Shown one piece after another: positions 1 to 64,000 of a stretch of 64,000 nt of DNA (position 1 is its first letter; every line of letters starts with the position of its first letter). A program made the translations under genes and the position numbers. Source of the DNA: Azolla caroliniana (taxonomy: Eukaryota; Plantae; Polypodiophyta); the NCBI GenBank assembly GCA_043228905.1, contig JBHGNT010000009.1:1240001-1304000 (forward strand), written 5' to 3'. The notes below the pieces were generated by a model, which did no database searches, was not told the origin of the DNA, and saw only the letters and a list, made by a program, of their open reading frames with translations.

Positions 1-585
1 AACACCGACTCATGCACACACACACAACCCGGCTCATGCCTTATGTACAGAAGACGCAGGAAAAGGGGTAGCACCCGACACCAACAAAGACGCCAATATA
101 CACAGATAGATGCAACGTATATATATATATATATATAGAAGAATACATTCCCGGCTTCGAGCCGGACCAAGGCAGGTTACAGTAGTCATCAGCTGCCAAG
201 CCGCCGGTCGGGGAGCTCACGGGCTCGTTGCGCCGAGCGGGGTCTTACACAGGAGATGAGCTGCAACAAACCCTAAATGAATACGAAGGAGAAGAAGAAG
301 AAGAAGCTAACCCTAAACCTAATGGTATACCCTCTAATGCAAAATGGGCAACCCTCTCACAGAGGGCGTTCCCTTCCTTTTATAGAACAAGGACAGGGAT
401 GCGTTACAATGTGGGACAAATCCCGCCTTACATGGGATCGTCTGCCCCGATTTGACTACTCTTCGGCGCCATAAAGGCGCCCTCGATATTCACACTAAAT
501 GTACATGGGTGCGTACACACGCTGCACCCCGCCGATGTAGCAAATGTTTTCCGATTTCCGCCTCTGACCGAAATTCTTCACGACA
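1..585 (-). repeat. 3' LTR of element B (partial)
   Basis: Matches about 10983-11583. Abuts the PPT. Contains (TA)n and AACCCTAAA motifs. Confidence 0.9.
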
Positions 586-1964
586 TCCGCCCCCACCTAA
601 CCGCACATCCACCGGTTCAAGGGTGAGATTTTTCGGCCGGTGAGAAACCGGTCTTCCGTGATCCGCATCTCGGCATGCTGCCGGTTTGATCCGTCGGCTT
701 CGAGTCTTCCTTCGCGCTCGCCTCCCCGTAGGCTCGTTCGACCCGTCGATGGGTCCTCTGCCGCGATCTTCGTAGTACGCGTATTTCCGTTGGCCCTTGT
801 TTGGCCGTATGAACGCCCCGCTTCCCGCCGTATGCCCGATGTCCTCCGCTTGAGGCATGCCCGTAGTGGCCTGCTTGGCCTTCGTTGTCCAATCGCGATG
901 TCCCGATGGTGTTTCCTATTGCCTTCGTCATTCCGCCGCCACCTCCCTTCTCCACGGTCTTACATCGCCGCGTCGGCTCGAACCGCCATGGTCTCCAGAA
1001 CGGTGTGGGGATCCCTTTCCGGTCTTCTCCGCGATACCTCCGAACCGCGCAACCTATCTCCACATTCACCTTTCCGCTCCGGCACCTCCGTGTGCCATGT
1101 ACCCTCGCCCGTTGTTTGACACCGCTTGTGTCGCACTCCTTGTTGGCCCCCTTTCCGGCTAGATCGTGCATCGCCGCTCACCCGCATACCGGTGTCCTTT
1201 GCATCCGAGGAACACCCCGGAGTAGCCCGCTTGACCCTTCTCGTCTTCGTGCTGCCGCGATAGGTCCTGAGTCTTCCGCTTGCCGTCGTCCCCTCGCCCC
1301 CACTAGCTTGTCATCCCGGCTTGCCGTGTCAGTCTTCACTACTTCGACAGAGCTACCGAGATCTACGAAGCGAGTGTGGAGGATCCTCCTCCGGCCTCTC
1401 TTGCCATCCCCTGACTCCGACCCTGTGTAGTCCACTAGGCACTCGTCACCTCGTTCCCGGCACCTCCCTTGTGGCGTCTTCCGCTTCCTTTGTTCGGCCC
1501 CGCCCGCGCCGAACACCGTCCTGTAGTCACGCTTCGATCCGGCCCGCGATGGCCACTTGCGAGACTCTTGTTCTATCCCGGGTGTGCCTTTCTGGTCCAA
1601 CACACCTCCCCGTGTTTGCCCCTACCGGCTCCTTCCGAATCCTCGTGTCGTCGGGTCCCGTTCCCTGCTGCCACCGTCCTTCTCCCTCGGTCTCACGTTG
1701 CCACGTTGGCCGAACTGCCGGAGTCTCCGGATCGGTGTGAGGGTTCCATAGGACCGGACTCCGTTTCTATGCTTGCCGAAATTCGGGTGACTTTTGTTTG
1801 AGTCCCTCCCGGACTCTCCTCGTGTCTTCCGCGTAGTTGGGTCCCGTTTCCCGCCGCCACCAACCTTCTCTCTCGGTCTCATGTTGCCACGTTGGCCGAA
1901 CTGCCGGAGTCTCTGGTTAAGTGTGGGGATCCCGTAGGACCGGACTTCCTTGCGCCCATTTTCT

Positions 1965-2185
1965 TTGTCACCTCGCCGCCACCGTCAGTATCTTGGTCTT
2001 ATGTCGACCGCGTCGCCGACTGCCGAAGTCTCTAGAACCGGTGTGAAGGATCCTCCGTAGACTGCCCATCCGTAGCCCTCGCCTTCGTCACCTCGCCGCC
2101 ACCGTCAGTATCTTGGTCTTACGTCGACCGCGTTGCCGACTGCCGAAGTCTCTAGAACCGTTGTAAAGGATCCTCCGTAGGCCGC
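1965..2185. repeat. About 120-bp tandem duplication in the non-coding 3' region of element B
   Basis: GTCACCTCGCCGCCACCGTCAGTATCTTGGTCTTA...GGATCCTCCGTAG occurs twice. Reverse-complement homologs lie at 55670-56290 and about 63300-63390. Confidence 0.85.
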
Positions 2186-2812
2186 TAATTTGTCTTCCCG
2201 ACCCTGTCCTGGGTCGTCCTTTTCCGCATGCCGAGAGGGCGTTTTGTTCCGCACCCTCTCCCGTGGTACCGACGTACCGTGTCCTCGGCCTCTTCGTAGG
2301 CCTGCTCTCTTCCTCCCTCCCGAAATGGTCATCCGGGAGTCCGCTCCACCCGGTTCTCGCTCGGGTCCGTTCGTCATTCTCCGGATTGCCGAGTCCCGTT
2401 CTCCTGTCGCCACCGATCTCCTGCAGCTGGATCGGTGTAAGGAATCCCATAGGACTGGCTTTCATTCTCCTTCCAAATCTCGACCTTCGCCCGGTCGGTC
2501 TTTCTCCCCACGTAAAAGAGGGCAGCTCGTCCCGCACCCCCTCCCGTATCGGCACCTTTATGCCGAGTCCGGCCTCGATCCAACGACCCACGACCGGATC
2601 ACGCTCCACCCGTATCGGAATGCCGATCTCCTCGTGCCGTGTCCGTCCTCGGCCGTCTCCCATCCTTCTTCGCTGGCATCGTGCCAGGACTCCTCGGAAC
2701 CGCCATCCATCTCCTCGGTCTTACACGGGCATACGGGCCCAATTGCCGAGTTCTCCGGAATCGGGTCCGTGGGCTTTCGTCCGCTCCTTCCCCGTATCGT
2801 CTCGCCGGTGAT

Positions 2813-3985
2813 TCATGGCCTTTTGCCGCCGCCTTCCTCCGCTTGGGACTCACGTGGGCACTCGGGCCCGACTGCCATGGTTTCGGGAGCAAGTGTGGCA
2901 AGACTCAGAGAATCGCCCGTCCATTTTACGCCCTTGTCCGTAGCCACCGACTCTTCGTGGTCGGCGGTCGTCTTCCTATCGATCGCGCAAGCCCTGTCTC
3001 GGCTCGCTTCTCCCGTGACCGGGATCTCGGGGTGACACGCCCGAAACCGTTGGTCCCAACGTTCCGGTTCCGCGATCTGTATCTCGGCCTCGTCCTTGGC
3101 CGTTCTATCTCCGCAAGTCGAGAGGGCGTTTCGTTCCGCACCCTCTCCCGTGGTACCGTGGTACCGATCTTCCGCCGTCTTGTGGGGGAAGCCCGCCTTC
3201 TCAGTCTGGGCTTGCGGCGTCCGTCTTTCCTCTTCCTCGATCATCGCCTCGAGAGCTGCGTATGCCTCCTCAATCCTGGCCCCAATGCCGACCATCGCCG
3301 ACTCTCTTTGCCGTTCGGCCTCTTCCCGCTGTGATGGCACGCCGTCACGCCCCTTCCTCTTAGCCTTTTCAGCTCGCTCATCATCTAGCCGTTGGCACAA
3401 CCTTCCGACCTTCGACCAGTCCTCCGTAAGCCCATTCGCTCCATCATCGTCTTCGAGTTCAATCCCAATGGCTTCCCATTCCGCTCAGTCAATCGACCTG
3501 ACGAACAATAGGACCTTGTCCGCCCCCACCAAACCTTGTTCCCGCTCCGGGAGCCGAGCAAGCCGTCGCTCGAACTCTCGGAACGCCTTCGTTGCACCCC
3601 GGTGGGTTTTTGTTGTTGCTACCCACTGGTCGAAATTGTGTCGTCCCCGGCTCTTCCGCCGTCCTCCGTATGCCTTCAAGAGCGCCTCTTCGAAGGCCTC
3701 CCACGAACTATGAGCCTCACGGAGCTCCTTTACTTCCGCATGCATCCGGACAGCTACGACCCGACGGAAGAACTCCAGCCTCAACGCCTCGTCTATGCCA
3801 CGCTCCTCCATTTCCGCGTTGTAGGCTTCCAGGTAAGATGGGACTTTGTCCCCGTTGAAACGGCCGACTCTTTCGACCACTCGCTCAACCGCTTGTTGCG
3901 CTGCTTCTCGCCTCATCACCACTCGTGCCGACTCCAACACCACTTTGGCCACCATCTCCGCAAGGTCGTCGTCTTCCGACTCCAT
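2813..3985 (-). pseudogene. Degenerate gag of element B
   Basis: ORF 3485-3985 (VGRFNGDKVPSYLEAYNAEM...VLLFVRSID) aligns with element A gag (IGRFSGKDVTSYLASYRAEM...VLLFVKSVH). It starts just after the PBS and continues past a stop. Confidence 0.75.
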
Positions 3986-4000
3986 CCTCCCTTGCCGCCT

Positions 4001-4018
4001 TTCACGTCGGGTTCACCA
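4001..4018 (-). promoter_or_regulatory. Primer-binding site complementary to tRNA-Trp (element B)
   Basis: Minus strand TGGTGAACCCGACGTGAA, 4 nt from the LTR end. It matches the plant tRNA-Trp 3' end ...TTCACGTCGGGTTCACCA, recalled from memory. Confidence 0.8.
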
Positions 4019-4040
4019 AATATGTCGCGTCATTATGCGC

Positions 4041-4688
4041 TGTCGCGTTACTTCGCGCGTGCGTGGAGAAACGAGGCGGGACCACCGGGGTCTTGGACCG
4101 AAGAGCAGGTGATAGAAGGGGAATGAGAGAGAGAGACGCCCTGTCACGTATGGGTAAGAAACACAGGGGCACGACCCCTCAACACAGAAGACACGAATGG
4201 ACACAGAGACAGGGAGACACAAGTGTTTGTATATTAACGAGTATCAAATACACAATATACCACGTGAGCGGCTACAACCGAGCAGGCCGGCGAACAGATG
4301 TCGATGCCTGCTCGTCTGCGCACGAAAAGGGGGAAAGGGTGGAGGTGCTGCCGGAAGCACACGGGCGTTCCTTGAAGCAGCGCGAGCCTCCCGAAAACCC
4401 TACAGAGAAGAGCGATAGAGAATGAATCCGAGGAGAAGCGTCCGGTTCTGGTCCGACAACACTTCGTCCTCCTTAATGCACGATACTTTCTCCCTGCGTC
4501 TCCCTCTCCTTTATAGCTTCAAGAAGGGCGCCGTCTCCCTCATTTACTCCCCACCTACCGAATCAAACTACCCAGATATGCCTTTGTACTTGATCCCCTA
4601 GTATATACATTAAGGGCGCTCACACGTGAAGAGCCGGTTCACGCGCGCTATGCACCGATTGCGCCAAGGGACGGTTTTCTTCACGACA
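4041..4688 (-). repeat. 3' LTR of element A
   Basis: TGTCGCG...CACGACA, direct repeat of 10192-10839, adjacent to the PPT. Confidence 0.92.
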
Positions 4689-4699
4689 TCCGCCCCCAC

Positions 4700-7600
4700 C
4701 TAACCGCGCATCCACCGGTATGCGCCAAAATTGGGTTCTGCTTGGAGAAAACCGGCCCGGGTTCTGTTTTCTTCGTCCATCGGTTCGTCCTCTGTTTCGG
4801 ACTGTTCGCCTTCGCTGTCCAGGCCTCCTAGATCCGGTTCGTCGTCGTGGCGCTTCTTGAATGCTTTGATCCGCTTCCCTGCTACTGGCATCGCCATCCT
4901 CATACCGTCGAGTTCCACCAGGTGATACGTCCCGTTGTCGTTGGCGCTCGTTACCACGTAAGGCCCGAACCACCGCTTCGCAAACTTCCACGTTGCTCGG
5001 TGCTGGTTGTCGAGGCTGCTGTCATAGACTAGCACCCAGTCGCCTTCCTCGATTTTCTTTGGCCGGAGCCGGGTGTGTATACGCGCCGCTAGCAGTTCTT
5101 CCCGACCCATCTCGTCTCTCCAGTCGTGGCCAGTTCCCGACCTGTCCTTCGCACGCCCGGACTAGCGCTTTGATGATTGGCCCGTGCCCGCGCTCCACCT
5201 TCCCGTTTGCCTCCGGATTGTACGCCGTGGTGAGCGAGAGCTTGACCCCTAACCGGTCGAACAGCTCCTCGGCCTCTTCGGCGTCCAACTCCACTCAGTG
5301 AGCCATGATCTTCCCGACGCACCCGTACCGGCATATCACGTCCCGATCAGGAACCGACACACGGCCGCGGTCGTTTTGTTCTGCAGGGCTCGGCCTTCCA
5401 CCTGGTTCGTCAGTTCCTCCCGGGCCAGTACCAGATATCGCATCTGCCCTACGCCCATCGGCATCGTCACCATATCTACCATCCATTTGAAGTGGATGGC
5501 CGGAGGGTATGTAGGGTGAAGCTCGTCCCGATGTCGGACTATGGAGTGCATCTGACAGCTCTCACAAGTTGTCACGAACCGATGCACGTCCCGGTACAGT
5601 CCCGGCCACCAGTACTTCCCCTTTAGTTTCTCGAACGTGGCCCATGTTCCACAGTGTCCAGCCCAGGGGTTGTCGTGGTAGGCCTTCAGCAGCTCCTCCT
5701 GTTCTTCCTTCATCGCCACCACTCGGAGCGGGATGCCGTTTCTCTTCTTCGGGTGCTTCCACAAGTATCCACCCCGGAGAAAGAATCGGTACGCTTTCTT
5801 CCGGATCCGGTTGCCTCGTCCTTTGTCCATGACGCGTCCGCCGTCATTGTCCTTAAGAAACCTCCAATCTGTAGCCACTCCCCGTTGTACTTGCTCTCGT
5901 CGAAATCGTTAAGCGCCGGAGTGCTCCCTCTCTTAGTTGTTATGTAAGCCGTCTCGAAGAAGTCTATGCCGACTTCCTCGTCCTCCGAAACCATGCCGCC
6001 CTCATCGTTGAATTGCGCCCTCGAAAGCATGTCGGCCATGACATTGTGTTTCCCGGAAATGTATCGTATTTCCGGATCTAGGGACTTGATGTACGCTATC
6101 CACCTGAGCATCGCCAGGTCCGGGGTTGCGCATCCGGAAACCATGCCGAGAATCGGCAGGCAGTCTGTCTCGATAATCACTTCTGTCCCTATCAGATAGT
6201 CTTTATCGGCCTTCACCGGCGAAACGATACCCCAAAGTTCGCGTTTAACCTGGGCGTATCCTCGCTGTCGCTCGCTGAGGACCTTCGCATCGAACCAGAT
6301 TGGGAACCGAATGTCGTCCTCATCTTCTTGGTTGACGACCCATCCGATCCCGGTCGGACTCGTATCTACCGTTATGTAGATGGGAGTGCCTTTCTTGTAG
6401 ACAGTCTTCCGGAGTGCCGGTGCTGCAGAAAGAGCCTCCTTCATCTTTCGGACCGACTCCGCATGCTCGTCTCGCCACTCGAATTTTCGCCCCTTTTTCA
6501 GCAACCCGTATAGCGGCTCGGCAATGTGGGCGTAATGTGGGATCCATATGTGGTAGAACGTGCATGCTCCCAAAAACCTCCGTACCTCCGTGACCGAGTT
6601 ACAGTCGGGCTTCATTGAGGAGATGGCTTCCACCTTAGCCGGAGACGGTTTCCGGCCATACGGCCCACATAGATGTCCGACGACCATGATCTCTGATTGC
6701 CCGAAGGCTGATTTCTCCCGGAGAAGGTGAGCCTCGCGTCCTCTAGCCTCTGCAGCACCCTCTCGCAGTCGTCAATGTGTGTCACCACGAATTTCTGGCA
6801 TCCGTCCGGTCCAACCGTTTCGTCCTTTTCCTCCACCGGACATCCCTTGATCGGGATGTCGTCCAAGAATGGCATGGTGATGTCCGGGATACAATCCCTC
6901 AGCACCTTGTTCATTGCATTCACCATGTGGGCCACCGAGTTCGTTCCTCCTTGTGGCAGGGTGCACATCCGCACTAGGCCGAGAGGAGTCCGCATCGTCG
7001 TAATGTCTCTACTCTCTACGGCTAGTTGGAACTGATCGTACTCCGAGTACAGATCACCGACCGAGTAGATCGACCTTCCGGCGAAGGCCTCCGCGAACTC
7101 GTCTATCGTTGGTCCGATTCCTGCGTTCCGAATGGTCACTCTGTTGACCGGTTGCAGGTCTTGAATGAAGCGCAACATCCCGTTCTTCTTCGGTACGGTA
7201 AACCACCGGTTCGAGTATGGGGCACTCGACGGTTCGAGGATGCCCATATCGACTTTCTGCCTCAATAGCTCCATCAGCTCCGGGATGTGAGCTCTCGGTA
7301 CCGGAATCGGTTTGAGATTCCACGGCACATGCGGTACCGTGAATATCACCATCGGCTTTACGACTGTCGGGTCTACGCACCCGATTTCTTATGGTGAGAA
7401 TGTGAAGGCTTTCCCGTGCCTTCCGAGCATTCTCCGAAACCGGTCTTCTTCCGCCGGCAGTAGGAACCCGCCCCCACCGATTTTGAGCTCCCGTAGCGTT
7501 CTGTCGGTGAAGGTGTGTCCTATGCAGGCCGGATCTTGTAAACTGGGGTCCGACGCGACCCCCTTGATTCGCAACTCGCTGCCCTCCGGTAAGGGTGCCG

Positions 7601-8036
7601 CGACTGGCCTTACCTTTCGGTCCACAATCTTGTACTTCGTGTTAACCCGGGCCGTCCGTTCCGACTCGAGCCCTCGACCGAAGTCCGCGATGACTTCGTA
7701 CATTTCTTCTGAACAAACCGGTATCGTCCGGTCCTCTTTAAGGCCCTCTCCGACCACCTCTCACAGTATTCCCAAGGTATCGTCGAAGGAGACCGCCTCC
7801 ACGGCTCCGTTGATTTCCTCGCTGGGCCCGAGAACTCCGCACGCCCGAAGTCGCTCTTCCGTCCTTGTCTTTTCTCGGCCTACAACGCCGACTATCGTAC
7901 AACCTCCGTTGTCGGAGAAACAAAACTTCCTACTTATGGTACAAGGTTTCTTTGGCTTCGCTTCTATCGTACATTTGTGGGGTTTTCCTGGAGTGTCAGG
8001 ACTGTCGTGGCCCCACGCCTTTGCAGCCCTCTCTAA
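4700..8036 (-). pseudogene. pol (RT-RNaseH-integrase) of element A with stops and frameshifts
   Basis: RT LRFIQDLQPVN...PFLDD; RH VDTSPTGIG...ETDC...ADMLSR; INT H..H..CESC, YNPEANGKVER, WFGPY. Confidence 0.93.
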
Positions 8037-10174
8037 AAATCCTCTTGGTTCTCGCCTCCAAGGGACTCGCGGTTTCGCTCGTGGCTCGGTCGCACCGTCA
8101 GGAACTGGACCGAATGTCGCCCGTCCTGACTCTTGACCCTCGCGTAAGCCGACCCGTTATCCAGCACCTTGGTCTCCATTCGTGCTGCCGTAATGTACGG
8201 TTCTCCCAGTATGACCGGGTGCGAGAACATCTCTTGCACAAAGAAGTGCTGGTCTATCTCAACGTCGCTGATCTTGACTAGCACGTTTGGGCAGGCCCCG
8301 TGTAATTCCTCAGTGGCGCGCGTCGCCGCCTGTATCTTCCACCCGTGCTTAGTGTTGATCGGCCATTTCCCCTTCTTGTAGAACTCCATGGACATCAGGT
8401 TTATTTCCGAACCGTGGTCCACCATTGCCACCACGGGTTCCTGAACATCTCCGATCTTCACCGGGGTTTCCGTGGTCGCTCGAGCCCAGTGTGGCCTCGA
8501 ATAGTGGCTCTCCGCCCACTCGTCTTCCAGCGCCATGTCCTCTATGTGCGCCGTCCGCACCTCCACCGGTCTTTCCGGTTCTGCCTCCGTCGACAGCCTC
8601 TTCCTCTTCACCAAGTCCACGATGGAGTCGTGGAACTCCTTCTTGGCGATTCCGAGCACCTCCCGCAACGACAGTTCCACTTTGCTGTCGAGGATTCGTT
8701 CTTCCAGGACCTTTCGTAGGTCCGTGGTCCTTTCGATCTCCGTGCCCAAACGGTACCCGCCCTTCTTGTGGTTATCCCGGGCACTGGACTCACCGGCCTC
8801 GTTCCGTTTCAGCCTGAATCGGGTTTCGTATCTCCGTGAGGGTCCGGCCCCTCCGGTTTTACCTACCCGTTTGTCTTCAACCAGAGCCTCGTAGTTCTAG
8901 CAAGCTACTTCGACGAAACCCGTCTTTTCTTCGACCGGGTCACTCCACCCGGTTACCTCCTGGACCCGCTTCTCCGCACGGTCCGCCTCGTCTCTCTTTA
9001 GTCGGGCACCGGCGAGGCCTTCCAGCACCGTCGGCCAGAACTCGGCTTTGCTCTCCTTCCTAGCCTCACTGCCTCCGACCCGAATACCGGCTAACGCCGA
9101 CTAGTGGACGGTCTCCGCGTGCCGGGCCGCCGCCTCTTCCATCAGCCTTTTCATTCCTCCTCGCCCGTCGTTTCGGTTCAGGGCCCTCCGGGTATCGCTG
9201 GCGTGCAACCGACCTTCCCACAGGTACACTACCCAGCTCCTCAAAGCTTCCATAAAGTCCCCGCAGTCTTTCCGGACGTGGCCGACCTCGTCGCACCACA
9301 CACACCTACTTCCTGCCGGAGGCCGTCGGTCACGAGCCTGATCGCCACCTTCCCTCCGAGCCTGGGTGATCTGGAGATCCTTTACCGCTCGCGTCAACTC
9401 CTCTAGAGCTGTTCCCCCGAACGAGCCTCTGATCACGCCGGTCGAAGCCGAACCGGTCTCGAGCAACTCCCGGGTCTCTTCCCTTCGCGCCTGCGGTATC
9501 GGTTCGAGCTTCCTTGCTGCGACAGGTCCCGCCCCGGTCGCCTCTGTATCAGCCCACTCCCACCGCTTGTCAAAACGGCCACAGATTCTTTTTACCGCGG
9601 CCTAGTCGGCCGTCAGCCCGTCTTCAGTTTCCAGTAAGGAGCCAACTTGCCCCCAATCCCATGCGTGAACCGATTTGACAAACAACAGGACACGACTTGT
9701 GTCCAGAATGGTCCGATCGAGCGCTGAAAGGCGCGCAAAGCGTTCCTCAAACTCCCGGAGGAGTACCGATGCATTTCTTCCTTTGTTGGGGGACTCCACC
9801 CACTCCATGAAGCTCCGCTTCGAAAGTCGAAGCGCGTCATCCAGCCCGTATTTCTCCAAGAGCCGTCCTTCGAACTCCTCCCAGGTCCGGCTCTCCGCCC
9901 GGACCTCGAGCACCTCAGCATGGATGCCCGGCATCGCCACTTGAGGGAATCTGGCAAGACGCCTCTCTTCCGGAATATCCCTCATCAACATCTCCGCCCG
10001 GTAGGACGCCAAATAACTCGTGACATCCTTTCCACTGAACCGGCCGATCATACCGACGATCACCTCAATAGCCCTGTCAAGGGCGTTGGTGATCACTATC
10101 CGGTCCACGGCCGAAGCCATGGCCTTTGCAAGATCCGAACCCCTCATCTTCTGCTCCTCTGCCGCCTGTTTCAC
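8033..10174 (-). pseudogene. gag-protease of element A (one frame, a few point stops)
   Basis: ORFs starting at 10174, 9466 and 8749 are in frame. Zn knuckle CVWCDEVGHVRKDC; protease AMVDHGSEIN...VILGEPY. Confidence 0.88.
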
Positions 10175-10187
10175 GTCGGGTTCACCA
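10170..10187 (-). promoter_or_regulatory. tRNA-Trp PBS of element A
   Basis: TGGTGAACCCGACGTGAA on the minus strand next to the LTR. Confidence 0.8.
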
Positions 10188-10191
10188 AATA

Positions 10192-10839
10192 TGTCGCGTT
10201 ACTATGCGCGTGCATGGAGAAACGAGGCGGGACCACCGGGGTCTTGGACCGAAGAGCAGGTGATAGAAGGGGAATGAGAGAGAGAGACACCCTGTCACGT
10301 ATGGGTAAGAAACACAGGGGCATGGCCCCTCAACACAGAAGACGCGAATGGACACAGAGATAGGGAGTCACAAGTGTTTGTATATTAACGAGTATCAAAT
10401 ACACAACAGAGCACGCGAGCGGCTACAACCGAGTAGGCCGGCAAACAGATGCCAATGCCTCATTGTCTGCGCACAAACAGGGGGAAAGGGTGGAGGTGCT
10501 GCCGGAAGCACACGGGCGTTCCTCGAAGCAGCGCGAGCCTCCCGAAAACCCTGCAGAGAAGAGTGATAGAGAACGAATTTGAGGAGAAGCGTCCGGTTCC
10601 GGTCCGACAGCACTTCGTCCTCCTTAATGCACGATACTTTCTCCCTGCGTCTCCCTCTCCTTTATAGCTTCAAGAAGGGAGCCGTCTCCCTCATTTACTC
10701 CCCACCTACCGCATCTAACTACCCGGATATGCCTTTGTACTTGATCCCCTAGTATATACATTAAGGGCGCGCACACGTGAAGAGCCGGTTCACGCGCGCT
10801 ATGCACCGATTGCGCCAAAGGATGGTTTTCTTCATGACA
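10192..10839 (-). repeat. 5' LTR of element A
   Basis: Direct repeat of 4041-4688. Confidence 0.92.
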
Positions 10840-11583
10840 GCGCGTGCGTGGAGAAAGGCGGGACCACGAGGGTCTTGGACGAGGGAGTGATGGAGCGTAG
10901 AAGGTCGTGCTTCACCGTTCCTGGGGCATCCCAGAAACACATCGGAAGCAACCGAAGGGAGAAGGAGAGAGAGAGCGTGCTTAACATCGACTCACGCAGA
11001 CACACGCACACACACACAACCCGGCTCACGCCTTATGTATAGAAGACGCAGGAAAAGGGGTAGCACCCGACACCAACAAAGACGCCAATATACACAGATA
11101 GACGCAACGTATATATATATATATATATATATATAGAAGAATACATTCCCGGCTTCGAGCCGGACCAAGGCAGGTTACAGTAGTCGTCAGCTGCCAAGCC
11201 GCCGGTTGGGGATCTCATGTGCTCATCACGCCGAGCGGGGTCTTGCGCAGGAGATGAGCTGCATCAAACCCTAAACGAATACAAAGGAGAAGAAGAAGAA
11301 GAAGCTAACCCTAAACCTAATGGTATACCCTCTAATGCAAAATGGGCAACCCTCTCATAGAGGGCGTTCCCTTCCTTTTATAGAACAAGGACAGGGATTC
11401 GTTACAATGTGGGACAAATCCCGCCTTACATGGGATCGTCTACCCCGACTTGACTACTCTTTGGCGCCATAAAGGCGCCCTCGATATTCACACTAAATGT
11501 ACATGGGTGCGTACACACGCTGCACCCCGCCGATGTAGCCAATGTTTCCCGATGTCCGCCTCTGGCCGAAATTCTTCACGACA
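10840..11583 (-). repeat. 5' LTR of element B (its last 18 bp are displaced to 4023-4040)
   Basis: Matches 1-585. Rejoining across the GCGC TSD restores TGTCGCGTCATTATGCGCGTGCGTGGAGAAA. Confidence 0.88.
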
Positions 11584-13924
11584 GCGTCTTGGTCCTACAA
11601 GATGCACCAGTACCTGCTCGGGCACGGCTACTGGAGTTATGTCGAAGGAGCTAATGACGCGGCACCCGAATCGACACACAGAGACTTCCCGTTGTGGGAG
11701 CAATCGGCGAGCAGGGTATTGTATTGCTTCGCATCGTGTGTGGGCGAACAGCTATGGAGCTATGTTCGGGATGCAAAGATGCCGAAGGGTGCGGGGGAAA
11801 ATCTGAAGAAGATTTTCGCCGCGAGCACCATAGCTAGGAAGCTTTAGCTCCGACAGGAGTTGAGCAACCTACGACAACGCGACTTGTCGGTGGCGGACTA
11901 TACCTCGAACATCAAGGATATCTGCGACTCCCTCGCCTCCATAGAGGTGAACATTGAGGAGAGCGAGATGGTCCAGATTTGTCTCGGAGGTTTGGTGTCG
12001 AAGTTCGGAGCGTTCCGAACGGCTATGTGTACCCAAGAGAATACGTCGTCCTTTTTCGACTTACAATCGATGCTCCTGGTAGGTGGGTGTACAAGGTGAA
12101 GTACAACACCGATGGCTCGGTCAACCGGTACAAGGCTCGGCTGATGGCAAAGGGCTACGCGCAGAAACACAGCATCGACTACGATGAGACGTTTGCGCCG
12201 GTCGCGAAAATGACGATCGTCCGTGTTTTGCTCGCAGTAGCTGCGGCCAAGGGGTGGCACTTACATCAGATGGATGTAAAGAATGCGTTCCTACAAGGTG
12301 ACCTTGAGGAACAGGTGTACATGGTATAGCCCCCCGGATTTCACTCTGGTACGAACCCTAAACCCTAAACCCTAAACCCGACCCGACCTCAGTTATCCGG
12401 TCGGGGTGATCAGTCAGTTCATGGCGCGACCTACCGAGGAGCACCTTCAGTGTGCGCAACGCGTACTGCGGTACGTAAGTGGCACTAAGGACCGAGGACT
12501 GCTATATCGGACCGGTGCAGCTGCGCAGTTAGTCGGCTACACCGATGCTGATTGGGCATGCAATGCCTCCGATCGCCGATCGCCGATCCACGTCTGGATA
12601 CGCGTTCTCCCTCGGGAGTGCCGCGATCGCGTGGAGCAGTAAGAAGCAGCCGACAGTTGCACTGTCGAGCACCGAAGCCGAGTACCGAGGAGCGGCTGTC
12701 GCGACATGCGAAGCCATATGGTTGACGCGGCTACTTAAGGACCTGCGAGAGGAGGTGTCCGATCCAACGACGATCTACTGCGACAACCTTAGCAGCATCC
12801 AACTCGCGAAGAACCCCGTCTTCCACGCACGGACCAAGCACATTGAGGTGCACTAACATTTCGTCCGTGAGCGTGTCCTTTCCAGTGAAGTTGAACTTCA
12901 GTACGTTCCGACGGATCGGCAGACTGCCGACATCTTCACCAAGCCTCTTGGTCTGGACAAGTTGCGGTAATTCTCAGGTGCGCTCGGTTTGCGTCACCTT
13001 GACGTGCTGAACTTGAGGGGGAGAACAGTCCCAAACGACCAAGCAAGGCAGCAGGAAAGGAGTGGACACCGCGACATCGAGTCGGTTGACAAGTTCGACA
13101 TCGGATCGGCTGAAGAAGTCGAGGGCGGACCCGCGGAAAAATCCGGAAGCGGACAGAAGGGGAGCAACCAAAGGAGAGAGTCGAAGCCAACCATGCATGG
13201 GGAAGATAACGCCATCGAGGGCGAGAAGACCGAAGACGAGTTGGAGACAGCCAACTCGGACGAGAGCGAAGACCAATCGGAGGTAGCCAAGTCGGTTCGG
13301 ATGTTTGATTCAGACACGCTAAATCAACCAAGGCCCAAGCGGAAGAAAAGGCAGCAGAAGAAGCGTCAACACTGCAACAACAGAAGAGCTGATGAGGGCC
13401 ACATGAGCAGACAAGCCGACCGGAAGGGTTGAAGCGCGCGGAGTCGAACAGGTCGAGGAGCGCGAGCGAGGCGAGAAGCCAGGAGGAACCGGTGCTGTGA
13501 AGATCCCGAAGAGCCTCAAGTTGAGCTTGAGGGGGAGTGTTGAGAGACAAGCTCAACATCAGCCGGATCGGCTGAAGAAGCCGAGGACCGGATCGGTTGG
13601 GACCGATCGGTTAGGCCGAGTGCGTAAACCGGGAGCTCGTTAGGAAAGATATTCCGTGAGGAATATATTTGGGAGTTAGTGTAGGAGCTCTTAATGAGCA
13701 TTGAAGTACTGTCAGTACTTCGGTCAGTCCTTCTAGGACTTGTATAGAAGTGTTTACTGAGCACGTCTTACGTACAGACTGAGCACTATTATTGAATATA
13801 GTATTTTTTGGGTTTCTCTCTCTGTCTCTCTTGTGTATACCGTGTAAGCTCAAGCTCTCCATTAAACCTGAGTTTCCTCTCTTTTGTTCGGTCTTCATAC
13901 TTGCTTCCGCACGTTTCTTTTACA
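11584..13924 (+). mobile_element. Internally deleted Ty1/Copia element (gag fragment, RT fragments, RNaseH, 3' LTR)
   Basis: gag ASWSYKMHQYLLGHGYW; [31 protein letters not shown]; [25 protein letters not shown]; PPT GAGGGGGAG then LTR 13538-13924 (TGTTG...TTACA). Confidence 0.9.
12354..12379. repeat. Interstitial telomeric repeat (CCCTAAA)x3.7 at an RT deletion junction
   Basis: AACCCTAAACCCTAAACCCTAAACCC lies between QPPGF-region codons and RPDLSY codons. Confidence 0.9.
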
Positions 13925-14068
13925 AGTATTATTTTGAATATAGTTCTATTTTTTTACTCTCTCTCTCTGTGTCTCTCCCGTGCGTATCGTGCAAACCTAA
14001 GCTTTCCATTAAACCTGGGTTTCCTGTTGTTTGGTTTCCTATATTGCTTCCGCACACCATTCTTTTCA
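13925..14068 (+). repeat. 3' tail of a second, related Copia LTR
   Basis: Diverged repeat of 13785-13924 (TTGAATATAG...CCATTAAACCTG...GCTTCCGCAC...TTTTCA). Confidence 0.6.
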
Positions 14069-14438
14069 CTTACACACCCTTACGATTTAAACAACGCAAC
14101 AGAGTAACAATGGACTATCATGTAGATAGACACAGAGGTCAGAGAAGATAGGATTCTATTAGAAAAATGTCCTGCACTCAAAATTACACGCTACCTCTTA
14201 CACAGGATTTCTGCCCTTTATATACACAGGGCTTTTAGTCGTTCACGCTTCCCGTGTGAACCGTTACATTCGTTTCTTAACGCTTTACTATATTATAATA
14301 CTTATGCGCTTCTGTTTGTTGGTTATGATTCCAGAGGACAACACCCGGCACGCTTGTGGGACAGTGCCATGGCACGTCGAACCCATCCCTCTATTCTTCC
14401 TCCAAAATATCCTGGATGTTTGGTTCCGCTCCTACGTA

Positions 14439-15340
14439 CTAGTCCGGGGACGACATAGTGCCCATAGGCATGTCGTTGCTCGGTTGCATGTCTTGTACTT
14501 GCTCAGTCGTCGTGGGTGTTTCCATGGCATCAACTTCTCCCTGCGTGGGTGGACCCGGCTTTGCTGGCTCATTTCGTTCTACTGTGGTTGGCTCTTCCGT
14601 TTGCGGGCTCTCGGTAGGTTGAGGCTTTGTCCTGTCCGTAACTTCCTTAGTGTTGCCGACCGTAGTTGTCATCTCCGGTGAATTGGGTTGCGGTTCCTCC
14701 TGATCGGCGGTATCGCTATCTGGTATCGCGATGGGCTCCGCTCTTTGCCGCGTGTTGCATGCGTCCATGATTCGGTGAAACATATCCTCCTGACTTTCGC
14801 CGAAATCTTCCAATAGCTACGTGAGTTCCTCGGAGTGCTGGTCCACTAGCGTGCGGTAATCCTGTGCTAGGTCCTCGTGTACTGCCGCAATGCCTTCCTC
14901 ATTGAGTTTGTAGAAACCTCGACCTTCTTTCCTATGATTCTCCCAATCCTCCTGGTAGGTATGCAACTCCACCGCTTGTGTTGCCCACGCCATCCAGCCT
15001 TTGTCTAGCGTCGCTTGTAATTGCACCATAAACCTCTCTCGATTTGTTTGAAGTAGTACGTGCACGTTGTCGGTTATTACTTGGTAGCGTTTTTGCGCTT
15101 CTTCTAGGGTTTTTTTGAGGTTTTCGATTTCTTGCTTATTAACCACAACCGCTTCCTCATAATGGTTCTTCATCCCTGCCCATATCTGAGATTCTTTCGA
15201 GTGTAATTCCTCCAGCCGGCCCATTTCATTGTTCAAGCGAACTTCCACCTGATGCTTCATCTCCTGTTCTCGTACGAGCTACTCGTTGTACCACGCTTTT
15301 TTCTTTTCCAATAACGCCTGGAGTCCTACGATGGCCTCTC
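14439..15340 (-). pseudogene. Stop-interrupted coiled-coil/low-complexity ORF of unknown, probably TE, origin
   Basis: ORFs 14817-15260 and 14439-14813 are in one frame separated by TAG, with another in-frame TAG upstream. E/Q/K-rich, then a P/T/E-rich tail. Confidence 0.45.
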
Positions 15341-15763
15341 TAATTCAAATATAGAGATATGATTTTCTTGTTCATGTTGAACTACGTCTTGTTAACAATG
15401 GTATATGTAAACATGACTATTTAATACCATAACTTATTAGGGTTGACAATTGTTTTGTGCACTTTGCATTAAATTGTGTGCGTCACTTCATGCTCTACCT
15501 ACATAAGAAACGTCTCATTATAGTTATAACCATATAATTTATGGGAGAGATAATGAACAAAAAATGTGGTAGTTGAAAGCACTTGATGATCCACTAGAAC
15601 TTAATGGTCTTTAATGGGGATTTTATACGCACATTCAAATCCATGTTGAATCTATGGATCGGCAACGTTGGGTTGGAAGGTTAAGCCTAAACCGTTTTGG
15701 GGTTCTCAAACCAAACCAAACCGATCCCTAAACCGATATGGCCTAAACCAGTTTGTGAACCGT

Positions 15764-16071
15764 TGTTGTTGGGGTGAGGAGTGAAGCCTAGAATGGCTTC
15801 ACCCCCCTCCCGAGGGGGTTACGACAGGGAGAGAGGTAGAGAGAAAGACAAATACAAAATGACACAAATGTGAGAGGTTTATATAATACATAATGTAACG
15901 GTAAATAATGAACGTTACAAAAGAGACGACCGTTACACTCTTGTCACATGCACATAATTGTGCATGTGCTCACACGTACTCATCCTCAGACACTCATTTA
16001 CTTTACACATACACATCAACAACATCATTACACATATCCTTATGCCTCCCCGTATATTCTTACGGGTAACA
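15764..16071. repeat. Probable solo LTR (about 308 bp)
   Basis: TGTTG...TAACA termini with flanks ACCGT / ACCGC. Confidence 0.6.
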
Positions 16072-16109
16072 ACCGCCTTGAAAAAAAGCTTGGAAACTGG
16101 TTTGGAAAC

Positions 16110-16283
16110 CTCCCTCTCTCTCTCACGTCTGTGTAGTCTCCCTCTCTCTCTCTATCTCTCCTCGTCTATGTAGTCTCCCTCCCTCTCCCTCTCTCTCTCA
16201 CGTCTGTATAGTCTCCCTCTCTCTCTCTATCTCTCCTCGTCTATGTAGTCTCCCTCCCTCTCCCTCCCTCTCCTCGTCTATGT

Positions 16284-16320
<37 letters not shown>

Positions 16321-16343
16321 TATGTAGTCTCCCTCTCTCTCTC
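16110..16343. repeat. CT-microsatellite-containing minisatellite
   Basis: About 6 copies of CGTCTATGTAGTCTCC separated by (CT)n tracts. Confidence 0.85.
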
Positions 16344-16463
16344 AAGTTTCTAACTGCCAAGGTTTGTTTTTTTCCCATAAAGATTTCCTTCATTAGTATT
16401 AAGAAAAAACATTGTAAGGCTACAAACTGTACAATTAGAGACTGTTATATACAAAAAGGATAA

Positions 16464-19400
16464 TCAGGGGAAGGGCCAAGGATGATGATATTTCCAGATA
16501 GGTCCTTGGGAGGAGACCGTGAATAGAGGCAACTTCCTCCATAACTGCAGTAATTTTTTCCTTTTCTTAAGAACAATCTCCGAAGGGGCCAACATATTGT
16601 CATATTGCCCACGCACTACCGCCAATAAGTTGTCCCATAATTCTAGCAATATATCTGAGAGAAGGGGAATTATAGAATCATATCGTCTTTTACACCGATA
16701 CTTCCATAAGGTCCATAATATAATCGTGGATACTATTTTCCATACATGGGCTACACGCATTTGCTTTCGAGGTTGTTGAAAAGGGGAGACAGATATTAGA
16801 TGCCTATTGGCGACTGTCTTAGCCTCTAGAGCATCATCTACCTCATGCAATAAGAGACTGGAATGGAGAACCCCCCATACTGTTGATCCCCAGGAGAATA
16901 GGCAACCTACATTAATTGTTAGGAATAAAGAAATAACTTTATTCCATACCTGTTGGGCTATTGAACAGGACCAGAGAGCATGCTTGGTAGTTTCCTACAA
17001 GTCACCACAATAACTACATTGTCTAAGAACGGATGCCATGTTTCCTTTCAAAGACTGACCTACTAGTAGTGCTGCATGTAGTAAAAGCCATCTAAAGAGA
17101 GTGTATTTTGTTGGTCCCCTAAAAGACCAAATCCATTTCCAATAAGCCTTCAAGTGATTGCTTGATACACCCCACTTATTCCAGTGCTTTTGAGCCGCAG
17201 GAGTTGGAATATTGTTAGACATGAGTAAGGTTCTACCAAATTTCACAGTATATTGAAAGAACGGAACATTTTGCATTGGATCCATCATGGGAGTAGTCCA
17301 AGACCATCCCCCTGGGTTCCACATTAGCCTATTAATTGACTGTCGTGCATATAACCAAAGCATATCCGACAAATGGGCTATTGACGGTTGTGGATCCAAG
17401 AGTCATTTCTTACCAGTTTGGGCAATCACCCTAATTGGAACAACAAGCAGGTTTTGCAGCAAATTATCAGAGGGTGTATAAGGCTGCAATTTATTATCTT
17501 GTTGAATATGGAAATAAAAAATACACCCGTTTGTAGAAATTCCTTTAACAAAGAGCATCATGCCATTTGTCAGGCAACCAAACCACATATGCTCCTGCAT
17601 TAACTGAAGTCGTGATGAGGCCTGAGGGAAGGTTGTTGAAATATCCATTGTCATTGTCTTCGCCCCATATATCGAGTGTAACTGCTTAAGGCGATCCACT
17701 TCTGGCATCTGCTGAAAATGAATCCAGGATCCTACTGATGTTGCTGGCCCATTTACTAATTTTCCCCATGCAAGAAGAGGTGTAAGGCCCAATACATTTC
17801 TAGTAGAATCCCAAACAAGAGAATTAGCCAAAAGCGGTTGATTCATCCAACCATCCCATGTGTTAGGCATGTCCTTGCGTAAAAAAATCTTGATTGCATC
17901 CCATGCTCTGACGATCCCTAGTAGAAATCTATTGGATGTTAGATTCCGTCTCGATGTCTAAATATCTGTCAAGAACATCCATTTCAAACACAGCAACGAG
18001 TTTCCTCCTGTCTTGGGAGATAATTGCATCAGCTGATTAAGCAACATACCCTTCCATGCCTCTGTCCCTGGCAACAATCCTCTGACTACAAACTTTGTCA
18101 AGACAGCTCGAGATTGTATCAAGGGATCTATTAGAGCCAACCCTCCCTGACTTTTTGGCCTAATCAAAACATCCCATGCCACCTTGGCCACTGCACGAGA
18201 TCCATTTTTTCCACCCCAAAGGAAGTTATGTATGAGGCTTTGAACTTTCATGATTGTCGACCTAGAGAACAACCAAGCAGATGCGATAAACCACATTGAG
18301 GCCAACAACACCAAATTTGCAATGGCAACCCGACCTGCAAGGGATAACTGCTGCGAGTCCCAATATACCAACTTACACTTAATTGATAATAGCAATGGTG
18401 ATAGCATCACTTCATATGGTAAATCTATACCAACAAGACAGCCTAAATAGCAAATCGTCTCCCCATGATTTAGCCAACGGAATGCAGGGCCTGGATACCA
18501 TTCTGGACGTGGTTCATCACTGGCCCAAAGGCCTACATATTTATTCCAATTGAGAGAGGCTCTAGTAGCATGTGAAAATATCTGTAAAGCATTCTGTACC
18601 CGATCAAGATTAACAACATGTCCGCGAATATACAGAGCAGTGTCATCTGCAAACTCAGCATCGAGAACTGTCTAGTTTGCAATAGGTAAAGCTATTGCTT
18701 GGATGGCCGTCATTGAGGATCTAAGAAAAGATGATAAAGCTTCCCCAAATAAAATAAAAAGAAATGGTGCTAATCGACAACCTTGTCGAATAGATCTGGA
18801 AATTGGAAATAATGTACCATTGCCTCCAGAAAATAGAACTGAGCTAGACGCATGTCTATATAATGCAGGCACACCTTTTATCCATGCACTTGGAAACCCT
18901 AATCTTAATAGAACTGCCTCTAGAAAGTCCCAATCTACTTTATCATATGCTTTCTCAAAATCTAATAATAGTATTGCAAGTGACTGTTTGTGATGTTGAG
19001 CCAATGCAATCATCTCCCAAAAAAGGAAGATATTGTCAAAGATGCTTCTATCTTGAAGGAATCCTGATTGTGTATCATGTATAATCGAGGGAAGCAACGG
19101 TCACATTCTATTAGCTATAGTTTTTGCTACTATTTTATAGATGTCGTTAAGCAAAGTTATTGGACGCCATTTTGATATTTCATTACATTGAGCATCTGAT
19201 TTCGGAATCATGTATATGATTTCTTTCTTCCATTCATCGGGCATATTTCTTGTTGAGAAAATTAAATTAACTGCTCTAGTAAGAATAGGCCCCAACAAGT
19301 CCCAATAGTGCAAATAGAATACCACTCCTATGGCATCCTTTCCAGGACACACATATTTACCCAGGGATTTAGCCGTTGTCTAGACTTCAGTGTCTGTAAA

Positions 19401-20797
19401 TGGTTGAAGCAACTGGGAAGCCATTACATGAGTGACCTTCTGTTGTACTATTTCTAGTACACGTTGTCTCTTATTAAGATCTTCCTCTGAGAAGGATTTA
19501 GCAGATAACAATTGATGGTAATATGTCGTAGCTATGTCTCGCATCTCTGAATCATCCGTTGTGTAAGAGCCATCAAGTCGTTTTAGGGTTTTGATAGATA
19601 GTGTTTTATACTTCTGTTTAAATTGACTGAAGAACTCTCTGTTAACCCTATCCTGCTTTTGTGACCACAAAGTTGTATTACGTTGGTAGAAGTACAAACC
19701 TCTTGCATGTTGCTTTTCTTTTAAATTGCTTTTTACTTGTTGTAAATCTGAGAGCAACATCGATGAGGTTGGGTATTTTTCCAATAACTTTTGTGTTGCA
19801 GCCAGTGCTCGACGTAAATTAGCAATCTGTGCACTGCATCGATCAACTGAAGAGGCAACTATGTTTATGAAGAAGCTCTTGACATCAAGAATGGCATAAG
19901 TGATATCTCTGAGTAGAAAGGCATCAGAGAAACTATACTTAGACCAGATTTGAGCTATAGAAACTCTATGAGTTTCATCAGCGCAATGAGTTCGGAATAC
20001 GGAATTGCTTAAGATAGGATCTTTTGGTGAATACAACGTTTAACTTCAATGGATAATGATCAGAAGTTACCGTCCCAAGAATAATCCCCATAGATCCAGA
20101 AGCTTCCCAAAAAACGCTACTAGCATAGAACCTATCCAATCGTGCCAAATTAGCTGCAACCATACTATCATTTGATCGGGAGCAATGAAGGGGAGTCTTG
20201 CATTCGAGAAATGGAGTGGATATTCCATAGATCCAATAAACCAAAAGAGGAACAGAAGGAATCCCAAGTTCTAGCTTCTCGGCCTATTATTGTATTGATT
20301 GAGCCTTCCCTTCTATCAGATGCTTCTTCAATCATGTTAAAGTCACCACCCACAAGCCAAGAATCCGCTAATCCGGCATATTCAGAAAGAGAAATCCAAA
20401 AGGAAGCTCTTTCTGAGGCTGAGTTAGAAGCATATAAATTTATAATACCAGTCTTTTGAGGTCCTATTTGAAGAATAAGAAATTGTGCCCTTTTATTCGA
20501 AATAGTACCTGTCGAGACTATGATGGATGTCCATTGTTCTTTAATAGCCATGCATAAACCAACTTGTCTACTATTTGGACCTATCGATGGGACCCAGAAA
20601 TGTATCCATCTCCCTGGCAGGATGGAACCATAACTCCGTATCCTATCAGCGGACAAGTGATGCTCTTATAAAAAAAGAATATCAATTGCACCAACATTTG
20701 GTGTATTTAAATTTGCTCGTATAAGTCCTTTAAATCTAGGAAAGGCCTGACCCCCCAGGCCTTGCACGTTCCAAGAAAGGATATTTAACTTCTTCAT
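16464..20797 (-). pseudogene. LINE ORF2 (APE endonuclease, RT, C-terminal Cys region), frameshifted
   Basis: MKKLNILSWNVQGL; GGDFN; RLDRFY..SDHYP; WRPITLLN; LDFEKAYDKVDW; IRQGC.LAP.LF; FADD at about 18640-18652; LWTLWKYR. Confidence 0.92.
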
Positions 20798-21189
20798 ACT
20801 ACATATGATTTGAAGATGTGCGTTTCTCAAGGAGAATACACTAACTACGAGATATTAACTACCTAGTAGTCTAGGCTGCCACTAGGCTTTCGGTTACTGC
20901 TTGATCCGGCTCCCCAGCTCACCGGCTCACTTGCTCATCGGCTCACCGATCCAACTCATCCTTCCGGATGCCAATCCGGCTCAGGCTTATTCAGCTGATC
21001 CGGATCCGGTTGAGCTTGTCGCTCAACACTCCCCCTCAAGCTCAACTTGAGGTCGGATCGTAGTGTCAACCTCCATGGCAGTCGGTCCTTCCACCCCGCT
21101 CCTTCTGGCGTCACTCCGCCTCGCTTGCGCTCCTCGTCCAGTCTGGTCCCGTTTGTCGCGACCCTTCTGATTCTGCGCACCTCGACCTC

Positions 21190-21898
21190 TGTTGGGAGAC
21201 AGGTCCCTCCGGATGGGAAGGGAGAAGAACAGTGCCGACGAACAAACTCCGGATGGTATGAACCGGATGGGGAGTACCCGACTGCGGAGAGCCGGATGGT
21301 GTAGGCCCGGTATGAACCGGATGGGGAGTACCCGACTGCAGAGAGCCGGATGGTGTAGGCCCGGTATGAACCGGATGGGGAGTACCCGACTGCGGAGAGC
21401 CGGATGGTGTAGGCCCGGTATGAACCGGATGGGGAGTACCCGACTGCGGAGAGCCGATCGAGGCTACATTTGTAAATAGCCGAAAAGTCATATTAGTATA
21501 AATATGACTTAGGGCAAACCTTTAGGCATGGTTGTTGTGTCGTTTTTTGTTGTTATTATTCTTCCTTGTTGGTGCAAGAAGAAGTGAGAGCGCGTAACTG
21601 TATAGAGAGAGAGAGAGAGAGACGAGGTCGTTGCCTCTGTTGTAACCGTCGCCTGTGGCGAAGATATGAGAGCACGAGGTCGTTGCCTCAGTGAACTCAC
21701 TGTTGTATGTTCCTATATAGTGACAGTTTGGAGCCTGTGGGCTGCCGTGGTTTTTCCCCTATTTTGGGGTTTTCCACGTAAACCTCCTGTGTACCATTTC
21801 TCCCCTTTGTGTCGCGTTTCATTACCTGTTTTTCTGTGTATGAAAAGAATCTCGGTTGTGGCTGAGCGTCGGACATAAGGAACATCGAGTTCTCAACA
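21190..21898 (+). repeat. Copia solo LTR with four 54-bp tandem repeats
   Basis: TGTTG...CAACA, perfect TSD ACCTC. Same family as 60231-60895 and related to 61641-62350. Confidence 0.92.
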
Positions 21899-24165
21899 AC
21901 CTCCTCGGTCGGCTTGTTTGCTCAACAGGCCCAAATTAGCTCCCTCACTGTTGTGACTTCGATGCTTGTCGATTTGCCGATTCCTTCGTGTTGGCATCGA
22001 CTTGGCCTTCTCGTCCTCTTGGCCTTGAATTGATCCGGTTCTTCCGAATCCGTCTGTTGAACCGAATCGGCTGTCTCAGATTCGTTCCAGCTCTTGTCTG
22101 AATCGGTCGCTCCTGATTCATCTTCTGATTCCAGACCCTTCACCACATCAAACCCTGCCGGGGTCTTGGCCTTCTTCTTCCGGTCGGCTCTATCCTTCTT
22201 GACTCTATCGCCACTGCCACTTCTTCCGACTTGTTCGGATGTGTCAACTTCCTTTGTCGACTCGGCTCCTTTCTTCTTCTTGTCTCTCCGTTTGTTGGTT
22301 CTTCCCTCACCGGCGCAATCAGCAGTTTCTTTGCCTTTGCCCGTTCCAGTGTCTTTGCTCATTCTCCCCCTCAAGTGTGGCACGTCGAGATACTGAACAC
22401 CAAGCATTTCGGTGGAGTGCTGCAACTTATCTGATCCGAGTGGTTTGGTAAAGATGTCTGCAACTTGCCGATCCGTATGAACATACCGAAGTTCGACTTC
22501 ACCGCTCAGGACACGCTGACACACGAAGTGGTAGTGCACTTCTATGTGCTTTGTGCGAGCATGGAATATGGGGTTCTTGGCGAGCTGCATGCTACTTATG
22601 TTGTTGCAGTAGATCAGGATTGGTGTCGGCACCTCAATCCGCAGGTTTAGGGTTTGTCGCCAAAGCCAAATGGCTTCATAGGTGGCATTGGTAGCACCCC
22701 GGTATTCAGCCTCAGTGCTTGAAAGAGCCACTGTTGGCTACTTTTTCTTGCTCCACGCAACAACCGCGCTACCAAGGGAAAACATATAACCGGAGGTGGA
22801 TCAGCGATCCAATGCATCCCCGGCCCAATCAGCATTGGTGTAGCCAACTAGCTCTTCGGTTATACCATGCCGGTATAATAGTCCCCGGTCCTTCGTGCCA
22901 CTTACATATCGCAAAATTTGATGCGCACACAGAAGGTGCTCCTCGGTCGGCTTCTGCATATATTGGCTGATTACGCTGATTGGATAACTGATGTCGGGTT
23001 GGGTGATTGTCAAATATATAAGGCTTCCAACGATTTGTCGGAACCACTTCTCATCGCAGGCCGGTCCGGAGTCGGGACGAAGCTTTTGGTTCCGGTCTAG
23101 GGGTGTGGAGATCGGTTTGCATTGAGTCATGCCGAACTTGTATAACATATTCAACACATAGTGTCTTTGTGAGAGCAATATGTCGTCGGGGGTTCGGATC
23201 ACCTCGATCCCAAGGAAATAGTGAAGGTCCCCCAGATCCTTCATCTCAAATGCGTCCGACAATTGGGACTTGACTCGGTTGATTTCATCGAGTCCGGGTT
23301 CGGTGATGACTAGATCATCAACATACAGCAAGATGCAAACCGGACCGTCCGGACCTTGCCGGATGAACAATGAAGAGTCAGACTTGGAGGCCGCAAACCC
23401 CATCTTACACAACTGGTGCGTGATCTTCGCATTTCAAGCTCGGGGGCTTGCTTCAGGCCATAAAGTAACTTCTTCAGCCGGAATACCGCCGACTTGTTCA
23501 TCTCCGACTGGAAACCAGGGGGTTGGGTCATAAAGACCTCTTCTTCAAGATCACCTTAAAGAAATGCATTCTTCACGTCCATCTGGTGAAGATGCCACCC
23601 CCTTGCCGCAACAACCGCCAGCACCACACGAACCGTCATCATCTTCGCTACTGGAGCGAACATCTCCTCGTAGTCGATTCCGTGGGTCTGCGCATATCCC
23701 TTTGCCACTAACCGGGCCTTGTACCGGTTAACCGAACCGTCGGCATTGTACTTTACCTTGTACACCCACTTACATCCCGATCAGTTTACAGTGTCGAGGA
23801 GGGTCAACTAGGTCCCATGTGTCATTGGCATCAAGTGCCCGCATTTCTTCCTTCATAGCGTCATGCCAATTTGTGTCCTTTACCACTTTCATGTAGGTCT
23901 CCGGCTCACACACTTCCGCCACCTTGGTCATGTACGCATAGTGATGCGCCATGTACTCATTGTACTCGTACTGCGTCACGGGGTTCTTCAGGCAGGAAGA
24001 CTGGCGTAACTTGGTATTACCTAGTTTGGGGTCCTTCTTGGCCAGGTTGAACTTCATTCCTGAAGATCCGCCTTCATCCTTTCCGAAGTTGGATTCGCTC
24101 CGATCCGACTCAACGTTGTCGGTTTTGTATTCTGGCATCTTCTTCTTCCCCTTCTCTTTGTGCGT

Positions 24166-24325
24166 TGTCGTGAAGATTTTCCGCGATAGTGTGGAAATTG
24201 TAAGGAACATTCGAAATCGAGTGCGGCTTTTCACTATTATTGTTTTGTTTTCTCGTGAGAAGAGCCACACTCGATTTCGAATGTTCCTTACAATTTCCAC
24301 ACTATCGCCGAAAATCTTCACGACA
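24166..24325. repeat. 160-bp fold-back made of two head-to-head LTR starts (about 62-bp arms)
   Basis: TGTCGTGAAGATTTT...GAGTGCGGCT / AGCCACACTC...AAAATCTTCACGACA. 24229-24413 is the reverse complement of about 27509-27694. Confidence 0.9.
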
Positions 24326-24583
24326 TCCACCCCCACCAAACCGCACGTCCTCCGGTACGTGCCAAGAAGAGAGAAAGTGAGATTTCAGCAATAGTGATCA
24401 GTATGACTCCTCCACTAGGTACTAGTACTAGTTTACATGTGCCACTAGGTGTGACACATGTTGCTTCTCCTCTCAATCCACGCGCTCTACTTTCTTGTGG
24501 GGACTATTTGTGCCCCATGCTTCAATAGTCCGCTCTAAAAATCTGAGGATTCGCCTCCAAGACTATCTCGATTCCTTTCATGA

Positions 24584-27526
24584 TTGGCTCGCATCATTAA
24601 GAATTGGACCGATCTTTGGCTGTCAAGACTCTTTATTCGTGCGAAGGCTGCTTCATTATCGAACACTTTGGTCTCCATCAACATGTACATTATCATCGAT
24701 GAATATCATCGAAGCATCTTGATTAAGGAAGCTGACGTCAACACAAAATATAAAACGGTGGATAAGAAGGTCAAGCTAGTTGCAGTTCCGCTACCGGAAG
24801 ATAGCTGGCAGAAGATGAAGGAAGTCACTAACGACCCAAGCTTAAGAGATCCGAAGACAATAGGTCATGTCTTCACCAAAGAGACGAAGGGAAAGCTACG
24901 AGTTGGAAGGGAGGATTTCCTTCTCCCTGAAGACGAGCGAATGTTTCAAGACATGCTTGAGAGACATGGGAAGACTTTCACATTTTTCCCATGAGAAATC
25001 GGATGTGCTGACCCAAGGACAATAGAACCAATGGTGATCTTCACGGTGCCGCTTGTGCCTTGGAATTTGAAACCGATACCGGTTCCGAGAGCACACCTAC
25101 CGAAGTTGATCGAGCTCTTAAAGGAGAAGGTGAATATGGGAATTCTGGAACCGTCGAATGCTCCTTATTCCAATAAGTGGTTCACGGTCCCAAAGAAGAA
25201 TGGATCATTGCGATTCATCCAAGATCTTCAACCCGTCAATAAGGTGACAATTCGAAATGCCGGAATCGGTCTGAGCGTGGATGAATTTGCCGAGGCGTTT
25301 GCGGGCCGGTCCATCTACTCCATTGGTGATATCTACTCCAGATATGACCAATTCCAATTGGTGATCGACAGTCGTGACATTACAACCATGTGGACTCTGA
25401 TCAGCCTTGTGCGGATGTGTACCTTACCTTAAGGCGCAACGAACTCGGTGGCTCATATGGTGAATGCCATGAACAAAGTCTTGAAGGATTGTATCCCGGA
25501 CATCACGATGCCATTCTTGGATGATATTCCGATAAAAGGATGTTCGGATGAGGAGAAAGATGAGTCGAAAGATAAGGAAGGGTGTAGAAAGTCCGCATTC
25601 GGGCAACTCGAGATCTTGGTGGTAGGTCACTTGTGTGGAGCATACGGCCGGAAGCCTTCGCCATCCAAGGTGAACACGATCCAAGCTATGAAAGAAGAAT
25701 GCGTAAACCAAACGGAGGTTCGAAGGTTCCTTGGAGCATGTGCGTTTTATCATATCTGGATTCCGCAGTACGACCATGTCGCCGAACCTTTATATGGATT
25801 GCTAAAGAAAAGAGTGAAGTTTGAATGGCGTGACGAGCACACGAACGTGATGCGAAGATTGAAGAAACTACTTCTTAAAGCTCCAACACTAAGAAAGGCT
25901 GATTATACCGAAGGAAAGCCAAATTATGTGACTGTAGATACGAGCCCAACCGGAATCGGGTGGGTCATCAACCAAGAGGGAAAAGATAATGCGCGGTATG
26001 CCATCCAATTCAGAGCAAAAGTTCTCAGCGAATGGCAACAAAGATACGCCCAAGTCAAGCGGGAACTTTGGGATATTGTGTCGGCAGTGAAGACGAACAA
26101 AGATTACCTGATCGGGTCGGAAGTGATAATAGAGATAGATTGTCTCCCAATCATCGGAATGATCTCGGGATGTGCAACCCCAGATCTACCTATGCTAAGG
26201 TGGATCGCCTATATCAAGTCTTTAAACCCAGAGATCCATCACATTGCAGGGAAGAAGAACGCCATAGCTGACATGCTGTCAAGGGCAAGATTTGAGAATG
26301 AAAGTGACATGGTTTCGGAAGATGAAGATGTCACCCTCGACTTCTTCAAGGTGAAGAAAGAAGAGCAAGTGACGTTGATGACCAAATTCCACGAGAGTGC
26401 TTGGGCAGGTCATAAAGGAACATGGGCGACATTCGAAAAGTCGAAGGAAAAGTATTGGTGGTCGAGCATGTACAAAGATGTACTCCATTTTGTGTCCACA
26501 TGCGAAACTTGCCAAGTACATTCGAATATACGTCATCTTGATGAGTTACAAACGACATACCCGCTCACCATACACTTCAAATGGATGGTGGATCTGGTCT
26601 CGATGCCAATGGGAGTGGGACAAATGAAGTACTTAGTGCTGGCAAGAGAAGACTTGACAAATCAAGTGGAAGGATGGGCCTTGACGAATAAGACAACGTC
26701 AGCTGTTTGCAAATTTCTACTTGAAGAGGTTGTTTGCCGATACGGATGTGTGGGGAAGATAGTCGTCGACCGAGGGGAATTGGATGCACATGAAGCAACA
26801 GAGCTTTTTGAACGACTAGGTGTGAAGCTCTCCCTCACGACTGCCTACAATCCAAAAGCAAATGGGAAGATCGAGCAAGGGCATGGACCTATCGTCAAAG
26901 CCATTGTACGAGCATGCAACGGATGAGTCGGGAATTGGCCATGACTATTGCCCTATGCCTTGTGGGTTGACAGAACGACACACAGCTGGGTGACAAGGTA
27001 TATGCCAACGGAGCTTATGTATAGACAAAAGTCGGTGATGCCCATCGAAAGGACGATCGCCTCATGGGTAGCGATACCATGGGAGAACAAGATGAGCCAG
27101 GAAGAGTTATTAGCGACACGAATAAGGCAACTTGAAAGGAGACCTAAAGATCTAGAAAAAGCGCGAAAGATGATGGAGGCAGCCTGAGTAAAGAACAAAA
27201 TTCGGTTCCACAAGACGCATCGACTACGTCCCAAGAAGATCAAAGAAGGGGATTGGGTATTGGTCTACGACAGTAGCCTTGACAATCAACACAATACAAC
27301 AAGGAAGTTCGCAAGAAGATGGTTTGGACCATATGTGGTGACAAGTGCTAACGACAATGCCACATACCACCTTGCGGAGCTAGATGGATCAAGGTTGGCC
27401 ATACCCATTGCGGAAAAAAGAGTAAAGATTTTCAAGAAAAGACAAGACGAGGATCCTAACCTCGATCACCTCGACGATGAAGATAGTAGGACAGAAGTAA
27501 ATGAGGACGTGGAGGATTCATACTGA
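24584..27526 (+). pseudogene. Phygy-like Gypsy pol (RT-RH-INT) with stops and small deletions
   Basis: Closely similar to element A pol. Followed by PPT GGTGGGGGTGGA and LTR start TGTCGTGAAG at 27599. Confidence 0.92.
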
Positions 27527-28107
27527 TCACTATTGCCGAAATCTCACTTTCTCTCTTCTTGGCACGTACCGGAGGACATGCGGTTTGGTGGGGGTGGATG
27601 TCGTGAAGATTTTCGGTGATAGTGTGGAAATTGTAACGAACATTCGAAATCGAGTGTGGCTCTTCTCACGAGAAAAACAAAAGAATAATGGTGAAGATAA
27701 TATTTTGAATAAGTTTAATATCTAGGTACAAAAAGATGGAGGTCTTGAAGAGCTTTCAAATGTGTTTTACCACATAAAAAACGGACATCTAAGTGACAAG
27801 TTATGTGGGAGTGAAGTATGAGAAGGAAGAAGAGAAAAATAAAACTGTGAGATATCCCACATAGACAGGACAAAAAAGAACCCTACAATATATAAAGTAG
27901 AGCAAAAGCTATTATCTTTGTGTCTATGTGTGGATTATAGAGAGTTCAAGATGACTTGAACAAAGTTAATATGATGAACGAGTGTGGCTGCCTAGCTACA
28001 GGTTTTGGCCAACCGAAATAGGACCGTCGGCGGCATCCGGCGAGATGACAACGGGATAGATATATAAATAAATATATGTATACACATATATATATACACA
28101 AGGAGTG

Positions 28108-28172
28108 CAAGTGTGGATTTGAACCTTGCATCTCCAAGTTGAGAGTCTATAGGCTTACCACTAAGCCAAGAC
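28108..28172 (-). other. tRNA-like Pol III promoter cassette (SINE head or tRNA relic)
   Basis: A box TGGCTTAGTGG (28168-28158) with pairing D-stem GCTT/AAGC, B box GGTTCAAATCC (28125-28115). No full cloverleaf. Confidence 0.6.
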
Positions 28173-29882
28173 ATTTTCTTGAAATTTTATTTTTATCATT
28201 ATAGTTTTACATGTAAATTCTCATAGATGAGACCTTGAATGAGTAGCATGATTCTCATGCATCACATGTAACGCATGAGCGCCAAATGGCAAGCATGCAT
28301 CACATGCATCATATGCATGAGAGCATCTATAAAAGAGGAGATAAAAAAGAAGAAGGGTTAGGTACCTTTTTTTTATATGAAATTAAGAGAAGAAAATTCG
28401 TTATCGAATTGATCGTGTAACTTGTTTCTTAAATCTAAAGTCAATTGCTCAATCTTAATCTCGCTCTTTCGCCATATCAATCTTTCTCAATCTAAAGTCA
28501 AACGTTTAATCTCAAACTCTCTCTCTCAAATTATCTTAAATACAGCTACCGAATATCCGAAGGTGTGTCAAATACAGCTCATGCGCGGACACCTTGTCAC
28601 CGATCCGGTTTTCGATGTAGACGGTTGTCTGGACCGCCTCCGCCCAATAGAAATGGCGCATGCTCTTCTCCTCTAGAATTTCCCTTGCCACGTCGACAAT
28701 CGACCGGTTCTTCCTTTCTGCCACACTGTTTTGCTCCGGTGTGTACTTGCAGTTGAATTCTCTCCGAATTCCGTTCTGCTGCAGATAATTGTTGAATTGG
28801 CCGGAAAAGAATTCTTTCCCGCCATCCGACCGTAGGCAGTTGATCTTCCTCTCCGTTTCCTGTTCAACCAGTCTTTGAAGGTTCCGGAAACACTTGAATA
28901 CTTCACTCTTCCGCTCAATGAGGTAGATCCATGTGTGTCGGTTGTAGTCGTCGATGAAGGAGACGAAATATCGACTCTCGCCAAGACTAACGTTCTGTGT
29001 CGGCCCCCATACATCCGAATGAGTAAGGTCGAGCTTGTTACGGCTACAGTTTCTTTCGGTAGGGAATGGAAGCCGGTGTTGCTTCCTGAGTTGGCAGGCT
29101 TCACATATTTGGACCTTTCGATCATTGAACTTCGGCAAACCGAAAACAACTTGTTTCGTTTGCAGGTCTTGAAGCCTTCGATAATTGATGTGGCAGATCC
29201 GCTTGTGCTAGAGATCAATATTCGATTCAATCTTCTGTACTTTGGCGAACAAAGCGGTGCCGACGTCATTAGTGTCGAGGATGAACATCCTCCCATCTCT
29301 GCGCCCTTGCGCACTAATCTGGCCCTCTTCCTCGATGAAGCACCCAAGGTGCGTAAACCGCACCTGCATCCCCTGGTCAACAATCTGACCAATTGACACC
29401 AGGTTCTTCGTGATAGTCGGAACGTGTAATACGTTCATCAGCTTCCCCCTCTGTCCGACGTGGCTCAAAGGGACTTCTCCGATATGCACAATTGGGTGAG
29501 GAGTGTCGTCTCCGGTTTCGACGACTCCCGGTTGTTCCAATTTCTCCAAAAAGGAGAACCACTCTTTGTGGCTCGTCATGTGATTCAACGCACCAGAATC
29601 AACGTACCACACTTCCTCCGATTTGAAAGTGGTCTTCTTCATCGAGTTAGCCTCGTGTTTCATCACCAAGGCTGGCCCTTTACCGACTTTTCCGGTTTTT
29701 GATCCTCCCGATCCTTCTGCGTAGCGCGAGCTTTGCCGATTCTCCCGATCAGTTTTGCCGTATCCGGATTTGTCTGAATCGGCGCACTTCTTCCAACACT
29801 CGCTTTCCCTGTGGCCCTTTTTGCCATAGTACCAGCATTCCGTGTCGGCCTTTCCTTGTCGGCTCCCGCTGCCGCTTTGACT

Positions 29883-31399
29883 CATAACTAGTTTTTCCTT
29901 TGTTATTATCAGTTGTAGGTATAGGTGCAGCTTCCTCCAATCGTTGGATAGTGACATCCACCATCTTCTGTTGCCCTTGTAGCTCTAGTTTTCGTTGTTG
30001 AGCTATTTCAATCTCCATGTCATCTTCCTTCTGTTTCAATTTATCTAGCGAGATTGTTTTGGTAGGTGGTTGACCCTCTATCAACCGAGAAGATGACTTA
30101 GAAAGCATTGTTGTCATTGGGGGACATGTATCAGTCTTCGATGGGATCAATGAACCTATCGCAAGTGGCACTTGAGGGTCGTCACTACCTGAAGTGTTGT
30201 ATATTTATTATGAAGGGGAGGAAATTCCTGAAGGTTATTAGGTTGTACTTGTTGAATTTTACTTGGTCGAGAAGTTTTCCTATTCCCTACTATAGTCCAT
30301 CCTTCATATGAGGCCTTATATGGAATAATGGCCGTAGAGGGCTCCACTATATGAGAGGCATTTTGAAACTTAGGACAATGTTTGGCCAAATGGCCAAACC
30401 CGAAACACCGAAACACCGAAAACATTGATTAGGCAGACCTCGGTACATGATTTTCTGAGAATACGGAGACTGCGTTGAGTTCAACAAATTGGGCAACAAA
30501 ATGTGAGACGACAATATTGTCGCCCTAGAAACCAGAATTTTAGCTGATATCGCACCTAACATTTTGTCTCCTTTTTTTCGTGGCTTATCATATACCTCTA
30601 ATACCGTACCAATTGTAGCAGCAATTAATTCGATAGAAATTATCTATTCTTTACACAAATTCGGAAAACCCACCATACATGTATAAAGAGAGTCATGTTC
30701 ATGGAGTACCTAGTTTGTCGAGAAATTGTGGATCCATTTGTGAAAAGAAACCCATCCTCCCTTCATCGCGATAGCTTTCCTGTCTAACATAAATGGCACC
30801 ATTCGATCTAATTCAAACTCGAGCTGATAGTAGTTCCTTCCTAACATTTGCACATCCACGATGTTGTCAACATCTTGTTTTAACACATCTTGTAACAGTA
30901 AACGTATATCCGCACGTGATGGACGAATCCCCAACACACGTGCAATGATCATCCTCCTTTCAGTCACTTGAATCTCTCACAAAATATGAATCCTATCTTG
31001 TTCTGATAACATGAGTTCAACCACATTGTCCGAAATAGGAGTTGCATCTGGGTTAGCTACACTAGAGCCCCAATAAGGCTTATCGCGACCTTGTGTTGAG
31101 TGTTCCTGTCTTAAACCTGCATCCATGTTTGTCGAACCATCACCTACAACCCCATTAAGCAAATTTCTTATCACATCTGATTGCTTGCTATGTGTTCCAA
31201 TCCTAGTCTTTCCTTCAAAAGATGATCCCTCCAACGACCTTGACGCAACAACCTTCGTGGCTAGAATTTCCTGTCCACTTGGTACTACAGTAACATGTGA
31301 ATATGCAGGCATCACCATTGTCTTATTCCCCTGTCCCGATGCTATCAGATCAACCATACATGTGGCGGCTGCTCTAGTAGATGTAACAGATGAAGGCAA
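29883..31399 (-). pseudogene. LINE ORF1 (DUF4283-like plus CCHC knuckle), disrupted
   Basis: MIIARVLG...VQMLGRNYY...FHKW; YRGLPNQCFRCF / CFGFGHLAKHC. Confidence 0.8.
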
Positions 31400-31973
31400 G
31401 GAATCATGGGGAGAGGAAAGTAAGGGAGCGTGAGGAAAGGGAGCTTAAGAAGAGGAAGGTCTAACTGTCAAGGTTTTCTCTAACCTAACTAGTAAACCAC
31501 ATAAACGACTTAACCGGTTTGAGCCGGTTTGGCAAGGCTCAAGCCAAGCCGAACCAAGCTCAAACCGTTTAGTCCAGCTCAAGCCTAAGCCGAGCCGAGC
31601 CGCGAAGCCGGTTTAGCTAAACGGTTTAGGCTTGAGCCGAGCCGTTGCCAATCCCTAGTTGATCCACATTCCATACCATCCATTATGTATGTATTGATGT
31701 AGATGGCGTTGAGAAGAAATAAACATCACAGAGATAAGTCAAATTTCATTAAAAGAAATTCAAAACTCTCCATTGATACATATAGGAAGTTTAGAACTTC
31801 CAAATTTACCGAAACCGTTAGATTCAATCTTGTACAAATTACCAACACATAGTACATTAAATGATGCCCATGATGATTATCTAAATCATTATTCTCATGA
31901 GATCCAACAAAATCATTTTTAAGATGATGATTCATCAATCAATAAGCATGCTCATAATCTTTGAAGATCATGA

Positions 31974-32128
31974 TCAATGGTAGAGATCCAATGCTCGGTA
32001 GGGGGGGTCCGACCCAAGGAAACTACAAGCTTAGATGCAGTGATGCCACTGACGGCCAAGAAATTGCCAGTTTAGAGCACGGCCATAAGGGTTGAGTCGG
32101 CTATCATGTTCATCCTAAATGAGGCCAT
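31974..32128 (-). pseudogene. Internally deleted dirigent pseudogene (tandem duplicate)
   Basis: Keeps the start (ATGGCCTCATTTAGGATGAAC), the C-terminal FLA..G...SKL part and the stop context TCAATGGTAGAGAT. About 420 bp of CDS is missing. Flanks match those of the 33788-34360 gene. Confidence 0.85.
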
Positions 32129-33787
32129 TGCCTCTAAGATGATGATTCTATAATCGAAAAGAAGTTAGTGTGTTGATAAGCAATGTGTAATGGTGCTAGC
32201 TATTGGTTTTGTGAATATTGGGTTCATGAGTTTATTTATATAAGGAACTTCTTGTGGGGTGAGGGCTTCATGAGGACTGGCTTTAAAGAAATGGCACATG
32301 ATTATTATTGGTCTTATTGGCACATAGGCAGGTTCTCCTTTTATCAAGCGCAAGGTTAGAGATCCTTTAACACACGTCGTGCCCACTGTGACAATAGAAC
32401 CTTTACTAGACATGTCTCGATCGACACCTTCTCACTAATCAACACCACTAGAAAGTCTTATTTTTCCCCATGGTGTTTAGAAAGTGCGAGGCTAGAAAGT
32501 CTCATTTTACACATGACGTGCATTAGGTGTGACATTAGAGAGTCCCATTTTGCCCACTGGCATCATCTTTGAGATTAGAACATCAATGTAAGATTGGGGG
32601 TGCGCCTCTATGACGATGACATTACTGCTCGATGACGTGGCATTAGCAATGATACATAACACTACTATCATCATGTTCAGGCTAAGATGATTATGTATTT
32701 ATTTGAAGGAAGTTTACATACAAGCAATTGGTGTGTTATTGGGGGGTAATGAATGTAAGGGATCATTATATATTGTTTTAATTGTGGTAAGGTGGGTTGA
32801 CTCTCTAGAATTTGCACATCATCATTATTTATTGCTCGCACATTTGACCACCCACTCCCCCCCTAACATAATGGGTGCATCTTCATTGGTGCATCAAGTA
32901 TAAGGTGTGACTAATAGATGTCTAAAGGTTTAATGTAGTAGCACAATTTGGTGGGAGAGTGGGTTAGGAGGCTAAGAGCGGGCTAATAGATTGGTGTAGA
33001 AAGAAAGGGTTGGGGTCAAGGTGTAGTTGTTAGTGGTTAAGGCATGTGCATAATAGCATTGGAGGTTTGTGTGGTGGATGCGAGAGAGTTTCGAACGGAT
33101 AATGTGCGAGGGGTTGTGAGCATTCGAGCAAATTCCACACGTGATGTTAAAAACGTAGTGTCGCACGACACTTTCATTGCCACTCATACCCAAGCGAGTG
33201 TCACGCAAAGAAAGGGACAAGGGCTGAGAGAGAGAGCCCAAGAGACAAAAAAGGTGTACATTAAATGTAATTAACCTTAGTCTACAAGAAGTAGACAAGT
33301 GAAATTATTAACGTCTTACCTCTTCATCTTCCTTCTTCTTCACTTCTCTCTCTCTCTCTCTCTCTCTCTGACATTAAACTTTGGCCCTCTTCTCTACTCT
33401 CAAGTTTAAGCCTTAAAGCACTCAATCTAAAGTGCTTAAAGTTCCAACTTATTGTAAGAGCTTGGTTGGCCTAAACCACTTGTGTGATAATAGAGGTGTA
33501 GACTTTCTGGATTTATGCGATAAACTACTACCTACACGGGGTTAAGTCTTAGCCCCACTTCTTTATTTGTATTTGTGTTGAGAGTAAGAGTGAGGAGAGG
33601 ATTACCAAGCTTAATAGCAATTAAAAGAAATTCAAATCACTCTATTGATAAATAAATTAAGTTTAGATCTCCCAGTGTTATTGAACTACTTATTCAAATC
33701 TTGAAACAAGTATAACCAACACATTAAACAGAACGCTCTCGATGATAACCACGAATGTGCACAAATGAAATGTTTAAAGAGTATTCA

Positions 33788-34360
33788 TCAATAGTAGAGA
33801 TGGAGGTCGAAGGAGAGGGTCCAATGTGCGGGTGGGATATGGTCAATGTAAACAAGCTTCGATGTAGCGACGCCACGGGCGGCCAAGAAATCTCCGGTGC
33901 CACCCACGACGGGCAAGTAGCGGACCGCAAGTGGCTCGTACTCTTGTCCCAAGATGGCGATGGTACCCTTGTATTTGCCAGACGTAATGGTGGCGGTGAA
34001 GATGTGTAGGAGGGCATAGTAGTGCTTCGAATTGATGACCCAAATACCTTGGGCAACTCCGATTTGGGTCGACTTGGGTGACGGGCCCGTTGTTATAGGT
34101 GCCTCGAACGTGGACCGCACCCCGAAGCTAAACGGGTTCGGTTGGCTCAAGTTGAAGGGTAGGGCGCTATAGACCGAAGTAAAGACCGAGTTGTTGACGG
34201 CCGGGTTGTAGACCTGGTTGTGGAAGTAGAATACGAATCGGTTCGGGCCATTGGGGGGCTTTCGGCGCGCCTCCACCACATTACCACTCAATGTCGACGC
34301 GATGCAGAGCACGACCATTAGGGTTGCGCCGACAGTTGTGTTCATCCTCAATGAGGCCAT
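33788..34360 (-). CDS. Dirigent (DIR) family protein, 190 aa, intronless, with signal peptide
   Basis: MASLRMN...hydrophobic leader; FVFYFH; FG....E.PIT.GP...S..IG.AQG; Y.GT..ILG; R.LPVVGGTGDF..ARG. N-glycosylation sequons. True start taken as MASL, downstream of a TATA. Confidence 0.93.
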   Translation of the reverse strand: MASLRMNTTVGATLMVVLCIASTLSGNVVEARRKPPNGPNRFVFYFHNQVYNPAVNNSVFTSVYSALPFNLSQPNPFSFGVRSTFEAPITTGPSPKSTQIGVAQGIWVINSKHYYALLHIFTATITSGKYKGTIAILGQEYEPLAVRYLPVVGGTGDFLAARGVATSKLVYIDHIPPAHWTLSFDLHLYY

Positions 34361-34491
34361 TGCCCCTCTAAAGATGATTATGTAGAATTGAAGAGCAAAA
34401 AAGAGTTTTGTAGAGAGTATGTAGCTATGATAATTGGTAGTAGCTATTGGTTTGTAAATAAGGGGTGATGAAGAAGGGTGAGGGGAAATGG

Positions 34492-34503
34492 GTTTATATA
34501 AAA
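34492..34503 (-). promoter_or_regulatory. Putative TATA box of the dirigent gene
   Basis: TATATAAA on the minus strand about 135 bp upstream of the ATG, conserved in the duplicate at about 32232-32243. Confidence 0.65.
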
Positions 34504-34629
34504 GGTCTTGTGTCTTGTGTCCTTGCCCCTTGGGGATTGGTGGGGGCTGACGTTGGGGAAATGGCACATGGTTCCTAATTTTCTATTGACATATTGAAAA
34601 CCTCTCCTTTTATCGCGGCAAGGCCAGAT

Positions 34630-34952
34630 CCTTTAACACACACATCGTGGCCCCCCTATTACAAGAAAACCTTTAACACACATCGTGGCCCCCCTATTAC
34701 AAGGACATATTGTCTTAGAGGGACACCTTCTCACTCAATGACACTAGAAACTCTTAATTTTTCCTCGCCCATCCCTCATGGTGTACACAAAGTTCAAGGC
34801 TTGAAAGTCCCATTTTACACACAACGTGCATTAAGTGCAACATTACAGAGACTCGTTTTCCTCCCTCATGGTGTACACAAAGTGCGAGGCTTGAAAGTCC
34901 CATTTCACACACGACGTGCATTAGGTGCAACATTACAGAGACTCGTTTTCCC
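34630..34952. repeat. Two local tandem duplications (about 40 bp and about 90 bp) upstream of the dirigent gene
   Basis: CCTTTAACACACATCGTGGCCCCCCTATTACAAG twice; TCCCTCATGGTGTACACAAAG...AGAGACTCGTTTTCC twice. Single copies in the pseudogene flank. Confidence 0.8.
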
Positions 34953-36739
34953 CATGGGCATCATCTTTGAGATTAGAACATCAATGCTTTTGCAACTCTC
35001 TTGACATTGAAGTATCTCATTCCACCCATGGGCATTAACTTCATAACGACATTCATATTTCTTTTGGTTATTATATAACCTTTCAATATTGTATGCTAAT
35101 AGATTATGGGTGTGCCTAGGTATATTATCAGTTTTTAGTAATGCTAGGCTTTTGTATAGATTGTGGTAGACTATTTGTAGATTAGACGGTTTTCTTTTAT
35201 TTTCATTAAATAAGCAAGATTTTACATGGGGTCTACAACACCATAGGTCTCAATTATATCATAGTTTTGTAAAATTTGTACTACATTTAGTGTCATATTT
35301 CTTATTGAGACAAAATTGGAGATGCACACTTCACATGTTATAGTCTATGTGATGCATGGAACTACAAAAATTTCTTCCTCTTTGAATTGTTAAATTGCTC
35401 TCATCCTTACATGTATACCAGCCCATTCCCTTGTTCTCCATCCACACAATAACTTCATCATGGTTCAGCTCACATTTTCACGGCTTTGCGATGGGATGTT
35501 GGGAAACTCAGTGTTGACCATGAACATTTGAAAATGTTTGTGAATATTAGTATTTAATCGTAGTGTAGTGTTCCTCCATCAACCAAGGCTTACAAGATCT
35601 AAGGGCAATGTCCCCTAACATAATGGGTGCAACATGCTAGTAGGAGTGAGTTTAGGATGGGATTGTTGGTGGCCTATTTTAAATCAAGGACTTGCCTTAA
35701 AATAACTTGGATATTTTTTTCCTGTTGTCCCCTTAAAAATAAGTCATTATTATTTAGAGATGCTTGCTTCTTGCTTCAATGGTTCAATGTATTGAAGCAC
35801 CTTTTTTTCTAGAATATATATCATCTTATTTTACTTTAATTTATACTTGGCACCTTTTTCACAAATACTTTTCTAAAATATATTTCATTTTATTCTACTT
35901 TAATTGGTATCTCTTTCTCCCTATTTCATTTCAAAGTAAGACTTAAAAGTCTAGGTTTGAAGTTAAGACCCCTACACTTTAAGCAATTGGGTTAACAATT
36001 TCTTTATTGTTCCGCATTTTCTTCTATGTAACTATAAAGAGACTTAATTCCTAGCCAATAAGGGACTTGGTTTCTATTGCTGAAGAGAGGAATATTAAGG
36101 GATGACTATTACTATGAAGAGGGATGGCTACCGTGAAAAAGAGGGATAAATGCATTACCATATATTCATAATCAATGTGATTTGGTTTCCAGAAAGATTT
36201 GAGAATTTCAATTCAAATTTGGGTTTTTTTTGCCAAGATTAATATGGATTACTTTTTGTATCAATCTTTGTTTGTTGAATGTTAGAAAAAGTTCTTTCAC
36301 GTGTATTATCGATTGTAGTTGTGGTAATTTCATAATTTGGATGCATTTAAAGTATAGCTTCGCTTCCAATACATTTTCACTAATTCAATATTCAAGTTCT
36401 TCTCTAATGAACTACTTGATCTTGGAACCATATATTATCAAGATGGAAGACATTCTTAGTGAAAAATAAAGAAGAAGAAGAAGAAGAAGAAGAAAATAAC
36501 TACGAAATGCATAAAATATATTACAAGAAAGCATACCTTATATGAGAAACATGGCAAATGTTTGACTGGAATGGACTTAAGATTCGTGATCCTTATTAAA
36601 TATTGAGAAGCTTCTTATTGAACTTTAAGAGTTGCCTTAATACTCAGGCACAAATGAAATTATTCCAAATCTATATCTAAATAAATGATTGGAGGCATGT
36701 TGGCATTGACATGGTGAGATATTTTGAGTCACTCAAATA

Positions 36740-37600
36740 ATTATAGATAATCGCATGATGAAGTAACCATGTTCCATTCTATGTATATATGATCCCAATC
36801 TTCTATAACAAGTAAATCATCAATACATTTGTGGTCAATAGTCTTCTCGGTTGTTGTCCAAGTACTCACAATACATGTATGGGTGATTGATAAATTGTTA
36901 AAGTTGAATTCCATCTTGTAACTACATGAACTAGGCAAGGTGGTTCTTGTTTTAGAATGTATTCCAAAAATGGCAGTTCTTGATTGAGAATGTTTTCCAA
37001 AAATAGCTCTACAAACTTTAGGGGTGCATTTAGAATAACCTCTAATGCAACTTTACACTAAGATAATATGTATGAACCATCATGCATCTCAACATATGCG
37101 ATGCATTTACAATGTATTTTCCTTGGTGTCTTTGCAACAATCTAGCCAACTTCGTGAATGTGATTCGAGCATCATTAGCATCATCTAATGTTGTGAATAA
37201 AAACCATGAAGAAACACCAGATTCTAGATGAGTGAGCATAAGTTTCACCTTATGTTTTTCCTACTCCATCTCTAGGAAATACATCTAGAAAGTCTAGTAA
37301 GAGCATAGAAATTGGCAAAGAGACCCAATTTAAAGTCACTAGATAAAATCCTTTCGAACTACACATTTGTATATCCTCTAGCATCCTTGTTACGTGGAAT
37401 GAAAGATTGTTGTGCATCAAGTTGCAAACTTCTTGTACATGCATTCACGCCACCAAAGACAATGACCCCCCCCTTGCATTTTAAATAAGTAATATCCTCT
37501 TCTTCATTGACAAAATGTTGACCTTTATTCAAACAAGCATAAAAGTTACAATCTTGACCAGGAGTGTAACATTCAACAACAAATGTGGACATATTACTTA
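36740..37600 (-). pseudogene. Highly decayed Gypsy RT relic
   Basis: FLDVFP, GQHFVNEEEDI..VIVFGGVNA and CIDDLLV resemble Gypsy RT motifs. Confidence 0.35.
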
Positions 37601-37621
37601 GTATTTCTATTTTGAGCCATA

Positions 37622-39071
37622 TGTCACATTTATGTTCATCATTTTTTTGATCGACTCACATTTCTTACTTTTGTCAAGGACATAATCAAGATTCGAACTC
37701 TTCACCTCTTGTATATAGTCAAGTGTTATGTTCTAACCAACACATCCAAATACATAGTCATGTTATGTATATCTTAATATATTAATACTAGATTATCTAT
37801 TTCAAGTTGTAGGAGTTTTTAGAAAGTTCTAGAACTAGAAGGTTCTAGAGGGTTCTAGAATATTCTCCCAAATATTCTCGAGAATATTCTAATGCATATA
37901 CTTCAACTCGCAGTATAAATACTTGTAACCTCCTTAGTCCCTTTCAAGGGATTCAACGCCAGTCATTGACATATCAATCTAGTATTCTTCTTTAGCCCCA
38001 TCTTCTCTCCTTGATTTACATCTTTGTCTTTATGCTCTTGTATTGTTCCTAGCGTCTTAAGGTCCTCATCTCGTCGCTCCCAACTTCCAGAGTTTCTAGC
38101 CTCATCACGTTTAGTTCCATGTTCGTAACCTTATCAATCATAGCCTCATCATCTGTGCTTTGTCGTACTCTAGGGTTGGTGTGTCCGTGACCGTTTGAAT
38201 CCCTTCAAACTAGAAGCACCACCCGTCTTCATCGTTGACCTTGCTTCTAGAGTTACCATGCTCATGCCCGTTGGTCTACTATCCTCCGGTGAGGACCACA
38301 AATGGTCGCTCACGCCCGTTGGTGTTTGTGTTCCTTGTGAGGACCGCACATGGTCTCTCACGTCTGTCGGTGTTCTAGTTCCTGGTGAGGACCTCACATG
38401 GTCGCTCACGCCCGATCGTATCCAAGTCTCCGGTGAGGACCACACATGGTCACTCACGCCCGTTGGTGTTCGTGTCTACGGTGAGGACCGCACATGGTCA
38501 CTCACGTCCGTTGGTGTTCGTGTTTTGGTGAGGACCACACATGGTCGCTCACCCCTGTTGGTATTCGTGTCTCCAGTGAGGACCGCACATAGTTGCTCAT
38601 GTCGTTGTTGTTCGTGTCTCCGGTGAGGACCGCACATGGTCAGCCACTCCTCAACCTTCTCTTGTTTTCTCTTTAAGCTCTTCCCTACACCACACTTCCG
38701 AAAAGGCGGTCATAAAGGGGAGGATATTGTCACAGACATGACGGCCATGCTTTCAAAAAGGCAGTCGTAAAGGGGAGGATAATGTCACGGAGTATAAATA
38801 CTTGTAACCTCCTTAGTCCCTTTCAAGGGATTCAATGCCAATCATTGACACATCAATCTAGTATTCTTCTTTAGCCCCATCTTCTCTCCTTGATTTACAT
38901 CTTTTTCTTTATGCTCTTGTATTGTTCCTAGCGTTTTAAGGTCCTCATCTCGTCACTCCCAACTTCCCGAGTTTCTAGCCTCATCATGTCTAGTTCCACG
39001 TTCGTAACCTTATGAATCATAGCCTTGTCATCTATGCTTTGTCGTAGTCTAGGGTTGGTGTGTCTGTGACA
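37622..39071 (+). mobile_element. Non-coding TRIM-like LTR element, self-priming type
   Basis: Direct repeats 37912-38192 and 38791-39071; TGTCAC starts at 37622 and 38783; end GTGACA; duplicated PPT AAAGGGGAGGATA; internal 48-bp tandem array. No TSD found. Confidence 0.78.
38262..38642. repeat. About 8 copies of a 48-bp tandem repeat inside the TRIM
   Basis: GGTGAGGACCRCACATGGTCRCTCACGYCCGTTGGTGTTCGTGTCTCC, contiguous, no spacers. Confidence 0.9.
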
Positions 39072-42000
39072 ATTTCCCTCTCAATCAAATATGCCATCCT
39101 CATTGTCTTAGATTTTTCGGCCATATCAAAGATCGTACATTGTGTTTACCTAAACCTTGATTCCTTTGAGTTTCATGCCCTCATGTTTCAACAAGAATTA
39201 TGACATCCAAGTCATAAGTCAACTCCTCTATGCCAAATCCCACATTCCATGGGCATCCATTGCAATTCTAAAAGCATAGTCGTAGAATACGTAAATTAGT
39301 CCCATAGGTCATGCGTTTAAATTTATCTACGAAGTTTCCATTTTTAAGCACATCCTTAACGTTAATTTTCAAAATTTCCTCTATGTTTTATGATGGGAAT
39401 TTTGTTGTGAGTAGCACGATCTTCACTCAAAAAACATTGCCTACCTTTGAGGTACACCAAACTATTTTTAAGTATGATCCTTCGCTTTGAATTATTTGTC
39501 ATTGTCATACAATATGCCTTTGTCCCAAATGAGCAACACGTTTCCCAACTTTGTGTGCCCCATAAACATTCACATCTAATAAATGACCATAATACATACT
39601 AAAGAATTCACCAATGACCTTTCCAAGGGATGCATGTGTTTCCATACTCTCCTCTTTAATCCCATGGATGTCAATTGTCCTTGATCATCTTTCATGTTCT
39701 TTCAATTCTTGGAGGTCTATGCGTTTTACATTAATCTCTTGATTCATTACATGCATTATAGGCGAGTTAGATCCACATCCCTACCACATATATCCGTTTA
39801 TGACTTTGTTCTACATACATTTTTCATCTCACTTACATCCTAACTCATTATGTCCATTTTTTCCTCCTATAATGCTTCCTTTAACTCAAACTTGTTTAAG
39901 AGCTCATTTGTCTCTAATTTGGTTTCCTTACATGCTTGAATCTCATCTTCAAGTTTTGCAACCATTTGCTCAAGACCCTCATTCGCAATAACAACAACAT
40001 GTAGTATTGCAACCATTTGCTTAAGACCCTCATTCTCAATAACAACAACTTTTAATTTTACATTCTCATTCATTAGTTGTCCTAATATCTTCACCTTGCT
40101 TGTTTATGGTTCCTTGAAGAGCATTCAAATATTTATAATTATTTTCTCCATTATTGTTGAATCTATTGCATTAATATCAAGAATAATTGGTGATCTTGGT
40201 TCATTATTGATCATAGCCACACACTTTGTTGCCCCCCTTGTGAGTGTTTGCCATTGTTTCCATTGGAGTATGTTTTATATGTAGTGTCTGTTGGGAATAT
40301 GTCCCTCCAATAGGAGGATGATCCGACTGTTTAGAAAGCCGACACTCGAAGAGTTGGGAAACAGGAGCCGAGATGACGGCCTCGGCCGAAACCGGAATCG
40401 AGTAAATAGCCAACTTGTCAATAGTTTAAGTGTGCGCCCCATGAGGGCTATGTATGTAAATAACCAAAAATTTGCGTAAGTATATATGTAACTAGGGCAA
40501 ACTTTTAGGTAACACAGTGTGTAAGAACAGAGGTAGTAGAAACAGAGAGAGAGCGTGAAAGAGAGAAGTGTGAGCCGTGCCACAGCTGTGTGAGTAACAA
40601 AAGACGTGAAGAGCCCTGTGCGTTTGATACACTCGATAGAGTGTTGTATTCCTCTCGGTGTTGTATGTCCACTTTGTATAGTGAAGTTCTGTTCATGTGG
40701 TTTTCCCTGTTTTAGGGTTTCCACGTAAATCTCTATGTACATCTGTTTATCTTGTCTTTCTAGCACTTCTTGTGATTCGTATTTCAGCGCGTAGTTCGTT
40801 TATTGTGATCTATTCCGCATCGATTTCTCAAAAAATTGGTATCAGAGCTTGAGGTGCAAGCATGGAAGGAGGTGTGAGCGGTTTCCCAGGTATGATAGTT
40901 CTCAACTCACAGAACTATGTAGACTGGAAGATCAAGATGGAGGACCTTCTCATAGTCAAAGACCTGTACGAGCCAGTCGACAGAGCAAAAATACCCAGGG
41001 GGTATTGGAGTCGGACTGGAAGCTTTTGAATAGGAAGGCGATGGCCACAATCCGACAATGTGTCGATGTAAGTGTCCTTCAGCATGTGGCGAACGACACG
41101 AATGCCCACGAGATGTGGCAGAAGCTGTCGTGTTTGTACAAGAGGAAGAACGTGCTAAACAGAACCTCGCTAATGAGAAAAATCGTACGGCTGAAATACA
41201 GAGACGGTGAGAGCATCGTCGAACATATCAGCACGTTTATGGGGTATGTAAATCAACTTGCTGTGACCAAGTTTCCCCTGGATGACGCAATGGAGGCCAT
41301 CATGTTGATGTGCACACTTCCGGAAAGCTAGGAGAACCTAGTGGTTACTCTCAACACCTCCTGTCAAGAAGAGAACTTGTTTCTACATATGGTGAAGACA
41401 AGCATCCTAAACGAGGAGGCAAGGAGGAAAGACAAAGGAGTCTTGTCCCAAACGGAGTCGACTCTGACTCAACAGATGGACAGAGGAAGAGACCGGTGAA
41501 GAAGAAGTCCGTAGCGAAGGAACAAATCCCATGCCAGATCGAAGTCCAGAGGTAAGCCTGTGTGCTTCTATTGCGGAAAACCTGGACACTTCCAAAAGGA
41601 CTTCTGACACATGAAGAAAGATAAGTCTATCGGAAACAATGTTGAACCCCGGAAAATTCCGGATGAAAAGAACACTTCGGCCATTGCTACGAGCAATGAG
41701 GAACTCCTGTTCATATGTGAACAGACAAGTGCAAACCTTGCAAGCGAAGAGTGCACTTGGGTGATTGATTCCAGCACATCCTTCCATATTACTCCTTTGA
41801 CAGAGTATTTCTCGACTTACATAGTCGGGGATCATGGCTATGTAAAGATGGGTGATAGTGGAGAGTGCAAGATAACCGGAGTCGGAAGTGTGTGCTTAAC
41901 GACGTCGATAGGGTGTCAACTAACGTTGAAGGATGTTTGACATGTCCCCGATATCAGATTCAATCTGATATCAACTGGAAAGCTTGACGATAAAGGCTAC

Positions 42001-42550
42001 AGTGGTAGCTTTTGGAATGGCAAGTGGAAGTTCTACCGAGGAAACCTCATAGTGGCTCGAGCACAGAAAGAAGGCACATTGTACATGATGCATGCCCGAC
42101 TGTGCAAATTGGAAGTAAACGTGGCAGCCGACTCGGTAGGAGAGATATGGCATAAGAGGCTAGGCCACATGAGTGAAAAGGGAATGCACCTGTTAGCCGA
42201 CCAGAAACTTCTACCAGAAGTCAAGGGAGTGCACCTAGAGAAGTGTGTCGACTGCTTAGCCGGACATGACGGCATTCCACTCGAGACCACCAAGGAGAAG
42301 AGAAGCTGCACTTGAACTAGTACACACGGACTTGTGCTATGTGGATGCTCCATCGCATCGAGGTGTCAGAACCAAGGATAAAAGATAGAGTGATGGAAGA
42401 AGGATAGAGAAGAATGGATGTATAAGATATAGAAAGAAAGAGAATGGATACAAGATATGTAATGAGAGCTAAAGACTGGTGTTGATTCGAATTGATTTGA
42501 GAATACATGTATGCGCTTATTTATAGGTTCCTATAGAATAGCTTAGAGAT

Positions 42551-42614
42551 TTCTAGAATGTTCTAGAATGTTCTAGACCTAGAATGCTCTAGGACATTCT
42601 AGAACATTCTAGAA
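42551..42614. promoter_or_regulatory. Heat-shock element array in the chromovirus LTR (also about 47785-47849)
   Basis: TTCtaGAAtgTTCtaGAAtgTTC and TTCtaGAAcaTTCtaGAA, 26-90 bp upstream of TATAAATAA (42525-42517, -). Confidence 0.75.
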
Positions 42615-42761
42615 TAATCTAGATTTTTTACAATAATCAATGTAATACAAGAAGTAGCTCAAATATTATTGTTTCATATAACAATAAGCTATCTTAATGG
42701 TTGAGGTTTTCAAGTATGAATTACAAGGTTCGAGGTTCAAGTCCGGGTGACGCCATAACGG

Positions 42762-45700
42762 TCATGTGTTCATGACACTATCCCTCCTTCGAGAACGCCG
42801 AGTGGAAGTCGGCGTTAACATTGTTGGGCCGGGCTTGTTTGGATAGTGACGATGGAAGTCGTTGACCAGAGCTTCAGCATTACAAACGTTATCGATGGGT
42901 TCCCAAGTGCGATCACTCGGAGGATAACCAAGCCAATCAACTAGATAATAAAGCTTATTGCGCACAATCTTAGAATCGAGAATAGCAGCTACCTCGTATT
43001 CGGGGCCGTCCACAAGTTGTACAGAAGGCGGTGGTGGCACGACACGATCAGGAATTAAAGAGGTGTGGCAAGGTTCCAAAAGAGAGCTATGAAAGACAGG
43101 GTGAAGCCGCATATGTGCAGGAAGGTTAAGATGAAATGTTGCATCATTAATCTGCGCCGTGATGACAAAAGGACCTAAGCGTTGATAGTCAAGCTTAGCA
43201 CACGGTCGGGTAGTCTTGATGTGATGACGAAGCAACCATACACGGTCACCAACCTTAAACGGAGACTTAAGACGATGTCGATCGGCATTGGTCTTATGGT
43301 GTGCTTGCGCTTTCTGAAGATCTGACGATAACTCGAATTGGATTTGTTGTAGTTGGTGGAGGTGATGCGCCGCACTAGGGTTTCGTGACACCTCGGGAAG
43401 ATCCAGTATACACCATCGAGGGTGGTTGCCGGTGTAGGCAAAGAAAGGTGCAACTTTGGTAGAAGAGTGGACCGTGTTGTTGTATGCAAACTCAACAAGA
43501 TGTAAAATTTTACTCCAATCATCTTGTTGATAACTAATGAAACATCGAAGATATTGCTCGAGCGTTTGATTTGTGCGCTCTGTTTGTCCGTCAGTTTGTG
43601 GATGATGAGCCGAAGAGAGTTTGCAAGAGATTTTGAGGCCTGCCCATAGGTGCTTCCAAAAGTGTGAGATAAATTGAGGACCTCGATCGCTAATAATATC
43701 ATTCGGGAGACCATGATGGCGAAACACTTCACGCATAATGAGATCTGCAGTTTCTTCACTATTGATGATCTTTACACATGGTACAAAATGTGCCATCTTG
43801 GTGAACCGATCCACTACTGTTAAAATAGTATCAAAGCCTTTGGAAGGTGGCAGATCCGTAATGAAATCCATAGAAATAGACTGCCATGGCTTGTTGGGAG
43901 GGGGTAATGGTTGTAGTAAGCCATAAGGGTGATGCTGGGGTATTTTGGCGCGACAACAGGTGTCACAAGTGCGAACATAATCTTCGACAAATTTTTGCAA
44001 GTGAGGCCACCAAAACGAACGTTTCACCAGCTCAATGGTCTTGGAAATACCAAAATGTCCAGCCATGGGGGCATCATGACAATGTTCCAACACTTGAAGT
44101 CGGGGTGATCCGTCGGGGACGTAAAGGAGATTCTTGTAGAAGAGTAAACCATCTTGCCACTTGAAGTCCTGATAATGTTGAGATGACCCTGGCAATGTGG
44201 AGCAAGATGGACGACTTGAACCACAGTGGGCTAAGACATCCTTAGCAAAATCATCCGAATGAAGTTGTTGCTGAATAGTGTCAAGAAGGGTAGAATCAAG
44301 TGGTGTGGCATAAATTGTTGTTACCTGTAGCTTTGATGGCCCGAGGAGAGTTTGCTTTTGATTGTCAAAGGCCGGATCTCCAGGTCGAAGTGCTAGATAC
44401 GAACGCCGAGACAGAGCATCTGCTTTCCCTTGTTGTTTTCCGGGGCGAAAAATGATCTTGAAATCGAAACGCGTTAGAAATTGGGCCCACCGAGCTTGTC
44501 GTCTATTTAATACTCGAGCTGTTTGAAAATATGTGAGATTTTTGCGATCACTATAAATGATAATCTGATGAGGTGATCCTTCTAGAAAATGATGCCATTG
44601 CCCGAATGAGTCGACCACAGCTAGTAACTCCTTGTCATGCACCTCATAGTTTATCTCCGAAACAGTAAACTTTCTCGAGTGAAACGCGACTGGATGTATC
44701 TGCCCGTCCTCGCCTGGTTGCGATAGGATACTCCCCAATGCAAAGTCTGATGCATCCGCCTCAATAGTAAATGGCTTTTCAGGATTAATATGTGCTAGGA
44801 TGGGTTCTGATGTGAATGCCTCTTTTAGCTGCGTAAAAGCCTTGTCCGCTTCGATACTCCAAAAAAATGCTTGATTTTTCTTGGTGAGTTGAGTAAGGGG
44901 CAACAAAATGCTTGAATAATTATGTATGAATTTGCGATAGAAGTTCGCAAATCCGAGGAAACACTGGACATCCCGAACTGAGCATGGGGGTTTCCATTCC
45001 AATATTGTTTGGACTTTTGCCGGGTCCATGAAAACACCCTGGGATGAAATAGTGTATCCCAAAAATTCGACTTGTTTGCAATCAAAACTGCATTTCTCAA
45101 GTTTGGCGTAAAGACCATACTTCCTTAGGCGTTCAAGTACTTGCCGCACATGTATATCATGCTCCCCCTGTGTTTTAGAGTAAATCAATAGATCATCTAG
45201 GTAGATGATTAGAAAAATATCCAAGAAATCCCGGAAGATGTCATTTGCCATATGTTGGAATACGGCAGGTGCATTTGTGAACCCGAAAGGCATGACTGTA
45301 TACTCAAAATGACCATACCGAGTACAAAATGCTGTTTTCCACTCATCTCCCGGTCGAATTCGAACAAGATTATATGCACCCCTTAGATCAAATTTGGTAA
45401 AATGCTTTGCCCCACCAATGCGTTCTAAGAGATTGGAGATTAAAGGTAAAGCATACCTATTCCTTATGGTGACTTTATTTAAGCCTCGATAGTCCACGAC
45501 CAAACGAAGGGAGCCGTCCTTTTTCTTCACAAAAAAGATAGGAGCACCAGCTGGAGACTTTGAATGTCGAATAAACCCATGTGCAAGATTTTCCTCGATG
45601 TATTCTCGAAGAACCTCAAGCTCAGTGGGTGATAAATTGTAAATCGGACCCCACGAAGGCTCTTTTCCTAGTTGGAGATCAATAGGACAATCGTACGGCC

Positions 45701-47537
45701 GATGCTTTGGAAGAACACTAGCTTTGACTTTGTCGAAAACATCAGCATAGTCTTGATATTTTTTGGGAATTTGGATGTCTGAATTCCCTTGAGTGACACT
45801 AGAAGGTGTCACTGATACTGCAAATAAGAAAAGGTCCTCCTTGCCTCCCACTTGGTGCAATTGTTGCAATGTGATGGCTGAAATTTGATGAGAAGGATAT
45901 GGTGCATCGGTAGAACTATATACTTTGGGAGGATAATCCCGAGTTCGATCCTTGACAATGATATTTTCTGCTAAAGGGCACCTAATTTCTCGCTTCCTCC
46001 AATCGATTCTAGGGTTATGTAGCTCGAACCATGGCAAACCGAGGACAATTGGATGCTCAGGACTACGGATTATGTTAAAGGAAACTACACATCCCAAATC
46101 ACCCAAGAGTATGTGTATTGGCTCAGACTCTTCAAATATCTTCCCGGAAGCTATGGGGCGTCCATCAATCACTACTACGGAAACTGGACAAGGAAGTGTA
46201 TGCAAGGATATTTGGTGTTTTTGGGCAAAATCTCTATCCATGAAACAAGAATTGGCTCCAGTATCTAAGAGGGCTTGGACTTGAAGTTGACAACTGGGTG
46301 TCCTAACTTGTACTAGGGCTGAGAAGACTCTACTAACATGCTTGGAAGAAATGGAACCCACACTAGGTTGTACATATCTAATTGGCTCCTCTTCTAATTG
46401 GCTTAGGACTTCAAATTTATTGGACAAGGGTGGATTATTCATAATATTAGATTCACTAACTACTTCTAAAATGTTGGACTCATTTTTATTGTCATAGTGA
46501 ATTTGATTTACCTGACGTCTCGGCCTATGGGAGCAATGAATGGCTATATGTCCTGGACCTCCACAATATAAGCACAGATGGTTTGCTCGACGACGTTGCT
46601 TCTCTTCGTCTGACAACGGTCCTCGTCGTTGAGTCATATTGATCTCCATGGGTGTAGGACTATCCATTGGGACTGGATTACGTGTTTGCCTTGGAGTTGG
46701 AGCAGGGCTATACATTTGCCTTGGGGATGATTGCGCCGTTACTGATGCATAAGTTGGTGTGAATCTAGATCTTGTTATTTGTTGTTGTCGCTCACATCGA
46801 CGCTCAAAAAGGCAATTATCACACCGTATTGCTCGACTAATAGCTTCTGTAAGTGACCTTGGATCCTCGGGGAAGGTAAGAAGTAAGTCTTTGACATCAC
46901 TACGAAGGCCTGAACGGAATTGCTCCATTAGGGCTTGTTCATCCCAAGGAATATCGCTTGCGATGAGACGGAAATTGGCAGCATATGTTGAAGCTGGTTG
47001 ATCACCTTGACGAAGTGTACGAATCTTGTTGATAGTTGTTCTCGCCCCATCAGTATCTCCGAAACAAGCCTTAAATTCCTTGATAAATTCCTCGAAATTA
47101 TTCAGTAGAGGAGAATTGGTCTCTAGCAATGGAGCAAACCACGACAACGCTATGCCACTCAATAAAGTGCCCACTAGCCCGACTCGTGATGCATCTGTTG
47201 GATAACGTGCGGGATGCATTTGAATCACCAACCGTACTTGATTCAAAAAACCTCGGAAATGCGCCCTCGACCCATCAAATTTAGCTGGGAGGCTAATTTT
47301 GGGCTCCTTGATAAGTCCCTGACCTTCAACCCTTTGTTGTTGTAACACGACGATTGTCGACCCTAACTGTTGCACTCGTCGCGTGAACTCCTCTTGTTGT
47401 TGTTGCTTCTCTATAGTAACCTTTTGTAGATCCCCAAGTAGACGTTGATTCTCTACTTCAAGAGATGCGAACTTGGATTTAAGGTTCTCCATTTCTGCAA
47501 CAAGGGTGAGATATTCTTCTGAGTTAATGGCAGCCAT
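42762..47537 (-). CDS. Gag-Pol polyprotein, about 1591 aa (Gag, CCHC, PR, RT, RH, INT, chromodomain)
   Basis: Start MAAINSEE; CLYCGGPGHIAIHC; LLDTGA; YLDD; ADASD; HHCC and DDE motifs; GPF; YEVAAILDSK...YYLVDWLGY...TWEP. The upstream ATG at 47750 lies inside the LTR. Confidence 0.95.
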   Translation of the reverse strand: MAAINSEEYLTLVAEMENLKSKFASLEVENQRLLGDLQKVTIEKQQQQEEFTRRVQQLGSTIVVLQQQRVEGQGLIKEPKISLPAKFDGSRAHFRGFLNQVRLVIQMHPARYPTDASRVGLVGTLLSGIALSWFAPLLETNSPLLNNFEEFIKEFKACFGDTDGARTTINKIRTLRQGDQPASTYAANFRLIASDIPWDEQALMEQFRSGLRSDVKDLLLTFPEDPRSLTEAISRAIRCDNCLFERRCERQQQITRSRFTPTYASVTAQSSPRQMYSPAPTPRQTRNPVPMDSPTPMEINMTQRRGPLSDEEKQRRRANHLCLYCGGPGHIAIHCSHRPRRQVNQIHYDNKNESNILEVVSESNIMNNPPLSNKFEVLSQLEEEPIRYVQPSVGSISSKHVSRVFSALVQVRTPSCQLQVQALLDTGANSCFMDRDFAQKHQISLHTLPCPVSVVVIDGRPIASGKIFEESEPIHILLGDLGCVVSFNIIRSPEHPIVLGLPWFELHNPRIDWRKREIRCPLAENIIVKDRTRDYPPKVYSSTDAPYPSHQISAITLQQLHQVGGKEDLFLFAVSVTPSSVTQGNSDIQIPKKYQDYADVFDKVKASVLPKHRPYDCPIDLQLGKEPSWGPIYNLSPTELEVLREYIEENLAHGFIRHSKSPAGAPIFFVKKKDGSLRLVVDYRGLNKVTIRNRYALPLISNLLERIGGAKHFTKFDLRGAYNLVRIRPGDEWKTAFCTRYGHFEYTVMPFGFTNAPAVFQHMANDIFRDFLDIFLIIYLDDLLIYSKTQGEHDIHVRQVLERLRKYGLYAKLEKCSFDCKQVEFLGYTISSQGVFMDPAKVQTILEWKPPCSVRDVQCFLGFANFYRKFIHNYSSILLPLTQLTKKNQAFFWSIEADKAFTQLKEAFTSEPILAHINPEKPFTIEADASDFALGSILSQPGEDGQIHPVAFHSRKFTVSEINYEVHDKELLAVVDSFGQWHHFLEGSPHQIIIYSDRKNLTYFQTARVLNRRQARWAQFLTRFDFKIIFRPGKQQGKADALSRRSYLALRPGDPAFDNQKQTLLGPSKLQVTTIYATPLDSTLLDTIQQQLHSDDFAKDVLAHCGSSRPSCSTLPGSSQHYQDFKWQDGLLFYKNLLYVPDGSPRLQVLEHCHDAPMAGHFGISKTIELVKRSFWWPHLQKFVEDYVRTCDTCCRAKIPQHHPYGLLQPLPPPNKPWQSISMDFITDLPPSKGFDTILTVVDRFTKMAHFVPCVKIINSEETADLIMREVFRHHGLPNDIISDRGPQFISHFWKHLWAGLKISCKLSSAHHPQTDGQTERTNQTLEQYLRCFISYQQDDWSKILHLVEFAYNNTVHSSTKVAPFFAYTGNHPRWCILDLPEVSRNPSAAHHLHQLQQIQFELSSDLQKAQAHHKTNADRHRLKSPFKVGDRVWLLRHHIKTTRPCAKLDYQRLGPFVITAQINDATFHLNLPAHMRLHPVFHSSLLEPCHTSLIPDRVVPPPPSVQLVDGPEYEVAAILDSKIVRNKLYYLVDWLGYPPSDRTWEPIDNVCNAEALVNDFHRHYPNKPGPTMLTPTSTRRSRRRDSVMNT

Positions 47538-50500
47538 GGTTTCAGGATGGTTACAAAGGAGGATAAGAGAGAGAGAGAGAGAGAGTGAGAGAATTCGAAT
47601 CAAACTGTCAAAACCAAGGATAAAAGATAGAGTGATGGAAGAAGGATAGAGAAGAATGGATGTATAAGATAGAGAAAGAAAGAGAATGGATACAAGATAT
47701 GTAATGAGAGCTAAAGACTGGTGTTGATTCGAATTGATTTGAGAATACATGTATGCGCAGGTTCCTATAGAATAGCTTAGAGATTTCTAGAATGTTCTAG
47801 AATCTTCTAGACCTAGAATGCTCTAGGACATTCTAGAACATTCTAGAATAATCTAGAGTTTTTACAATAATCAATGTAATACAAGAAGTAGCTTTTATTG
47901 TTTCATATAACAATAAGCTATCTTAATGGTTGAGGTTTTCAAGTATGAATTACAAGGTTCGAGGTTCAAGTCCAGGTGATGCCATAATGGTCATGTGTTC
48001 ATGACACGAGGTGGACAATACTTTGTAACGTTTATTGACGACTATAGTCGGAAACCATGGCCTTCGTACTGAAGTCGAAGGATCAAGTACTGTCGATTTT
48101 CAAGGAGTTCCAGGCAAGAATGGAAAGAGAGTTGGGTTGGAAACTGAAGGTTGTTTGAACTGACAATGGTGGCGAGTATAAAGGGCAGTTCGGAGAATAC
48201 TGCAAGAGCCAAGGTATTTGAATCGAATACACAGTACCAAAGACCCCAGAGTTGAACGGGCTTGCAGAGAGGATGAATTGAACGATCATGGAAATAGTAA
48301 GGACCATGCTCTCTCATGTGAAACTGCCGAAGTTGTATTGGGCTGAGGCGTTGTACACAACTGTTTATCTGATCAACAGGTCTCCCTCAGTGCCATTAAA
48401 GGGTGATGTCCCACAAAGGGTGTGGACAGGGAAGGATGTCTCCTACCAACACCTGAGGGGGTTTGGATGTTTGGCGTATATGCATGTACCAAAGGATCAG
48501 AGGTCAAAGCTTGACAGCAAGTCGAAAGCATGCATATTCATGGGATACTCGAAAGATGAGTTCGGCTACAGGCTATTGGACCTAGTCGACAAGAAGGTAG
48601 TGAGAAGTCAGGATGTAGTCTTTCTCGAAGACAAGACAATTGTAGACTGGAAGCAATAGAAGTCGGAACCGACTCCCTAGTCAACCTCGACTACCATCAA
48701 CTTAAGGCCAAGTGAGTTGTCACCAACAGTTGTAAGGAGACAGTTGGCCGACAGAGCCGAATCCGAGTCGGTCGACTCGGAAAGACTGACAGACTATGAG
48801 TCAGAGTTGGCAGAGCTGTTGAAGTCAATTGATGAAATATGAGTTGGAGTTATCCAACTCATATGATGCCGATTGACAAGCAAAATCCCGAGCAGAGAGA
48901 AGAGTTGGCAGAGACATCCAGACTGGAGCCAAGAACGAGTGGACGAAGATACCCACTCAGAGAAAGGAAGGCACCGATTACATATGCCGGTCAATATGTC
49001 CTCTTGACTGATGACGTGAACCAGAGTGCTATGAAGAAGCCATTGCCGACGAGAGCAAAGAAAAATGGTTGAGCACGATGCAAGAGGAGATGGAATCCTT
49101 GCACGCGAATTACACCTATGACCTAGTAGAGCTGCCGAAAGGGAAGATAGCACTCTGGAATAAATGGGTCTACAAGGTGAAGACTGGAGAAGTTGATAGC
49201 GAGCCCATGTATAAAGCCCACATAGTGGTGAAGGGTTTCCAACAGTAGAAGGGCGTCGACTTTGACAAAATATTCGCACCAGTCGTGAAGATGACATACA
49301 TTTGAACTGTTCTGAGCATAGCGGCCAGTTTGGACCTGGAGATCGAACAATTGGATGTCAAAATCGCATTTCTGCACGGGGAGCTAGAAGAAGAAATTTA
49401 CATGCAGCAACCCGAAGGCTTTGAGGAGAAAGGGAAAGAGAATCTAGTATGTTGATTGAGGAAAAGCTTGTACGGTTTGAAACAAGCTCCACGCCAATGG
49501 TACAAGAAATTCGAGTCCTTCATGATGGAACATTGGTTCCAGAAAACACAGGTTGATCATTGTGTGTTCTTAAAAAGGTACAAGGAAGGAGATTTCTTGA
49601 TTCTCTTGCTATATGTTGATGATATGTTGATAGTCGGCCAAGATGCAAGGAAGATTGGAAGCTTGAAGAAAGCTCTCGGCAAATCATTTGCCATGAAGGA
49701 CCTTGGACCGGCAAAGCAAATCCTAAGAATGCACATAACCCGAGACAGAGCTCGGAAGGTGCTATGGTTGTCACAATAGAAGTATGTGACGAAGTTCCTA
49801 GAGAGGTTCAACATGTCGAACGCAAAGTCGGTCGGCTCAGTGTTGCCAACAAATTGCAGATTGAATTTGAAGCAGTGTCCGAAAGGGTAGAAGGAAAAGG
49901 CTAAGATGAAGAAGGTACCATATGCCTCGGCCGTTGGCAGTCTAATGTATGCTATGGTCTGTACAAGACCGAACATAGCATTTGCTGTGGGAGCAATAAG
50001 CCAATATATGAGTAATCCAGGGAGAGAACATTGGGCAGTAGTGAAGTGGATACTCAGGTACCTGAAAGGCACCTCGGAGGTGTGCCTAAGGTATGATGTC
50101 GGAAAACTTGTGCTGGAAGGTTTTACCGATTTGGACATGTCAGGAGATGTCGACTCGAGATGATCCACGTCAGGGTATGTGATGACCTATGCAAGGGATC
50201 AGTGTCGTGGCAGTCACGACTGCAGAAATCTGCAGCCTTGTCCACTACATAGGCAGAGTATATGGCAGCGGTAGATGCCGGAAAAGACCTGATCTGGATG
50301 AGAAATTTTCTCACCGAATTAGGCATGAAGCAAAAGGAGTTCGTGCTTCATTGTGATAGCCAAACTCCCATACATCTAGCCAAGAACGCGGCATACCACT
50401 CTTGGACCAAGCACATACAGAGAAGGTATCACTGGTTACAGGAGAGAGTCGAAGAAGGAGAGTTTTCTCTCGAAAAGATCCATACTGACGACAATGGATC

Positions 50501-51639
50501 CGACATGCTGACGAAGAACCTACCTATGGACAGGCTCAGAGTCTTTTGACAAAATACAGGACTGACAGATTTCCTCCCACAAGAGTGAAGGGGGAGTTTG
50601 TTGGGAATATGTCCCTCCAGTGGGAGGATGATTCGACTGTTCGGAAAGCCGACAATCGAAGAGTCAGAAAACAGGAGCCGGCCGAGGCCGAAACCGGAAT
50701 CGAGTAAATAGCCAACTCGAGAGACTATACTTGTAAATAGTCTAAGTGTGCGCCCCATGAGGGCTACGTATGTAAATAACCAGAAAGTTGCGTAAGTATA
50801 TATGCAACTAGGGCAAACTTTTAGGTAACACAGTGTGTAAGAACAGAGGTAGTAGAAACAGAGAGAGAGCGTGAGAGAGAGAAGTGTGAGCCGCACCATA
50901 GCTGTGTGAGAAACATTAAACGTGAAGAGCCCTGTATGGCTGATACACTCGACAAAGTGTTGTATTCCTCTCGCTGTTGTATATTCACTTTGTATAGTAA
51001 AGTTCAGTTCCCGTGGTTTTCCCCGTTTTAGGGTTTCCACGTAAATCTTTGTGTACACCTGTTTATCTTGACTTTCTGGCACTTCTTGTGATTCGTATTT
51101 CAGCGCATAGTTTATTTATTGTGATCTATTCCGCATCGATTTCTCAACAATGGCGAGTCATAAATTAATAGTTTAATATATATAAAAAAAATATAACTTT
51201 ATTTAAAGATATTTTGTGATTAGTCAAAATGATTTGATCTATCTCAAAACTCATGGGTTCAACACCTAACTTGGAAAAACCAATCCTTATGATGACATAA
51301 TTGGGGAACCAAATGTGAACAACGCGAGGCAGTAGATGGAGGCATCATAGATGATGGGTATTGTCTTGGTGGCCAATGGCTTGGGGGAATCAATAATAAT
51401 AGGGAGTGTTCCAAAGCTCTGAATTCTTTGATTTCTAATGAAGGTGAACAAGGTGATGTTGTAGGATAATAAGGAGCAACAAAGTATCTCAAGATGGCGA
51501 AACAATTCAAGATGCAGACTATCAAAAAGATCTAGATGAGTGTCAAGTAGTTATGAAGTTGGTGACATCAAAATTAGAGCCTTAAGACATATCTATTCAC
51601 AAGGAAAAGGATCTACATTATCTTGGTTTGGTTTTGATT

Positions 51640-53361
51640 TGTAAAAGAATATGTGCGGAAGTGTATGTGGAGGAAACAAAGTACACAGTTGGTTATTTGG
51701 AAGTATAACAATTAGGTAAACACAAAGTACGGATGAGAGAGAGAGAGAGAGAGAGACTGAGTAGCCCAGACACAACTATATCAAAAAATAAAATTCTCAA
51801 TACATACAATGTGATCAGTTAGCACTATTTATACAAGTCCTTAATACATACTAGGGAAGTTTATTTTGATTCTCAACATGCCCCCTCAAACACAACTTTT
51901 GATCATTGGATAGTTGGTTTAGATTGGTCTTCGGATCGGCTTCGATTATCAGCTCCGGCTTCGGTTGTGAGTAACTGGTTCAATCCTATGTTTGTTCTGC
52001 CCCGTTCGACTTCATGTCAAACAACTCCTTATCCATACTCCCCCTCAAGCTCGGCCAGTTAGCAATAGAAAGACCTAGGTTTGTTGTGAATTACCGCAAC
52101 TTGTCAGCTCCCAAGGCCTTCGTGAAGATGTCGACCATCTGTAGGTGCACGCTGATGTGTTGTAGGTCGACATCTCCGGCCAAGAAATGCTCTCGGATGA
52201 ACTGATAATGCACCTCTATGTGCTGGTCTGAGCGTGAAAGATTGGGTTCTGAGCCAGATGAATACTGCTCATGTTGTCGCAATAAAGGAGAATTTGATCC
52301 ATGATAGGAACGCCCAGATCCTTTAAGATTCTTTTGAGCCAAACGGCTTTGCATGCGGTGGCGGTCGTGCCCCTATATTTGGCTTCTGTGCTTGATAGTG
52401 CGACTGTCGGCTGCTTCTTGCTACTCCAAGATATGGCTCTGTTGCCGAGGGAGAAGACAAAGCCCGATGTGGATCGTTTGTCAGCATCGGTGTACCGTTT
52501 GAGTCTAATCGGTGTGGCCGATTTGTATAGGACACTGTAATCGATGGTTCCACACACATAACGTAACACTCGCTTAGCAAAGTCCAGGTGAATGTTTCGT
52601 GGTGTCTACATAAACTGGCTAAGGAGGTCGACCAGGTAACTGAGGTCAGGTCGAGTAATGGTGAGGTAGATTAGGCTTCAGACTAGCTGTCGATAGAAAG
52701 TCGGCTCACACTCTTCTGTGCCAGACTCGACATCTAGCTTTAGGTTTTGATTGAGAGGGGTGGCGACGACCTTACACTCTGTTATCCCAAACTTGAATAA
52801 AAGATTAAGGATATAGTGATGTTGGGAGATCATGATAATGTCAAGAGTCTGAATTATTTCTATACCTAGAAAGTAATGTAGCTCCTTCATGTCTTTCATT
52901 TCGAATCGTTCGGAGAGAACCTTTTTTATATGAACGATATCTACTAAATGTTTTCCTCCAAAAGTCATCCACATATATTATGATAAATACCTGTCCTCTG
53001 GAATTGCTCCGGATGAACAGAGAAATGTCAGATTGAGACATTTCGAAGTCGATTTGGTGAAGATATTGGGTTATCTTCGAATTCCATGTTCTAGGTGCCT
53101 GCTTGAGGCCGTAGAGAGGCTCTTTGAGTTGGCATATCGCTTGCAGGTGTGTGCTCGACTTAAAACCGGGTGGTTGTACCATGTATACCTCCTCTTCTAA
53201 TTCGCCTTAATGAAAGGCGTTCTTGACGTCCATTTGGTGGAGGTGCCACCCTTTGACTACTGCAAGTGTGATCATAGTTTGAATGGTAATCATCTTTACC
53301 AGCAAAGGTCTCTTCGTAATTGACATCGTATGTCTGTGCATAGCCTTTTGCCACAAGCCAG
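51640..53361 (-). mobile_element. 3' portion of a degenerate Copia (RT, RH, 3' LTR 51640-51878)
   Basis: [32 protein letters not shown] motifs; PPT and TGTTGAG LTR start. LTR end resembles that at 13924. Confidence 0.85.
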
Positions 53362-54171
53362 TGTCACGGGTTTTCGTGTGTGTGTGTGTCAGAAACGGGG
53401 CGGGACCACCGGGTCTTGGACCAAGGAGCCGGTAATGGAGGAGAGATTATCCAGATCGGTTTCCGGATTGGTATCCGGTGGTATCAGGATCGGTTTACGG
53501 ACAAGTCTCTGGACGCCGGCTAACGAGCGTGCGGATTGAGAAGTGTACACGATTTCAAGACTACAACCGGATAACGGGAGATGAACGCACGGGCTCGAGG
53601 TCCCAACTAAGCATGCAACAAGAGGGAACAAAGGTAAGAGCATAATAGGGACAGAGAATGACACCCAACGACACAAGGTGATCTGGATAGCAAAAAGATG
53701 ATCTATTAATTAGGAATAATAGAAATACAACCGGACTCGGCCGACGATAGAGCTTTCAGCTCTCCACACTGACACACACTGATGCCAACAAGCCTCCAAT
53801 CGGGAGCACACGGGCTTCCAACGCGATACGGAGGCCTCACAGCACAATGACCGAAACAAAAAACAGAAAACAGAGGATGGAGAAAATGGATAACTAAAGA
53901 TCTCGGTTTGGCAACACTTCACTCTCTAGAATGTTGATCCCTCAATAGTTCAACACCTCCCTTTTATAGCTCAAGGGGAGGCCGTTACATCGTGGATTAT
54001 GACAGCCATTTCTTTCATCGGTTATTCCTCGATTCTCTCTCCCCTCATATCCTAATATTTGCGTGGGACATAAAGTACCCATTAACTACCCTACTTATTA
54101 CTTATGCTATTTACAATTGTTGGTACATAAAAATAAGTTTCGTGTGCATCCATGCACACCCCATTTCACGC
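53362..54171 (-). repeat. Phygy-like LTR fragment (U5 end at 53362)
   Basis: TGTCAC start followed by GCGGGACCACCGGGTCTTGGAC, shared with LTRs A and B. Confidence 0.7.
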
Positions 54172-54720
54172 TGTCGCAGTATTCCGTGAGTACGTGTAAG
54201 ATCTTTGGCGGGACCGCGGAGGTCTTGGACTAGGGAGTAGAAGGGGAATGGAAGCTTAGCTCGAGAGGAGAGGAGAAAGATTAGGACATAAACATAGAAT
54301 GGATGGAACAAGAAGATAGATGGAGGCAAGCTACACAACAAGTTATATTAAGACTCCGTGAATGATTACAACCATGGCCACATACGCCGCACCAAAACAA
54401 CGACAAGAAAACCCTAACCGGATAAGTAAAGTAAAGAAGATGATGAAGAAGAAACCCTAAACCCGAAATGGTATGAAGAAGAATAGTAAAACCCTAGACG
54501 AAACCCTAAAACCGAAATAGACGACCTAAGTGGTATACCTCTCACACTCAGAATAGGCAACCCCCTTCAGAAGAGACCCCTCCCTTACTTGTATAGCCCA
54601 AGGAGGGAGGGACGTTACAATGTGGGATAAATTCGTCCGAGACCCCTATGGTCCCGCCCCTTCTACACGCACGCGCGTAATAACACGACACCGTGCGTCG
54701 ATGTCATCCTCCGAATACGC
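54172..54720 (-). repeat. Second Phygy-like LTR nested in the previous one, interrupted near its end
   Basis: TGTCGC start, GGCGGGACCGCGGAGGTCTTGGAC motif, AAACCCTA motifs and GTTACAATGTGGGA as in LTR B. Confidence 0.7.
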
Positions 54721-57280
54721 TGTCGTGACGTTTCCAGCACATAGTGAGAAACCGGGACATATTGGAGGGATCTGCGAGGTGCAACGTGTGCACCCATCCT
54801 TGTAAATTTGTATAGGGAATAGGGGCACCTTTATGGCGCCGAACGACAATTATTACGGGACAGAGAATCCCATGTATCGTGGGTTTATCTCACATTCCAC
54901 GGGACCCTCACCTTGTTCTATAAAAGGGAGGGCACGACCTTTGTATAGGGGTTCCCAGTTTTTCGCTTGGGTTCCAATTTTACTTTTTCTCTCTTCAGGC
55001 TCTATCTTGATTTGTATGCTTTAGTGTTCACAGAGTTCCCCTCTACGGGTTCCATTGTTGTTCCTATGTAATATAACACAACAGTTTTTGTTCTACTTCT
55101 GTGTTTTCTTCCTTTCGTCTTGTTCTCTTTTCTCTGTTTTTGTTAGGGTTTTTGTGTGCCCTTTTTGAAGGTCTTCCGTTCTGTTGAAGATGTGAGTTCA
55201 TGCGCGTTTATGTGTGTGTGCAGGTGTTAAGGTGTCTTCGTTGTCTTTCGTGGTGAAGTGCGCACTCGGTTGTCTGGTAGGAAGCTCCCTCTTCTCTGGC
55301 GTGCAAGACCCACGAGAGACGGTGAGTTGAACACTCCTGGTAGGCGGTTCGGCAACAAGAGGTGGTCGTTCAAGAAAAGGGGGTGTGCCCTACACGAGGA
55401 TCCCATCGCGCGTCTGAGCCTGGGTGATCCCCGACCAGTCCCGGGATGCAGACTCCCTCTTTCCCTCTCTATGAGGAACCGGCGTCGTGTGCGTGAGCCT
55501 GAGTTCTAACCGGTGCAAAGAGCCGGTTAAAGCCGGGTGTATATGTGTGCGTGCGTGCGCGGTTAACCGGGAGAGGGTGTGGAGCGAGCCACCCTCTCGA
55601 CATGCGGAGAGAGACGACCTGGGATAAGGGTCGGAGTCTAAACGGAGGCCCAAGGAGGATCCTTCTCACCGGATCTAGAGACTTTGGCGGTCGGCATCAG
55701 ATCCGATGTAAGACTAAGAGACTGACGGTGGCGGCGAGGGGCCCAGGGCGGAAGGTAGGAATAGGCTAGTCCTATGGGTCACCTCACACCGGATCTAGAG
55801 ACTTCGGCGGTCGGCATCGAATCCGACGTAAGACCAAGATACTGACGGTGGCGGCAGGGGAGCGGGACCCGACAATCTAGACAATGACGGGCGGACCCGG
55901 GCGAGAACCGGGGGGAGCAGACTTCCGTATACCCGATCCGGAAGGGAGGAAGAGAGCAGGCCTACGAAGAGGCAGGGAACACGGTACGTCGGTACCACGG
56001 GAGAGGGTGTGGAGCGAGCCACCCTCTCGACATGCAGAGAGAGACGACCCGGGATAAGGGTCGAGGTCTAAACGGAGGCCCAAGGAGGATTCTTCACACC
56101 AGATCTAGAGACTTCGGCGGCCGGCAACGGATCCCACGTAAGACCAAGAGACTGATGGTGGCAGCGAGGGGACGAGGGCGGAAGGCAGGGATAGGCCGGT
56201 CCTATGGGTCACCTCACACCGAATCTAGAGAGTTCGGCGGTCGGCATCGGATCCGACATAAGACCAAGATAGTGACGGTGGCGGCAGGAAACGGAACCTG
56301 GCTACGCGGAAGACACGAGGAGAGTCGAGACGAACTCAAACAAAAGACACCCCGAATTTCGGCAAGCAGGGAAACAAAGTCCCGTCCTATGGGATCCTCA
56401 CACCGATCTGGAAACTCCAGTTGTTCGGCCAACGTGAGACGGAGAGAGAAAGTCGGTGGCGGCAGGGAAACAAAGTCCCGTCCTATGGGATCCTCACACC
56501 GATCTGGAAACTCCAGTTGTTCGGCCAACGTGAGACGGAGAGAGAAAGTCGGTGGCGGCAGGGAACTGGACCAGGCAACACGAAGTAGCGGATCGGGAGT
56601 TGTCTAATTGTGAAACCCTTACCGACCGGTTACAGTTTCCGAGAGGGCCGACAAGGCACACCCAAGGCGGAACAAGAGTCGTGCAAGTGGCCATGGCGGG
56701 CCAAATCAGAGAATGACTAAGAGACGGCACAGGGAGGTGACGGGAATGTGACGGACTGCAAGGGTCGGAGACCGGAAATGATATACGGGCTAGAGAAGGA
56801 TCCTCTACACCCGCTTCAGAGATCTCGGCGGTTGAGTCAGAGTGGCGACGTCTAGCGTGGCAAGCCAAGCCCGAGATGCCAAGCCGGTGGGAGCGAGGGG
56901 ACAATGGCAAGCAGAAGCCTCCGGACCGGTTGCAGCAGCGCAAGACGAAAGGAGGGCCAAGTAGGCTACTGTGGGTGTTCCTCGGACGCAAAGGACACCA
57001 ATAAGTGGAGAAAGAAGAGTGGTGGTGTTGGGACCTTACACACACCAATTCTAGAGACTCCGGCATCCGGCCCGAGAGCTGGTGTGAGACTTAGAGTGAC
57101 GGACGGTGGTGGCGGCAAGGAAGGCAACTGGAATGACACGACGATGGACTGAGCCCAAGCGGGCCACTGTGGGTGTTCCTCAAGCGGAGGACACCGGACT
57201 TACGGTGGAGAGCGGAGAGCAGAGCGTGCATTCGGCTGAACGAAGGGCCGACAACGAAGCACGTGTATTACAGGATCAAC
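54721..57280 (+). mobile_element. Deleted Phygy-like element: 5' part of LTR (54721-55566) fused to the repeat-rich 3' internal region
   Basis: LTR matches 63517-64000 and 62351-62540. Internal units are homologous to element B 1200-2400. 96-bp tandem duplication at about 56367-56560. Confidence 0.75.
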
Positions 57281-60200
57281 ATTATGTTTCAGAACAAAAA
57301 TGTTGTTAATCAGGTTTCGGTATTTCGGAAGCTAGTAAGACTCCGGTACCAAGATGGCTCCAGCATGGCGGAGCACATGAATGCCTTCCAGGGGCTGATA
57401 CACCAGGCAACATCATTGGAAGTACCTCTCGCCAATGAGGTACTAGCACTGCTCCTGCTCGGTTCCCTCCCAAATAGCTGGGAGACGTTGGTTGTTACCT
57501 TAGGAAATGTCGGGCCGGAAGGGAAACGTTTATCCCTAGCAAGAGTGAAGTCGATCTTGCTAGATGAGGAGGCGCGTCGGAAAGACAAAGATACGAGCTC
57601 CGACTCCAAAGCGCTCCTTACTGAATCGGAGCACGAAAGACAAAGGAACCGTAGTCCCCAGAACCAGGAAAAGTCGGGGACATGATCAAAGTCAAGGGGG
57701 AGGCCCACTTGCTTCTATTGCCGCAAGCCGGGACACTTCCAGACGAATTGTCGGCACTTCCGAAAAGACAAGGAAACCGACGGTACCAATTCGAAGCAGA
57801 CTCCGGACCGGAACGGTAAAGACCGGAGGGGACCGTACCGGAAGGGAACGACAACAATCGCGGCAAGTGAAGAAGAGTTGATGCTCATCACCGAGGAGAG
57901 TGAGTTGAACCTTGCCGGCGAGGAGACAACATGGGTTGTCGATTCCGGAGCGTTGTTCCACCTTACCCCAGATCCGAAATGCTTCTCATCCTACACAACC
58001 GGTGATCATGGCTATGTCCGGATGGGGAATGAAGGCACATGCCGAATTGTAGGCATAGGAGACGCATGGTTGACAACACCAACCGGATGCAAGCTGCTGT
58101 TGAAGGATGTCTGGCACGTTCCGAAGGTTCGACTGAACCTGATATCAGCCGGTCGGCTAGATGATGAAGGCTACACGGGTAGCATCCGGAGCGGAGTTAT
58201 CAAATTCAGCAAAGGGAGCCTAATAGTTGCTCGGGCCCGGAAGGTCAACACCCTGTACCGGATGAATGCCCGGTTATGCCCGGAAGAAGTGAACGTGGCT
58301 TCCGACACTGCCGGTGAGCTGTGGTACAAGAGATTGTGTCACATGAGCGTGAAGGGGATGAAGAGGCTTGCCGATGACAATCTCATTGCGGTGAAGAACA
58401 TGCATCTTGAGAGGTGCACCGATTGCCTAGCTGGTAAGCAAAACCGGACCTCCTTCCGATCAAGGTCACTGATGAGATGTAATGCACCATTGGAGTTGGT
58501 GCATACCGATGTGTGTCAAGTGGACACAAAGTCCCATGCCGGAGCGCAGTACTTCATGACGTTCATAGATGACCACAACAGGAGGCTGTGGGCCACACCG
58601 TTGAAGACGAAGGATCAGGTGTTATCCGTCTTCAATGAGCTCCACGCAAGAGTGGAAAGAGAAACTGGACGGAAGCTGAAGGCAGTTCGAGCAGATAACG
58701 GAGGGGAATATCGGGGGTAGTTCGAGGAGTACTGACGCTCAAAGGGAATCCGACTCGAATTTACCGTGCCGAAGACGTCGGAACTAAACAGGCTAGCCGA
58801 GAGGATGAACCAGACCATATAGGAGAGGGTCCGGAGTATGCTAGCACATGCTAAACTACCCAAGAAGTTTTGGGCTGAGGCGTTGTCGACAACGACGTAT
58901 GTGATAAACAGATCACCCTCTGTGCCCTTGGATGGAGACACGCCGCAAAAGGTGTTGCCCGGTAAGGAAGTGTCCTACCGGCATTTGAAGGTATTCGGGT
59001 GTCTCGCGTACGTGCATGTTGCTAAGGACCGGAGAGGAAAGTTGGATCCAAAGTCCCGGCCATGCATATTCCTCAGATACGGCGATGATGAGTTCGGCTA
59101 CCGAGTGTACGATCCGGTAGACAAGAAGGACAAGACTCTTGCCGACTGCGAGTCGGAGAAGAAGATAATGAACTCCGATGAGATTCGGACCCACCCGGCT
59201 AAGAGCCGGTTGACACTCGAGGAACCAGCCGGTTACAGTGAGGATACCGAATTGGTAGAAGAAGTAGAGGAAGCTGAAACCGGAACCGGCCAATTCCCCG
59301 AATCGGATTTGGATGAAGAATAAATAGAGGAGCCGGTTGCCGAAAGCCAAAGATGGAGATATTCTCTCATAGAGAGAAGGCCCCCCCGGAGATTTCCGGA
59401 TGCAGAGCATGTGCTGCTGACCGATGAGGGGGAGTCGGAAAGCTTCGAAGAAGCGAAGGATGACACCCATAGCCGCAAGTGGTTGAGTGCCATGCAGGAC
59501 GAGATGGATTCCTTGCATGAGAACCACACGTATGAATTGGTGGAGTTGCCGAAAGGAAAGAGGGCACTCTGAAACAAGTGGTTGTACAAGTTGAAACCGG
59601 GAGATGCCGACAACCCTCTAAGGTACAAAGCCAGGATCATGGTGAAAGGGTTCTAGCAGAAGAAGGGCATGGACTTGGACGAGATATTTGCCCTGGTAGT
59701 AAAGATGACTTCCATCCGGACAGTGTTGAGCATAGCGGCCACCATGGACCTCAAGGTAGAGCAGTTAGACGTGAAGACGACGTTCCTCCACGACAACCTC
59801 GAAGAGGAGATCTACATGCAGCAACCGGAAGGATTCGTGAAGAAAGGGAAGGAGCACCTGGTTTGCCGGTTGAAAAAGAGCCTCTATGGGTTGAAGCAGG
59901 CTCCCCAGCAATGGTACCGGAAGTTCGATTCCTTCATGACTGATCAAGGGTACCACAAGACACAGGCCGATCACTGCATATTTGTGAAGAAGTTCGAAGG
60001 TGGAGACTTGTTGATACTCCTCTTATACATGGACGACATGTTGATCGTCGGACGAGACCAAGTCAAGATACGGATGCTGAAGAAGGCCCTGAACCGGACC
60101 TTCTCAATGAAAGACTTGGGGATGCATATCATCTGGGACCGGCCAACGAAGCAATTGTGGCTGTCACAAGAGAAGTACGTGACAAAGGTGCTTCAGCGGT

Positions 60201-62350
60201 TCAACATGTCAGATGCGGAACCGGTCGGATTGTTGGGAGACAGGTCCCTCCGGATGGGAAGGGAGAAGAACAGTGCTGACGAGTACCTGGCTACGGAGAG
60301 TCGGATGGTGAAGAACCGGTGAGAACCGGATGAGGAGTACCCGGCTACGGAGAGCCGGATGGTGCAGACCCGGTGAGAACCGGATGACGAGTGCCCGGCA
60401 AGATCCAGATGATGCAGGCCCGGTGAGGAGCGCTCTCCGGATGAAGAGACATATTCGTAAATATGTTTCTGAGAGTCCATCGTGGTTATATTTGTAAATA
60501 GCCGAAAAGTCATATTAGTATAAATATGACTTAGGGCAAACTTTTGACAGAGTGGTTGTCATTCTTGTTGGTGCAAGAAGACAAAGCGCGTAACTGTGTA
60601 CAGAGAGAGAAAGAGAGAGGAAGAGGTTGTTGCCTCTGTTGTAACCGCCGCCTATGGCGAAGATAGAAAGCTCGAGGTTGTTGCCTTGGTGCTTTACTGT
60701 TGTACACTATAACATAGTGATAGTTTGCAGCCTGTGGGCTGCTGTGGTTTTTCCCTAGTTTGGGTTTTCCACGTAAACATCCTGTGTACTCTCCTCTTCA
60801 CTGTGTCGTGCATTCATTCTTGTTTTTTTTGTGTGTACGATTCTAAGCTAGGTTGTGGAGGAGCGTTGCGCATAGGGGACGTATAGTTCCCGTCACGGAT
60901 CGACACTTCCAGCAAACTACAGGTTATCCGGCAAGCAAAGCCCGAAGACGAAGGTAGAGAAGGCGGATATGATGAAGATACCATATGCCCCTGCCGTTGG
61001 GAGCCTAATGTACGCAATGGTGTGCACCCGGCCGGATATCGGATATGTAGTCGGGGTGGTGAGCCGGTTTATGAACAATCCCGGCAAGGAGCACTGGAAT
61101 GCGGTAAAATGGATACTCCAATACTTGAAAGGCACCTCAAGTATGTGTCTCTGATTCGACTACGGTAAGTCCCCACTTTACACTTTCACCGATTTGGATA
61201 TGTCAGCTGATGCGGATACCAGCCGGTCAACATCCGGATATGTCATGACATATGCGGGGGGAGCTGTTTCATGGCAATCGAGGATGCAGAAGATGGTTGC
61301 GTTGTCAACCACGGAAGCAGAGTACATGGCGGCTGTGGAAGCCGACAAGGAAATACTATGGATAAAGGACTTCATTGAAGAGCTAGGAATCCGACAAGAG
61401 GAATACCGGCTCTATTGCGACAGTCAAAGTGTCATCCACCTTGCGAAGAATACAACGTATCATTCCAGGACGAATCACATCCAATGCAGGTACCACTAGA
61501 TTCAGGAGCGAGTAGAAGACTGAGAGTTCATGCTGACGAAGATCCACACGGAGGAGAACGGGTCGGATATGCTAACCAAGATGCATGCCAGAAGCGGATC
61601 GGATTGACGAAGCATCGCATGCCGGAGTGAAGGGGGAGTTTGTTAGGATCTTGGTCCCTTTGGATGGGATACGAAGGCCCGGAAACGGAAGACCCGGTGA
61701 GAACCGGATGTGGAGTACCCGGGAACGGAAGACCCGGTGAGAACCGGATGTGGAGTACCCGGCAAGGAAGACCCGATGAGAACCGGATGACGAGTACCCG
61801 GAAAGGAAGACCCGGTGAGAACCAGATGACGAGTACCCAAGAAGGAAGACCTAGTGAGAACCGGATGTTGCAAGCCCGGTGAGAACCTCTCATCGGATGG
61901 AAGGGACATATATGTAAATATCTTCCAGAGAGCCCACTAGGGCTATATTTGTAAATAGCCCGAAAGTCATATTAGTATAAATATGACCTAGGGCAAACTT
62001 CATAGTTATGATGATAGAGTTACTAGTGTAACTTTTGTACAATGCGTAAGAGTGAGAGAGAGAGCGATATACAGAGATCGTGTCTCTATTGTAACCGCCG
62101 CTAGGCGAAGATTGTGAGCAAGAGGTTGTTGCTTCTGTGCTCCCTATTGTATTTATTTTTGACATAGTGATAGTTTGGAGTCTATGAACTCCCGTGGTTT
62201 TTCCCTCTCAGGGTTTTCCATGTTAACATCCTATGTATTCTCTTTCTGTTTTGCATACTTACCCCCATTCCCATTTCTTTTGTGTTTGATCGTCATCAAG
62301 TGATCTACCCTTCGGTTGTGGCCGGAGATTATTCCGCATATTTCACGACA
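57281..62350 (+). mobile_element. 5'-truncated Ty1/Copia (Tnt1/Tork-like) with 3' LTR 61641-62350
   Basis: gag LLLGSLPNSWE; PR WVVDSGA; INT VHTDVC..RADNGGEY; RT YMDD; RH; PPT GAAGGGGGAG; LTR with about 39-bp tandem repeats. Confidence 0.9.
60231..60895 (+). repeat. Copia solo LTR inserted in RT
   Basis: TGTTGGGAGACAGG...CGTCA, perfect TSD CGGAT. Same family as 21190-21898. Confidence 0.9.
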
Positions 62351-64000
62351 CCCTGCACGAGGATCCCATCGCGCGTCTGAGCCCGGGTGCTCCCCGACAG
62401 GTCCCGGGATGCAGGCTCCCTCTTTCCCTCTCTGTGTGGAACCGGTGTCGTGTGCGTGAGTTTGAGTTCTAACCGGCGCCGAAGAGCCGGTCAAAACCGG
62501 GTGTATATGTGTGTGTGTTTGCACGCGGACGTGGTTAACAGGGCCGTGACCCATGCCTGTTTTGGGCCCTTGTACATACAAACTGAAGGGCATTGTAGAT
62601 GAGTGCACATCTTCTCACTCCACGGACGGTTATCGGTTGCAGCCGAGAAGAAACCGGCAGTGCGGCAAGATCCCAAGGACTCGAGCCTCCGACAATCTCC
62701 TCTCTCTTGGTCCATGACCCCGGTGGTCCCGCCTAGATCCGACATGCAAGCGCGGAATCCCACGACATATTTGGTGAACCCGACGTGAAGGGTGGCGACA
62801 GAGAGTGGAGGTTGAGGCCGAAGACTTCGAGGGGAGGAGTCGAGGAGCGGCACATTGTCATGAGCGAGATTGAACGAGTCGACCGTTACAGCGGCAGGGA
62901 GGGTGCGAAATGAATCGCCCTCTATTACATGGTGAGAAAGACCGACCAGGCGAAGGTCGGGAATCGGGAAGAAGATGATCGAGGGTGCGGAACGAGTCCG
63001 GCAGGATCGGCATCAGAGCCGAAAATCCAGACATTGGAGAATCAAGCCCAGACAGGGCTTGATCGATCATAGAGCGGATGCTTTCCACAGACAACACTAA
63101 AAGGGTCGGTGGCCCGAATGAGTTGTCCGGAGTTGTTATGAAATCGGTGTACCCACATCTTGACCGGAGTCTTCGGCAGTTCAGCCGGCGTGGCAACGTG
63201 AGATCGAAAGAGAAGGGAGATGGAGGCGGGAGCACAGCAAGGAGAGCGATGACGAGTTCGGGAGAAGTACAAGGGACGGATGCGGAGAATGAAGACCGGT
63301 CCTATGGGTCACCTCACACCGGATCTAGAGACTTCGGCGGTCGGCATCGGATCCGACGTAAGACAAAGATACTGATAGTGGCGGCAGGAGAACAGGACCC
63401 AATAATCCAGAGAATGATGGACGAACCCGGACAAGAACTGGGCGGAACGGAATTCCGGATAACCTATTCGGAAGGGAGGAAGAGAGATATTGTATGTGTG
63501 GTTTGGTGGGGGTGGATGTCGTGAAGTTTCCGCCACATAGTAAGAAACCGAGAGATATTGGAGGGATCGGCGAGGTGCAACGTGTGCACCCATCCTTGTA
63601 AATTTGTATAGGGAATAGGGGCGCCTTTATGGCGCCGAACAACAATAATTATGGGACATAGAATCCCATGTATCGTGGGTCTATCTCACATTCCATGGGA
63701 CCCTCACCTTGTTCTATAAAAGGGAGGGCGCGCCCTTTGTATAGGGGTTCCCAGTTTTTCTCTTGGGTTCCAATTTTGCTCTTTCTCTCTTCAGGCTCTG
63801 TCCTGATTTGTATGCTTTAGGGTTCACAGAGTTCCCCTCTACGGGTTCCATTGTTGTTCCTATGTAATATAACACAACAGTTACTGTTCTACTTCTATGT
63901 CTTCTTCCTTTCGTCTTGTTCTCTTTTCTCTGTTTTTGTTAGGGTTTCTGTGTGACCTTTTTGAAGGTCTTCCGTTCTCTTGAAGATGTGAGTTCGTTCG
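62351..64000 (+). mobile_element. Non-autonomous Phygy-like element with about 750-bp non-coding interior
   Basis: 5' LTR remainder ends CACGACA at 62767; tRNA-Trp PBS 62772-62789; PPT GGTGGGGGTGGA 63505-63516; 3' LTR from 63517 runs off the window. Confidence 0.85.

What the first reader, a model, noticed from the sequence alone, without database searches (positions are those of the whole stretch)
37622..48006. Shared four-part LTR module in an autonomous chromovirus and a dissimilar non-coding TRIM (antisense Pol III cassette, HSE array, TATA, self-primer)
Seen: both LTRs have the same order. TGTCA start; antisense tRNA-like A/B boxes within about 130 bp; TTCnnGAA arrays; TATAAATA; then, 32 nt after the first T of TATA, an 11-12-mer complementary to the sequence just after the 5' LTR, which begins GTTTGA in both. 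The LTR sequences otherwise do not align by eye. Inference: a heat-inducible, tRNA-independent autonomous/parasite system in a non-seed plant. I do not know of this combination being described, but could not search.
Basis: partly seen in the sequence, partly recalled or inferred. Interest (0 to 1): 0.85.

Follow-up and report, generated by a model that had tools for sequence, protein, structure and literature searches.

The report
Backward tRNA promoter in self-priming retrotransposons
Several related plant jumping genes, among them a coding one and a small non-coding one in this window, keep a backward-facing tRNA-like promoter signal at the outer edge of their terminal repeat, ahead of an exchangeable enhancer (heat-shock-type sites in some) and a predicted self-primer, and the backward signal likely shields the element's own promoter from silencing.

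Summary
The four-part order is real, with two corrections. The non-coding element starts at 37672, not 37622, and the chromovirus 5' LTR has lost its TATA box.

Self-priming is well supported: primer and primer site change together across families, the primer starts 31-33 nt after TATA, and it folds onto the site as in Tf1. This is already predicted for Tcn1 chromoviruses, and the scan noted self-priming on other DNA. The heat-shock arrays far exceed chance but occur in only some families; induction is untested.

The least familiar part is a tRNA-type A/B-box signature, antisense at the U3 edge, kept in four coding families (59-93% protein identity) and the non-coding element. Two close relatives lack it, and Rfam scores it below threshold. 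I found it neither in print nor in earlier scan notes.

The non-coding element is not a mimic of this chromovirus. Its U3 and pre-PPT match another chromovirus lineage (L004), which occurs in the organisms holding the window's DNA. The shared order is best explained by descent. The cassette most likely binds TFIIIC as a chromatin barrier (about 40%). New variant of a known kind.

The parts
42364..48006 (-). Tf1/sushi-type (Tcn1-like) chromovirus, full length, nested in a Ty1/copia element
   Evidence: TSD CGAGG at 42359-42363 and 48007-48011; LTR pair; copia gag at 40795-41328
47606..48006 (-). Chromovirus 5' LTR (TGTCA...TGACA) with cassette, HSE array and primer; TATA box missing (8-bp gap against the 3' LTR)
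42364..42777 (-). Chromovirus 3' LTR with all four parts
42762..47537 (-). Single gag-PR-RT-RH-INT-chromodomain frame, 1591 aa from the first Met after the PBS; chromodomain has Tyr/Trp/Tyr at the aromatic-cage positions (read by eye)
42690..42744 (+). Antisense tRNA-type cassette in the 3' LTR: A-like box TATCTTAATGG, AGGTT, B box GGTTCAAGTCC
47919..47973 (+). Same antisense cassette in the 5' LTR
42541..42623 (.). HSE-type array, 3' LTR (5 perfect three-unit matches)
47775..47857 (.). HSE-type array, 5' LTR (5 perfect three-unit matches)
42518..42525 (-). TATAAATA, first T 32 nt before the primer
47724..47735 (-). Predicted 12-nt self-primer at the predicted start site (3' LTR copy at 42482-42493)
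   Evidence: mean pairing probability with the PBS 0.93
47592..47603 (-). Primer-binding site, 2 nt (GT) after the LTR end
42778..42790 (-). Polypurine tract and spacer before the 3' LTR
37672..39071 (+). Non-coding, TRIM-like LTR element (1400 bp in this copy), allied to the L004 chromovirus lineage
   Evidence: no Pfam hit in its only long frame
37672..38192 (+). 5' LTR of the non-coding element with all four parts
37689..37748 (-). Antisense tRNA-type cassette: A-like box TGGATGTGTTGG, AGGTG, B box GAGTTCGAATC
37817..37890 (.). HSE-type array (perfect three-unit matches at 37822 and 37853)
37914..37921 (+). TATAAATA (3' LTR copy at 38793-38800)
37946..37956 (+). Predicted 11-nt self-primer, 32 nt after the first T of TATA (3' LTR copy at 38825-38835)
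   Evidence: mean pairing probability 0.88
38195..38205 (+). Primer-binding site, 2 nt (GT) after the LTR end
38260..38647 (+). Eight 47-48-bp tandem units; the three folded each give a hairpin of about -14 kcal/mol
38695..38782 (+). Duplicated pre-PPT/PPT segment (first copy followed by a stray TGTCA at 38728); resembles the L004 pre-PPT
38783..39071 (+). 3' LTR with most of U3 (cassette and HSE) deleted in this copy

Best explanation
Both elements belong to one clade of Tf1/sushi-type plant chromoviruses whose LTR runs tRNA-type cassette (antisense), exchangeable enhancer, TATA and a segment complementary to the primer site; the RNA is predicted to start at that segment and prime itself, the heat-shock-type array would drive it under heat, and the backward cassette likely binds TFIIIC and shields the promoter. 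Steps. (1) Shown in sequence: order, spacing, complementarity, covariation. (2) Inferred, about 90%: Pol II starts 31-33 nt after TATA; the first 11-12 nt pair with the site behind the 5' LTR in a Tf1-like fold and are cut off by RNase H as primer. The shared CA-GT-TTG junction is part of that fold. (3) Inferred, about 70%: HSF binds the arrays and makes the families that have them heat-inducible; sister families carry other motifs in the same slot. (4) Inferred, about 40%: the antisense A/B boxes act as DNA, recruiting TFIIIC at the outer LTR edge as a barrier, which would suit an element whose aromatic-cage chromodomain is expected to aim it at H3K9-methylated chromatin. (5) Inferred, about 75%: the non-coding element is a derivative of the L004-like lineage and is moved by proteins of that lineage or any clade member, not specifically by the window's chromovirus. 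The two copies here are each damaged in one LTR.
For: Primer and site change together: AATTCGAATCAA (window, L001), ATTCCGGTTCAA (L003), AAGGTGAACAA (L005), a 12-mer in L081, AAGGGATTCAA (non-coding element), each with TATA at -31 to -33. Pairing probability 0.88-0.94 in 5 of 5 leaders folded; non-coding leader z -3.1, 0 of 200 shuffles. HSE arrays in window LTRs, L001/L009 and L004, 0 of 300 shuffles each, and in L081. Signature (RT1-2GGT[TC], 18-32 nt, RGGT[CTG]-N4-GTTCRA) occurs 8 times in 1.44 Mb of both strands, all 8 antisense in the first 140 nt of clade LTRs; 0 of 20000 shuffles for each of 6 LTRs. AGGT and GTTC-A are invariant in 7 of 7 aligned cassettes while T-stem pairing ranges from 1 to 4 of 5, which points to a DNA motif rather than an RNA fold. 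L003 scores as tRNA (15.8 bits, model 1-71, antisense). A profile of the cassettes finds one held-out hit, window 28089-28177 (E 1.3e-4), with a consensus A box and B box. In contigs laid on L004, none of the 40 listed variable places (of 57) lies in the B-box core, AGGT or the A-box GG, while neighbours vary. Contigs of all 4 runs bridge L004-like chromodomain code into that LTR. tDNAs and B2 SINEs act as boundaries elsewhere (10.1101/412247 and PMC8136502, passages).
Against: No expression, start-site, ChIP or activity data. Rfam finds no tRNA on either window cassette or L009 at E<=10; L003 is below the gathering score of 29. ARAGORN at default finds none in the window or 60 loci; relaxed calls are weak, with 1-8% of shuffles called at -ps80 and up to 35% at -ps70, where L005 (no cassette) is also called. 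The signature was written after I had seen these LTRs, so its 8 of 8 is not an independent test. None of the clade cassettes meets a strict A-box pattern. L005 and L011, close to L004, lack the cassette, so it is dispensable. A loose-end line from 12 contigs of one run shows a change at the B-box C. No conserved T-run terminator. No coding element with the non-coding element's own primer was found, and L004's primer differs. Barrier function of B boxes is taken from yeast and mouse, not from plants.
Confidence: 0.55

Rival explanations
1. The cassette is a relic of a tRNA-derived SINE that inserted backwards into an ancestral U3 and is carried along without function; the rest is an ordinary self-priming Tcn1-type LTR with HSEs.
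For: Absent from L005 and L011; A boxes degenerate; Rfam and ARAGORN scores low; a similar cassette with a TA-rich tail lies at window 28075-28177; SINE insertion into an LTR is the proposed origin of Helenus and Cassandra (PMC10886601).
Against: The tRNA-invariant letters persist in U3s that otherwise barely align (z 0.7-5 between families) across 59-93% protein identity, always 14-36 nt from the LTR edge.
Confidence: 0.27
2. The cassette is a working Pol III promoter whose antisense transcript matters: it reads out of the 5' LTR into the flank and from the 3' LTR back over the PPT, and would regulate the element (small RNAs or transcriptional interference).
For: A and B boxes keep tRNA-like spacing (22-27 nt between motifs); AT-rich DNA lies upstream on that strand; L002 and L003 have a T4 run 30-37 nt on.
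Against: No T4 inside the LTR in the window elements, L001 or L004; stems not conserved; A boxes weak.
Confidence: 0.2
3. The cassette works in the element's own RNA: the 3' U3 carries the complement of a tRNA and pairs with host tRNA to help packaging, dimer formation or strand transfer, like the tRNA-complementary U3 segments recalled for Ty3 and HIV-1 (recalled, no call).
For: The antisense orientation makes the genomic RNA complementary to tRNA loops.
Against: Only letters common to all tRNAs are kept; the stems differ from family to family; the element needs no tRNA primer.
Confidence: 0.08
4. One reading: the non-coding element is an unrelated parasite that converged on the LTR layout of the window's chromovirus and is moved by it.
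For: Same junction (CA-GT-TTGA), same TATA spacing, HSE arrays in both, similar PPT; LTR homology is not required for trans-mobilisation (PMC10886601).
Against: The junction and spacing are clade-wide; U3 and pre-PPT match L004 instead, and L004-like coding elements occur in the same runs.
Confidence: 0.12

Closest known systems
Tcn1 clade / Tf1-sushi chromoviruses (Neumann et al. 2019, PMC6317226, passages and one supplement row; Novikova et al. 2010, PMC2864245, passages; Tf1 pretzel in 10.1101/2022.12.06.519325, passages)
   Same: Chromodomain with aromatic cage, 5-bp TSD, 5.6 kb, no tRNA PBS, LTR-complementary site 2 nt behind the 5' LTR, primer at the predicted start site, flanking duplex.
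   Different: The passages read mention no tRNA-type cassette or HSE array in Tcn1 LTRs and no non-coding self-primed derivative; this copy has a single gag-pol frame, whereas the two layouts listed as prevailing in the supplement row appear to set gag apart from pol.
Helenus, Ajax and Cassandra (TRIMp3; Kojima 2024, PMC10886601, parts 1-4 of 6 and passages)
   Same: tRNA-derived A/B boxes inside an LTR; non-coding element; proposed origin from a SINE insertion.
   Different: Helenus is non-autonomous, 311-1263 bp, tRNA-primed, and its boxes are thought to drive the element's own RNA. Here the boxes face away from the element, occur in coding families, sit in front of a TATA promoter, and the element is predicted to self-prime. 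The paper notes that other Repbase LTRs hold tRNA-like parts but analyses only those under 1000 bp.
HSE-bearing LTR retrotransposons: ONSEN and other Brassicaceae COPIA families (PMC7329337, passages); Macrostomum Ty3 families (PMC12801592, abstract)
   Same: Canonical HSE arrays upstream of TATA in the LTR, gained in some families only.
   Different: Those are shown to be heat-induced; here induction is untested, and the carrier is a predicted self-priming plant chromovirus and its non-coding ally.
tDNA and B2 SINE chromatin boundaries (10.1101/412247 and PMC8136502, passages)
   Same: A/B-box DNA bound by TFIIIC at the edge of a chromatin domain.
   Different: Those are host genes or SINEs in yeast and mouse; here the boxes are built into a retrotransposon's LTR and no binding is shown.

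Membership tests
Ty3/gypsy chromovirus | gag-PR-RT-RH-INT order with C-terminal chromodomain | tested here: met
Tcn1 clade (Tf1/sushi) | No tRNA PBS; site behind the 5' LTR complementary to 10 nt or more in the LTR | tested here: met
   12 nt; criterion from PMC6317226
Tcn1 clade (Tf1/sushi) | 5-bp TSD; size 5466-9444 bp | tested here: met
   CGAGG, 5643 bp; range
Tcn1 clade (Tf1/sushi) | Aromatic-cage chromodomain | tested here: met
   Tyr, Trp, Tyr at the cage positions, read by eye; no structure predicted
Tcn1 clade (Tf1/sushi) | RT-RH-INT groups with named Tcn1 references | tested here: inconclusive
   Quick tree puts it with fungal and vertebrate named proteins, apart from three named plant/algal ones; no named Tcn1 or PpatensLTR2 sequence was among the rows
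Tcn1 clade (Tf1/sushi) | Self-primer cleaved by RNase H at the RNA 5' end | not testable with these tools
   needs RNA and cDNA ends
TRIM | No coding capacity; two LTRs, primer site and PPT | tested here: met
TRIM | Shorter than 1000 bp | tested here: not met
   1400 bp in this copy, about 1.6 kb if both LTRs were full; limit from PMC10886601
TRIM | PBS complementary to a tRNA 3' end | tested here: not met
   No TGG start; the site is complementary to the element's own LTR. Host tRNA set not available, so an internal tRNA match was not excluded
Helenus / TRIMp3 | tRNA-derived A and B boxes in the LTR | tested here: inconclusive
   Signature present; Rfam and default ARAGORN negative on the window
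Helenus / TRIMp3 | Boxes placed to transcribe the element itself by Pol III | tested here: not met
   Boxes are antisense and point out of the element; a TATA at -32 fits the primer
Helenus / TRIMp3 | tRNA-primed reverse transcription | tested here: not met
   LTR-complementary site
Heat-responsive LTR retrotransposons (ONSEN type) | Three or more adjacent nGAAn units in U3 | tested here: met
Heat-responsive LTR retrotransposons (ONSEN type) | Heat-induced, HSF-dependent transcription | not testable with these tools
   needs heat-stress RNA data or a reporter

The most novel reading that the evidence does not exclude
A clade of heterochromatin-targeting, self-priming plant chromoviruses has built a tRNA-derived TFIIIC barrier into the outer edge of its LTR: a portable insulator that keeps an exchangeable stress or developmental enhancer open after insertion into silent chromatin. 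A self-primed non-coding passenger family has inherited the whole module.
Probability: 0.35. Interest if true: 0.75.

Novelty: new variant of a known kind. Interest (0 to 1): 0.55.

Why it matters
If the cassette is a barrier, it offers a testable answer to how chromoviruses that aim at silent chromatin stay transcribable, and it would be a Pol III promoter used as a built-in insulator by coding LTR elements rather than as the promoter of a TRIM. The families also form a natural swap series (cassette present or absent, HSE present or absent, different primers). The non-coding element would be a predicted self-primed TRIM-like family, which my searches did not find described. If the cassette is a relic, the finding reduces to a Tcn1-type element with heat-shock sites, which is ordinary.

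Tried and rejected
No whole genome is held, so no copy census. No RNA holder listed; this is no evidence either way. Rfam over 37000-48600 gave only miRNA-family matches to the palindromic HSE arrays, far below gathering scores: rejected. Rfam tRNA negative on three cassettes. ARAGORN default negative; relaxed ARAGORN too permissive to rely on. Viral contigs held no close relative. An RT-domain protein search gave no named Tcn1 reference among the 120 listed. The careful tree did not finish and the quick tree was used. TGTCA at 37622 rejected as the element's end. The 150-aa frame over the 48-bp repeats has no Pfam hit and two units are 47 bp: not treated as a gene. Self-primer calls for L009 (HSE palindrome) and L070 were judged spurious and not counted. 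A hairpin across the start site is strong in 3 of 12 LTRs but not in the window's two: not made part of the model. Earlier scan notes: no look-alike by sequence, none near, none for the full word set; the 8 shown of 45 concern a different, PPT-less lineage.
Full report
WHAT IS THERE. The range holds two separate elements. The first is a chromovirus on the minus strand, 42364-48006, with a CGAGG target duplication, nested in a copia element. It has one open frame with gag, protease, RT, RNase H, integrase and chromodomain, and its LTRs differ by 8 substitutions in 401 aligned sites. The second is a non-coding LTR element on the plus strand. Its left end is TGTCA at 37672, not 37622. A contig of run X12 covers 37317-37648 and resumes at 39106 without the element, and single contigs in three of the four runs join the PPT side (38788) back to 37686, so other copies have a full U3 in the 3' LTR. 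This copy's 3' LTR lacks most of U3, and its target duplication matches at 3 of 5 letters. The chromovirus 5' LTR has an 8-bp gap that removes TATAAATA. Each element therefore shows the complete order in one LTR only.

RELATIVES. No genome is held. A protein search found relatives at 57-91% identity in assembled metagenomes, and scans with their alignment gave 91 loci (the metagenome scan covered 5 of 64 parts and kept the best 80). An LTR start behind the chromodomain was found automatically in 26 places of 25 loci; L004 was added by hand. The other loci gave no LTR start and were left out of LTR counts.

SELF-PRIMING. In both window elements the 5' LTR is followed by GT and then 11 or 12 letters that are the exact complement of a segment starting 32 nt after the first T of TATAAATA. 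One search reported a match of 9 nt or more for 12 of 26 LTR entries; I discount two as spurious. A second scan, independent of the 3' LTR, found junction, primer and TATA in 7 of 43 gag starts. The letters differ by family while the pairing holds: window and L001 share one 12-mer, L003 has another, L005 an 11-mer, L081 a 12-mer, the non-coding element an 11-mer. TATA lies at -31 to -34 in 9 of 12 LTRs examined; for L002, L004 and L011 the primer was assigned by position, though L002's matches L003's site and L004's matches L005's. Folding from the predicted start gives primer-site pairing probabilities of 0.88-0.94 in 5 of 5 leaders, with a further duplex between the sequence after the primer and the LTR end; the non-coding leader has z -3.1. 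This resembles the Tf1 'pretzel' (10.1101/2022.12.06.519325, passages), and it explains the shared GTTTGA as a clade feature. Self-priming is predicted for 83% of Tcn1 elements (PMC6317226, passages and a supplement row), so this part is known. The scan also noted self-priming in 34 findings on other genomes.

HEAT-SHOCK ARRAYS. 12 of 13 perfect three-unit HSEs in the window lie in these three LTRs; 0 of 300 shuffles per LTR reach the count, and four other window LTR stretches have none. Among loci, arrays occur in L001/L009 and L004 and in L081, not in L002, L003, L005 or L011. HSE-driven LTRs are known from ONSEN and other COPIA families (PMC7329337, passages) and from flatworm Ty3 families (PMC12801592, abstract). 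Induction here is an inference.

THE ANTISENSE CASSETTE. Aligned on the antisense strand, seven cassettes share AGGT and GTTC-A without exception, and a TGGT motif lies 22-27 nt upstream. These are the variable-loop, T-loop and D-loop letters of tRNA (recalled; Helenus keeps YGG and GGTTC, PMC10886601). A pattern for this signature hits 8 times in 1.44 Mb, all antisense in the first 140 nt of clade LTRs: three in the window, L001, L009, L002, L003 and L004, with 0 of 20000 shuffles for each of six LTRs. L001 and L009 have near-identical LTRs and are allied to the window's chromovirus, so this is four coding families plus the non-coding element. I wrote the pattern after seeing these LTRs. Independent support is thinner: L003 scores as a full-length antisense tRNA at 15.8 bits, E 0.5, below the gathering score of 29; a profile built from the seven cassettes finds, besides the training set and L009, one held-out hit at window 28089-28177 (E 1.3e-4), which has a consensus A box and B box and weakly resembles L002's U3 (z 4.9 and 7.1). 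In contigs laid on L004, none of the 40 listed variable places (57 in all) falls in the B-box core. Against: Rfam finds no tRNA on the window's cassettes or L009; default ARAGORN finds none; relaxed ARAGORN also-8% of shuffles at -ps80; no clade cassette meets a strict A-box pattern; one run's loose-end line over 12 contigs shows a change at the B-box C; L005 and L011 lack the cassette. T-stem pairing is 1-4 of 5 and no terminator is conserved, which favours a DNA-level role over an RNA one.

TREE AND PARTNER. A quick tree of 32 RT-RH-INT rows (midpoint root; L010 and L044 left out for short matches) puts the window element, L001, L009, L002 and L003 in one group (support 100), and L004 with L005 and L011 in another (98), about 60% identical to the first. 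The cassette needs two changes on this tree: one origin with losses, or U3 exchange. The non-coding element's U3 matches L004 (z 21; blastn 71.5% over 165 nt) and its pre-PPT does too (82% over 39 nt), whereas it does not match the window's chromovirus (z 0.7). Contigs in all four runs (three organisms, three studies) cover L004's chromodomain code and bridge into its LTR at roughly 82-87% identity, and 14-33 contigs per run show unrelated flanks at the LTR start. An L004-like coding family thus exists beside the non-coding family. Its primer differs, so the direct parent was not found. The shared order is better explained by descent than by mimicry of the window's chromovirus.

MECHANISM. Pol II would start 32 nt after TATA, under HSF control in families with arrays; the RNA's first 11-12 nt would pair with the site behind U5 and be cut to prime reverse transcription; the non-coding RNA would do the same in particles supplied in trans. 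For the cassette I favour TFIIIC binding at the outer LTR edge as a barrier (about 40%): aromatic-cage chromodomains bind methylated H3K9 (PMC6317226, passages), and A/B-box DNA forms boundaries in yeast and mouse (10.1101/412247 and PMC8136502, passages). Rivals are a functionless SINE relic (27%), a regulatory antisense Pol III transcript (20%) and RNA pairing with tRNA (8%). None was tested directly.

NOVELTY. Ten literature searches found Helenus (tRNA-like LTRs in short, tRNA-primed non-coding elements), Tcn1 self-priming and HSE-bearing LTRs separately, but no antisense tRNA-type cassette in coding chromovirus LTRs and no self-primed TRIM-like element. The library lacks most subscription papers and Repbase. 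Kojima notes that many Repbase LTRs hold tRNA-like parts and analysed only those under 1000 bp; his supplements were not opened and could bear on this. PMC2864245, PMC6934838 and PMC13570524 were read as passages only. The host was not identified; earlier scan notes guess fern or moss. Verdict: new variant of a known kind, interest 0.55.

Noticed in passing
window 28075-28345: A second antisense tRNA-type cassette (consensus A box TGGCTTAGTGG, B box GGTTCAAATCC, TA-rich tail) followed by CATG-rich motifs, GCCAAATGGC and a TATA-like box; weakly like the U3 of L002/L003. Either a relic LTR of this kind or a SINE.
   Followed up: partly
L003:4280-4323, L004:4404-4447, L005:1962-2005: An inverted copy of the primer sits just upstream of the predicted start site (0 of 500 shuffles each); weak or absent in the other 9 of 12 LTRs, including the window's two. 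In the RNA it exists only at the 3' end, where it could mask the 3' copy of the primer.
   Followed up: partly
L002:3342-3700, L003:4039-4300: These HSE-less LTRs carry GCCAA[AG]TGGC (1 and 3 copies) in the enhancer slot; the motif also occurs at window 22665, 28281 and 30385. It resembles an E2F site (recalled).
   Followed up: partly
L005:1851-1955, L011:2877-3030: Cassette-less relatives: L005 has a short CATG-rich U3, L011 a four-copy tandem repeat.
   Followed up: partly
window 38260-38647: Eight 47-48-bp units in the non-coding element; three were folded and each gives a GTGAG-GACC/GGTC-CTCAC hairpin of about -14 kcal/mol. Candidate packaging signal array.
   Followed up: partly
window 38695-38782: Pre-PPT, PPT and TGTCA are duplicated in tandem before the 3' LTR, like an aborted LTR start.
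   Followed up: no
L081:1-300: A further family (about 53% protein identity) with HSE array, TATA at -31 and a 12-nt self-primer, on a contig filed in a bacterial MAG; its U3 edge is cut off. Several such MAG contigs (L081-L086) look like eukaryotic contamination.
   Followed up: partly
window 24230-24415 and 27509-27695: A 187-bp inverted repeat pair (96%) flanks a degenerate gypsy RNase H-integrase region at 25433-26926.
   Followed up: no
window 1-64000: The window is a nest of LTR elements (LTR pairs near 1-417/10994-11415, 4041/10192, 40413/50729, 54721/63517).
   Followed up: no
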